Below are positions 1 through 64,000 of a stretch of 64,000 bases of DNA, piece after piece. Position 1 is the stretch's first letter; each line of letters starts with the position of its first letter. Location: positions 8,742,001 to 8,806,000 of the forward strand of contig NW_025764891.1 in the NCBI RefSeq assembly GCF_003918875.1. The letters are read 5' to 3'. The translations under genes and the position numbers were made by a program. This DNA is from Haliotis rubra. Taxonomy: Eukaryota. A model generated the notes under the pieces. The model made no database searches, had not been told where the DNA came from, and worked only from the letters and a program-made list of their open reading frames with translations.

Positions 1-644
1 TGATCATTTGTTAAACAACTTTTATCCTAAGCTGAATATAATTATGAGATTTAAATGTTCAATAGGCAAGGTAAATTTATGGGGATTTGCAATCTTCAGT
101 TTCACTTTTATTTGATTTACATTTTTTTAAGTGATATTCATCGGTATCGTTTTCACTACTAAACAGACTATAAGCAGTCGATTGCACGGGCTTGCACGAT
201 TTCACAAGATTTTAAAACCAGTTCGGCGCGAGAATGATTTCAAGTAGACCCAAATATCGCGCGCAATATTACTGATAATTGACATTTGTATGGACAGACC
301 AATGCGCATGCGTTCTCTGACTTCGCATGTGGCATAGAAAATATTTGGAAGATCACACGCTCTGGTCGGCCATGGATTCTGAAGAGTGGACAGAGGATTT
401 TCTTCTCAAATTGACAGTTCGTTGGCGTTACATTTTTCGACCTGGATGATAAGGAAGATTTTAAGTTAACGACTGATCAAGACAACCGCCGTTTTGGTGA
501 GCTTGTCAATGAAAATGAATTACTACAATTTGTGAAAACTGTAGTGCATCATTGATACACCTACACTTTTGACAGGTGTACGGTCAATACACCTACACTT
601 TTAACAAAGGAAACAATGACAACGAGACCGGAAGTGGGGGTATA

Positions 645-812
645 ACAACCAATACACATCTGGTGGTCAGGGAAAAGTGTAGGTGTATCGACCAATACAC
701 CTGTTGTTGTCAGGGAAGAGTGTAGGTGTATCGACCAATACCCCTGTTGTTGTCAGGGAAGAGTGTAGGTGTATCGACCAATACACCTGTTGTTGTCAGG
801 AAGAGTGTCAGT
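645..812. repeat. 43-bp tandem repeat (about 4 copies)
   Basis: tcgaccaata recurs at 688, 731, 774. Confidence 0.85.
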
Positions 813-1399
813 GTATCAGTGATCAGTGATACACCTATGTTCTGTATCAGTGATCAGTGATACACCTACAGCGATATGTTATCAGTGATATAACAACACA
901 ACCTATAAGGTATACGGAATATGCTGGAAACCAGTATATACAACACATTTATCATTGTTATATAAATGGATATTTAAAACTAGTTTCATTCAAGACGTGG
1001 TTATTTATGGATTTCAACTTCTTTATTTGTTCAATGGAAGTTTCTGTAAAGATGCTAGTTCCTTTGTAACTTGTTCAAGCATCTGTTCCAAAATGTATCC
1101 CCAAAATGATATAAAAAGGTTAAATTCCATAATTCAAACCTGTCACCAGCAGATTAATGGTGTCAAACTTCAAACCAAGCATATGGGATACATGGAGTGG
1201 AAATTTTCCATTTTTCCATACGCCCTAAAATGACTTTCAGGGAAAGGTCACAGTGTTGAGTGAGGTCGAATTATAACTTTGAACCATATATATGTCAGTT
1301 GAACAACCCTTCAGGATATGCCTAAATGTGACTTGTAATAGTAGAGAGCTCTTAAGTCACTGGTAATATATAGAGTAGAAGACGGGATGATTTGTGTCG

Positions 1400-1538
1400 A
1401 TAATACTGGAGCAGACCTGGCTAGCTATTCTCGAAACGTTCGTAGCCCTACGAACTTCTTATGCCCATTCTTAACACATTGGCTACGATCAAAGTTATGA
1501 ATTCTTAGGGCTATGGACGTTTCGAGAATAAGGGCCTG
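1400..1538. mobile_element. Short hairpin MITE, same general class as 23341-23661 (relatives at about 39757-39865 and 44926-45036)
   Basis: tattctcgaaacgttcgtagcccta ... tagggctatggacgtttcgagaata inverted arms, with cctgg on both sides. Confidence 0.65.
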
Positions 1539-1932
1539 GAGATTACCACACAGGCAGGTTTTCACTAGTGTATAAGTGTTATATTCACAGCTTTGAAGGT
1601 AGAATATAGTAAATACTATTTTCAAGGCAGCTTATTCTTATTATTGGGATCATGATTGTTGGCTCTAAAATTTGGAAAAGTAAGAAAGTACATTATTTGT
1701 TTTGGTTTCTTCTGAAAGTCCTTGTGTTAAATGGTGCACCTGGTTCACAGTGCAGTGCTTGCTGTCATTGTGAGAACTAACCTTCAGAGGGGTTCAGGAC
1801 TGATATTATTTCCATTTTTTAAATGTCTGACACTGGGATGCAGATTGATCCTGCAGCTGGAAAAGGTGACTTGCATGTTGACTTTGTTCTTGATTACAAG
1901 GGAAATCTGATGACTAGGAGGTCCATGGTTGG

Positions 1933-3170
1933 GTATGATGATTCTGATGGGCAATAGGGCAGGTTTTGGTCTTGGTTTAAAGGTCTTGAGGGTCTTGTTA
2001 AACTCAAACACAACAGGGGTACCTTGTATGATGATTCTGATGGGCAATAGGGCAGGTTTTGGTCTTGGTTTAAAGGTCTTGAGGGTCTTGTTAAACTCAA
2101 ACACAACAGGGGTACCTTGTATGATGCTTCTGATGGGCAATAGGGCAGGTTTTGGTCTTGGTTTAAAGGTCTTGAGGGTCTTGTTAAACTCAAACACAAC
2201 AGGGGTACCTTGTATGATGATTCTGATAGGCAATAGGGCAGGTTTTGGTCTTGGTTTAAAGGTCTTGAGGGTCTTGTTAAACTCAACACAACAGGGGTAC
2301 CTTGTATGATGATTCTGATAGGCAATAGGGCAGGTTTTGGTCTTGGTTTTAAAAGGTCTTGAGGGTCTTGTTAAACTCAAACACAACAGGGGTACCTTGT
2401 ATGATGCTTCTGATGGGCAATAGGGCAGGTTTTGGTCTTGGTTTAAAGGTCTTGAGGGTCTTGTTAAACTCAAACACAACAGGGGTACCTTGTATGATGC
2501 TTCTGATGGGCAATAGGGCAGGTTTGGTCTTGGTTTAAAGGTCTTGAGGGTCTTGTTAAACTCAAACACAACAGGGGTACCTTGTATGATGATTCTGATA
2601 GGCAATAGGGCAGGTTTTGGTCTTGGTTTAAAGGTCTTGAGGGTCTTGTTAAACTCAAAACACAACAGGGTACCTTGTATGATGATTCTGATGGGCAATA
2701 GGGCAGGTTTGGTCTTGGTTTAAAGGTCTTGAGGGTCTTGTTAAACTCAAACACAACAGGGGTACCTTGATTCTGATATGATGCTTCTGATGGGCAATAG
2801 GGCAGGGTTTGTTTGGTCTTGGTTTAAAGGTCTTGAGGGTCTTGTTAAACTCAAACACAACAGGGGTACCTTGTATGATGATTCTGATAGGCAATAGGGC
2901 AGGTTTTGGTCTTGGTTTAAAGGTCTTGAGGGTCTTGTTAAACTCAAACACAACAGGGGTACCTTGTATGATGATTCTGATAGGCAATAGGGCAGGTTTT
3001 GGTCTTGGTTTAAAGGTCTTGTGGGTCTTGTTAAACTCAAACACAACAGGGGTACCTTGTATGATGATTCTGATAGGCAATAGGGCAGGTTTTGGTCTTG
3101 GTTTAAAGGTCTTGAGGGTCTTGTTAAACTCAAACACAACAGGGGTACCTTGTATGATGATTTTGATTGG
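1933..3170. repeat. 93-bp minisatellite (about 13 copies)
   Basis: Unit gtatgatgattctgatgggcaatagggcaggttttggtcttggtttaaaggtcttgagggtcttgttaaactcaaacacaacaggggtacctt; 31-aa periodicity in the ORF track. Confidence 0.97.
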
Positions 3171-3469
3171 CAGTTGGCCAGGAATCTAAAGGCTTGGACA
3201 TCTCAAGGGTTTTGTTGAACTCAAAACATCCCACCTGTTAAATGAAAATGAGTTTTGTTTGATGATGACAGTAATGGAAGCATAGCACAGTGTCTCAGGT
3301 GTGGTGCTGACTAAAGATCATAGTTTAGATGAATCAGTTTATACCATTACCTGTGGATGTACTTAATTTTGTCCCCTTGTATGTGTGTCTCCTCCTCATC
3401 TACATGTTCAATTGTGTTTTTGTTTCCTTCTCTGCCTATGTCCATCTTGTTTTACTTGATGCAATACAA

Positions 3470-3639
3470 GAAGCGGTGGGGTAGCCTAGTGGTCAAAGCA
3501 TTCGCTCATCATGACAAAGGCATGGGTTCGATTCCCCACATGGGTACAATGTGTGAAGCCCATTTCTGGTGTCCCGCACCATGATATTGCTGGAATGTTG
3601 CTAAAAGCGGTGTAAAACCCAACTCACTTACTCACTCAC
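3470..3639 (+). mobile_element. tRNA-derived SINE family A (about 165 bp)
   Basis: A box tagcctagtgg, B box ggttcgattcc, (actc)n tail, TSD tgatgcaatacaa. Confidence 0.9.
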
Positions 3640-5494
3640 TGATGCAATACAACCCTACACCCATTCTACATGTAAATCAATGACAATCTATGTATAATAA
3701 CATGAAATTAAATTAACAAAAAATATAATGTGTCCTGCAAAAAAAGTTTGATCAATTTTAATCTTAAAATGAATGTATTATGGCTTGAAGAAATCTTTTC
3801 TTATAACAAAAGACAATTTAAAAGAATTTCTGCATTTATAGCATACCATTGATTTCCTAAGTCATAAACACATTAACACGTTAGCACATTGACACATTAA
3901 CATGGAAGTATGTATACAAGTCATGAAATGGGCAGTTGAAGTAGATCGTTTGTTCTGTAAGAGATGCCAATGGCCAGGCTGTCTTGTATCTGTGTGTGAC
4001 GATGAGGTGGGTCGATTTACAACACGGCACAGAGTTCTGTCATTCAGGGACAGTATATCTGTCAACTCGCCTTTACTTCACCCTCATTGTTTTCTACAAA
4101 ATAAACGTGACTGTCAGATGACATACCAAGACTATTTTTACTGTATTGTCTGACAAGGATACTGCTACAAGGCTTCTCTGATTAAGAAAGGACAGTGTTT
4201 GTGAGAAAGCCATGGGAAATAGACAATGACGGATGAGTGAGATTTCAGTGTTGTTGAACAAGGTAACACAATTACACTTACAATGAACAGGTAGGTAACT
4301 GTTACATATTTCTTTTCAATTTGTGTCCATGCTCACAGATGTATGTCCTGCGTTTATGTCGGCAGCAGAACAAAATGTGTTGACATTCTTGATGCTGTTG
4401 AATTCATCTGAATATCATCACAGAAATGGACTTTTTGTTGAGCATGTGGGTGATTATTTGAATGGTTGTCCAGAATTGGACACGGGCTCATGTTTCAAGT
4501 GTTTGAGACAAGCCTCTACCTTATTCAATATCTGTTTGTAATGGATGTTAAAGTGTTTACAAGAATGTAATAGTTCTTCAGTCTGGAATTTAACGAGGAA
4601 CTTGTATCTGAAGCACTTGTATTAAACATTGTACATTCTTTACATACTTGTATTCAGACTTGAAGGTTAAACTGAAAGCATGTTTTGCAAGGTAAGATAA
4701 ATAATTTCTTTTGATAACATTGATGACGTCATCTGTAGCTTCATCTAGGAAAAAGCAGTCTTGAAGAATTATAATAAAGCCTTGTTAGATTGGATAGTGT
4801 TGATGGAGTGCTCAAAATTAATTACAGTTACTGAATTAAGTTTTGATTTGCTTGCATAAAAATAAAATAATAAAGAGTAAAAAATGGTCATGAACAGTCA
4901 ATTATGATGTTAAAAATGAAATAAATTATATATTGTTGAAAATGAAATAAATTATATATTGTTGAAAATGAAATAAATCATATATCATTGAAAATGCAAT
5001 TGTCATATGATTTTGCATCATATCGGCATAACAGGCTGGATATGTATCACTTTAACAACAGGTAGATATATGTGCATGTAGTAGTAAGCTTCCTGCACTT
5101 GAGCAGTTTAAACAAACCTGTAATGTTTAACATTTGTTCGTTTCAAGCCTGTAGGCCTATGATATAATTTACTGTTGGTAAATACCAATGTGGGGAAATC
5201 TCCCTTCAGTTGTAATAATCGGAGCGATATGCAACACGTGTTGTGACCCTAATGTTCATCAACAAGTAAACATTCAACAACAAACATCACACAATTGTGC
5301 TATATATTAAACATATAAACAAGTTATTCTATGCCATGATAGTTAGCTATAGTAATAAGATGGATTGAGGTGATCCTTAAGTTGTATTTGAGTAGTATAC
5401 CTAAAAAATGTTAATCTCCACATTCACTTAAATGTACCTAAGCTGATCAGAATATAATCTATTAATCAACAATCAAAAGGGATTGGTTTGATTA

Positions 5495-5745
5495 NNNNNN
5501 NNNNNNNNNNNNNNNNNNNNNNNNNNNNNNNNNNNNNNNNNNNNNNNNNNNNNNNNNNNNNNNNNNNNNNNNNNNNNNNNNNNNNNNNNNNNNNNNNNNN
5601 NNNNNNNNNNNNNNNNNNNNNNNNNNNNNNNNNNNNNNNNNNNNNNNNNNNNNNNNNNNNNNNNNNNNNNNNNNNNNNNNNNNNNNNNNNNNNNNNNNNN
5701 NNNNNNNNNNNNNNNNNNNNNNNNNNNNNNNNNNNNNNNNNNNNN
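5495..5745. other. Assembly gap
   Basis: Run of N. Confidence 1.
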
Positions 5746-6647
5746 ATTTCTATGAGCTGCAGTGCTTATTGTTTTTGGAAGTCCCTAACTTTTCAAGCTA
5801 GAAATTTACTGTTTTTAATAAAGTATTGAAATTGCTTTAGCTGACGTTTATATGTTTTAACATAAAACTGTGAGATCTTCATTTTGTTCAGTGCTGATAA
5901 ACCAAGGGTAAGATTTCTGTGGAATGTTCTATTCTTTAGTCATCGTAACCCAACTTAGGTGCAACATAGCAATGAAGACATTCACATGCCACATTGCATA
6001 GCACAATAGCTTGTGAAGTAGCGTTTATGAGAACCATGATGCATTGCCAAGGATAACTGATCTGTCACAATGTGTGAAAAAGTGTTTATGAACCCACCAG
6101 CACTAGAAACATGCAACAATTATTTAAGATATCCGGTTCCTTCATACAATCCGAATTATTGTGGTTTTATAATTTTGTGAAAATAAATATTGACAACCTT
6201 AAAATATATATTTTGGGGATCATTTCAAAATACGAATTCTTTAGAAACCAATCTCGACTCCTTTATGTTTGTAGACTAACATGTGTAGCAACCAGTTTTA
6301 AACATGTTCACCTTGACATTTTGATAAATTACTTGTCATAACTTTCTTTTTATTGTCTTTGAAGGTTTAGATTATATTTTCTTTGAAACTATTTGTACAG
6401 AAGTAAATGTCAACTGACTTGACAGCTTGTAGACACTTTTAAGGAGGTGTTGAGACACAGGATAAAACAGTGTTAAAGACCGTAACGCTCACAGATATAT
6501 TACCTTTCTTATTTAACATTCATAGGTGTCATTCAACTTTGTACCGTTGGGCCATCAGGAATATCATAAAGTCATAGGCCTAGTTGTTGGCTGAACTGTC
6601 TTTAGTATACACAGGAGATGGCAGATGCTCAGAGTTCGTGTGAAATT

Positions 6648-7785
6648 GACACCTGGATTTGACCTTGTTGTATAGGTAAGTCTCACCTGGATTATATCTG
6701 CTGTACTGGTATGTCTCATCTGGATCTGACCCTGCTGTATAGGTATATCTCACCTAGATTTGACCTTGTTGTATAGGTATGTCTCACCTAGATTTGACCT
6801 TGTTGTATAGGTATGTCTCACCTGGATCTGACCTTGTTGTATAGGGAAGTCTCACCTGGATCTCACCTAGATCTGACCTTATTGTGTAGGTATATCTCAC
6901 TTGGATCTGACCTTGCTGTAGAGATATGTCTCACCTCTATCTAACCCTGCTGTAATGGTATGTCTCACCTGGATCTCATCCTGCTGTAATGGTATGTCTC
7001 ACTTGGATGTTACCCTGCTATATAGGCATGTCTCACCTGGATCTGACCTTGTTGTATAGGTATGTCTCACCTGGATCTCACCTGCTGTAATGGTATGTCT
7101 CACCTGGATCTCATCCCTGCTGTAATGGTATGTCACACCTGGATCTTACCTTGTTGTATAGGTATATCTCACCTGGATCTCATCCTGCTGTAATGGTATA
7201 TCTAACCTGGATCTTACCTTGTTGTATAGGTATATCTCACCTGGATCTCATGCTGCTGTAATGGTATGTCACACCTGGATCTTACCTTGTTGTATAGGTA
7301 TATCTCACCTGGATCTTACCTTGTTGTATAGGTATATCTCACCTGGATCTCATCCTGCTGTAATGGTATGTCACACCTGGATCTTACCTTGCTGTATAGG
7401 TATATCTCACTTGGATCTGACACTGCTGTATAGGTATGTCACACCTGGATCTGACCTTGTTGTATAGGTATGTCTCACCTGGATCTTACCTTGCTGTATA
7501 GGTATATCTCACTTGGATCTGACACTGCTGTATAGGTATGTCACACCTGGATCTGACCTTGTTGTATAGGTATGTCTCACCTGGATCTAACCCTGCTGTA
7601 TAGGTATGTCACACCTGGATCTTACCTTGTTGTGTAGGTATATCTCAGTTGGATCTGACCCTGCTGTGTAGGTATGTCTCATCTGGATCTAACCCTGCTG
7701 TATTGGTATGTCTCACCTGGATCTAACCCTGCTGTAGAGATATGTCTCATCCGGATAAAAAACTGCTGTAATGGTATGTCTCACA
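6648..7785. repeat. 34-bp minisatellite (about 33 copies)
   Basis: Unit cacctggatctgaccttgttgtataggtatgtct, with a second variant catcctgctgtaatggtatg. Confidence 0.95.
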
Positions 7786-8008
7786 GCATATGGCATAACG
7801 GTTAAATAGTAGGGGAACATTTCATGAATGGATCAGTGAAAAAAGGTTGCAGCAGGTGAAAAGGGTAAGCATGTTCCGTTATGTCAGTTAACAAAGTTGT
7901 CAGTGATATTTTAAAGAAAGAAACAAAGTGGGATCATTGTGATTTTTCAAGTCACTGTCTTTCACCAAAGATTGTTGGATAGCGTAGTGGTAAAAGTATT
8001 CACTCGTC

Positions 8009-9573
8009 GGCCAAACTCTCTCTCTTTCTCCCCAGGCTTAATCTTCCCGGGGAAAATTTGTCCTAGGCCAAACTTTTCCCAGCCTTGAATCAACTTTAAA
8101 GGCTACTTGTTTCCCATCCTTGTTCTTATATCAAAAGGGGGAGATTCTGGCCTAGCTAGGTTATTTCTTCCCCAACTTTGTTTTCATGTTTATGTTCGTC
8201 TTGAAAAAGTCAGAAACAAAAACAAGACATAGCTATTCATGTGAACACATTGATAAGATATTCATGTTGATGTTAAGTTCCATTAACAATTTACAGGTCA
8301 TCTTCATCTTCATATATAACATGTACATGGTTCCCATTTCATTTCAATACCCTTCTATAAGGTGAGATTAAAAAGAAAAGCAAGCATAAAAGCAAAGATA
8401 TTATATCATTACTATTGTTTTATATATCATTACTATTGTTTTATATTATCATTTACTTATTTTTATTTTTCAATAATTTACTTATCCCCACTTATTCAAA
8501 ATTGGCTTCTGTCAAAATCGTTACTATATTCAAAACTTTAACTAAATACCCAGTTTTTACTTGGATGTCCATATCCATTCAAAATTTTATTCCCTCACTC
8601 ATGGCTTTAAATATGGCATCCATGCCGGCGACATCAACTTAACAGTTGGAAGCAGATGTAAACATCAACACAACAACAACAACCCAACACAATATCTATA
8701 TCAAAAGCTGTATCATCTATCATTCCACTATATTGCCTTATTCTATATTCAAAAGACAAGGTTTGATAAGGTGTATACTTGGCCCATGGATATCTGAATC
8801 ATATTTCATTCACCCAAAGTGATTATGGATTAGTAAACAAGCTTACTTGAATAATGTTCCATTACATTTATACATAAATACAACAAATATTAGATAATAA
8901 ACAGCATGATAAGAGAGCAAGCAACCTGTGTATATTACATGTTATTTACCCATCAAATGTGCGATTGAATGTTTACATCTTATGGTGGACAGCCCAGCTA
9001 GGCATGAATCTCCCCCTTTTGATATAAGAGCAAGGGTGGGGAAGAAGTAGCCTAGCTAGGCCAGAATCTCCCCCTTTTGATATAAGAGCAAGGGTGGGGA
9101 AGAAGTATGCCTAAGCTAGCCAGAATCTCCCTTTTGATATAACAAGGGCAAGTCAGAGGCAAAAATGGAAGTAGCCTTGCTAGGCCAGAATGTACCTAGG
9201 CCTTTGATATAAGAGCAAGGGTGGGGAAGAAGTACCTAGCTAGGCCAGAATCTCCCCCTTTTGATATAAGAGCAAGGGTGGGGAAGAAGTAGCCTAGCTA
9301 GGCCAGAATCTCCCCCTTTTGATATAAGAGCAAGGGTGGGGAAGAAGTAGCCTAGCTAGGCCAGAATCTCCCCACTTTTCATAGAAAACAGAACAAAATA
9401 TCCTAGTTTAAACAGGGGGGAAAGTTTGGCCTAGGGGGGGGACTTTAGCCTAGCCCAAACTTTCCCTGGGGTAAGAATATCCTAGGACAAAACCTCCCCG
9501 GGGAAAGTTTGGCCTAAGTCAGATTCTCCCTGGGGAAAGTTTTAGACCTGGGAAGAAATGGCCTGCTACACCG
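8009..9573. mobile_element. Foldback-type non-autonomous DNA transposon with modular subterminal inverted repeats, inserted in a SINE
   Basis: Left arm (cctaggccaaacttttccc; ggctacttgtttcccatccttgttcttatatcaaaagggggagattctggcctagctagg) is the reverse complement of right-arm modules. Right end ggcctgctacaccgg. SINE halves flank it. Confidence 0.75.
8995..9378. repeat. 58-bp tandem repeat (about 6.5 copies) in the right arm of the foldback element
   Basis: gatataagagcaagggtggggaagaagtagcctagctaggccagaatctcccccttt recurs at 58-bp spacing (9021/9079; 9263/9321). Confidence 0.9.
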
Positions 9574-9920
9574 GGTTCGATTCCCCACATTGTGAAGCCC
9601 ATTTCATGATATTGCTGGAATAGTGCTAAAAGCAGCGTAAAACCATATCACTCAATCACGTGTTGTATTTTGACCTTTTCATGATTTTTCATTGTGAAAA
9701 TATATTATGTTTCGTTCTATATTTTGGCAAGTTTTTGTACACCCATTTGTTTTGACATTTAGATTTTAAAGAAATTAGATTGCTGAAGAGGCTTTTTGCT
9801 GTGTTATATTTAGTTTATTCAAATCTTTGACTACGGTTATTTGAGATGTGAATGTTTGCCCTGTCGTTATAAAGCTGGACAACAACTCCTAAACAGTAAT
9901 GACAGTTGATTTGTGGCATA

Positions 9921-10077
9921 CCGTATTTCCTCTAATAAGCACCCAGGTGCTTATTTTTTCAACGAACTTCCAGACCCGGCACTTATTAGGCTTACTGGGT
10001 GTAATTAATTATATCTTAAACCGCTGCTGTACCTCCAGCGTTTGTTACAGTCCCGGTGCTTATTAGAGGAAATATGG
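9921..10077. mobile_element. Tc1/mariner-pogo-type MITE
   Basis: TA|ccgtatttcctctaataagcacc ... ggtgcttattagaggaaatatgg|TA: 23-bp TIRs with TA duplication. Confidence 0.85.
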
Positions 10078-10343
10078 TACCTTTCTTTGGTGGATAAATA
10101 CTCAGACGCAACTGTATCCATTCAGGAAAATTGGTCATGCATGTGTTTATTATAATGAAATCACATAAAAAGTGTAGTTTTCTGTGAAAGTAATATTGTT
10201 AAACTCTTTAAGGTCTGGGGATTAAAAGGAGCCAGAGCTTCAACATTATTTCTGTGCCTAGAACTATCATGTGAAGAACTATGCTTTTGAAGTGGCTTTC
10301 TTTCCATTATCACTTGATTATGTGTAAGTTCTTCAGTGTAATG

Positions 10344-11208
10344 AGGATCAGATAGGTTATGAGGGGCAAGGTGGGGTGGAGTAAAGAAAGCTTGGGAGAT
10401 CTGTTGGGAGGATCAGATAGGTTATGAGGGGCAAGGTGGGGTGGAGTAAAGAAAGCTTGGGAGATCTGTTGGGAGGATCAGATAGGTTATGAGGGGCAAG
10501 GTGGGGTGGAGTAAAGAAAGCTTGGGAGATCTGTTGGGAGGATCAGATAGGTTATGAGGGGCAAGGTGGGGTGGAGTAAGAAAGCTTGGGAGATCTGTTG
10601 AGAGGATCAGATAGGTTATGATGGGGCAAGGTGGGGTGGAGTAAAAAAGCTTGGGAGATCTGTTGGGAGGATCAGATAGGTTATGAGGGGCAAGGTGGGG
10701 TGGAGTAAAGAAAGCTTGGGAGATCTGTTGGGAGGATCAGATAGGTTATGAGGGGGCAAGGTGGGGTGGAGTAAAAGAAAGCTTGGGAGTTCTGTTGGGA
10801 GGATCAGATAGGTTATGAGGGGCAAGGTGGGGTGGAGTAAAAAGAAAGCTTGGGAGATCTGTTGGGAGGATCAGATAGGTTATGAGGGGCAAGGTGGGGT
10901 GGAGTAAAAAGCTTGGGAGATCTGTTGGGAGGATCAGATAGGTTATGAGGGGCAAGGTGGGGTGGAGTAAAAGTAAAAGCTTGGGAGTTCTGTTGAGAGG
11001 ATCAGATAGGTTATGAGGGGCAAGGTGGGGTGGAGTAAAAAGAAAAAAAAGCTTGGGAGATCTGTTGGGAGGATCAGATAGGTTATGAGGGGCAAGGTGG
11101 GGTGGAGTAAAGAAAGCTTGGGAGATCTGTTGGGAGGATCAGATAGGTTATGAGGGGCAAGGTGGGGTGGAGTAAAGAAAGCTTGGGAGTTCTGTTGAGA
11201 GGATCAGG
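10344..11208. repeat. 65-bp purine/G-rich minisatellite (about 13 copies)
   Basis: Unit gatcagataggttatgaggggcaaggtggggtggagtaaagaaagcttgggagatctgttgggag; spacing 10346 to 10411. Confidence 0.97.
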
Positions 11209-11304
11209 TAGTGGTGTTGTTTCTGCTGGGACACAGACATGGACGGTGTCAGGCCAAGGATGGGATTGGTGGTTAAGGTTGGTTGTCATTACTTGTATTA
11301 TTAT

Positions 11305-11810
11305 AGGATACTTATATAAGCGCACATATCCACGCAACTAGTGCATGCTCAAGGCGCTGGTATTTTTTTCCCTCTATCATTGGATGTTGATCTCAACGGC
11401 ACATCATATTATCAATCTCAACTCCCTGGGGGCGTATACAACTCCTGCAGCCACTAGGAGCACCAAGTTATTGTGGCTTTCTCATCCTAACGAGGTACCC
11501 ATTCACAGCTGGGTGGACTGGGACACATAGTCACAGTACTTTGTCCAAGTTCACTGCACATTGCTGTACCTGCAACTAGGTGTTTGCATGCATTCATGTG
11601 GGCACCATCTGGTCATATACCAATGGATTCGTGGGTTCTTTTAAGTGCACAGGGTTGTGTAATGTACACTAGGGGTTGTGACAACACTGAAAGAGTCTGC
11701 ACACAAAGTTGTCTCACAAGGCTTTACACCCAGTCACAGGTGGGCTCGACTCCGACACCTCAACCACGCTGGATCACTAGTCTGGTACCTGGCTCGCCCA
11801 CCCCGCCCCT
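11305..11810 (-). mobile_element. tRNA-derived SINE family C (about 500 bp)
   Basis: Highly similar to 48118-48623. Minus strand has a tRNA-like head, central conserved blocks and an ...gcgc(t)atataa(taa)n tail. Confidence 0.85.
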
Positions 11811-11873
11811 GTAGATTTGTAAACTTGTACTTTCTGTCTTAATGACAGACCCTAGATGTCAGTAGCCCATTTC

Positions 11874-12001
11874 NNNNNNNNNNNNNNNNNNNNNNNNNNN
11901 NNNNNNNNNNNNNNNNNNNNNNNNNNNNNNNNNNNNNNNNNNNNNNNNNNNNNNNNNNNNNNNNNNNNNNNNNNNNNNNNNNNNNNNNNNNNNNNNNNNN
12001 N
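11874..12001. other. Assembly gap, apparently inside a family A SINE
   Basis: Run of N flanked by agcccatttc and (ctca)n. Confidence 1.
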
Positions 12002-12872
12002 CTCACTCACTCACAGGCTTAAGATTGTCATAATGCTAAGATAGCTTTGTGCCTGTGGGCCCTGGTCAGGATGTTGATGCATAAGTAAACACCAAGATTT
12101 ATATATTACAGCATGCCAGTTTAACTGCATATTGATAGACATGATTCCATTTTTCAGTTCCTTTACTCAGGGTTACCCTGACATTTCATGACATCACACA
12201 ACAAGATTTCAATGCTTTCATGTTACAAATCAAAGAACTCAGTTTTCATTGCTGACATGTTATTCCCTGCTCATTTGATATAACACCCAATGTTTTATAA
12301 TTTAGCCAATCAATCTTGGTGTAACAGCATCATTTCAGTGATAGATTGACATCATGTTATTTGAGTGCTCCCATACATTTTAGTTCAAGTAGAATCCAAA
12401 TGGACCTCTGAACAATATCTGCAATGAGGCAATCCAGACTTACCTGGTCATTAAAAACCTGAGCTGGGTTTGTTTTTAATTTATTCTCTCAGACCCAGGG
12501 AGACAGACTACATAAGGACTGAATAAGAGCTCTTGCTCTGTTGTTGAAAAATTAGAAAATCGTTATTAAAGATTCATTGTCTCAGAAAATTAGATATATC
12601 TTGATATGAAGAATTGGAAATGAGATTTGATTTACTAAAAGAGAAATATTTAACATCACTTTTCCAAAATAGAAACAGTGTCTGTAGGTATTACGATATG
12701 ATCATATCCATCACATAAGCATGTTGTGCAGATGAACTCCATCAGTTTCAAGTACCTTTATCAATGTTCATATACTTTTAACCAAAGTACATGCTCTATT
12801 CCTGTGGAGACAAGGCAGTGTGTACAGTCATCCCTCGCCATAAAACATGTCTTGGGGTCCATGGATGACACG

Positions 12873-13125
12873 ACCCGTGAAGATCCGGGTTAGAATATTG
12901 ATCTTCAGTAACCCATGCTTGTCATAAGAGGCGACTAACGGGATCGGGTGGTCAGACTAGCTGACTTGGTTGACACATGTCAACAGTTCCCAGTTGTGTA
13001 GATCGATGCTCATGCTGTTGATCACTGATTGTCTGCTCCAGACTTCGATTATTTACAGACCACCGCCATGTAGCTGGAATATTGCTGCGTGAAACTAAAC
13101 TCTCTCACTCACTCACTCACTCACT
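12873..13125 (+). mobile_element. SINE-like family B (about 240 bp, no tRNA A box). Plus copies also at about 30553-30787, 32017-32235, 39996-40222
   Basis: Dispersed repeat starting acccgtgaagatccgggttagaa. It contains gtcgtaagaggcgactaa (resembles the Nin domain, from memory) and ends in gctggaatattgct...(actc)n, a tail shared with family A. Confidence 0.85.
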
Positions 13126-13520
13126 AGCTCCTATGGATGGATGACACCCCACGTTATACATAACACGGAATAAAGGCCAAGTAAAATATATAATGTATAA
13201 GCATTGCTCCTGACGTGGAACATCAAACTGAAACATTCAATGTTTCCAAGGTGCGTATGTAAAAATGAAGTAACCAGGGTGAGAGTAGAGGCATTTGTAT
13301 ACCAGTAGCATGTCCGGAAAGACAAGGGAGACCACTCTTTTCTCACTTATAGGTAGTCAAAATAGTTTTATGCCACTTAACACAATATTCATGCGATATG
13401 ACTTGGGGACACCAGAAATTGGATTTACGGATTGTACCGATGTTGGGAATCAAACCTGAGCCTTATGCATGTAAAGCTAACGCTGTAACAACTAAGCTAC
13501 CCCATTGCCCTCTCTGTGAT

Positions 13521-13691
13521 TGGGGTGGTAGGGTAGCCTAGTGGTTAAAGCGTTGGCTCGTCACGCCGCAGACCCGGGTTCAAATCCCCACATGGGTACA
13601 ATGTGTGAAGCCCATTTCTGGTGTCCCCCGCCATGATGTTGCTGGAATATTGCTAAAAGCGGCGTAAAACCAAACTCAGTCAGTCAGTCAG
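13521..13691 (+). mobile_element. SINE family A
   Basis: Same body; (agtc)n tail; TSD tctctgtga. A degenerate inverted copy lies immediately upstream (about 13361-13510). Confidence 0.9.
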
Positions 13692-14560
13692 TCTCTGTGA
13701 CTGATGCCACCATTATCAGTACATTAAGGATTTGTAGTCACTAAATTGTTCATTCAGCACGGAGGAATGTAATGTATGTATATGTTACGTGTTGATTCCC
13801 TATTTGAAATGCAGAGTTTTAACCCAGAAATCAGTACAGACAGAACAAAATTGTAAAATCAATAAATATCCGCACAAGATCAAGGAACAACTTAACAAAG
13901 TATATTGAAACATGCAATATTTGGTGTTCAGTCGTAACAGGTAATGCTGCGGTTCAAATATCCATTAACAGCAATAAATAACAGGCCCATAACATGCCTC
14001 ACAAATGCCCTGTATGGTGTGTCTTGAATGAGGCATTTGTTCCATTCTCAGTGTTGCAAGCAGGTAGAAAGTCGATGTTTTCTGATAAGGATCCTGACAC
14101 CCTGGGCAAGTTGCAGGCAGGTCATCTGGTACACCTAGTCTTCCAGAAACTAGTACATCACATTATCTTGAACAAATAGTCAGGCCAAGAAGTCATTAAC
14201 TGTACAACAGAACTTTCAGTACAGCTCACAAGACTGTTATGAAGGTATTAAACACTGCACACCTAAGGGAGGTCACTCCAATTAGCTAACATGAAAAAAT
14301 AGCCACTAAAAGCTTCATCATTTATGAGCACCTCAGTCTTGCTATTTCATCGTGATTCGTGAACACATGCTACATTTTTATGTTTACTTTTTCATCACAC
14401 ACTGGCATAAATATTAGTCAGATTATTGACGGATCATGAGTTAACAATTACATCAATATATCTGAATTATATGATTCATGTTTTTATAATCAGATAATGT
14501 TTTAGATCATCAATAAAGCCTGACCTTGCTGTAAGTTAATATTTCAACCTTTGTTTCCAG

Positions 14561-14749
14561 CGGTTGCACAAGTTGAAGATCACTCCCCGTGACTGGATAC
14601 CAGGGTCGGACCACACAGACCATGAGAACACAGCAAATCTGCCGGAGTACGTAATCTGCAGCCCCGACCGACATCGGCCCTCTACGGCACTTGCACTGCT
14701 TACAGCCAACCTCTACCTTCCCAACATTGCCGACATCATGGCAGCTGAG
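14561..14749 (+). CDS. Candidate upstream (N-terminal or 5'UTR/start) exon of the SLC6 gene
   Basis: GC-rich non-repetitive island bounded by ctttgtttccag| and GAG|gtgagt. 189 bp, open in phase 0 (RLHKLKITPRDW...NIADIMAAE). ATG in gacatcATGG context near the end. Phase matches the 52820 acceptor. No homology recognised. Confidence 0.6.
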
Positions 14750-14917
14750 GTGAGTGTTCATATGTCCAGTTGATCCTGTGTTTTGTGAAACATGTGAAAA
14801 CACCTCTGTAAGGAATAGTTTATGTGTAAACATTGATTGGTTGGATTTGAACTCATTTGCATTTTCTTAATTCTATTGCTGACTGGAGGTAGAAGTTTAA
14901 AGAAGACTGTGAGGGAA

Positions 14918-15055
14918 TTTAGTTTTACGCGGTTTGTAGCAATATTGCAGCAATATCACGGTGGGGACACCAGAAATGGGCTTCACACATTGTGCCCATG
15001 TGGGGAATCGAACCCAGGTCTTCAGCACATTAACACTAGGCTATCCCACCACCCC
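14918..15055 (-). mobile_element. SINE family A (other minus-strand copies at about 23745-23900, 28295-28420, 31595-31760, 41600-41760, 48725-48892)
   Basis: Reverse complement of the family A consensus (ggggacaccagaaatgggcttcacacattg..cccatgtggggaatcgaacc). Confidence 0.85.
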
Positions 15056-15119
15056 AAAGAAGACCTTGAGGGCAAGCCTGGAACTTGTCAGCAGGTTGAT
15101 TCCCAGGAGTAGCAAGAAC

Positions 15120-15830
15120 ATATTGCAATTGAGGGCAAACATTTTGTATTGCCACTAGGGCAAACATATGGTATTGCCAATAAAGGGAGCCATAATGTAT
15201 TGCCATTGAGGGCAAACATGTTGTATTGCCACTAAGCATAACCATGTTGTATTGCCATTGTGGGCAAACATGTGTTGTTGCCAGTGAAGGGAGCCATGTT
15301 GTATTGCCAATGAAGGGAGCCAAGATGTATCGCCATTGTGGGCAAACATGTGGTATTGTCAGTGAAGGGAAACATGTTGTATTGCCAATGAAGGGAGCCA
15401 AATTGTATCGCCATTGTGGGCAGACATGTGTTGTTGATAGTGAAGGGAGCCATGTTGTATTGCCAATGAAGGGAGCCAAGTTGTATCGCCATTGTGGGCA
15501 AACATGTGGTATTGTCAGTGAAGGGAAACATGTTGTATTGCCAATGAAGGGAGCCAAATTGTATCGCCATTGTGGCAGACAGACATGTGTTGTTGATAGT
15601 GAAGGGAGCCATGTTGTATTGCCAATGAAGGGAGCCAAGTTGTATTGCCATTGTGGGCAAACATGTGGTATTGTCAGTGAAGGGAAACATGTTGTATTGC
15701 CAATGAAGGGAGCCAAATTGTATCGCCATTGTGGGCAGACATGTGTTGTTGATAGTGAAGGGAGCCATGTTGTATTGCCAATGAAGGGAGCCAAGTTGTA
15801 TTGCCAGTGAAGGTAGCCAAACAATGTTTT
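15120..15830. repeat. Hierarchical minisatellite (about 26 bp > 78 bp > 156 bp)
   Basis: Three related ggg..cat.t.gtattgcca subunits form a 78-bp unit, and two 78-bp variants alternate. Confidence 0.92.
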
Positions 15831-16823
15831 ACTGTCATGTTCTATTGCTGAGAGTAAAAGTGCATCTTGTATTGCCAATTAGAGCAAATGTGTTTTTTGC
15901 CCATGGGGCCTACCTATGTTGTATTTGCATTGTTGGCAGGATTACCTTTGAGGATAAGCATGCATTAATACCAATGTGTGCAAATATGTTGGATGTAACA
16001 GACAGTTTTGTGTCGGATTTATGACAGTTGCTCTTGGTGTCACCATCAAACATTCATAAGCCTCTATACAGGCACAAGACTTCACACAGATATATGCTCA
16101 TTATTAATTCAAATGAGGGATAAATGTGCAGTCAAACTGTGCTTGCAGTCAATTTTCAAAATCCAGGATGACTTTGGTGAAGTTGTATTCACCAGAGTGT
16201 AACATAATAAAAATACATTGGTTGATCAAACTTGCATATATCTACTGAGCTCCATCAGTGTGTTATTTTGGTTGGTAGTCTCTGATAACATCTGATCAGC
16301 TAATTGGCTTCATTTATAGATTCAAACATGAAGTAGGTTCCATTTATGGCTGAGTCTGAGTCGGGTTAAATAATGGTCATTACTGTTACCCAGTCAGTGC
16401 TTTATAAGGTGGGGCAGCAGCGGGGGTAGCCTAGTAGTTAAAGCATTAGCTTGGAATGCCAAAGGCCCAGGTTCAATTCCCCTCATGGGTATAATGTGTG
16501 AAGCCCATTTCTGTTGTCTCCTGCCGTGATTTTGCTGGAATATTGCTAAAAGCGGCGTAAAACCATATCCAATCACTTTATGAGGGATAAAACTAGGAGT
16601 GCTTGTCTTGGATTCAGTACTCCTGTTTGAGCTAGATCCATGCTTCCTGCACCAGTGGGCTGGCACTATAAACCCAGCATCAGTCTGGACTGGTACAAGG
16701 AGATACATATACAAGCATGCACATGGCTATTTTAGTGTGATAATCCTGAACATAACATTTAACCCTGTTTCACCTATTGTAATAGAATAATTTTTGTAAG
16801 TTACCTTCAGGAACACAAAACAA

Positions 16824-16885
16824 TGATACAGCAATACAGAGATGCTAAGATACAGCAATACAGAGATGCTAAGATACAGCAATAC
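16824..16885. repeat. 24-bp tandem repeat (about 2.5 copies)
   Basis: gatacagcaatacagagatgctaa repeated. Confidence 0.85.
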
Positions 16886-17985
16886 AGAGATGCTAAGATA
16901 CCAGATATATGTAACACTCAATCTGCTTCCTATTCCTGTTGTCCGTCCCATAATCCCTGAACCAAATTATTTTCCCATCAACCCAGTCCTTCCTGCAATG
17001 CCAAAGCCCTAAATGAAGAAAGTGGACAATTCCTTAGGTCCATGTTATGAATTTCCCATCTCACTGGGGCTCCTTTTCAATTTAAATGGGATTACTTGTT
17101 GCTTACAAAATTATATACCGTTATATTTGAAGACAAAACGTTAGTCTGCTGTTCCTGAATCAACTCAGTACGAGCTACTTTTGTTGTACTTGTGTGTTGA
17201 GATTATTGTTCGACCTTGAGCCATGTTTGACATTGAGGAGAGGATGGAGAAGTGTGCTGTATTACATCCCTGTGTGAGATTTAATGTCATTTTGTTATGG
17301 AATTATTGATTACATAACTGGCAAAGTCTGCTCTCACCGGAGGAGACTGCTTCCTTTAGTAATGACGTTATTAATCATACACCTCGTCCAATGACAATGT
17401 GTATTTAAGTAGTGAGCAGGTGTGATTATTTGGGAAGAAAGGTGGAGGTAATTACACCAAGTCTCATGCAGCTGTTAGGTTTGGAAACATATAATTGATT
17501 GTTTTCATACAGGTGTACAAACCCTTGGTCTTGTAATTGTAACAGTCATAAATATTCTAAAGCCTGTGATGGGATTTAAACCATTGACCTTTGATCTGAC
17601 GTCTGACACCATGTTCAGGTGACCAAAATGTTTAATTCTGGCAGCAAGCTGTAAAGGTATATATGGATGTCATTTGTGGGAAGATTCCACACCTTGGTAC
17701 ATAGTGACCAGGGTTTTACCTCCACTCACAAATATGGGGTCCCTAATTATTAGTTTTAAGGACCCTTGCAGGCAATCCTGTGAAGTATCGGTGCAGAGCA
17801 CTGTATGTTTTGGTAATTATACCCCCGCTACGAAGTAACGGGGGTATATAGCGTTCATTCTGTCCGTCCGTCCCGAAACTTTGTCTGGAGCATATCTCTT
17901 AAAGTTTACATGCTAGGTTCACCAAACTTCACACACATGTTAATCATTACCCATTGATGTGCCTTTTGCTATTTTAAATTTTAAA

Positions 17986-18250
17986 TGTGTGCAACATGAG
18001 AGTCAGTAACATTCTTTACCAACGTCCACTTTATTGTGTGCAACACGAGTCAGTGACATTCTTCATTTACGTTCACTTCATTGTGTGCAACATGAGAGTC
18101 AGTAACATTCTTCACCAACATCCACTTTATTGTGTGCAACACAAGTCAGTGACATTCTTCATCTATGTCCACTTCATTGTGTGCAACATGAGAGTCAGTA
18201 ACAATCTTCACCAACGTCCACTTTATTGTGTGCAACATGAGACAGTCAAG
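17986..18250. repeat. Tandem repeat, alternating 49/47-bp units (96-bp dimer), inside the HINE
   Basis: tgtgtgcaaca recurs at about 17986, 18035, 18082, 18131, 18178, 18227. Confidence 0.85.
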
Positions 18251-18321
18251 TTCAGTTGTATGTCAGGTTTCAACGGGAAAAAAAAAAAAAAAATGTTTCC
18301 ATAAATTATTACTGTAATCAG

Positions 18322-19845
18322 TACATGGCAAAACTATTATGTAACATGTATATAAAGTTTAGTAGATCCCAGTTGATAAGTGCAATAACAATGTCAAAGG
18401 TACATATAAACTTTAATGGAGGGATCATAAGACCATAACAAGTCGGGAGAATTTCAACTGAAAAGTCAATCACACTGACGTCACGAGTCCACAAGCGGGA
18501 CAGGGGTGAAACGACCATGTCACAAGCTCAATAACGGGTATGTCCACCATCGGCATTGAGAACAGCAGTGCATCGACGACGCATAGAGCCTATCAAACAT
18601 GCAAGGAAGGCCTGTGGGATGTCACGCCAGATTCTCTCAAGTTCTGTTGCAAGGTCAAGGACGTTATCTGGCGGATGAGGAAGACGGCGTCGACGTCGAT
18701 CCATCTAGTCCCAAACATGCTCTATCGGGAGAGATCCGGTGAATTTGCAGGCCAAGGCAGTAAGTCAAGCGTTGTGGTGTTGCAAGAAATCCATAGCAAC
18801 CCTTGCCGTATGAGGGCAGGCATTGTCCTGTTGGAATGTTAACCCAGGGCCATGACGTTGCAGAAAAGGAATTGTCACAGGTCGAAGAATCTGATCCCTG
18901 TAGCCCACACCAGATAAGTTGCCCTGAACAATCACCAAAGGAGTTCTCTGGCGTGCTGTTATTCCACCCCAAATCATCACGGAACCACCACCAAAGCGAT
19001 TCCTCTCCAAGACACAGGCCTGTGCATAACGTTCTCCCATGCGTCTATAGGCACGTTGACGTCCATAACTATGGGAAATGTTAAACCTGGACTCATCTGT
19101 AAAAACAACATTTCTCCACTAAAACAAAGGTCTGCGGACATGATTTCGGCACCACATTCGGGCGAGCTTGTCGATGGCGTTGTATCAGGATAGGCCGTAT
19201 GGCGGGACGCGATGTGGTCTGATCCGTGATGACGTAAGCGTTGTCTAACTGTGTTGGGATGGATCTGGCGAAGTCCTGGGATGGTTCGGGCAGTCATCAC
19301 TGCAGTCTGAAACCTATGGCGAAGATGGGTCACCCTTATCCATATATCCTGTCTTGGCGTTGTTGTTACAACGCGGACGTCCAGAACGTGGCCGATCGAT
19401 GATGTCATTTGTGTTCTGGTAGCGTCTCACCAGTGCAGAAATGGTGTTCCAGTGGCAGTGGAAATGTGCAGCCAATTGTCGTTGAGACATTCCCCCACAG
19501 ACCATCCCAATGGCCTCATGACGTTGTGCAGATGTGAGCCTTGGCATGCTATGCGTTTCAATAGCCGTATAATTTTTTGAAAGATCGCAAGGGCAGGGGT
19601 TGAGCTTTCCAAAGTGACAGTATTGTGTGGCATTCATTTGCTCTGTTTCTCTTTCCCGGAATGCACGTGCAACAACGTATTGCACGTCTCAAGGATGAAC
19701 CCACTGACGTCACGGAACGTGGCACGTGCATGCATGTGGGATACATGTCACTAATCTCTGAGTTTAAATCCTTATGTGTCTACACAGGTTTGATAAATTT
19801 AGATTTTAAATTTTTGTATGCACAGTTTCTTTATGTGCCTAGTAT
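18322..19845 (-). mobile_element. Tc1 transposon, decayed; TIRs degenerate
   Basis: Surrounds the transposase. Right end ...gtttctttatgtgcctagTATATA; left end tacatggcaaaac is only a loose match, so that boundary is uncertain. Confidence 0.7.
18528..19547 (-). pseudogene. Tc1-family (DD34E) transposase, frameshifted and interrupted by stops
   Basis: Stitched frames give MPRLTSAQRHEAIGM..HTH..DRPRSGRPR / FTDESRF / GGGSVMIWGGI / FQQDNACPH / WPANSPDLSPIEHVWD / GGHTRY*. 34 residues separate the second D and the E after repairing two 1-nt frameshifts. Confidence 0.92.
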
Positions 19846-22800
19846 ATATATCAATATCAGTCATTTCCATGTCCCAAAGTGGGAAGCGGGGGTATGTGAG
19901 CTGTGCTCACTTCTACACTTGTTTCTTTAGAGCCAGGAATGAATCATTGATCATGTGGACTGATGGGTGAAATGATGGAAGTAACTGCTCTGAAAGAAAT
20001 GATCAAACACTTAGAAAAGTCATAAATGTGTTGTGGCTACAGTGAATAATATTGGACGCCGTGAAGTATTTTTCTCTACATTTGTGCGTACTGGATGCCC
20101 ATTTGAGCATCGCGTAAAACCCTGACTCCCCATTGACAGAAGGCATGTCCCATGCCTCGTAGTTGGGTGCGGAGACTGATGTTGCTCAAATTCTATAAGC
20201 AGATACTCAGCCACATGTTTGACACCAATGCAGAGGTCTTAAAATGTCCAGTTCTTGTCTGGGATTAAACACAAGCAAAGCCCACAAGACCGCAGTGTTC
20301 AACCCAATCAGCCGGCTGACAATTTACAGATGTCATCTATGAGATGACACCATGCTATGCTACTCATTGTTAATACCTACTCTATAGTGTCAAGGGTCTG
20401 GTAACATTGATTAACCGATTGGGAACCTTCAGGATGGGAGGTACGGAGTGGGCAGACGGTCATCTAAGGCACCACAATTTGCTGGACAGTTCCTACAGCC
20501 TATTATAGATTTCCAAACCAGATTAGCCTTTACTTTCGTTAAAGGTTTGTCTGTACTAACATGCCCATGTTTGTGTGTTTGCCAGCGTAGTATATGTCCA
20601 ATACCTACACTCACTTGCTTGTTCTCTCTCATGCTCGTACTGAAATTGATTGTACAAAAGTTGCAAATTTATGGACTTGAGTGAATGTTCATGAAATGGC
20701 GAAATCATGAGAGTCTTTTCATTTCACTCCAGAATCAACAGATTTCAGACTTAAAACATGAATATGGTTTATATATAATTTCTATTTAACTTTGCTAAAT
20801 AAGCTATAGTTGTGTCAGTTATTGGCACAAAATACAGTTTCAGAATGTGGAGTGAAATCCTTTCTCAGAGTCAGTTGTAACAACAATAGCGTGACGTCAC
20901 CATAGTACATGTTCAATAGACGTTAATACCATTAGTGGAAGCATCTGTTTCTATACAGTTGTACAGATCTATATTAATCCTTGTGAAAAAAGTTTCACTT
21001 GTGGATATGCCTTAATACTAAATATTACCTGGCAAACATACCTTGCCAACCTTTAAAACATTTTTGAGGGGATCAAGTTGTTGCCGAAGGCGAGAAACAA
21101 ATTTGATGTTTTATTGCTATGACAACCAACAATGTTGTAAGGGTGTTTTCCTGTCCGTAATTAGCTTTTTCTCCACTTTGTTTGAAGTAGTTCCTGTGAT
21201 GTTGTAGGCAAAGGAAAAATCCAGTCATAAACACATGTTATATAAATGTCTAAGATTTGAAGTTAATCAGAGCTAGATGTAATTCCATTGGTGCCAGGGC
21301 ATTAGCATGTTCTTGTGTAGATTAGTGCAAGCTCAATATGCAGGCTTCAGACAACACTCATCATTTTAACCTTCATGGCCATTTGCATGGATCAACATTT
21401 GCTCCAGCCCTGTCTCCTATAAGCCCTTACCTAACAGTAAATAGGTTGATGCCGTGCTGCTCACAGCAATATTTGATCTATTTGTTGATAGACTGTAAAT
21501 AATGGTTGGTTAGTTTGTTATTTAACACCGCACTCAGCAATATTTCAGATATATGGCAGCGGTCTGTAAATAATCAAGTCTGAACCAGACAATCCAGTGA
21601 TCAACATCATGCGCATCAATCTACGCAATTGGGATACGAAGTCAGTGAACCTAACACTCGTTCCCGTTAGTCACCTCTTACGACAACATGGGTTGCTGAA
21701 GACCAGTTCTAACCCGAATGTTCACTGGTTGTATATAGTGGAGTCTGGACCAGACATTCCAGTGATCAATGCTGTGCTACAGTAATTGAAGCCATTGATG
21801 ACATACTATCAATGAAGTGGCTGAGTCTCAACACCTGGTCCATAATGTTCAGCACTGGTTGCTAGGCAGCAAGTCTAACATCCCCACATCCGCGCTTTCC
21901 CACATCCCCACAATGTGTAAACAATAGGTGATATTTGGAAAGTAAGCAAAGTCTGTGAAACATATATGTAGTTCCAACATGTAAGAAATGTTTGATAGGT
22001 CATCTTTATATTTTTATGTGTTTTTCATCTCCAACTTTAACTAACAAGAGAGCAGATGTGTTAAAAAGCAATGAAAATACATTTTTTTCACTAATTGTTT
22101 AGCTTATTGTAAAAATTAAAAATGTATATGACTTGATAATAGTCTTTAAAATAATTATGATGTAATCAAAACTTAATTTTTATTAATGTAGATGATGAAA
22201 GGTCAAGCTGACCTGGTTTTGTTATGAGTGTGGAAGGGTAAGACTATATTTGTATCGCGATAGGGCATACATTTCTACAGTGGTAGGGAAAATTGTGATA
22301 AACTACTTTTTATTATTTCAATTCAGAATGAAAATTCTGGGTGGGCAGGAGATGGAAACCACAGAAGCAGTATGGATAGCCTTATAGACATGAAAGTGTG
22401 ATTACAATTATGAGATGTTGAGATTGGTAAACTACTGGTTTCAAAAGGAGAAGGACTCAGTTTAAAAGGACATTCAATATTGAAAAAAGAACATATTGAA
22501 AGTCATATGTTTGATAATAATTTGATAGTGGCCATGACCCATGATTTAGAAACATAAATCCCAAATACTTCTTTAGCCGATCAAATGTAACAGAATCACT
22601 TGCAACTGATATATTTGAGGACAATAAATAATCCCTATTTGGGAAAACTATGTACATTGGGCAGTAAAAAGCTGGATCAATATGCTGTATAGGTTATTGG
22701 GGCCAGGATTTTACAAGCTTGTCAATGTAATGTTGAAAGGGAATAGGATTTTGTTACCATATTAATTGTATTTCCCATCATGCATGTTGTAAACACAGCG

Positions 22801-22994
22801 ATCAATATGGCGTGTGGCTTTCTCATGCAACCCTGTCAATTACAAGCTATTGTATACCACTAAAACTACCCTGTCTGACTGCCTCGGACGTAAACCACAT
22901 TGATTTCTGGTCTTTCTTATTTTTGTTTACATATTTAGGTATATAAGGCAGCCTTTTACATTTTTTTTTTCAACATCTTTTGTGGGTTATGGGG

Positions 22995-23234
22995 TGAGTG
23001 AGTTTAGTTTTACGCCTCACCTAGCAATATTCCAGCTATATGGTGGCGGTCTGTAAATAATCGAGTCTGGACCAGACAATCCAGTGATCAACAGCATGAG
23101 CATCGTTCTGCGCAATGGGGAACCGATGGCATATGTCAACCAAGTCAGCAAGTCTGACCACCCGATCCCGTTAGTCGCCTCTTATGACAAGCATCGGTTA
23201 CTGAAAATCAGTTCTAACCCGGACCTTCACGAGT
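22995..23234 (-). mobile_element. SINE-like family B (other minus copies at about 21510-21728, 27564-27801, 42345-42556, 45565-45790, 57962-58189)
   Basis: Reverse complement of the family B consensus. Confidence 0.85.
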
Positions 23235-23340
23235 ATTGTGGGTTATGGGTAACACCAAATGGTACTTTGAATGTATGAAACCCTGTTCAATGTGACAGAT
23301 GTAGGAAATCATTGTTTCCCCCGTCAGTGGGACCAGGGAC

Positions 23341-23661
23341 CTGGGTGCCATTGTACAAAGCTATGTTAGCGCTAAGGTGACCGTAAGTCACATACCTTAA
23401 CACAGACTTACAACAGCCTTAGAGCTACGGTTGCTTTGTACAATGGCACCAGGGCCTAGATTTTCGAAGCTATCTTAGCGTTAAGATAGTCGTACGTTAA
23501 TGTTATTGTATGGCACTTACGACTATCTTAGCGCTAAGAGAGCTTCGAAAATCTAGGCCCAGTTCCTTAAAGTGATCTTAGCACTATGACTGTCAGAGTC
23601 TATGCTACAGTATGGGAGTTACAGCTGTCTTAGTGATAAGTTTGTTTTGTGGAACAGGGCC
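23341..23661. mobile_element. Three abutting ~110-bp hairpin MITEs (Harbinger/Tourist-like)
   Basis: ggtgccattgtacaaagc...gctttgtacaatggcacc; ggcctagattttcgaagc...gcttcgaaaatctaggcc; gttcc...ggaac. CAG/CTG at junctions and a shared cttagcgctaag core. Confidence 0.75.
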
Positions 23662-24384
23662 ATGTCACCTACTTAGGGATTAGAGCTCAATTCGACCAAG
23701 GAATCTTAGAGCTGTGACAGTCCTAAATAGTTAGCTGATTAGTTAGTTTAGTTTTACACCGCTTTTAGCAATATTCCAGCAATATCATGGCAGGGGACAC
23801 CAAAAATGGGCTTCAGACATTGATCCCATGTGGGGAATCAAACCTGAGTCTTCAGCGTGACAAGCGAACGCTTTAACCACTGGGCTACCCCACCACCCCA
23901 CTGACATAAGTCTCTGTTGAAGTATGGACTTTTACCTGTAAAGCTATGTAGGTTAGTATGAAATTATGACTATCATGTGTTTTGTGTTAAGATGTTAAGT
24001 ATTTTGTCTTTGTCTTGACTTGACATAATGTGTTTTGTTAGGAGACGTAACTGTTTGTGTCTCTTGGTGCACAAGCCAATTCAGTTCATATAATCCCCTA
24101 TTCCAGACTACGGACACATGCAACTCATATTCTAAGATGCCTGGCTGAAAGATCAAAAGTGATGACTGTACTTTATCACAAGTGAAAAACATTTGCTGAT
24201 TAACTTGGTAATAGGCTGACATTATGATGCTGTTCAAATTGTTTGCAAACATCAATATCCTATGCCGTCAGAGGGACTCTCAAACTCTCTGCTGTGATTC
24301 TCTGTTTGCTTGCTTGTCTTGCCTACCTGTGAAGCTAATTGTTGGTGTCCAGAATAGTGATGGATTATAGTAAAGTTATAAACA

Positions 24385-25682
24385 AGACTGAGTCTGAGCC
24401 TGAGACTGAGTCTAACCCTGAGACTGAGACTGAGTCTAACCCTGAGACTGAGACTGAGCCTTACCCTGAGCCTGAGACTGAGTCTGAGCCTGAGCCTGAG
24501 CCTGAGTCTAACCCTGAGCCTGAGCCTGAGACTGAGTCTAACCCTGAGCCTGAGCCTGAGACTGAGTCTGAGCCTGAGCCTGAGCCTGAGACTGAGAGCC
24601 TGAGCCTGAGACTGAGTCTAACCCTGAGCCTGAGCCTGAGACTGAGTCTAAGCCTGAGCCTGAGACTGAGTCTGAGCCTGAGCCTGAGTCTGAGCCTGAG
24701 TCTAACCCTGAGTCTGAGACTGAGTCTGAGTCTGAGCCTGAGTCTAACCCTGAGTCTGAGACTGAGTCTAACCCTGAGCCTGAGCCTGAGACTGAGTCTA
24801 AGCCTGAGCCTGAGACTGAGTCTAACCCTGAGCCTGAGCCTGAGACTGAGTCTAACCCTGAGCCTGAGCCTGAGTCTAACCCTGAGCCTGAGACTGAGTC
24901 TAACCCTGAGTCTGAGACTGAGTCTGAGACTGAGTCTAAACTGAGTCTAACCCTGAGTCTGAGACTGAGTCTAACCCTGAGCCTGAGACTGAGTCTGAGC
25001 CTGAGCCTGAGTCTAACCCTGAGTCTAACCCTGAGTCTGAGACTGAGTCTGAGCCTGAGTCTAAACTGAGTCTAACCCTGAGTCTGAGCCTGAGACTGAG
25101 CCTGAGTCTGAGCCTGAGCCTGAGCCTGAGACTGAGTCTAACCCTGAGCCTGAGTCTGAGCCTGATCATGAGCCTGAGCCTGAGACTGAGTCTAACCCTG
25201 AGTCTGAGCCTGAGCCTGAGCCTGAGACTAACCCTGAGTCTGAGACTGAGTCTAACCCTGAGCCTGAGACTGAGTCTGAGCCTGAGCCTGAAACTGAGTC
25301 TAACCCTGAGTCTGAGACTGAGCCTGAGTCTGACTCTGACCCTGAGCCTGAGCCTGAGTCTGAGCCTGATCATGAGCCTGAGCCTGAGACTGAGCCTTAC
25401 CCTGAGACTGAGACTGAATCTATCCTTGAGTCTAACCCTGAGACTGAGACTGAGTCTAACCCTGAGCCTGAGAGTGAGACTGAGTCTAACCCTCAGACTG
25501 AGACTAACCCTGAGACTGAGTCTGAGCCTGATCATGAGCCTGAGACTGAGTCTAACCCTGAGACTGAGCCTGAGACTGAGTCTAACCCTGAGACTGACCC
25601 TGATCATGAGACTGAGACTGAGTCTAACCCTGAGCCTGAGCTTGAGCCTGAGCCTGAGGCTGAGCCTGAGACTGAGACTGAT
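24385..25682. repeat. Degenerate hexamer satellite (ctgagN) interspersed with ctaacc hexamers
   Basis: Near-strict 6-bp periodicity of ctgagc/ctgaga/ctgagt/ctaacc over about 1.3 kb. Confidence 0.95.
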
Positions 25683-25956
25683 TTACTGTACCTTTATCAG
25701 GGCTGGCAAGGTGGCAGCGCAGACTGTTTAGGTTGTCTGCTGGTATGACTTCGTAATCCCTGCACTTCACTCCACTTGAACTAGAACTGTCACAATATAA
25801 GTCAATCACTTGTCCACCTTAAGTGGTGAAGCCATGAATTATACACTGAAAGTCACGTTGTCAAGGACACAGTGGTATATCAAGCAATATGTAATTATGC
25901 ACTTTGTTTACGACAAACTCGAGGGTGTAGTGAAGGAAGTATTGTGTGAAATCTTA

Positions 25957-26505
25957 TAGTCCGTTTGGCTCAAAAGAGGACCGATGAATTGCAATCTAAC
26001 TCGAAAACTAATAAACCTATAATACTCAATGAAATGCTGATCATAATCAAAACATCAGACCAACTCTGTCATTTGTTTGCAGAATTTATGTCCTAAAATT
26101 TAAAAAGTTGATTAACAAACTATCATTAAAATATTGACACAGTTCACTATTTGTTACGAGGGAGGAGTGCAGAGAAAGGGACAGCCAGGTGTTAAAGAAG
26201 CACGTGCACAAGTGCCGACAAAGTTATTGATTCATTAACCCGTTGCTGTGCCGTCTCCATCCTTTCTCGCACACCTGACTGTCCCTTTCTCTGCACTCCT
26301 CCCTCGTAACAAATAGTGAACTGTGTCAAAATTTTAATGATAGTTTGTTAAACAACTTTTTAAATTTTAGGACATAAATTCTGCAAACAAATGACAGAGT
26401 TGCTCGATGTTTTGTTCATGATCAGTGTTTCATTGAGTATTTTATGTTTATTAGTTTTCGAGTTCGATTGCAATTCATCGGTCCGCTTTTGAGCCAAACG
26501 GACTA
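25957..26505. mobile_element. Palindromic MITE with about 235-bp inverted arms
   Basis: TA|tagtccgtttggctcaaaag... and ...cttttgagccaaacggacta|TA. Arms about 25957-26191 and 26271-26505, with an unpaired spacer of about 80 bp. Confidence 0.92.
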
Positions 26506-29500
26506 TAGTACTGAATGACATTGTCCATACGATGTCCTGGAATGTTAGAAATTGAGGGAATGCTCATTTGATCCCCTGCTTTCCCCTTCCTTTAAATACA
26601 TTGTTTTATGTCCCTATTTTGTTTTAATGAATTACCAGTGCCTTAATAATGTTCAAATTAAAAATTCTATTATTTAAAAATATTTAATATAACTGTGTCA
26701 TTTTTTGATGGTCTATTCTCGTGGTAAATTTCGGTGACCTCATCCCTGTCGTGTCATTTATTCATTTTTTCAAGTATTTAGGTTAATTAGTAAGAACAGT
26801 AAGCCTTCACTTCATTAATTAAAAAAGTTTTGTTTTATCAGGGAATACAATAAACCATAGTTTCATTTATATCCTTAGAATTCACCCAATGCAGTAATCA
26901 GCCTTAATGACAAAGTAGCGATACAGAACCAGTGGAGAGTTTGTATTGCATGACTCATCCCTGTCTCTTGATGACTGAGAACTGGTATTGACCAATCTAT
27001 ACATGAACCAGTGCTGTTAGTCTGTGACAACACCACCTTAAAACTGGCTGATAATAAATATAACAGACTAAACCATTGACTTTGTGTGCTGCTGATTCAG
27101 TTCACACTATCCCATACACCAGACTTGTGAAACATGTAACTCTTATTCTAAGAGACTTGGCTGAGAGATGAATAGACTAACAGCTAGTCTCTGAAATGAA
27201 CATATTTTACAGAAAAAAAGCTCATAGTGAAAACAATAAGATATAATGAAAAGGAGTCCTGTTCTCTGTGGAAATCTAGACTTGCCACATTTTCTAGATT
27301 GCGTGGGCTTTCTTGGATATATTTGCATCAGGGTCTGTATGACAGACTAAGAGATGATCAGTCCTGACTGTTCTTTACTCTGAGAGTAGGGGTTCAAATA
27401 CTGCAGGGGACCCAACAGAAAATGAGTACTAGAATCTGTACTTTCTTGAGAAAGTGCAATCCCAAATGTAACATATGTTTAACCGTTTCCATAATCATAA
27501 CAAATCTCCTCTGAAAGCATAGTCAGTTGTATGAGTATGACTTTATCCTAACCTTTCTGTCATGAGTGAGTGAGTTTAGTTTTACGCCACACTCAGCAAA
27601 ATTCCAGCTGTATGGCGGCGGTCTCTAAATAATTGAGTCTGGACCAGACAATCCAGTGATCAACAGCATGAGCATTGATCTGCGCAATTGGGAACCGATG
27701 TGTCAACCAAGTCAGCGAGCCTGACCACCGAATCCCGTTAGTCGCCTCTTACAACAAACATGGGTTACTGAAGATCAATTCTAACCCGGATCTTCACAGG
27801 TCTTTCTGTAATGAATCAGTATCAGATAGATAGTGATGATATCAGGTGTTCTTGTAAACGTTAGCATATCCTGCTCTATCTATGACATCACAAACACATG
27901 TGAATGCAAGTCAATTGTTCATTAAAGCAACATGATAATGTATGGTACAAGTTAAAATTGGGAATTGTATCTGTCATAATTTTAGTCACCGATGCATGAA
28001 ATTTGAAAACGTCCTTTTATCCATCATAAAACTGTTTGAAACATTTATTGAGCCCTTATGAGTTGCAATCTATATGTTCTTTTTGACATTTTAAATAGAA
28101 AAAAATCTCTATAATCATCTGAGTAAGAGTAAGTGTGACAGGGAGTTGAGATTGACAATACGGTGTGCCGTTGCGATTGACATCCAGTGACCGAGGGAAA
28201 AACTAAGCGCCTTTGAGCAGCTGAGCTGAGCTGGATATCGGCGCTATACAAATGTTAGTATGTATGTATGTATGTGTGTATGTATGTATGTATGTAATAT
28301 TCCAGCAATATCAGAGGTGTGGGGTGTGTATGGGGACATCAGAAGTTGTCTTCTTACATGTTGTAATCAAACCCAGGCCTTTTGGTGTGACAAGCAATCA
28401 CATTAACCACTATATCCCTCTGCCCAGAGTTAATTTTTAAGGCAATTGCCTAAAAACTTGGATTGTGTGAAGGGTACACATTTATCTCATTCAAAATAAT
28501 AATTGACTTCAACTTCAATCTCAATGCTGTTGAAATGCCATTACATCACTGTAACACCGGCATGCTTTGTAAACCTCATGTAGCAGAATGTTTAGAACAG
28601 ATGGGCCTCCACGCTGATCAATACGCGTCTTCCTCTTCAATGACGGGCGCACGTTCCACTGCATCCAAGTCAGACTGCAAACAACACACATTTGTAGCAT
28701 CTATCATGTAAAGAGCATGTTTCAATGCATCGGTGAATTATTAACTACGAGAGACCGAGTGTCTGTGAGGCTGGTTCTAATGCCTGGCTAATTATCTTCA
28801 ATCTCATCTCAGACTTGTAGACAGTTGAAAGGTGTGGAGTCTGCAATTATGACGCAAGATGATGTCAAACCCCCATCCGGGATGATCTCAGCTTGGATTG
28901 AGAGATGAAGACTATGTACCCTGGTAAAGATATTCCTGTTTGAGAATCAAGGATTGCGGCAGGTATGATTCATGCACTGAACGTGATCGACAACTCGGGT
29001 CAGTGCTAGCCTCACAAGGCGGAAGAACTTGGTACAAATGGGCACCAGGCATTTGCACACGTGAGATGTAAATATCAGCCGTGTCTATTCCTGGGCCAGA
29101 TTAACGGTTCAGGCAGAAGGACCACCAAGACCAGACATAAGGGTTTATAACAGGTTGTTGGGCTTCTCAACATTGATGATGAAGTAGGGAATGATCAATC
29201 ATTATGGAATATGGAAGCTGATGAGAAACGATTGTTTTGGAAACCCGTGCAGGTTCCGATAATATGGGTAAGTGATTCAATTAGAACATATTGATAATGC
29301 TATGCTCGGGTCTTAATTCTCTAGTCAGGCCATGAATGTGAGAGATGGGATTACTCATAGCTCATTAAATATGTCACTTCTTGACACGGTAAAGAAAGAT
29401 ACTTTCTGGACAGTTTTTCATACTTTATGAGGTTCTGAGATAAAATGTAAATGATATTTTTACAGAAGCACACAACCATACCAAGAGATCAAAAAAGGAT

Positions 29501-32298
29501 GTTTAATTTCATTGAATTATTGCTTTATTGGTTCATCTGGTGCTTTTGTAAGGATAGAATGAATACCTGCTCATGTGCCTGTATTTTGTGTCCAATATGT
29601 TTAATGATCTCTCCAAGAACTAATTAATAATATATGCAATTAGATTGAATTTTTCATTAGTTACATAGGCATCAACATGACAGTGTTGCAGGCTGTTTGT
29701 TCATAAATAAAATAAGTATATGGAAAATACTGTAATTCTTAACAAATCTGACAATATGATAAATGAATGTACTTTTTTTATTGGTGTGTTTGTTTGTTCG
29801 TTCGTTGTTTAACGCTGCACTCAGCAATTTTCCAGTTATGTGGCGGCGGCGGCCTGTAAATAATCAGACTGCCGGCAAATCGCTGTAAATTGCTGAGTGC
29901 GGTGTTAAACAACAAACAAACAAACAAATAAAGTATATTCATTTTGGAAAAGGTTAAAATAAGTAATACTTTCTGTTAGATTTGTTAAGCAACATGTACT
30001 TTTAACAAAGAAGGATTTTTGCACTAGATTTCAGTCCATATCCTGAACAGGAAACAAGAAATATCACATGATAATCAGAAATGTATAAATGCTTGTTAAG
30101 GATATACTACAATTTCATTATGTGTTTTAGTATACTAGATCTGATTGCATTATTTGATAATACAAAGTATACAATGAGTGAGGGAATTAGTATGGTAATA
30201 TGTTGCTTTCGAAAATATTTCATGGCAGATAAACCAGCTTCATACATTTTGCCACCATAGGTCCTCCTGACGAGCAATGGTTTAACAAAAGTGAACTGAA
30301 AGCAAAACAATGTGTACTGAAAACAAAATTCTTGATGTAAATTCTCCTGTAACCTGAGCCATGTAAAATTTCACATGAAATAAGGGTAATTAAGATGTAT
30401 TTCATATTACTGGAATTGTAGTATAGTTTGAGGTAGCACATTGTGACACCTCTTGTGTATACTCTAGTTGCATTGATTGACTAATTAGCTAATCAGGTTT
30501 GTCCATCCTCGATAATCAAGGGTATTGTTTCTCAATTACATTTAATTAAATATACCTGTGAAGGTCTGGGTTAGAATATTGACCTTCAGTAAGACCTTGT
30601 CGTAAGAGGCGACTAATGGGATCAGGTGGTCAGGCTCGCTGACTTGCTTGACACATGTCATCGGTTCCCAATAGCACAGATCGATGCTCATGCTGTTGAT
30701 CACTGGATTGTCTGGTCCAAACTCGATTATTTACAGACTGCCACCATATAGCTGCAATATTGCTAAACTCACTCACTCACTCACTCATTTCATTAAATAC
30801 CCTGGATCAATGCGAGTCCATATATTTGTATGAGCCTCATTGAGTTTCATTTAAATGGCCAGTGCTGAGAGAGAAATGGTTTTTAATTCAATTTTATGAG
30901 CAGTAGGAATTCTTTTCAAACTCAGACTATGAAATGATAAGCATGAACTTGAGTGTAGGTTTGAATTAGGAATGAGTTTGATAATGATAAAAATTTATTC
31001 ATAAAGCACCTAATATCCACCATAGAGATGCTCAGTGGCGCTGTGACAATATTGGGGAAGGAAATAGTTATTATGGGTTTTACAGAAAGGCAGCAGTAAA
31101 CAGATGGGTTTTTTAGCAGAGATTTAAAAGATTCTTCACCGAATCATCGACATGAATATGCTGGATACAATATAAACAAAGGTTTAATGTCAGGGTAAAT
31201 GATATTTTGAGGTAATAAGACTGAATGTCGCCACTCGTCCCAGTATGCCAGTAAGAATCTGAGCAGGTACCCCTGCTATGTAAAGCTCACTGTGAGTGCT
31301 GAAGATAGGGGGCGCTAGGATCAGTCGGCAAACTGTCCCCGGTGAACCAAAGGCATACACTGATATTTATCATTCTGATGAGGAAATGTCAGCATAACTG
31401 TCTATTGTTGTAAGGCTTGCTCCAGATACTGGAGGGATATTTAGATGGTGTACCTGTATGAGATAGATACAAGTATTCTACGTCAATGATGCTTGGATGT
31501 TGTGCTAGTTTACTCAATTGTAATGAAGAAAATTTAAGCTATGATGTTGAATATGCAGTTTAAAAAGTGGTCATTTGATATTGGGGGAGATTAAGAGTGA
31601 GTGAGTTTACTTGTACATCACTTTCAGCAATATTCCAGCAATATCATAGTGACAGACACCAGAAATGGTATTCACAAATCATACCCATATCTGGAATTGA
31701 ACCTGGTTGTTCAGCATGATGAGCGAACGCTTTAACCACTAGGCTACCCTACCCACCCCTGGGGAGATATTAGGAAGGGGTTCACCAAACTTTATTGAAA
31801 CAATGTGGTGGTGGTGGGTATGAAAACATGACAGTTTTGTTAAATTTTGATATAAAATGATAAATTTAAACATTATTTGTTGATTGCTTATTTATTGAAT
31901 TTGATAGGCATTCATCCATGTTTGATGGTGATTCAGAAAGGAACAAATAATGGTTATTCATTAGTGATGTATTGGTGTGGATCTTGTCAGGGGTTGTCTT
32001 AGCACATTATCCCAAGACCCATGAAGATCCGGGTTATTAACCCATGCTTGTCAGAGGCATCTAACGTGTTCGGGTGTTCAGGAATACTGGCTTGGTTAAC
32101 ACATGTCATCACTAATGAGTATCCAAATTGCACAGATCATCGCACATGGCGATCATCACTGGATTCTCTGGCCCAGACTTCATTATCAACAGACCGCCAT
32201 CATATCAATGGAGTATGGTGTTAAACAACAAACACATCATGGGGTTTGAAATTTCATAGTACACAGTAAAGAGTAAAGTGAAGTGTTCATGTTCAAGT

Positions 32299-32472
32299 AG
32301 GGGTGGTGGGGTAGCCAAGTGGTTAAAGTGTTCGCTCGTCACGCCGAAGACCCGGGTTCAATTCCCAACATGGGTAGAACATGTGGAGCCCATTTCTGGT
32401 GTCCCCCGCCGTGATGTTGCTGAAATATTGCTGGAATATTGCTAAAAGCGGCGTAAAACTAAACTCACTCAC
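32299..32472 (+). mobile_element. SINE family A (other plus-strand copies at about 16419-16576, 46930-47060, 59838-59897)
   Basis: A and B boxes, tail, TSD tcatgttcaagt. Confidence 0.9.
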
Positions 32473-34404
32473 TCATGTTCAAGTGTGTACGTCAGCTTAT
32501 TTAACATTTACTGACCATTATTGCTTTTCATAAGGTCACTAAGGCAACAAACAACAAGTCACAATAAGAAAAAAAAATGAAGACTATTTATTATGTATTT
32601 GTCCATTCACTCCATTGTTCTTGGACTGGAAAAGCAGAAAATGTACTGAAAAAATAATGTGAAATTGAAGAAAATGTTCACTTTACATATATCTGACAAC
32701 CTTTGTTGGAAAGAACGAAGCTTTCTCAGAAGTCAATACATGTTAACGACATTGTAAACTTCCTGGTTTTATGCTGAATAAGCATTTATTTTTTAAGTCT
32801 TTCAGTTGCGCTTAGTGATGATACATAAAGGTCAGAATTTATGGATGCCAGCTTCTTTATTGTAAAGAAAACAATGCTTTATGTTTCAATGTATGTTTTT
32901 AATCCTTGATCAGGTGATATCAGTTGTTGTTTCCCGTTAAACCAAATGACCCAGTTTTATGCCACGGCTGTATTTATTTCTGTCTACATTTAGCATAATT
33001 TCTTCGAGTCTGTAAACACCTTAAGATGAGCATATACATGTAACATCAAACTGTGGGTAAACTCTGGAACAGTCTAGACATACTTGTATTTCTGAATCAA
33101 TGTAATTTGATTGAATTTAACACGCAGCTGAATAAATTGAAAAAGAGATCCCGTTTTGATCCAAGATTCAGAACCTGTGGAAAATATACACCGCTTCATG
33201 TAGAGTTGAACGTTAAAGTAAAGGCTGATCAGAAAGGGATTTATTATGGTTTATGGACTTTGACATTTGACATACATTGCTACATTGATATATATAACAA
33301 GATTATTAATGGCCACTTAGTATCACCTTCTTGGTTAGATGTCTGCTACTTCAATCAGGCATGGATCAGGGTTTTCAAAAGATGTATTTTGCTTATTCAG
33401 CAATTATTTTGCATTTGGTCATTGGAAGATTACAGAATGATTCATGATTCAACAGAAATGTCCGATTCACAAGGGGGAATATAGTCCCTATATTGGGTGT
33501 TTACTGTCATAGATGAATTACTTCTCCTGATTTTAAGTCTCTCTGAAATTCTGGATGCTGACATCTAGACAGTGGTCTCGCCTGTCAGGGATAATATGTC
33601 TTAACAGACAATACTGTATTGCACATTATGCACTGTTTACTGTTGCCATGACTACAGGAATACCATAAGCCTGCTTGTCATGCTAAAATCATGCTGTAAA
33701 TGAAAAAAAATATCTTTCATTTCCTTGAATCTTACACAAAGAGAAAACAGGAAAAGGGCCTGGATGGTATAGTTGTGGTCTAAGGTCTTACTTGATAGTG
33801 TCCCTTAGTTGTGCCTGGATCAGGTATACAATGATTAAAATGCCAGATGTCCTCTGATGATGATGTTTGCTTTGTCATAACCTTGAATGTTTTTTTACTT
33901 GTTTTTGAGTTTCCTCATTTTGCGGTTTCTGCCCACACAAAGCTCTCAAGGTTTGATAAAGTGCAATGCTGATGGAATTGGTTAGTCTGTACAGACCCTG
34001 AAACAAATCTATCCAAGAAAGCCCATGCAAGTCTAGGTTATGTGGCAAGTCTAGACTTCCACAGTTTTATCTATAAATGAAGAAAGTCTCTAGGCTCCTT
34101 TTTATTATATTTTATGATTATAATTTAGGAACTGTTTTTTGTGTGTGTAAGAAATGTTCATTTAAGAGATTAGATGTTAGTCTAGGAATTGATGTTTTAC
34201 CACCCTTCCTCGCTTCCTCTTTCACTCACTTACTCACCAAGCTAGAGATAAATGTGTTATTAAATTATTTTATTGATCATGAAGATAGAAGATGTTAAGG
34301 TTCATATTTCAACGTTGAGAGTCAAGTACAGAGATGTGAGGCCCTGGTATTATCTGTTACTTTGGGACATGGGTGGCCCTGTTCACCCAAGCAATATGTT
34401 GCTT

Positions 34405-34785
34405 TGAGTTATGGCCCTTTTTTTTAGCAACATAGAGTTATGGCCCTTAGCTGCCATGATCTGTTGGTTTGGGGTTATGGCCCTTAGCAGCATAGAGTTA
34501 TGGCCCTTAGCTGCCATGATCTGTTGGTTTGGGGTTATGGCCCTTAGCAGCATAGAGTTATGGCCCTTAGCAGCTTAGAGTTATGGCCCTTAGCTGCCAT
34601 GGTCTGTTGGTTTGGGGTTATGGCCCTTAGCAGCATAGAGTTATGGCCCTTAGCAGCATAGAGTTATGGCCCTTAGCAGCATAGAGTTATGGCCCTTAGC
34701 TGCCATGGTCTGTTGGTTTGGGGTTATGGCCCTTAGCAGCATAGAGTTATGGCCCTTAGCTGCCATGATCTGTTGGTTTGGGGTT
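34405..34785. repeat. Composite minisatellite (23-bp and about 37-bp units)
   Basis: agagttatggcccttagcagcat alternates with gttatggcccttagctgccatgatctgttggtttggg. Confidence 0.92.
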
Positions 34786-36172
34786 GTTAAATCCAAGATC
34801 GACCCTCAGTTAGCGCTTCAGCAACATGGCTGATCTTGTGGGTTCAATGAATATGGTAAACCACCGTGCTCTTCCTCCCCATGCATTTCCTGTAGATATG
34901 AAAACCAACAAAGTGAAATATGACTTCCATTAATCATTATGTAGAGGAGACAGTATTGTTTGTACACTCATAAAAGTAATAATTTTTGTACTATACTCAT
35001 AAATAACACTGCCTTTTTGAAAACAAAATGGATGATTAATTACTACAAGCTGTTTTGGATGTGCCAATATTTCTCAGAATGATAAATGGATTGTTTACGG
35101 AAGTAACAGTGTCACATGATATATATTACTCAGATCTATTCAAAAGAAGTTAAGGAATGTGTCTGTTTCTTTCATGCCGCCAAAGGTAATCTGTCATGCC
35201 ATAACCAGTTCCTTGTGTCTACCACCCAAAAGTCTAGCCATGACAGATCAACTAAAATAACATATGAGATATGGTGGTATCTTAGGTTCCTTTAAAATGT
35301 GTATTTTACAAGATTTGTTATGTTAATGACTCAGATATAATCATAATTGCTTTGCCTATTTCTAATTTTACACTGACAGCATTACACTACTGTTGAGTTG
35401 CTAATTATGTTGTTAATTTCTTAAACTTTGGCAGTAATGTTGTCGAAAATATCCTTTTTTCTACTTTTTTTCTTAACAGTACCATGTTGATGTACATGTC
35501 CTGGCCTCAGGGTGCTATTAGATAAGATGTTTTCAGGAGGACAGTATTACTGCAGATTAATGAAGTAATACTATTTTCCTACATGCCTCAGGTTATATAT
35601 GAGGAGCTCGACATGACATGCCATGTTCTGCCGGTATGTTGCTGTAGATATATAGGCTTCTGTAATAGAAAGTAATTACAGTAATAAGTCTGAAATTACA
35701 GATTAGTTTCTCTGTCTGGAGTCACCGTGATTATCACACTCATGCAATCTTTTCTGCAATGTACCGATCAGCCAGCTAAGGACCCATGCCTTTGTTTTAT
35801 GAGTTGGTTTAAATTATTTCTTTTCTTTTAAATCTTTTCTCTGAGCAGCTTATTATTTTACAGCAGAGTTTGTCATCAACATCATGCTTTCAATTCCATG
35901 AGAGGATATTGAAGGATACATAAATTTTCCAAATTGTTACTCTTGCCATAAAACTGTCATGCAGTTGGTAAGCTTAAAAACTACCGATATTTAAAGCAGG
36001 ACAGAGTTTAAGGTTTGTTTTGTTGCTCTTAATGTATATATAGTTTCTTGTTTGTTTTCTGGGCAACCTGTAACTTCTACTGTAGAACTATTACCAGTAG
36101 TGAGTGTGGTAACTCAAGTGCCGTTCCTGAAGAATTTGTATTCAGCAACAACAGAAGATTACATGCCAATGG

Positions 36173-36391
36173 ATGCCTTTACTTTCTTATGAATGTGGAA
36201 AGGGTTTCGTCACTTCTATTTGGATAAACAAGATGTACAGGAAAAGATCTGGAGTCAAAATAACTCGGAAATTTCAGAAGAAGATCAAGAAGTTGCACAA
36301 AAATGCCTTGACAAAGATTGAATGTGAAGAGGACATTTCAGAGTCTCTGATTCCACATGCTGAGAACCTGAAGATAGTGTATGGACAACTA
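36173..36391 (+). CDS. Candidate alternative first coding exon of the SLC6 gene
   Basis: ATG-initiated non-repetitive frame MPLLSYECGK...ENLKIVYGQL ending at CTA|gtaaga, phase 0, compatible with the 52820 acceptor. The rest of the tracked ORF runs into a MITE. Confidence 0.35.
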
Positions 36392-36413
36392 GTAAGATGT
36401 TTTGTTTTACTTA

Positions 36414-36736
36414 GGCCAGACCAATTTTATTTCTTGTTTACGGATCCACCGGTCGTACTTTTTAAAGAAGAAGAAGAATTTTTTATTAATTTTCCCCGCT
36501 CAAAAAATAAAATCCTCATGTTTTGATTGGCCCAAAATGTAATCTTACAACAACAAAAATTTTGATTTTGTTTTTTACCCATATACACTTCATAAATTGC
36601 CAAAAATAAAATACTCTTAGTATTTATAAGGAACATTACTTTGACTGGTGAATTTTATTTTTTAATTTTTTCCCTCCTGCCTTTAGGTTTTCTGAGGACA
36701 AAAATCCGTAAAACAAGAAATAAAATTTGTCTTGCC
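36414..36736. mobile_element. PIF/Harbinger-like MITE
   Basis: tta|ggccagaccaattttatttcttgtttacggat ... atccgtaaaacaagaaataaaatttgtcttgcc|tga: about 32-bp imperfect TIRs. Confidence 0.7.
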
Positions 36737-37304
36737 TGATGTTACTTCTACATGGTAAAGGGTGGTTAGGTAGTCAAGTGGTTGGTGTGGTTATTGGTCA
36801 TGTAGAGGTCTGGGTTCAGTTCCCAGATTTGGTACAGTGGAGCCCATGCTTGTATTCATCGGTCATTTGGACAGAAATATTACTTTGAAGAAACAGAATA
36901 CTCTGTATAACAGCTTGTAATATTTTGGCTGTTTGAAGTTGAAGATGTAAGCTACTTTTCCTAGGCATGTTAAGATGTTAATTGATGGTGGAATCACAAG
37001 AGGTAGAGCAGGACATGCTTTCTCTTTTTGCAAACATCTGGTGTTCATTCATTTTCAGTGATGCAGTCATTTTTACCACTGGTTTGCCGTTTATGCCCAT
37101 CAGAATCTTCTTTTTTTTTAGATAATTCTCTTTCTTTAATGTTTCATATTTTAATTTTTGTCCATGTGTGTTCTGCTTCTCAGAGTCAGTATGTTCATAG
37201 ATAGTGTCCAGGAAATACCAACTGATTTCTAAAATTCATTCGTGTTTGAATATACTGAAACATTTGAGCATCAGCTATTTGTGTGTGTCATACATTTCAT
37301 TTCA

Positions 37305-38090
37305 GGCTACATCAGATATAAGCATTGGTTTTCAGGGTATGTCAAACATAGGCATTTTGTGTGAGCATATGTCAGATAAAGGCACTGTACGTCAGGATAT
37401 GTCAGATAAAGGCACTGTATGCCAGGATATGTCAGATAAAGGTACTGTATGCCAGGATATGTCAGATAAGGTACTGCATGTTAGGGCATGTCAGATAAAG
37501 GTACTGTATGCCAGGATATGTCAGACAAAGGTACTGTATGCCAGGATATGTCAGACAAAGGTACTGCATGTTAGGATATGTCAGATAAAGGTACTGTATG
37601 CCAGGATATGTCAGGTAAAGGTACTGTATGCCAAGATATGTCAGATAAAGGTACTGTGTTAGGATATGTCAGACAAAGGTACTGCATGTTAGGATATGTC
37701 AGATATAGGTACTGTATGCCAGGATATGTCAGATAAAGGTACTGTATGTTAGGATATGTCAGACAAAGGTACTGTATGCCAGGATATGTCAGATAAAGGT
37801 ACTGTATGTTAGAATATGTCAGACAAGGGTACTGTATGTTAGGATATGTCAGATAAAGGTACTCTGTGTCAGCGTATGTGAGATATAAGCATTATATAAC
37901 AGAATATATCAGATACAAACTTTGTATGTAAGGTTATGTCACATACAATCATTGTATATCAGGATATATAAGAAGCAAGAATTGTATATCAGGATATGTC
38001 AGATATGACAATTGTATATCAGAGTATGCCAGACATGGGCACTGGTTGTCAGAATATATTAGATATACCATAATATACCAGATATAGGCA
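37305..38090. repeat. 30-bp minisatellite with decayed edges
   Basis: Unit gtcagataaaggtactgtatgccaggatat. Confidence 0.93.
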
Positions 38091-39002
38091 TATGAGCCAT
38101 GGCTGTCTGGCTTGCTACTGTTAATGTTGATGCTCAACTTGGAATGTAAATGTCACCCATAATGGATTTGTGACAAGTTGGTTGTGTAGACTAATTAGTG
38201 TTATATCACAATAAGTATCAAAATGTAAACAAGCATGCAAGTTGTTCTGTTGCTCTTGGGTTGATGTTAAGGTATCCCAACACGAGCTGAATTCGACGTT
38301 CTGGTGATTTTGACGATTGCATTGCACGCGCTATATCGGGGGAGTACGTGTGCAATCGGAGTGCACAAACAGTTTCACTGGTAGGGCGGGTGCCCAGTCG
38401 CTGTCGTGAGAAGTTTTATTGACAATGGAAATCAGGAAGTAAAATTATATAAAAAGCAAACAAACATCAATATTATTCACCCGAGATCGTTAATACCACT
38501 TCAGATGAAAAAATCAGTTGCCTTTATAACAAAAAATAGAAAGCGAAAATTCAGTTAGATCAGTCCTCTGCAATATATAAATAGGAAGCCACGTGATCAC
38601 AACACTCCCTCGCAGTGCGGAGCAAAAAGTATGGCTCATCGTCGAAAACCCATACAAAATACCCGCATGTTACGAGCGGCAACAGATTCGCTGATACCAT
38701 GCCACCACACTATTTTTGTAGGGATCACTTGATATTTTTGTGTGAAATAGATGAATATATCCTTTATCACTCAAGGTTAGTAAAATAAAAACTTTAAATG
38801 GTATTACAGATAAAAAATACGTTTTTGTCTTACATCGTGGAAAACCCCTGACACCGGCATACTACATCAAATTGTTTATGCTGGTGACTAAGGTATGTTG
38901 TTAAAATCAAAGGCAACAATTGTTTGTTAAGTCATCTTATCTGTGGGAAACTATTGGTTATTTATCATAAAGATATCAGAAATCAAAGGTAACTCATAAT
39001 TA

Positions 39003-39666
39003 AAGTACTGTCAGAAATGCTAGAAAAATGCTTTTTGACTTATATTTAAAATTCAGAGGTATTACAGTTACTTAAATAACAAATATCACTTTAAGAAACA
39101 TCTACCTAATGTAGACCGAGGGAATAAATTTTTAGACATGCCCTAAAATGCGTTTTTACTGATGAAAATACCAAAAACTTAGAAAAATAAGAGGTAGTGG
39201 GACGTTATTTGATACAAACATTAACTGCCTGTGTTACGTCATCAGCATGCACGGTATCGACAGGTGAAATTGACACCTGAGCACACGCAAATAGTTGGCC
39301 ATAGTGAACACTGTGATAAAGATGTGCATGCATGACAGGAAACTTATTTATCAAGACTTAACATTTATACTAATATTTCTTCAATAAAGAAACGATAATT
39401 AAGTAAAGTAACACAAACATTCAACATTTATTTGTGTAAGAAAAACGTTAATTTATATTTTTACACCACTTGTATTATTAGCATAAATGTAAAGACTATT
39501 TCAGATTTCTGTAAACTGCCCTTTAAATGCATGGGAATGTTAAATCAATTGAAATAAAAATTAGGTACACTATAGGTGAGTTGATATATTGACAACATAA
39601 TACATTGATCACCTTTCTAAAGATATTAAGGCTAAAAAGCATTTTTCTAGCATTTCCGACAGTACT
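39003..39666. mobile_element. Kolobok-like MITE
   Basis: TTAA|agtactgtcagaaatgctagaaaaatgcttttt ... aaaaagcatttttctagcatttccgacagtact|TTAG: about 33-bp TIR. Confidence 0.8.
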
Positions 39667-40751
39667 TTAGTAAGACATTTTTAATTATAACCACCTTTTC
39701 ACTTGGGTTTGTAAGTCAGACATAACTATAGGTTACTTTATTATAAGGTTACTGCATGGGGACTGCTCACTAAGCGATCTTAGGGCCAAGGTGATTGTAA
39801 CTCCCATGCCTTGACACTGGCTTACAACACTTGTAGTGCTAATATCACTTTGTGGAATGGGCACCTAGTGTCTAATACTTGAAGTGGTTACTAGAGCGCC
39901 ATGTACTGTAAAGAACCATTTCAATGTTTTGACACCATGGACCTTGTGCTATAATCTGATTATACCATGGTCAGCATTCAAAGAACCTAGTCATAACCCA
40001 TGAAGATCAGGGTTAGAATTGGTCTTCAGCATCCCATGCTTGTCGTAAGAGACAATGGGATCGGGTGGTCAGGCTCGCTGACTTGGTTGACATATGTTCC
40101 AATTGCGCAGATCGATGCTCAGGCTGTTGATCATTGGATTGTCTGGTCCAGGCTCCATTGTTTACAGACAGCCACCATGTAGCTGGAATATTGCTGAGTG
40201 CAATAGTAAGCAGCAAACAAGCAAAGATCAAAGAACCTGGAATCTAAATTTTTAAACATTTTTTTGATAACCGCAGGTAAAGATATTTAAGAACTCTGTG
40301 TTTAACAGTAAGAGTGTTAACAGTTTATTGTTATATGATACAAAATGTTTCCTGTGCCTTTAACAGTGGCACCGCCATATAGCTGGTATATCCAGCGATT
40401 CTAGTTATGAACTGCATGTCGTGCAGCAAGCTTCCACTCATGTACGTCCAGCTGCAGTGTCACCTAGATATTGATTGCCATGATGACAAGCCTACTGCGA
40501 GCAAACAGCCCTGATCAAGATGAGAGTAATTTTTTTCTAGCAGTTCTTTGAACAAAAAGCTACCAAATCATGTGAGCAAGCAATGCAGAGAAGAACTCTA
40601 AAATGTACTGCATTAAATACCGATTTCACCTTTCATAAACAGATAAACTAATAGTTCTAATGAAGGTAAATATTTAGTTTTAAATTCATAAAGTTTCTTC
40701 CATGTTGCTGTAACAGACGACTATATTCTTTAGTCTTCAGTGCAGACTTTA

Positions 40752-41470
40752 ATAATAATAATAATAATAATAATGAGTGAATTTGTAACGCGCCAATCTC
40801 CACGCTAGCTGGTATGCTCATGGCGCTACAAGTAAAGTTATTTGGGTGAGAGTCTAGACAAAGTACTTCTTAAATAAAAACGTTTTGAGGAGAGTTTTGA
40901 AGGAGTGCAGGCTTGGGGCTGTTTTGAGATCTTCAGGCAGAGAATTCCATAGAACAGCTGATTGGTAGGCAAATGATCTGAATCCAAATCATTTTAGTCT
41001 GTATCTGGGCACTGTGCACAGAATTTGGGACTGGGATCTGAGAGTTCTTGTTGGATTATACTGGCTTACAAGTTCACACAAATAGGATATGGCGCGATAG
41101 CGTTAAGGCACTGGTATGCGAGTACAAGAACTCAATTCTAGCTGAGATGGGCAGCCAGTGTAGGGATCGTAGAAGTGGCTGTATATGTGCAAACTTTGGA
41201 GCAAGACACACAATTCGAGCTGCAGTATTTTGTATTTTCTGTAACTTTGAGACAGATTCTTGTGACACACCACACAGTAGGCTATTGCAATAGTCCAGGC
41301 GTGAGAATATCAGTGTTCGAACTAATGCAGCGGCAGCTTCCTGGGATATAAGATGCCTTACTTTGCCGATGTTTCTTAAATGAAAATGGCATTTTCGACA
41401 TAGCTCTTGTATCTGACATACTCAATGTGGACTCTATGAAGACACCCAGATTCTTAACTTTAAAGGTTGA
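40752..41470 (-). mobile_element. L2/CR1-group LINE, 5'-truncated 3' fragment
   Basis: Minus strand encodes RLDYCNSLLCGVSQESVSKLQKIQNTAARIV...LRSLHWLPISARIEF, the post-RT C-terminal motif of L2/CR1 ORF2, followed by an (att)n tail at 40752-40773. Confidence 0.88.
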
Positions 41471-41833
41471 ATTCTGCTAGTGACACATTTTTTCACGATT
41501 TTGTTTTATTATCAAGGGAAATGGTATAAGCAAGACAAGTTCTGTCATTGCAACAGGTGAAATAATGATTCAGTTAGTTCATGTGCGACCAAAGACAAAG
41601 TGAGTAAGTGAGTTTAGTTGTACGACACGTTTAGCAATATTCCAGCAAAATCATGTCAGGGTACACCAGAGATGGGTTTCACACATTGTACCCATGTGAG
41701 GAATCGAACCCGGGTCTTTGTCATGACGAATGAACACCTTAACCACTAGGTTATCCACCAACCAAAAGACAAAGGAGCCATGGTTTAAGATACGTTAAGT
41801 CATCAGTAACTATTTGGTTTAGAGACCTACAGT

Positions 41834-42249
41834 CAGGGTTTTACACAGACTTTTATAAATGGGAGTCATGGTGACTCACAACATATACTTTTGGGAGTCA
41901 TTTCCAATATTTGGGAGTCATGAACATTTTAATATTTCTTTGTGTTAATCATTCTCAGTATGTAACTGTGTATGTCACACCACCAAATGAAACTACAGCA
42001 TTGTTCAGTTCAAACAACCAGGATGACTGTCTCCTCTGAGTTCTCTGGAATAATCTGACAACTCCATAAAAGTCAAACTATCATCGAGCAATATCATTTT
42101 TTGCTCATCAAATCGATTTTATTGTGGACTGAATTGTGAGGGCAACCCATTAAACCTGTGTCAAGCTTGACTCGTATGATAATATTTTGAGAGTCGTTTA
42201 CAAAATTGTTGCGTCAAATATGCAGGAATCACGTGTCCTGAAAACCCTG
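41834..42249. mobile_element. hAT-like MITE
   Basis: cagggtttt ... aaaaccctg termini flanked by the direct repeat tacagt. Confidence 0.6.
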
Positions 42250-43350
42250 TACAGTCAGAGGTACAACTTGGAATCTTGAAGCAGAGGCTACATAAACTCT
42301 GACCCTCTTGGTTACTAAAATATTTCAATTTTTAGGCAACTACTGAGTGAGTGAGTGAGTAAGTTTAGTTTTACGCCGCACTCAGCAATATCCCAGCTAT
42401 ATGGCGGCGGTCTGTAAATAATCGAGTCTGGACCAGACAATCCAGTGATCAACAGCATGAGCATCGATCTGCGCAATTGGGAACCGATGACATGTGTCAA
42501 CCAAGTGAGCGAAACTGACCACCCGATCCCGTTAGTCGCCTCTTACGACAAGCATAGTCGGCAACTACTGATGATGAGGGGTTCATAAATCATGAGTTAC
42601 CTTTGGTTCAGATTTCTGTAGTCATGGTCAACATTATCGTGGGTCAGTGTACCAGGTACTTTATAGGTGTGCTTGTGATGCAGAATGATTTAGTTCCTCC
42701 TGTCAAAGAACATATTTGATGGCCTTTGAAGGGCCAACCGAAAAATATTCCACCACTAAAAAAAAGAATCTTCAAAGCACCTTTGGTTAAATGAAAATCT
42801 TTAAGTTCTGTGCTGACATGACACTTGTACACACAATTTTGTGATCAGTCATAAATTTTAAGGTCTTGAAACCTTAAAGTTTAAAGTTAGATATTTCTTT
42901 TCCTACAGCCTTTGTTTGCATAATAAAGAAATATTACATCAATACACATTTTTTATTGACTGCAAATAATGTGTGATCTGATGTTGAGCAGGACAGGTGC
43001 ACCAGCATTTTGACACTGAATTCACCATACTCACATGAACCTACTAGCCATTATGCAACTTCAATAATCCCCATTCTTTCTTCCCCAAATGTACATTAAA
43101 CATATCTCACCTCTCATCTTGAGAATTGAATGAGAATTCATCACACACTGCAGTTGAGCTCATTTCTTGAAAGCTCGTTCACAGATGTCTTTGTTTTGCA
43201 ACCCTTGTCAGCCATCTGTTGATTATTCATCTTAGCTGCATTATTGCATATAGCTGTTAAAGGTCATTACTTCAGGTAACAGAGGATATCCCTATCAAAA
43301 TTTCAGTAGTATATTTTCAGCTTTGTGTGGAGAAGTGTAATAAGCATTAA

Positions 43351-44425
43351 AGGTCACATGCAACGTAAAACACAACTTTGCAGATTCTGATACCTTTCGG
43401 TATGGACTTACCGAAACAAAGCGTCAAAAATGCAAATTCAACTTATAAAGTTGAAAAATAACGCGATGAAAAAAACCGCGCGAAATCGGAGTTCAAACGT
43501 TTCACTAATTTTCCCCAGACTTTTCTGGGGAATACGGGTTTCAACAGCTGGGCTGCGCTCATAGCATGTGCACAGTGAAATAGGTTCGCGCAACTTGGTA
43601 GCGGGCTGTATGGTGAATACTCGGTGAAGGCTTTGGTGTGAGCTATTTTCGTAATGTTTTGTTGATGTCTCACAGGCGCGAGCTTTTTATATGTTATGAC
43701 AGTAAATAAACTGTTTATATAATTTTATTTGTCTATTTCACCACACGTTCTTCTTACCGAGTCACTTTCTCAGTTCGATACTTAAAAGCAATGTCATTAT
43801 TTAGCGTTGACACAATTTCTAACTGTGATATAGATATGTCGCTGTCACAGACAAAACTCAATGTCTTGTTTTATTGACACCTGTGTGTCTGCCTGCCTGT
43901 CTGCTAATGACAATATTCAATACACAACTGCGATCACTGACCACATGCAATTTGAACTTAACACCAATCAGGCTATACACCATAAACAAAGCGCATTGAT
44001 TTATGGCCCGAGTTCGGTCTCTGTCACATTATGTAATTACACAGACAGGCAGGTGTGATACTTGAACACATGACATGTTATGATGTCTGTTGATTGCAAA
44101 ATGTTATACACAAAAAATGAGCATGTATTTACAAAACCCAACATCTCTATATATACACACACAATGAGCCGTGAAGGAAGCATCTGCTAATGAACCAGCC
44201 GTTACACTTGAGTGCACACCCACCCGCTCTGACTGGGTTCGGTATCCCGGCTGCTTCGTTTCGACGGAGGTAAACCCAAGTACAAAATATTGCACATTTG
44301 ATTTGCGATTATACGCTTATAATTTTGTTTATTTGTTTTTTCATAATCAGCAATGCATATTATATGTCATGAAGAAGTGATAATTGTGTTTTAATTATGT
44401 TTGATTTTTTGGTTGCATGTGACCT
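43351..44425. mobile_element. Kolobok-like non-autonomous DNA transposon
   Basis: TTAA|aggtcacatgcaac ... gttgcatgtgacct|TTAA: 14-bp perfect TIR starting with RR, TTAA TSD, no coding capacity. Confidence 0.85.
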
Positions 44426-47084
44426 TTAAGCATTTTGACACAGACAAAAATCATTTTGTTTATTGTGCAATTAAAATCAGAAAAATGCATCAATGTATCA
44501 TGACTTTCCCTCGAAAGATTTTCATATTTTTTATCCTCAATTGATTTGTTTCCCTCTTGTGGTCAGTAAGGTTAAATGGCCACATACTGACCAATGTTTC
44601 ACCAGTTAATATTTCAACATTAGGCACTATCTTCAAAACACAACTTTGCAGGTAAAGGGTTCTTGTAGAGGGTATGTTGTGTCCGAACTATGTATATATG
44701 AAATCATTTCAGTAGTTGCCACCTAGCATTATAATGTTTGCTTTATGCTGATTGACTATTCTGTGCCAAATGTCATGATTTGAAAAGGAAATGTAAATTA
44801 ATGTATCAATGTATTTTTTCACACAAAAAATTGAAGGTTTCATTGTCTCACTGTTATTGACATCGCAGATGATCCAATGTGACATCGTTCCTTAAAGGCT
44901 GAATACCTGAATGTAGACCATGTAACCCAGTGTCCCATTTCACAAAACTATCGTAGTGCTACGACTGTCATATTGCTATAGTTAAACATATACTTACGGC
45001 GGTTGTAGAGCTAATGTCGTTTTTTGAAACGGGGCAAAGATGCATATACCGGTAATTGTATATAAAGATATATACAGGAATTGTTGTCAGTAAAAAATAC
45101 AATGGGTTGTATTAAAAATAACCCACTTGTGACTAGGATTTATGGATTATCTGCTCTTGTTAATTACTGTTTAAAGTTCCTTGATAAAGTTCAAATGAAA
45201 CAAATTAGTTCACTCAGGACAGAGGCGGTCCTCATATCAGCAGATATTTGTAGCATTTTTTCTCATTATTCCCCGCCCACAACGCCTTGTCTCAGACTTC
45301 AGATCTCGTCACTCCGTCTGGGCACAACTGAAACAGCTTCATCAGCTGCAATTAGACACAACTAGATCCAGATAAAGCTACAGGAACTTGATGTATGGAA
45401 TTGTCCTTAATTGTGATTGGCTTTAATTGTGCTTTGGGCCTGGCCAGTCCAGTTTTGCAAGGCACTGCAATTTGAGTGACCTCTGTGCATACAAGGTAAC
45501 TCTGATAATGATGTTCTAATCCTGATTCTCATTGCTCATGTTCTAGATTTGCTAGTACCATAATGAGTGAGTTTACTTTTACGCCACACTCAGCAATCAT
45601 CCAGCAATATGGCGGTGCTCTGTAAATAATCAAGTCTGTACAATCCAGTGATCAACAGCATGAGTATTAATCTACACAATTGGGATACGATGACATGTGT
45701 TAGCCAAGTCGTCATCAAGTCTGACCACCTGATCCCATTAGTCGCCTATTATGACAAGCATGGGTTACTTAAGACAAGCATGGGTTACTGGGTTTGGCAC
45801 CCATATTTGACAGATGTGACATGACTGGAAAACTGTTCAAAGTGTTATTAAACTCTGGCCATAGAAACAGAATTTGTCCTTCTTTTGTTTCCTGTCGACA
45901 GTTTTCTCTTGGTGCATTATTCAGAGTTAAGGCCCTTGCTGTCCGCCTTTCAGTTGGATGTTGAGTGAATAAATATGGACAAATATTCTCAATATCTAAT
46001 TATGTCGATGGATGGAAGGTTGGTGGCATATCTAAGATATATTTATCAGGACGGAGTTCGTAAAAGGTGCCATTGACTATATTTTCCAGTTACATCTCTG
46101 GTTACATGACTTATGTTGTCTGTCTTGCATGGAAGAAATTCCCAACAATGACGTACATTAAGTGGAAGATTCTGTTCAATGCTACAACAAATGAATGAAT
46201 GAAATAAAATGCAGATATCTTAATTTACAAACAACAAAATTTATATGAATACAATGAGGCCGTTACATTGTTTGAGGAAAGCATCCGTCAATATCTATAT
46301 AAAGGACCATATGCCATATATCTGCAGCGGACAACGAAAACGTTTGATTTAATGACTTATGATATAATAACTCGTATTCATTTATCAACTGAACACATAA
46401 GTTTGTTGCAGGTGTTTCACACATTTGTAAAGTGTCATTTGCCAGCTGAGACCGAACACCTGACAACTATTTTTATGATGTTCACATATTTTTTTGTTTA
46501 CTTTGAGTTAGATAACAATGTGCTATCAGCTGATCCCTCGTACAAATCATGTTGCGTTTGCACAGGCACTTTACACCAATATATTCGTGTATTCTGTCTG
46601 ATTAAATATAAAGCTATAAAAATGGGATCTGAGTCAATGTTATCATGAATGCATAACAAATCAGATAATGCTTGCACAGGTGGGATACTGGGTTTTGTTC
46701 AAGTCCGACTATTACTACCAGAGATTGTACCACATAACAGCATCCGGTGTGCATCTTCCTTCATATTTTGTCTGCTTGTTTAAGATGAAGAAATTAATTA
46801 ATTGATATACACCGTTCAATATATATTGAAATCTTCACAGATCCATGAAACCAATCAGATATCAGAAATACATATAAACATAAAGTTGATTCCACTACCT
46901 TTACAGATGGTGGTTGGGGGTGGTTGATGGGGTGAGGGATAGCCTAGTGCTTAAAGCATTCACTCTTCACACTGAAGACACGGAATCGATTCCCCACATG
47001 GGTACAGTGTGTGAAGCCCATTTCTGGTGTCCCCCGCTGTGATATTGCTAGAAGTCTCTCACTTTACAGGTGGTAGCCCAGTCT

Positions 47085-47468
47085 CTAGCCTGTCTCACAG
47101 TCCCTGAACCACATTATTTTCCCTACTGCCTAGCCTTACTTCCCTGCAATGCTAAAGCCCTAAATGAAACAAGGCTAGATTTCCTCAGGTTCTGAATGAT
47201 CTCACTGGAGCTCCTTTTATATTGAAAAGAATTATTTGATTCTATCAAAATTATATGCTGTATATTCAGAGACTAAGTCTGTCTCATAGTCCCTGAATCC
47301 CATTATTTTAACTACTGCCTTGCCCTCCCTGCAAAGCTGAAGCCATGAAGAAAGGCTATATTTCCCCTGGTTCTGAATCTCCCATCTGACTGGGGCTCCT
47401 TTTAAATTTAAAGGAATTATTTGATTCTGTTAAATTATATATATTAAGAGACTAAGCATTAATCGACC
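47085..47468 (+). repeat. Head-to-tail dimer of a ~190-bp dispersed repeat (single copies at about 16940-17150 and 59428-59620)
   Basis: Shared tccctgaacc..ccctgcaatgctaaagccct.aatgaa..gctccttttcaatttaaa..aaaattatata..cagagactaag. Confidence 0.75.
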
Positions 47469-48117
47469 TAGCCTTTTGTCGTGGTCAGTGGTATCAGCCA
47501 TCAAATCGTCTCACTGCAGTCTCATGTGGCAGTGTGAGACATGTGGCAGCGCGAGACTGCCGGGTTGAAAGATCAGTGCTCCTTTAAATTACTTTTTACT
47601 TTGTGTGACCTTATTGTTATATTAATACAGGGATAAGACATGACAGGTAAGAGTATTTTGTGTCAAATATGATGCATCGGGAATGATGATTAGGAATATG
47701 TTTCCACAGACCTGACGTCAAAATATGAGTATGACAGATTCTTGCGTCATATAATACCTCATGTGGTGTTCTGGGTACTTACGTAGCCGCTGACGGAGAT
47801 GTAGCTTGCCAATGTCTGGGTTGATACGCAGCTATTGATGGGTTTATTAACTAAAAGAACAGTATATAAGTATATATTCTTACGTCACCAGTCGCAAATG
47901 AAGATAATTAAGGTGTGGGTTTGCAGATGGCACCATCTATCAGGAAATATTTTCTCCTAATAACTGCCGTCAGTGTGTCGCAAGTTATGGTGCTCCTCTG
48001 ACAGAGTTGAGGCTGCAGAGTCTGTTAGGTGAGTAGTTTATATGCCAGCTGTTACTTAAGATCAGAAGGATTATTGTCAAAAAAGGGACAGGTGCACAAG
48101 ACATAGCAATTAACAAT

Positions 48118-48623
48118 TATTATTATTATACAATATTTATATAGCGCACATATCCAGGCAACTAGTGCTTGCTCAAGGTGCTTTTTTTCCCTCGATCATT
48201 GGATGTCAATCACATCGTGTTATCAATCTCAACTCCCTGGGGAGTATACAACTTTTGCAGCCACTAGGCACACCGAGTTATTGTGGCTTTCTCATCCTAA
48301 CGAGGTACCCATTCACAGCTGGGTGGACTGGGACACAGAGTCACAGTACTTTGTCCAAGTTCACTGCACGTTGCTGTACCTGCAACTAGGTGTTTGCACG
48401 TATTCATGTGGCCACCATCTGGTCATATACCAATGGATTCGTGGGTTCTTTTAAGTGCACAGGGTTGTGTACTGTACACTAGGGGTTGTGACAACACTGA
48501 AACAGTCTGCACACAACGTTGACTCCAAGGTTTTTACACCCGGTCACAGGTGGGCTCAATCCTGACACCTCAACCTCGCCGGATCACTAGCCTGGCGCCT
48601 TAGCCAGCTCGCCCACCGCGCCC
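48118..48623 (-). mobile_element. tRNA-derived SINE family C
   Basis: Second copy. Reverse-complement head gggcgcggtgggcgagctggctaaggcgcc; contains gtgcacttaaaagaaccc and cagtccacccagctgtgaatgggtacc blocks. Confidence 0.85.
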
Positions 48624-49499
48624 AATTCACAATCTTTTGCGATTAACAATTGAAATATAAAATGAATCAGATTTACAAACCAATACAAATGACTGTAAAA
48701 TATTGACAATGACAACACACAATAGAGTGAGTGAGTGAATATAGTTTTACTCCGCTTTTAGCAATATTCCAGCAATATCATACCGGTGAACACCAGAAAT
48801 GGGCTTCACACATTGTACCAATGTGGGGAATCAAACCCGGGCCTTCAGCGTGACGAGCAAACACTTTAACCACTAGGTTACCCCACCGCCCCACATGCAA
48901 TAGAATGGCAATACAGAATTCAGTGGTAGTACAGTTAGAAAGTATTAAATACAAGGTAATAGTAACAAAGTAGGTGATATTAACATTCACCTAGCTGCCA
49001 CAGTGATAAAGCTTCCACAATACGTCTAGTTTGGACATCCCAGGTGAAAATATGATCTTCTGGTTTGGATGGTATGAGATGCACTTGCTGACTTATATTG
49101 TCGAAATACAGTTCCAGAAAGTTCTATATCGTGCTGGTTTAATCTGCGCTGTTCTAGAAGATTCCTGATTACACTTGACTCCAAAAATGTATGGATAGTT
49201 ATTTCCACACCACTGCTAACAATACAGAGTAATATATATTCCTGACAACCAATTAGGGTTAAAACACACGGCCAGAGTCGCAGTTTCTCATACGGTAGTA
49301 ATTACAATGTCTAGAGCTGGGAACAAAATGGCTAAGATTATGAAGCTTAATCTGCCTCTAAGCTGAGTGTATTTGGCGTCTCAGATATGTTGCCTAGCCA
49401 ATTCAAATAAATCATTATGCCTGGTCATGTGTTTGTTATGATATTGTCTGGTAAAGTGTGTGCACTTATACAGATCAAATATACTCGTGTTCTAATACC

Positions 49500-49697
49500 C
49501 TGTGTGTTTCTGTCCGTTTGTGTCTTGTGTGCGTGCGTGAGTGTGTTTGTGTGCGAACATGCATCTGTGTGGATCTCTGTGCATGTGTGCCTCCATGCAT
49601 GTCTCTGCATGCATGCATGTGAGTCTGCGTGTGTGTCTGTGCATGCGTGTGTCTGTGTGTGTGCATGTGCGTGCATGCGTACCGGGATGTGTCTGTG
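49500..49697. repeat. Degenerate (TG/CA) alternating purine-pyrimidine microsatellite
   Basis: gtgtgcgtgcatgc-rich tract. Confidence 0.85.
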
Positions 49698-50654
49698 ACA
49701 AGACCTGGTAGCACCAAGGGGAAGTGCCATGTTTTAAATGACCAGTTTTAATGATTACACAAGGGACACTAAGCATATACTTCTAACAAGATTACATGCA
49801 CACCATGACCTGATCCTCGCACAAACTATCTCCAAATAGAATCGGATGAATATGAAGCTGACTATATAAGTGCAATTATCAGCTGATATGTAGACTGGCT
49901 GGTGGCTCAGATGTTATTTGCCTGCATAATGACACCAGGATGCTACTAGTAATGGCTGAAAACTTCAGAGCCTACTAAGGATATATATACTTTTCATTCT
50001 TCAAGGCTGCATTTAAATCAAACATATAATCAGGCAGCCTATTCCTGCAGGCATTAAAGGGACGAGGTAGTCTCTGTTAAATATGAACAAAGTTGGCTAT
50101 CTCGCTGTCATTAAATGTCTGTACTGGATTGAACAGTGAAGGATTCATCCTTTTGATATCAAATATATCACCACAAGTTGATAAAGTTACAAATATCCGA
50201 GGCTTGCCGATTCTATTTATCATCCAAAATCAATCATCATTAGTTTTCAATAAAACATGTACATCACTGAACACAGTACTGCCATTAGACTTGCAGTGCA
50301 GCGATGTCATAGCATTGTGACGTCATCAAGTTCATGACATCATAGCATTGTCAGGGCATTGTACAAAATCTACTGTCAACATGATATCTCCTAGGAGATA
50401 TCGTATGATCTCGCACAAGCAATATCTCCTGGAACACAGTTTTGGATGATAAAGAAACGTACCCTACGAGGAGTCCATACAACACAGTTTTCTTGATCAG
50501 AACAGCCATATTATTATATGAGATGCATTCGTTTGCATTATATTAGAAACAAGGATGCACAGTGATGAATATTTTGTGATGTACAGCATCATTCACAATC
50601 AGGCAAATGGGAACTATAAAATTAACCTGTCTTGGTTTCGAGTTGATGAATATG

Positions 50655-50790
50655 GACTCACGTCTCCTCAGAAGAAGGTAAAGTCGCTTCCATCAGGTGG
50701 CAAAGTTATGTCTTCAGTTTTCTGGGATTCCAAACCTTACCTGCTTTAAGGTCAGACCATTGATGGCCAGTACTGAGCTAATTGTCTTTA
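50655..50790 (+). pseudogene. mariner transposase fragment
   Basis: PQKKVKSLPSGGKVMSSVFWDSK..L*GQTIDGQY*AN matches the mariner motif PKK..SAGKVM..VFWD..G.TI.G.YY..LL, with an internal deletion and stops. Confidence 0.7.
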
Positions 50791-51720
50791 GATCTCTCTC
50801 AGAAACTTGAGATTTGTCTCATTCAGTGACTTCAAGGTCATAAGATCTCATTTGCTCAGTGTTTCACAGTAATTCTTGCCTCTTCTCTTGAAGTAACTTT
50901 GAAACGTCTTATAAAGAATAAAAGGAACTTGTTATCTATAAAACGTGTCATGTATTCATGTTTCTCCAACTTCTAAATGCCTTTGAAGAACTTCACTGGG
51001 TCATAACATCTCACTAAAAGTTTTCGAACTCAATCACTCAAAGATATGATATCTAACTGAGTGTCTTGGGATCTCACTTAATAACTCAATGAAATTATAA
51101 TTCACGGAAGACTTGAGAATCTACTTAATGACCTAGATATTTTACATCTGATTTGATCCAAAATGGAATGCAATTTCACTCAGTATTTTGAAATCAGACT
51201 CACTTATTCACTCAAGGACACAATATCTCACTAAATATCTCGTTGAGTGTCTTGAGATCTCACTTGATAACGCAAACACATTATAACTCACTGAGGACTT
51301 GAGATTCTACCTAATCAGCTGGATATTTGACATCTCATTTGATCATACAAAGAATGCAATTTCACTGAAAATTTTGAAATCACCCTCACTTACTCACTCA
51401 AGGACACATGATACTAAGGCCTGTGAGATGTCACACATATTCTCCTAATGTCTCCAAAATCTCCACTTACTCAACCAGGAACTTAAGATCTCAATGAGTG
51501 TCGTGAGATCTCACTCTATCTCTCAAGGACACAGTATTTCTCCAAAGGACTTAAGATCTCACTGAGTGCCTTGAGATCTCACTCTATCACTCAAGGACAC
51601 AGTAGGTCTCCAAAGGACTTGAGATTTCACTGAGTGCCTTGAGATCTCACTCTATCACTCAAGGACACAATATCTCACTAAAGGACTTCATATGTCTCTC
51701 ATTTAGATCTCACTGACTCC
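50780..51720. repeat. Degenerate tandem repeat region
   Basis: Recurrent gagatctcact..cactcaaggacac..aaaggactt motifs, including a duplicated block of about 190 bp. Confidence 0.7.
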
Positions 51721-52819
51721 AAAACATATCTTACTGACAGTCTACATGGCATGGTACCTTCCATCCACTGTTGATGAACATAACAGTATTACCTGCCTAA
51801 CAAACCTAATTATCCGAATCAGTGACACTGTCCAGGTGTACATGTCTAGCCCCGGCATCACGACACAACATGCCGATTTAAATACACCTCTCACATCTCA
51901 GACAATCTCCAACACTGCAGGGAACAGGATATTTTTAGACGCTATATTGACATGTTTAAGATGACATTGGAGCCAATGTGGTTGGCAGGAGCAATTCAAT
52001 AGGACATTGTCATTTTGTGTGTAGAGATTTGGGTCCACTTCGGGTGACAGATTGCAGGTCCCTTGGAGAAACATCAACCTTCCTGGGGGTAGAACATTAT
52101 TGTTGGCAATCGAAAGTGAACAGCTGTGTTGAGTAGGCTTCATGTGTTGGAGTGGGTTTCACATTGCATGGTCGTTTGCGGATCTGTTTTTGGAAGTTTA
52201 ATTCAGCGTTCTGAAAATGTGTTTTCTGGGTCAAGGCTGTTTGCTGGATCTGAGTGGGTCATAAATGGCTGTGTTTAATTACAGTGTGCAGCATATTAAT
52301 GGAAAGGTTCAAGTTTTCTTAAGGATAATATCCTTAAGTATCATATTCAAATGGATTTAATGACAATATCTGCTTCTGATGATGGTCTGATGGAAGCATG
52401 CAGCTCTTGTAGAGAGGTCAACTCAGAGTTTATAGCTTGTGGTACCTCTGAGATTTGAGAACATTTTGTGTACAAGATCAGATTTGTTCAGGTTATCATT
52501 GTATTTTCTGCATCAACATCAAGATTCTACATTAGAGATGAATAGTTCTGTGATCTGATGATCAGATTTTACAGGAGATCAGTGAATTTGTAGCTTCAGC
52601 ATCAAGATTTGACATCAGGACTGAGCAGCATGGTATGCCTGTCAGATCTAATGACAATTTTATATTTGTGTTCAGCTTTCTTACGGCAATCATTTTATTT
52701 TTCAGCTTCAACATCAAAATTTGACATCAGAATTGTGCAGACCTGTATACCTGTCACATCTGATGACAGTTTTATATAAGTGTTCATCTTTGTTATGAGG
52801 GATCATTTTATTTTTGCAG

Positions 52820-53036
52820 CGTCAACGTCGAGATTCCACATCAGAGCTGAGTGGCCCTGGGTATCTCTCAGACCTGATGACAATCTCCAGCTCTGATGAT
52901 GAGTCCAGCGAGGAGGAAAACAAGGTCCGGGGCAACTGGAGCGGGAGGTTTGAGTTTGTCCTGTCCTGTCTGGGATACATTGTTGGACTGGGAAATGTCT
53001 GGAGGTTCCCCTACCTTGTCTACAGGAATGGCGGTG
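52820..53036 (+). CDS. SLC6 (NSS) Na+/Cl--dependent amino-acid transporter, glycine/proline-transporter-like; exon encoding N-terminal tail and TM1
   Basis: Translates [10 protein letters not shown]...[40 protein letters not shown](G), containing the SLC6 signature [10 protein letters not shown]. Acceptor ttttattttt-gcag ends at 52819 (phase 0); donor G|gtaagt at 53037 (phase 1). In-frame ATG at 52877. Confidence 0.96.
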
Positions 53037-53449
53037 GTAAGTATTACTATGTCAGGATTAACAGATTAAATTAGTACTATGAAAACATCAGATGATCCTA
53101 AATTTCCTTGAGTAGTACGTGTAAATGTTTGCTGTACCATGTTAAAGTTAAGCACCCAATACCATTTAACATTCATTGGGAAAATGTTTTTGGATTCAAG
53201 GGGAGACTAGGCTATTGTTTTAAGAACTCTCTTTAGGGGATTGGATGGTCAGACTTGGTGCATTACCTGCTTGCGGCCCATTGTCAGCCAATGGTGTTTG
53301 ACATTGTGATGGTTTCAGCAGTGGTGGTGTTTTCAGTGTCTGGTACAGACTTGATTATTTACATACTGTAGTCTTGTTGTAATAATGATGTTCAATCATG
53401 CTGTCATGGGTGGCTCTCTTAGCTAATTGGTTTAAGGTGCTTGTGATAC

Positions 53450-53850
53450 TATAAGTTGTTCACTGGTCATGAGGGTACATCAACACATGGGCCCGAGGGA
53501 CCAGTGAACAACGTATTTATCTTACCGAACACCTTAACGTTAATTTTGAATTGTTTGAAGCATGGGTACAAATCCTTTTGTAGCCATCGCTAGATTTTGC
53601 TGATAAGAAAAACAGATTTAGAGTTATCTCCCTTCCATCGATTTGCATTCGCAAAACATCGGTAATTTCCGTACATCATACGTGATTCAATGTTATTCAA
53701 GATAAAGAATTACTACCATGAAGTACCAAATGAGTTCCCATTGACAGCGGGGTACATTGAAATGTTACTCGCTTGTAAGCAGGGTACATTGAAAATAATG
53801 GAAGAGCGCTCAGCCAATCAGAAAGCGACATTTACGTGTGAGGTAAGATA
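53450..53850. mobile_element. Unclassified non-autonomous DNA element with terminal hairpin
   Basis: gttgttcactggtc...gaccagtgaacaac hairpin, then a segment bounded by the inverted ttatcttacc / ggtaagataa. Confidence 0.5.
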
Positions 53851-55029
53851 AAGATAGTTGTGTCTCTTGGCTTCCAGGAAGCAGAGTTTTTGAGAATAGC
53901 CCCAATGATGAACTTTGGTTTACCAAACTATAAATGTGCAGGTTCATTTCGCTTAAGTATTGACTTTTACAGCTTTTGTAAATGTTGATAAGAGAGCTCA
54001 AACTAATTCTTTCACTAATTTGTAAACATATGTTGATGCTTAATCATTTCAAAGCCATTTCCTATATGAGGGGTCTAGTAGATTAACTGACTGCCATGAG
54101 AGTTGAAGTCATACCAAGAGACCATTACAAGATGGTATATGTACTTCTTGTTACCTGATCTGGTTTTCTGCTTAAAAGGGGGAAAACAAGCTGTCTGATT
54201 TGGCTAGCCCTATTAAGTTGATGTCAATCCAGATACGTACAGGAAGACACATGCCTGACCTGACCTGACCTGACCATCACCTCACCATTGTAAAAAGAAT
54301 TCACACCCTACATAGAATTCTTTCAGAAAACATCCTGTTCATTTTGGTGCATAAACCCCAACTCCCTCCGTCATTCACTCACTCTCAATCCATCTGACAT
54401 TTACAGCAGTATCAAACCCTTGTTACTCACTCATTCCATTCACCTCAGAGCAAGCACCCTAATAATTCAATTACAAGAACATCCTCCATGCTGAACAAAT
54501 AATTTACAGAAATACCAAAGTTGGAACAACTTTTTTAAGATTAGGTAAGACAATTTTACGAGAGTAGACCTGTCACTCTCTCTCATTTTCCATTAATAAG
54601 CTCATGTGTCCCTTAACTACATGCTCTCCCTGGTAATTTGGTGAAAGGACAGTTTCCCTGTGGCACAGGCTGGATCAAGCCTCCATCATGAAAGGTGGTG
54701 GTGTACTGTAACCTGAACAGAGGTCATTAGCAGAACCCAAGACAGAAAGGGCAAACGGTGATGAAAAGGAGTAGAAATTAAGGTCTCATTACAGCAGTCT
54801 GAAAGTACCGGGTACAGGAATATACATTCTGCGATCAAGACGCCCCAACATTGATGACGTGGATGAACCCACGAAAATGTATTGCATTGACGTCTTATCT
54901 GGGGGTGGTAGATTCTATTGATTTTTGGAAACATATTAAATGTCTGCCTTCCTGTATGTACTGATTTAAGGTGACCCATTTTGACTGAAGTCCTATTACA
55001 GTTCCACAGTGATTAGCTGATGCCCCTGA

Positions 55030-55930
55030 ATTGACAGATCCCTAAAGTATTCCGGGGTGATTCCCTGTCACACCTGTAGTGATTGAAGTCAGTCATAAAG
55101 TAGTTCATATTGATTCCTTGACATATCTGCATGGATGGAAGTCTACAGATACTACAACAACTATTCACTGGCACACCTGTACTGACGGAAGTCCTTCGTT
55201 AGTTCCAAAATATTTCCCTGACACATCTGTAGTGAGGGAAGTCCTAAGGTAGTTCCACATTGACTCCCTGACATACCTGTAATGACTAAAGTCCTAGGGT
55301 AGTTCCACAATGACTCCTTAACACACCTGTAATGATAAAAATCCTAGGGTAGTTGCACAATGTTTCCTTGACACACCTGTAGTGACAAAAGTCCTAGGGT
55401 AGTTCAACAATGACTCCTTGGCACACCTGTAATGACAAAAGTCCTAGGGTAGTTCCACAATGATTCCCTGACATACCTGTAATGACAAAAGTCCTAGGGT
55501 AGTTTGACAATGTATCCTTGACACACCTGTAGTGACAAAAGTCCTAGGGTAGTTCCACAATGATTCCCTGACATACCTGTAATGACAAAAGTCCTAGGGT
55601 AGTTCGACAATGTTTCCTTGACACACCTGTAATGACAAAAGTCCTAGGGTAGTTCCACAATGTTTCGTTGACACACCTGTAGTGACAAAATCACGCTGAA
55701 GACCCGGGTTCGATTCCCCACATGGGCACAATGTGTTAAGCCCATTTCTGGTGTCCCCCGCCATGATATTGCTGGAATATTGCTAAAAGCGGCGAAAACT
55801 AAACTCAGTCAGTCAGTCAGTCAGTGACAAAAGTCCTAGGGTAGTTCCACAATGATTCCCTGACATACCTGTATGAAGTCTACAGATGCTACAACAGCTA
55901 TTCCCTTACACACCTGTACTGACCAAAGTC
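55030..55930. repeat. 50-bp minisatellite in the SLC6 intron
   Basis: gtcctagggtagttccacaatgattccctgacatacctgtaatgacaaaa; spacing 55441 to 55491. Confidence 0.93.
55691..55823 (+). mobile_element. 5'-truncated SINE family A inserted in the 50-bp minisatellite
   Basis: Flanked by the duplicated gtgacaaaa from the repeat unit. Confidence 0.88.
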
Positions 55931-56213
55931 AAAGGACAATTCTACATTGGTTCCCTAGTATCCCTGAAGTTACTGAATTCCAGAGATAGCTCCACAACTG
56001 TTCTCTGGTCACATCATAGTCCTGATAGAAGTCCTATGCTAGTTTATAATCAGTGGAACCCAAAAAATACACTGCTTTCCTTATGACATGCTAACATCAT
56101 TTGTCCCTACCATGTTATTGCTGTGTATTTGCTAAAAGGCAAGTTAATGTCACCACACTTCACTCACCCCGACCAGGGTAAACCCAACTCATTGATACTG
56201 TTCACTATTCTAG

Positions 56214-56345
56214 GTGCGTTCTTCATCCCCTATCTGATAATGCTGGTGTTCTGTGGCATCCCCTTGGTGTACATGGAGCTGGCCTTTGGGCAGTATGCCA
56301 GTCTTGGACCTATCACCATCTGGAGAGCAGTGCCACTGTTTAAAG
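56214..56345 (+). CDS. SLC6 transporter exon encoding TM2 (132 bp)
   Basis: ttcactattctag|GT GCG TTC... gives (G)[43 protein letters not shown](G)|gtaagg. Phase 1-1; joins the previous exon in frame to give the canonical NGGGAF. Confidence 0.96.
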
Positions 56346-56899
56346 GTAAGGCTGTTGGTTTTTCAGCATTATCTTCCTCTGAAACAACAAGGTCGTGATG
56401 ACATAACAGGGCTCAACTGAAGGATTTACACCTTGCAAACTGAAACTGCAAATTTCAGCCATCATATTGATGCCACCTTGCACCCAAAGCATGTTGATAT
56501 TTTGCTGTTCAAAGAACACAGACTTCGGCTGAAAAGCTTAACTTTGAGGAACAGACTTTGAACAGTGACTGATGACTACACATTGTTGCTGTTCATGTGA
56601 TGCAATTTTATGAAATATGATAAAATGATCTGACCCAGAATGATTTAGTTAAATGCTGTTCTAATTCATCAATACCTATACTCAAGCACTGTATATAACT
56701 CTAGCAGCAGGTGCAACCAGCTTTTGTCTGGTGTAACAAGGTTATTACCTATGGTTGCACGGAAAGTACTTTTCATTTTCTGAAGTCAAGCCCTGTATGA
56801 CACTGTATACAATGTGCTGTAAGTGTCTTTATGACCCCATTGAACTCCACTGGTTGTGTAGCCTAGTGCTTGGTTAAAGCATTTACTTATCATGCTGAT

Positions 56900-57252
56900 G
56901 ACCGCCTCTGTGGTGTAGTGGTTAGAGCGTCCGCCCGGGAGAGCGGAAGGACGCGGGTTCGATCCCCGACCGCGTCATACCAAAATACGTTAAAATATGG
57001 TACTTGTTGGTCCCTGCCTGGCGCTCGGCATTAATGGGTACAACAAGGACTGGTCGGCCCGGAGTCAGTATAATGTGTCTGAGTGGGGTATTCATGCTTC
57101 ACTGTGGCATGGTATCTCAGTGAGCTAGCACTATAAAACCAGCTTAAGTCTGGGCTAGTACAAGCAGCCACACATACACATACACACGCATGCACGTCGT
57201 CATATGAGCGAAATATTCTCAAGCATGATGTTAAACCCAATTTCACCTCACC
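56900..57252 (+). mobile_element. tRNA-derived SINE family D (resembles molluscan MESC-type SINEs), inserted in an old family A copy
   Basis: A box tggtgtagtgg, B box ggttcgatccc, (cacct)n tail, TSD tatcatgctgat. Confidence 0.88.
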
Positions 57253-57642
57253 TATCATGCTGATAGCCTCAGTTCAATTCGACACATGGGCAACGTAATA
57301 TTATTGGAAATATCATTTATAGATAATAGTATTCTCCAGTCCTATATTTGCCAGGGCATGTGTATTCGACATTGCTCAGATATTTCATCAGATCCCATTC
57401 TGAAATTTGGCGTGAAATGAGTGAATTGGCCACAGTGCAACATTCTATAGAACGTGTATAGAAAGTAGCCCATCATTAAAGTGAGCTACAGCATATTGTT
57501 CGATGTATGACCCTTGTCTGTATTCAAACTGTCTTGCAGATACAGCTGCTGATTACAAATCCTTATATATCATTTAATTTCAGTGGAGGAATATATACTT
57601 ATTAAAAGAAATTAAGGAAATGTCATAACATATAGACATACT

Positions 57643-57949
57643 AGGTGAGGTGAGGTGAAATTGGGTTTAACGTCGTGCTTGAGAATATTTTGCTCATATG
57701 ACGACGTGCATGTGTGTGTATGTGTATGTGCTTGTACTAGCCCAGACCTAAGCTGGTTTTATAGTGCTAGCCCACTGAGATACCATGCTGCAGTGAAGCA
57801 TGAATACCCCACTCAGACAAATTATACTGACTCCGAGCTGACCAGTCCTTGTTGTACCCATTAATGCCGTGGTATGACGCAGTCGGGGATCGAACCGGCG
57901 ACCTTCCGCTCTCTGGTCGGACGCTCTAACCACTACACAACAGAGGCGG
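57643..57949 (-). mobile_element. SINE family D, inverted copy with an internal deletion
   Basis: Reverse complement of 56900-57252, lacking about 45 bp after cgtcatacca. Confidence 0.88.
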
Positions 57950-58985
57950 TGTTTGTGTGGGTGTTTACACCGCACTCAGCAATATTCCTGCTACATGGCG
58001 ACGATCTGTAAATAATTGAGTCTAGGCCAGACAATCCAGTGATCAATAGCATGAGCATCGATCCAAGCAAATGGGATACAATAACATGTGTCAACCAAGT
58101 TAGCGAGCCTGACCACCCGATCCAGTTTGTCGCTTCTTACGACAAGCATGGGTTGCTGAAGACCAAATCTAATCCGGATCTTCACGGTTCAGGCATACCA
58201 TGACAGGGCCTCAAAAACGTGTTTGAGTAGTATATCCTTGAGTGTTGTCGTAATAACATGCATTTTTAGAATAATTTCCAGAATTCTAAGTGTCTTCATT
58301 TTTTTCTTTGTATTTAATTCTTTTCGTTTGCGCTGAAAACATTTTCTTGATAAGGTGTGCATCATGGCAGTCAGGAAAAATCTATAAAACAAGACATGGA
58401 GTTGGAGAGGCAATACAAAGCCGGATTAGATGTGTGGACAGGCACTGTCTCCCACACATGCCTCGCCCTCTCCTGACATGAATAATGTCCACACTCCCTT
58501 GGATGTACTTGAGTCACCCAGAATAACCTCGCTACACATAAACATGTCACACAAGTCTCCTAAAATCTAATCTTACCCCACCTAGACAAGGCATTCCTTG
58601 GGCTGTTGTGTCATTAATTGTTTCAGGTAACTATGTCACTGTTATATGGTGGGACTGTATTTCATTCTTGGGGCATGGTGGTTTTGATCATGAGGCTGAG
58701 AGTACTTGAATATTCAATATACAGGTGTAGGCATGTGGTTAATGGAAATGTATTCCTAGAAATATGAAATACAGTTAAATTACTTTTAATCCTGGAATGT
58801 TCCATGCCAGTTTGCATAGGGACAGGAGGCCCAAAATAACTTGGTTTGATGCTTAACTCCTAGAAATATATATATATCCCCCCCCAAAAAATCGTGCTCA
58901 TCATAATTTGTGTGTAGGTAGCTTGTCCATTAAGTCAGAACATAAACCTATTTTGGTTTTTCATAATTCCTTTTATAAAAAGCAG

Positions 58986-59153
58986 GGTGGTGGGGTAGCC
59001 CAGTGGTTAAAGCATTGGCTCGTCACGCCGAAGACCCGGGTTCGAATCCCCACATGGGTACAATTTGTGAAGCCAAATTCTGGTGTCCCCCGCCGTGATG
59101 TTGCTGGAATATTGCTAAAAGCGGCGTAAAACCAAACTCAGTCAGTCAGTCAG
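58986..59153 (+). mobile_element. SINE family A
   Basis: Near-consensus copy; TSD tataaaaagcag. Confidence 0.92.
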
Positions 59154-61276
59154 TATAAAAAGCAGATTATTACTTGGAGTTGAGTTGTCTATTACAGACA
59201 ATAGCAATTAACTTGACTATGTGGGCTGTATTTGAGCAGCACCAGCCGTCAGTGCCCACATTTCACAACTTTAATGACTCTGTCTCAAAAGTTGGTTGAT
59301 CTGCATTACAGTGTTCAAGGCGTCAGAAAAACTTGCAAAAATATTTATGATAGACATGTGGAGGACATTTCAGAATTTGACATATCAGCGGCAAATATTA
59401 TGTCTGATGCAATTCTGTATTCTGATTAGTCTGTCTTACAATCCCTGAACCATATTTGCCCTATAGCCTAGTCCTCCCTGCAATGCTAAAGCCCTGAATG
59501 AAGCATGTCTAGATTTCCTCAGGATCTGAATCTCTGGTCTCCCTGCGGCTCCTTTTCAATTTAAATGGGTTTATTTGTTACAATCAAAATTATATATATT
59601 CAGAGACTAAGCATTAGTCTATATTCTGATTTGCCCTGTATGTTCCCATGTTTTACAGGTGAACAGTTGGCATGCCTTTGCATGTGTTTTTGATGAGTGC
59701 CGCCATAGGGCAGGGTTTGTTTACCTATTCACAAACACATGATGTCATCCACATATGATAGTATTTCATGCACATGCACACTTCTCTTAAAGATTTGTTA
59801 TGATTATAGAAATTGTAGAAATCTTTTTGTTGTGTAGTCCCCTGCTGTGATATTGCTGGAATATTGCTAAACGTGGAGTAAAGCTAAACTCACTCACTTT
59901 ATTTGTTTAGGGATGGGCAGATATAGGTCTTGAAAGTCATTTAGAAGTTGGACGAACATGAATACATGACAAGTTTTTAGCTACTTCTTAGATCTGAAAT
60001 GTTGTGTAAAGAATAAAAAGAAGTTGTTATCCATAAAAACGTGTCATGTATTGATGGGCAAATGCTTAAAAAAGATAACATATTGGCCTGATATGTGAGC
60101 ATGTTTCTCCGTGTTGATGTTCACTGAATTGATGACTAAGAAAAACATTCAAGGAATGGATTTGATATAATTTTAACGAACATAAAAAGGATTGTTAAAT
60201 ACTGATGTGTCAAAATGGGTAGGTACTGCTTTTAGCCAAGGTTGTCAAGACCATGTGTGTTTGATTAGGAGTTGAGAAATGTTCTTGACAAGACGGAAGA
60301 CTTCAGTTACAAGGAGATGACATCATAGTCAGGGAGGATGTGCTCAAGAGGCTCTACTTCTGCACCTGGTGGGATAGGAGAAGCAGGACTGGCTTCTTAG
60401 AACATCAAATAGTAAACAGAACAAGAAAAAACATCGATCCAATCAATGTCAGAATCCAGTTCTTCTGTAAAATGAGAAATTTTAACACACCTACGTTGCT
60501 ATGTGTGTGGTGAAGTTTGAAAAATTGATTTTCAAAGATTATTCATGAACTATGTTTTTTGGTGAGATCAAGTGTATCTCTTGGTGTCAACATGCCAAGA
60601 GGCAGACAACACTGTGAGGAGTTCTGGTTATTCTGGAATGAAGCTAATACAAAACTACTGGCAATTACTTTCTCAAATTAGTCATTTATTATCAGAGTTT
60701 TTTTACCATTACTTTAACATGAGTATGATAATCTGTATAACAAAAAACAAATGAATCTGACTTGAGAAATATCCATTTTCATCAGTCAACAAGAATGGGA
60801 AGGTGATATTTGAAGGTGAGAATCATATGTTATCATTGAGAATGATTTATTCAAAAACACACACAATGAAATGATTAGGGGTATTTGAATATTTAAATGA
60901 CACAAATATATATATCGTTATTGTTCATGAGAGAACTTGAAAGTAATACTGTAGGGTAATTTTCCTTTCTTAGAAAAAGACGCGGGGTAATTCTTACCTG
61001 TTTATTAATGCAGCTTGCCAGTGTTTATAGCTGAGTTTTCAATACAGTTCATATCATGTGCTCAAGGGAAGGTGAGGTGACTTTATCATAGTACTTTGCG
61101 TTAGAGATTGAGATGAAAAAGACAAAAGGGGCATTTTCAAACAAATAAAATTTCATACAATTATACTGTTGCCCAACTTTATAATGTTATTACAATTCAA
61201 AGTTACGTCACAGTAATCTCGCCCTGTAGATAAGTTTCTATGTTTCTTTCCATGGATGTATTCAGAACTGCAAAGT

Positions 61277-61587
61277 GGAGCACAGTGGTGTAGTGGTTAG
61301 CATGCTGGCCTCTCACACCAAAGGCCCAGGTTCGAATCCCGATGGAGACACCAAAATTTGTGATTTGGGTCTCATACTGTGTTGTGTCCCTGGGCAAAGC
61401 ACTTTGTCCACATTGCACTCAGTCCACCCAGCTGTTCAAAATGGGTACCTGAGAAGCGGATGTAAGGACCTATACGGGGCTTAGTAGCAGCTTTGAAAGT
61501 ACAATTCCATCAGGGTAATAATGTAATGCCAGAGAACAGCATTGAGTTGGATCCGAAGCGCAAAAATTAGCATTTATATTATTATTA
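61277..61587 (+). mobile_element. tRNA-derived CORE-type SINE family E
   Basis: A box tggtgtagtgg, B box ggttcgaatcc, CORE-like gtgtccctgggcaaagcactt...ctcagtccacccagctgttcaaaatgggtacc, (tta)n tail. Confidence 0.8.
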
Positions 61588-61665
61588 AAGTTAGTTAGTA
61601 TTGCTAGATAATAGAATTATGTTTGATATCTCTGGGATGGATTAGCCTGCTGTCTGTATTGTGAA

Positions 61666-61830
61666 GGTGCGGTGGGGTAGCCTAGTGTCTAAGGCGTTCG
61701 CTCGTCACGCCGAAGTCCCGGGTTCGATTCCCTACATGGGTACAATGTGTGAAGCCCATTTCTGGTGTCCCCCGCCGTGATATTGCTGGAATATTGCTAA
61801 AAGCGGCGTAAAACCCAACTCACTCACTCA
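61666..61830 (+). mobile_element. SINE family A
   Basis: Near-consensus copy; TSD ctgtattgtgaa. Confidence 0.92.
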
Positions 61831-62043
61831 CTGTATTGTGAAACCATTCCAGGAGACCTCAGCTGTTGTTTGAATATTGCCTTGAACTGCAGAAACTTAA
61901 AACCATATGCTCTCACACAACTATAACTTTGTAAGAATAAGTTATCTCATAAGTAAATTATTGTTAGATTTTTCTGTTTCCATCCATGATAGACATGAAT
62001 CAATTATTGATGGATTTTATAACCAGAGTACTAGTTCAGAACA

Positions 62044-62282
62044 TAGGGTGGAAATAACTTTAAACTTGCTAGTGTACTCCGGTACAGTTTCACATGTAAA
62101 ATCACTTGCCCCGATAAGTTTCCCACTATACCAGCCGTCTTCTTGTTGATTTCTTAAATAAACAACATAATTAACATTAGAAAGTCAACTGGACACCGGT
62201 ATTGGGTGATATACAAATTTGCTTGCCTGACAGAAAAAAACACTGGACTCGGACATCGGGCAATGGGTTATTTCCACCCCTG
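62044..62282. mobile_element. hAT-like MITE
   Basis: tagggtggaaataac ... gttatttccacccctg inverted termini; TSD unclear. Confidence 0.5.
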
Positions 62283-63447
62283 GGAACACCATGTTATAAT
62301 CACAGGCTTATTATTCTCTAGTTGGTATATTTATGTGGAGAAATGATCAACTGGAAAAGAAGCTGTTGTTGAAGAAAATATCCTATCTGCTTGATTTCTC
62401 ACAACACACGTGCAGTCTGAGTTGGTGCCAAGGCAAATATATCTTACACTCAAATCATCCTGTGTGATAAATATTCTAATGTAAGCATTTAAAACATGAA
62501 AGAGCTCTTCCAGGCTAAATGCTTTGTTTTAATGACATGAAATGAAAACTGTGCGTAAACATTTCCACTTCAGTGAGCAAAGTCTCTGCACAAATGAAAG
62601 TTAGGTGTTTTTCTTATGTAAGAAAATAATTAAACTTGGGAGATGATGATTTTGTTTGAAGACAAAAGTTTCAAACTATTTTTGTAGATAGAAGTATAGG
62701 TCTTATTTTAGGCTGCACTACCATACATGCTTTATGTTTATGAAACTGCCAAACTTGAAGTTTTAGAAAATAGAACATAAATACTAATTAAATGCTGTTT
62801 TTTGCAATGCTGTCACTTATCTTTTTCCTATTTAAAAGACTTAAGTTTTCAAACCCGAAAGTTTTTTCAATAAATAGACTAACAGTGTGTTGTCCTTATG
62901 TCAAATAATGCAAAAACTTATGTAAATTCTTAACAAAACAGTTTTTCATGTAAAGAAAAATACAAAAATAAGGGAATGGACTATTTTCAGTTGAGAAAAG
63001 CACCTGGTTACATTTTGATTGACTTGCACTAACTTTTTTTTCTTTAAATGACTTGGCATAGCCAAATGTTTTGTTAATGTTTTCAAAACCCAGTGAACTC
63101 TCTAGTCCTGGTGAACTGGAAGATGTGGGTGAGATGAAGACAGTATAACAAGGAACAGGTGAAGTTCAGACGCCTCTGTGCACACTGTGTGGGTGTGTTT
63201 AATCATTGTACACTTAGTTTTCAAGGTGTATCCATCAGGGTTATGTCGTACTGTTGGAGGCTAGTATTAACACACTACTTAGTCTCTTCCACTGCATTAG
63301 GCTGATGTGGATGGATGCCTTATATTTTCACGTATCTATTTACATACAAAATGTGCTGTATGCTACTTAACTCTTTGTCACAGGAATTGTGTTTCTTTTT
63401 GTACTGAATCCTTTGTATTTGTATTGTTTCTATTCCCTCTGGTACAG

Positions 63448-64000
63448 GTATTGGGTATACCTTTGTGCTCATTCCTCTGCTACAGGTATTGGGTATTCCT
63501 TTGTTCTCACTCCTCTGCTACAGGTATTGGGTATTACTTTGTGCTCACTCCTCTGCTACAGGTATTGGGTATTCCTTTGTTCTCACTCCTCTGCTACAGG
63601 TATTTGGTATTCATTTGTGGCATTCCTTTGTTTTCACTTTGTGCTACTCCTCTGCTACAGGTATTGGGCATTCCTTTGTTCTCACTCCTCTGCTACAGGT
63701 ATTGGGCATTACTTTGTGCTCACTCTTTTGCTACAGGTATTGGGTATTACTTTGTGCTCACTCCTTCCTCTGCTACAGGTATTGGGTATTCCTTTGTGCT
63801 CACTCCTCTGCTACAGGTATTGGGTATTCCTTTGTGCTCACTCCTCTGCTACAGGTATTGGGTATTACTTTGTGCTCACTCCTCTGCTACAGGTATTGGG
63901 TATTCCTTTGTGCTCACTCCTCTGCTACAGGTATTGGGTATTACTTTGTGCTCACTCCTCTGCTACAGGTATTGGGTATTACTTTGTGCTCACTCCTCTG
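63448..64000 (+). repeat. 38-bp tandem array built from the acceptor and first codons of the next SLC6 exon (TM3 start, GIGY); the true exon body probably lies beyond the window
   Basis: Unit gtattgggtattcctttgtgctcactcctctgctacag. Joined to the phase-1 donor at 56345 it reads FK-G-I-G-Y-S/T/Y-F-V-L, the expected SLC6 continuation. 14 cag|gt junctions at 63448, 63486, 63524, 63562, 63600, 63661, 63699, 63737, 63779, 63817, 63855, 63893, 63931, 63969. Confidence 0.88.

What the first reader, a model, noticed from the sequence alone, without database searches (positions are those of the whole stretch)
63421..64000. Minisatellite made of a gene's own splice acceptor: at least 14 tandem AG|GT junctions at the start of the SLC6 TM3 exon
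Seen: each 38-bp unit joins about 24 nt of exon start (GT ATT GGG TAT TCC TTT GTG CTC, G-I-G-Y-S-F-V-L after the phase-1 donor at 56345) to about 14 nt resembling the unique intron end (ctcctctgctacag vs ttccctctggtacag at 63433-63447). Every unit therefore rebuilds a pyrimidine tract plus cag, followed immediately by GT. The consensus unit has no stop in any + frame, and 38 is not a multiple of 3. Established: FKGIGY is the conserved SLC6 continuation, and tandem duplication across an AG|GT site is the Rogers model of intron gain. Inference: the spliceosome has three options. It can skip at least 13 decoy acceptors, ratchet through them by recursive AG|GT splicing, or use upstream ones. Among regular units every third acceptor keeps frame (+38 hydrophobic residues) and the others frameshift towards NMD. 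Copy number would then act as a heritable splicing rheostat for the transporter.
Basis: partly seen in the sequence, partly recalled or inferred. Interest (0 to 1): 0.85.

Follow-up and report, generated by a model that had tools for sequence, protein, structure and literature searches.

The report
Splice-junction ("mirage") minisatellite in SLC6 intron
A 38-base repeat at the end of this transporter gene's intron really is built from copies of the junction between the intron and the next exon, but such "mirage" minisatellites are already described in amphioxus, where they leave splicing intact, and nothing here shows that this one regulates the gene.

Summary
From 63448 to the window end there are 14 tandem units, mostly 38 bp, and each carries CAG|GTATTGGGTAT. 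Two decayed units lie just upstream (63380-63447).

The unit is very probably derived from the gene's own intron-2/exon-3 junction:
- It is the only phase-compatible G-[IVL]-G-[YF] acceptor on the + strand of the window. About 0.003-0.08 are expected by chance in the intron.
- It aligns across the exon-3 junction of the closest relative found (L002) at 25 of 33 nt. Likeness stops about 23 nt into the exon.

The exon body lies beyond the window and I could not fetch it, so the authentic last copy was not seen.

This is a known kind of structure. "Mirage" minisatellites are tandem copies of exon/intron boundaries. They are described in amphioxus Adh3, globin, troponin C and PGBD5, where RT-PCR showed normal splicing. 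The same gene has a second, decayed example at the TM1-exon acceptor. The relative L002 has two textbook junction arrays. Other first readers of this scan noted similar arrays in at least seven other genes of this genome; I did not check those.

The "splicing rheostat" idea has no support. The one RNA run laid has zero depth on the array.

Verdict: new member of a known kind, possibly the first noted in a mollusc.

The parts
52495..52819 (+). Decayed upstream duplicates of the TM1-exon acceptor junction (intron end plus exon start). This is a second, older junction repeat in the same gene.
   Evidence: TRF period 112, 2.6 copies, 52592-52884. Local alignment of 52772-52900 against the upstream sequence: 52660-52768 matches at 84 of 111 across the junction; weaker copies lie at 52587-52658 and 52495-52541.
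52820..53036 (+). SLC6 exon encoding the N-terminal tail and TM1 (...[17 protein letters not shown], plus G in phase 1).
   Evidence: Acceptor ttttgcag, donor G|gtaagt.
56214..56345 (+). SLC6 TM2 exon ([10 protein letters not shown]...WRAVPLFK) with a phase-1 donor G|gtaagg.
   Evidence: Relatives' ORF fragments are 84-91% identical and carry PF00209.
56346..63379 (+). Intron 2 before the array: unique stretches interleaved with very high-copy repeats at about 58001-58200, 58800-60200 and 61200-62400. It holds no other candidate exon-3 start.
   Evidence: Word depths. No phase-compatible G[IVL]G[YF] acceptor outside the array.
63380..63447 (+). Two decayed 5' edge units of the array. Their AG|GT junctions are degraded to ACAG|GA and TTT|GT.
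   Evidence: Local alignment to the consensus unit; 0-3 of 2000 shuffles reach the score.
63448..64000 (+). Regular array of 14 units (38 nt; one of 61, one of 42, the last cut by the window end). Each unit is about 23 nt of exon-3 start (GT ATT GGG TAT TCC TTT GTG CTC) plus about 15 nt of intron end (ACTCCTCTGCTACAG). Every unit has a CTCAC branch-point-like motif, a pyrimidine tract and CAG|GT.
   Evidence: Junction homology with L002, L003 and L001.

Best explanation
This is a 'mirage'-type minisatellite. A short tandem duplication once spanned the boundary between intron 2 and the TM3 exon of this SLC6 gene, taking about 15 nt of intron end and about 23 nt of exon start. Slippage or unequal exchange then amplified that 38-bp segment into an array of at least 16 copies. 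The interior of the array is kept homogeneous by turnover, and its 5' edge has decayed.

All copies except the last lie inside the intron. I infer that the authentic acceptor is the final copy, next to the exon body just beyond the window end. I also infer that the gene is spliced mainly from donor 56345 to that copy, with the upstream copies silent or giving only minor, noisy products.

On this reading the array exists because this minisatellite-rich genome generates such duplications often, and junction-spanning ones are tolerated. It does not need to do anything for the transporter.

Shown: the array, its junction-derived unit, the edge decay, and other junction arrays in this gene and in a relative.
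Inferred: the position of the real exon, which acceptor is used, and neutrality.
For: - Array and its 14 AG|GT junctions.
- Strict AG|GT-ATH-GGN-TAY is expected 0.003 times, and the loose G[IVL]G[YF] form 0.08 times, per shuffled 7-kb intron. It is found only in the array and nowhere else on the + strand of the window.
- Exon 3 of relatives starts cag|GT ATT GGA TAT GCC ATG GTT CTT (GIGYAMVL, L002), GIGYAMIL (L003) and GVGYAMVV (L001).
- The unit aligns across the L002 junction at 25 of 33 nt; 0 of 1000 shuffles reach the score. By hand count, 17 of the first 23 exon nt match, against 5 of the next 15.
- Decayed edge units and a 98-99% identical tail are the published turnover pattern (PMC3087553).
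- A second junction duplicate sits at the TM1 exon, with the authentic copy at its 3' end.
- In L002 a 54-bp x 25 array of an acceptor junction ends in the authentic TM6 exon. A 35-bp x 58 array of a donor junction starts at the authentic exon end.
- The window holds more than a dozen minisatellite arrays in 64 kb.
- Published mirages (units of 10-160 bp) do not disturb splicing (PMC3087553, PMC3902484).
Against: - The 3' end of the array and the exon-3 body are outside the window and could not be fetched, so the authentic last copy was not seen.
- There is no RNA evidence of any kind for this gene.
- All 14 junctions keep an intact CAG|GT with a pyrimidine tract and a branch-point-like CTCAC. 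On sequence alone they look like usable acceptors, so some decoy use cannot be excluded.
- Normal splicing is carried over from amphioxus, a different phylum.
Confidence: 0.75

Rival explanations
1. Copy-number-dependent splicing rheostat. The decoy acceptors compete with the real one. In-frame choices add hydrophobic residues, out-of-frame ones feed NMD, and so array length tunes transporter output heritably.
For: Every unit keeps CAG|GT, a pyrimidine tract and a CTCAC branch-point-like motif. All + frames are open. The middle bin 63601-63800 has very low depth in X1 and roughly flank-level depth in X3, which hints that the internal structure differs between individuals.
Against: There are no RNA data. 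Invariance of the junctions is expected from homogenisation in a young array and is no sign of selection. Published mirages splice normally (PMC3087553, PMC3902484). Similar arrays occur at unrelated junctions and genes, which fits a mutational process better than gene-specific regulation. The depth hint is weak, because the tool states that a hole proves nothing.
Confidence: 0.05
2. Recursive (ratchet) splicing. Because the exon starts with GT, each AG|GT regenerates a 5' splice site after joining. The intron would then be removed stepwise through the array and end in the normal mRNA.
For: AG|GT is juxtaposed in all 14 units, preceded by a pyrimidine tract. The intron is at least 7.6 kb long.
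Against: The regenerated donor would be G|GTATTG, which lacks the +5 G. The gene's own donors are GTAAGT and GTAAGG. Steps of 38 nt are shorter than any workable intron. Junction arrays in L002 include an acceptor unit, CAG|GG, that has no GT, so AG|GT is incidental to the class. No lariat or sawtooth data exist.
Confidence: 0.05
3. Chance resemblance. This is an ordinary intronic minisatellite whose unit happens to read cag|GIGY, and the real exon 3 is unrelated and further downstream.
For: The exon body was not seen. The genome is full of minisatellites. A reader searching for GIGY would notice any such match.
Against: Chance expectation is 0.003-0.08. Likeness to relatives' junctions extends to 8 codons and into the intron end and then stops.
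Confidence: 0.1
4. Assembly artefact, or a dead gene. Either the array is a collapsed or expanded misassembly, or the locus is a pseudogene lacking exon 3.
For: The window ends inside the array. Short-read contigs stop at its edge. PMC3087553 reports a mirage that was misassembled in a draft genome.
Against: Array words are present, with raised depth in two of the runs, in three independent DNA runs of two labelled organisms, and the 5' edge is crossed by an X1 contig. Exons 1 and 2 are intact with canonical splice sites.
Confidence: 0.05

Closest known systems
'Mirage' minisatellites of amphioxus (Adh3: Canestro et al. 2002, as cited in PMC3087553; globin genes BflGb6 and BflGb9: PMC3087553; troponin C and PGBD5: PMC3902484)
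   Same: Minisatellite-like tandem copies of an intron/exon boundary. The unit is an intron end plus an exon start. The 38-bp unit lies within the published 10-160 bp range. Many units keep AG/GT signals. The interior is homogenised and the edge units are decayed. Several such arrays occur per genome.
   Different: The host is reported by earlier scan agents to be an abalone (a mollusc), not a cephalochordate; I did not verify this. At least 14-16 copies are visible here, against 3-6 in the globin genes. The exon starts with GT, so each unit is an AG|GT. Normal splicing and length polymorphism are not shown here.
Rogers model of intron gain by tandem duplication of an AGGT-containing exon segment (tested experimentally in PMC3265369; natural case in PMC4974935)
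   Same: Tandem duplication creates extra splice signals. PMC3087553 suggests mirages could seed new introns.
   Different: Here the duplicated AG is the acceptor of an existing intron. The duplication lengthens that intron and creates no new one.
Recursive splice sites (juxtaposed AG|GT in long introns; from general knowledge)
   Same: A pyrimidine tract plus AG, directly followed by GT.
   Different: Recursive sites are single and conserved, with a strong regenerated donor. These are 38-nt-spaced copies with a weak GTATTG and no RNA evidence.
Intronic VNTRs of human SLC6 genes (SLC6A4 intron 2 STin2 and SLC6A3 VNTRs; general knowledge; PMC9909461 for SLC6A3)
   Same: A polymorphic tandem repeat inside an intron of an SLC6 transporter gene, discussed as a dosage modifier.
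   Different: The human VNTRs are not made from a splice junction, and their proposed action is on transcription, not acceptor choice. There is no homology.

Membership tests
Mirage minisatellite | Head-to-tail minisatellite array | tested here: met
   Period 38, at least 14 regular units plus 2 decayed ones.
Mirage minisatellite | The unit spans an exon/intron boundary of the host gene (intron end plus exon start) | tested here: met
   The phase-1 fit gives GIGYSFVL. The unit aligns across the exon-3 junction of L002 (25 of 33 nt, 0 of 1000 shuffles) and of L003 and L001. Chance expectation is 0.003-0.08.
Mirage minisatellite | The authentic junction and exon body sit at the end of the array | not testable with these tools
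   The array runs off the window at 64000. Attempts to fetch downstream DNA failed. The feature is seen in the relative L002 and at the TM1 exon of this gene.
Mirage minisatellite | Concerted evolution in the interior, with edge units excluded from homogenisation | tested here: met
   Tail units are 98-99% identical, and the 5' edge units are decayed with lost AG|GT.
Mirage minisatellite | Length instability between haplotypes or individuals | tested here: inconclusive
   Bin 63601-63800 is nearly empty in X1 and near flank level in X3, but well covered in X4. An X1 allele has 6 extra bases at 63416-63420. The tool warns that holes prove nothing.
Mirage minisatellite | Regular splicing is not disturbed | not testable with these tools
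   The only RNA-labelled run laid has zero depth over 62401-64000.
Recursive splice site | The regenerated 5' splice site is strong after joining | tested here: not met
   The regenerated site would be G|GTATTG, without the +5 G. The gene's own donors are GTAAGT and GTAAGG. This is a judgement against the consensus; no scoring model was run.
Recursive splice site | Recursive intermediates or lariats in RNA | not testable with these tools
   No RNA coverage.
Rogers-type intron gain | A duplicated exonic AGGT creates a new intron between the copies | tested here: not met
   The AG belongs to the pre-existing intron 2. Relatives have an intron at the same position without any array.

The most novel reading that the evidence does not exclude
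Junction-anchored minisatellites may be a systematic feature of this mollusc lineage and not just tolerated accidents. If so, arrays of donor and acceptor copies would be generated preferentially at splice junctions, for example by a transcription- or splicing-coupled mutational process. They would be handled by a dedicated outermost-site or stepwise splicing rule, and their length could modulate isoform output or seed new introns. What leaves this open: two junction arrays fill a single intron in L002, and unverified notes report many further cases in this genome.
Probability: 0.07. Interest if true: 0.8.

Novelty: new member of a known kind. Interest (0 to 1): 0.35.

Why it matters
The locus is a natural experiment in splice-site choice. 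At least 14 near-perfect copies of a real acceptor sit directly upstream of an essential, conserved transporter exon.

If the gene still splices correctly, that shows how strongly exon context, and not the acceptor motif itself, decides the choice.

If the genome is a mollusc, as earlier scan notes say, the 'mirage' phenomenon would no longer be a cephalochordate curiosity. It would also occur in a second minisatellite-rich animal lineage. That would make a genome-wide census worthwhile: how often it occurs, at which junctions, and whether it leads to intron lengthening or intron gain.

It also matters for annotation. Gene predictors and short-read assemblers are likely to stumble at such arrays.

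Tried and rejected
- my only search of protein representatives used the wrong reading frame (56215-56343 instead of 56216-56344).
- The search for homologous proteins with exon 2 and with the 90-aa ORF around exon 2 returned only ORF-style fragments from relatives. None came from the window's own species, so the annotated full-length protein and its locus could not be reached. The tool's length window excludes 600-aa proteins for such short queries.
- The array translation as a query gave 1424 candidates but none significant. No look-alike array ORF of 101-322 aa is in the collection.
- An exact look-up of the window's exon-2 ORF found nothing on record.
- A scan of metagenome contigs for the 23-nt junction core gave 0 matches.
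- Read laying: I chose 58001-64000. High-copy repeats in the intron swamped the joints, loose-ends and pieces tables, so no loose ends or contigs inside the array were listed. A narrow stretch around the array would have been better. The 'RNA?' runs turned out to hold only the intronic repeats.
- The 114-bp higher-order period was rejected.
- The 50-bp array in intron 1 (55172-55690) was tested as a possible exon-2 junction repeat and is not one: 735 of 1000 shuffles score as high.
- The protein-atlas search gave only generic SLC6 clusters.
- Searching papers for the relatives' run and assembly accessions found nothing.
- The original mirage paper (PMC117041) is not held.

Full report
WHAT IS THERE

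The last 550 bases of the window are a tandem array. Tandem Repeats Finder gives 63436-64000, period 38, 15.2 copies. Cutting at each G|GTATT gives 14 units: eleven of 38 nt, one of 61, one of 42, and a final one cut by the window end. The 15-mer CAGGTATTGGGTATT, with up to two mismatches, occurs 14 times, all in the array. Shuffles give 0.2 on average. All three forward frames are open across the array, and the reverse frames are full of stops.

63380-63447 aligns to the unit as two decayed copies whose AG|GT has been lost. Between 0 and 3 of 2000 shuffles reach the score. The tail units are 98-99% identical at lags of 38, 76 and 114, so the 114-bp period is not a real higher-order repeat.

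GENE CONTEXT

An SLC6 (PF00209) gene runs on the + strand. The TM1 exon is 52820-53036. The TM2 exon is 56214-56345 and ends ...WRAVPLFK plus one G, followed by gtaagg. The next exon must therefore start in phase 1, and G + GT ATT GGG TAT reads G-I-G-Y. No other phase-compatible G-[IVL]-G-[YF] acceptor exists between the donor and the array, or anywhere else on the + strand of the window. A shuffled 7-kb intron yields 0.08 loose and 0.003 strict matches.

IS THE UNIT REALLY THE GENE'S OWN JUNCTION?

I could not obtain the sequence after position 64000, so the exon body was not seen. The test had to be comparative.

ORF-style fragments of relatives led to three loci that carry exon 3. L002 is the closest relative: exon 2 is 115/132 nt identical and the 3' part of exon 1 is 101/125. 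Its exon 3 starts tttcag|GT ATT GGA TAT GCC ATG GTT CTT, which reads GIGYAMVL. L003 reads GIGYAMIL and L001 reads GVGYAMVV. The unit reads GIGYSFVL.

At nucleotide level the unit aligns across the L002 junction at 25 of 33 positions, including 8 of 11 in the intron end. None of 1000 shuffles reach that score. By hand count, 17 of the first 23 exon nucleotides match, then only 5 of the next 15. The unit is therefore about 23 nt of exon start joined to about 15 nt of intron end.

RAW-DATA CHECK

Logan contigs of three DNA runs (two samples of organism A, one of organism B) and one run guessed to be RNA were laid on 58001-64000.
- The array bins carry word depth in all three DNA runs: up to about 5 times the flank in X3 and 12 times in X4.
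- An X1 contig (63344-63465) crosses from unique intron into the decayed units, with a 6-base insertion allele at 63416-63420.
- Bin 63601-63800, which holds the irregular units, is almost empty in X1 and near flank level in X3, but covered in X4. This is a hint of structural polymorphism and no more.
- No listed contig bridges into the regular array by the tool's 31-letter rule, and array length is unverified.
- The RNA-labelled run has zero depth from 62401 to 64000. It holds only the very high-copy repeats inside the intron.

So there is no transcript evidence for or against any acceptor.

THE SAME STRUCTURE ELSEWHERE

In this gene, the acceptor junction of the TM1 exon also has decayed upstream duplicates. 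52660-52768 matches at 84 of 111 across the junction, and the authentic copy lies at the 3' end.

In L002, one intron is almost wholly made of two junction arrays.
- The first is 58 copies of a 35-bp unit: the last 24 nt of the TM5/6 exon plus 11 nt of intron start (...ATATACAG|GTATGAATTT). It begins at the authentic donor.
- The second is 25 copies of a 54-bp unit: intron end plus exon start (ctgtttcag|GGACGCGATCC...). It ends in the authentic TM6 exon, RDAILVCVGDTLMSVLAGFAVFAVIG....

Other first-stage readers noted at least seven further splice-junction minisatellites in other genes of this genome. Those notes are unverified and I did not test them. The window itself has more than a dozen minisatellite arrays in 64 kb.

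WHAT IS KNOWN

Tandem repeats that span an exon/intron boundary were named 'mirages' in amphioxus. They were first reported at Adh3 (units of 10-72 bp, with somatic length instability), then in globin genes (150-160 bp, 3 and 6 copies on two haplotypes), in troponin C, and in imperfect form in PGBD5.

The authors report four points that matter here:
- Many units keep AG/GT signals.
- Interior units are homogenised and edge units are not.
- RT-PCR shows regular splicing.
- One draft-genome copy was misassembled.

They also discuss mirages as a possible route to intron gain (PMC3087553; PMC3902484).

The present array meets every defining feature that I could test. The untestable ones are the authentic terminal copy and normal splicing. 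My literature searches found no description of such arrays in molluscs. Earlier follow-up agents of this scan call the genome abalone. I did not verify that. One abalone paper reports a polymorphic 27-bp intronic minisatellite, but it is not junction-derived.

HOW IT MOST LIKELY WORKS

A tandem duplication spanning the junction was amplified by slippage or unequal exchange. The copies upstream of the last one are simply part of a longer intron.

Each copy looks like a usable acceptor on sequence. It has CTCAC 14 nt upstream of the AG, about 70% pyrimidines in the tract, and CAG. So the choice of the last copy must rest on exon context: the exon body and its downstream donor. That step is inferred from the amphioxus data and is not shown here.

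- Invariant junctions are expected from homogenisation.
- The regenerated donor GTATTG is weak, and 38-nt steps are too short for an intron.
- Junction arrays without an AG|GT pairing occur in L002, so the pairing here is a by-product of the exon starting with GT.
- The Rogers intron-gain label does not apply, because the intron already existed and relatives have it at the same position without an array.

VERDICT

The structure is real and correctly described. It is a new member of a known kind, possibly a first for molluscs. The regulatory interpretation is unsupported.

My confidence that this is a mirage-type array with the authentic acceptor at its far end is 0.75. Interest is 0.35. The more general question, why junction-anchored minisatellites are so frequent in this lineage, is the part worth following up.

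ERRORS AND LIMITS

My one representative-library search used the wrong frame. My one read-laying run was too wide and was swamped by intronic repeats. The sequence beyond 64000 was never obtained.

Noticed in passing
window 52495-52884: Decayed tandem duplicates (period about 112) of the TM1-exon acceptor junction: about 48 nt of intron end plus about 63 nt of exon start, 76% identical, with the authentic copy last. This is a second mirage-like structure in the same gene.
   Followed up: yes
L002 15876-19297: In the closest relative's SLC6 gene, one intron consists almost wholly of two junction arrays. One is 58 copies of a 35-bp donor-junction unit starting at the authentic exon end. The other is 25 copies of a 54-bp acceptor-junction unit ending in the authentic TM6 exon. 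Between them (17897-17940) lies a stray copy of an earlier exon segment (GDAATQVFFT).
   Followed up: partly
protein P0007 (107 aa, on a 574,615-bp ENA contig): An ORF in a relative reads through about two and a half partial copies of the TM2-exon peptide (...FMEM.F.QY.SLG.ITIWKAVPL.K...). This suggests tandem duplication of exon pieces in another SLC6 gene.
   Followed up: no
window 58001-58200, 58800-60200, 61200-62400: Intron 2 holds extremely high-copy repeats. Summed contig word depth reaches the millions, against about 100-180 for unique flanks. They are also present in the RNA-labelled run X15, and many joints link 59045-59154 with 61665-61832, so these are copies of one element family.
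   Followed up: no
window 1-64000: The minisatellite load is very high. More than a dozen arrays score 150 or more, for example 93 bp x 13 (1933-3172), 34 bp x 33 (6650-7784), 65 bp x 13 (10343-11211), 12 bp x 108 (24388-25681) and 50 bp x 10 (55172-55690). The last was tested and is unrelated to the exon-2 junction.
   Followed up: partly
window 63416-63420: Contigs of run X1 carry 6 extra bases (G, ACA, AG) and a T>A change inside the decayed edge unit. This is an allele of the array's 5' edge.
   Followed up: no
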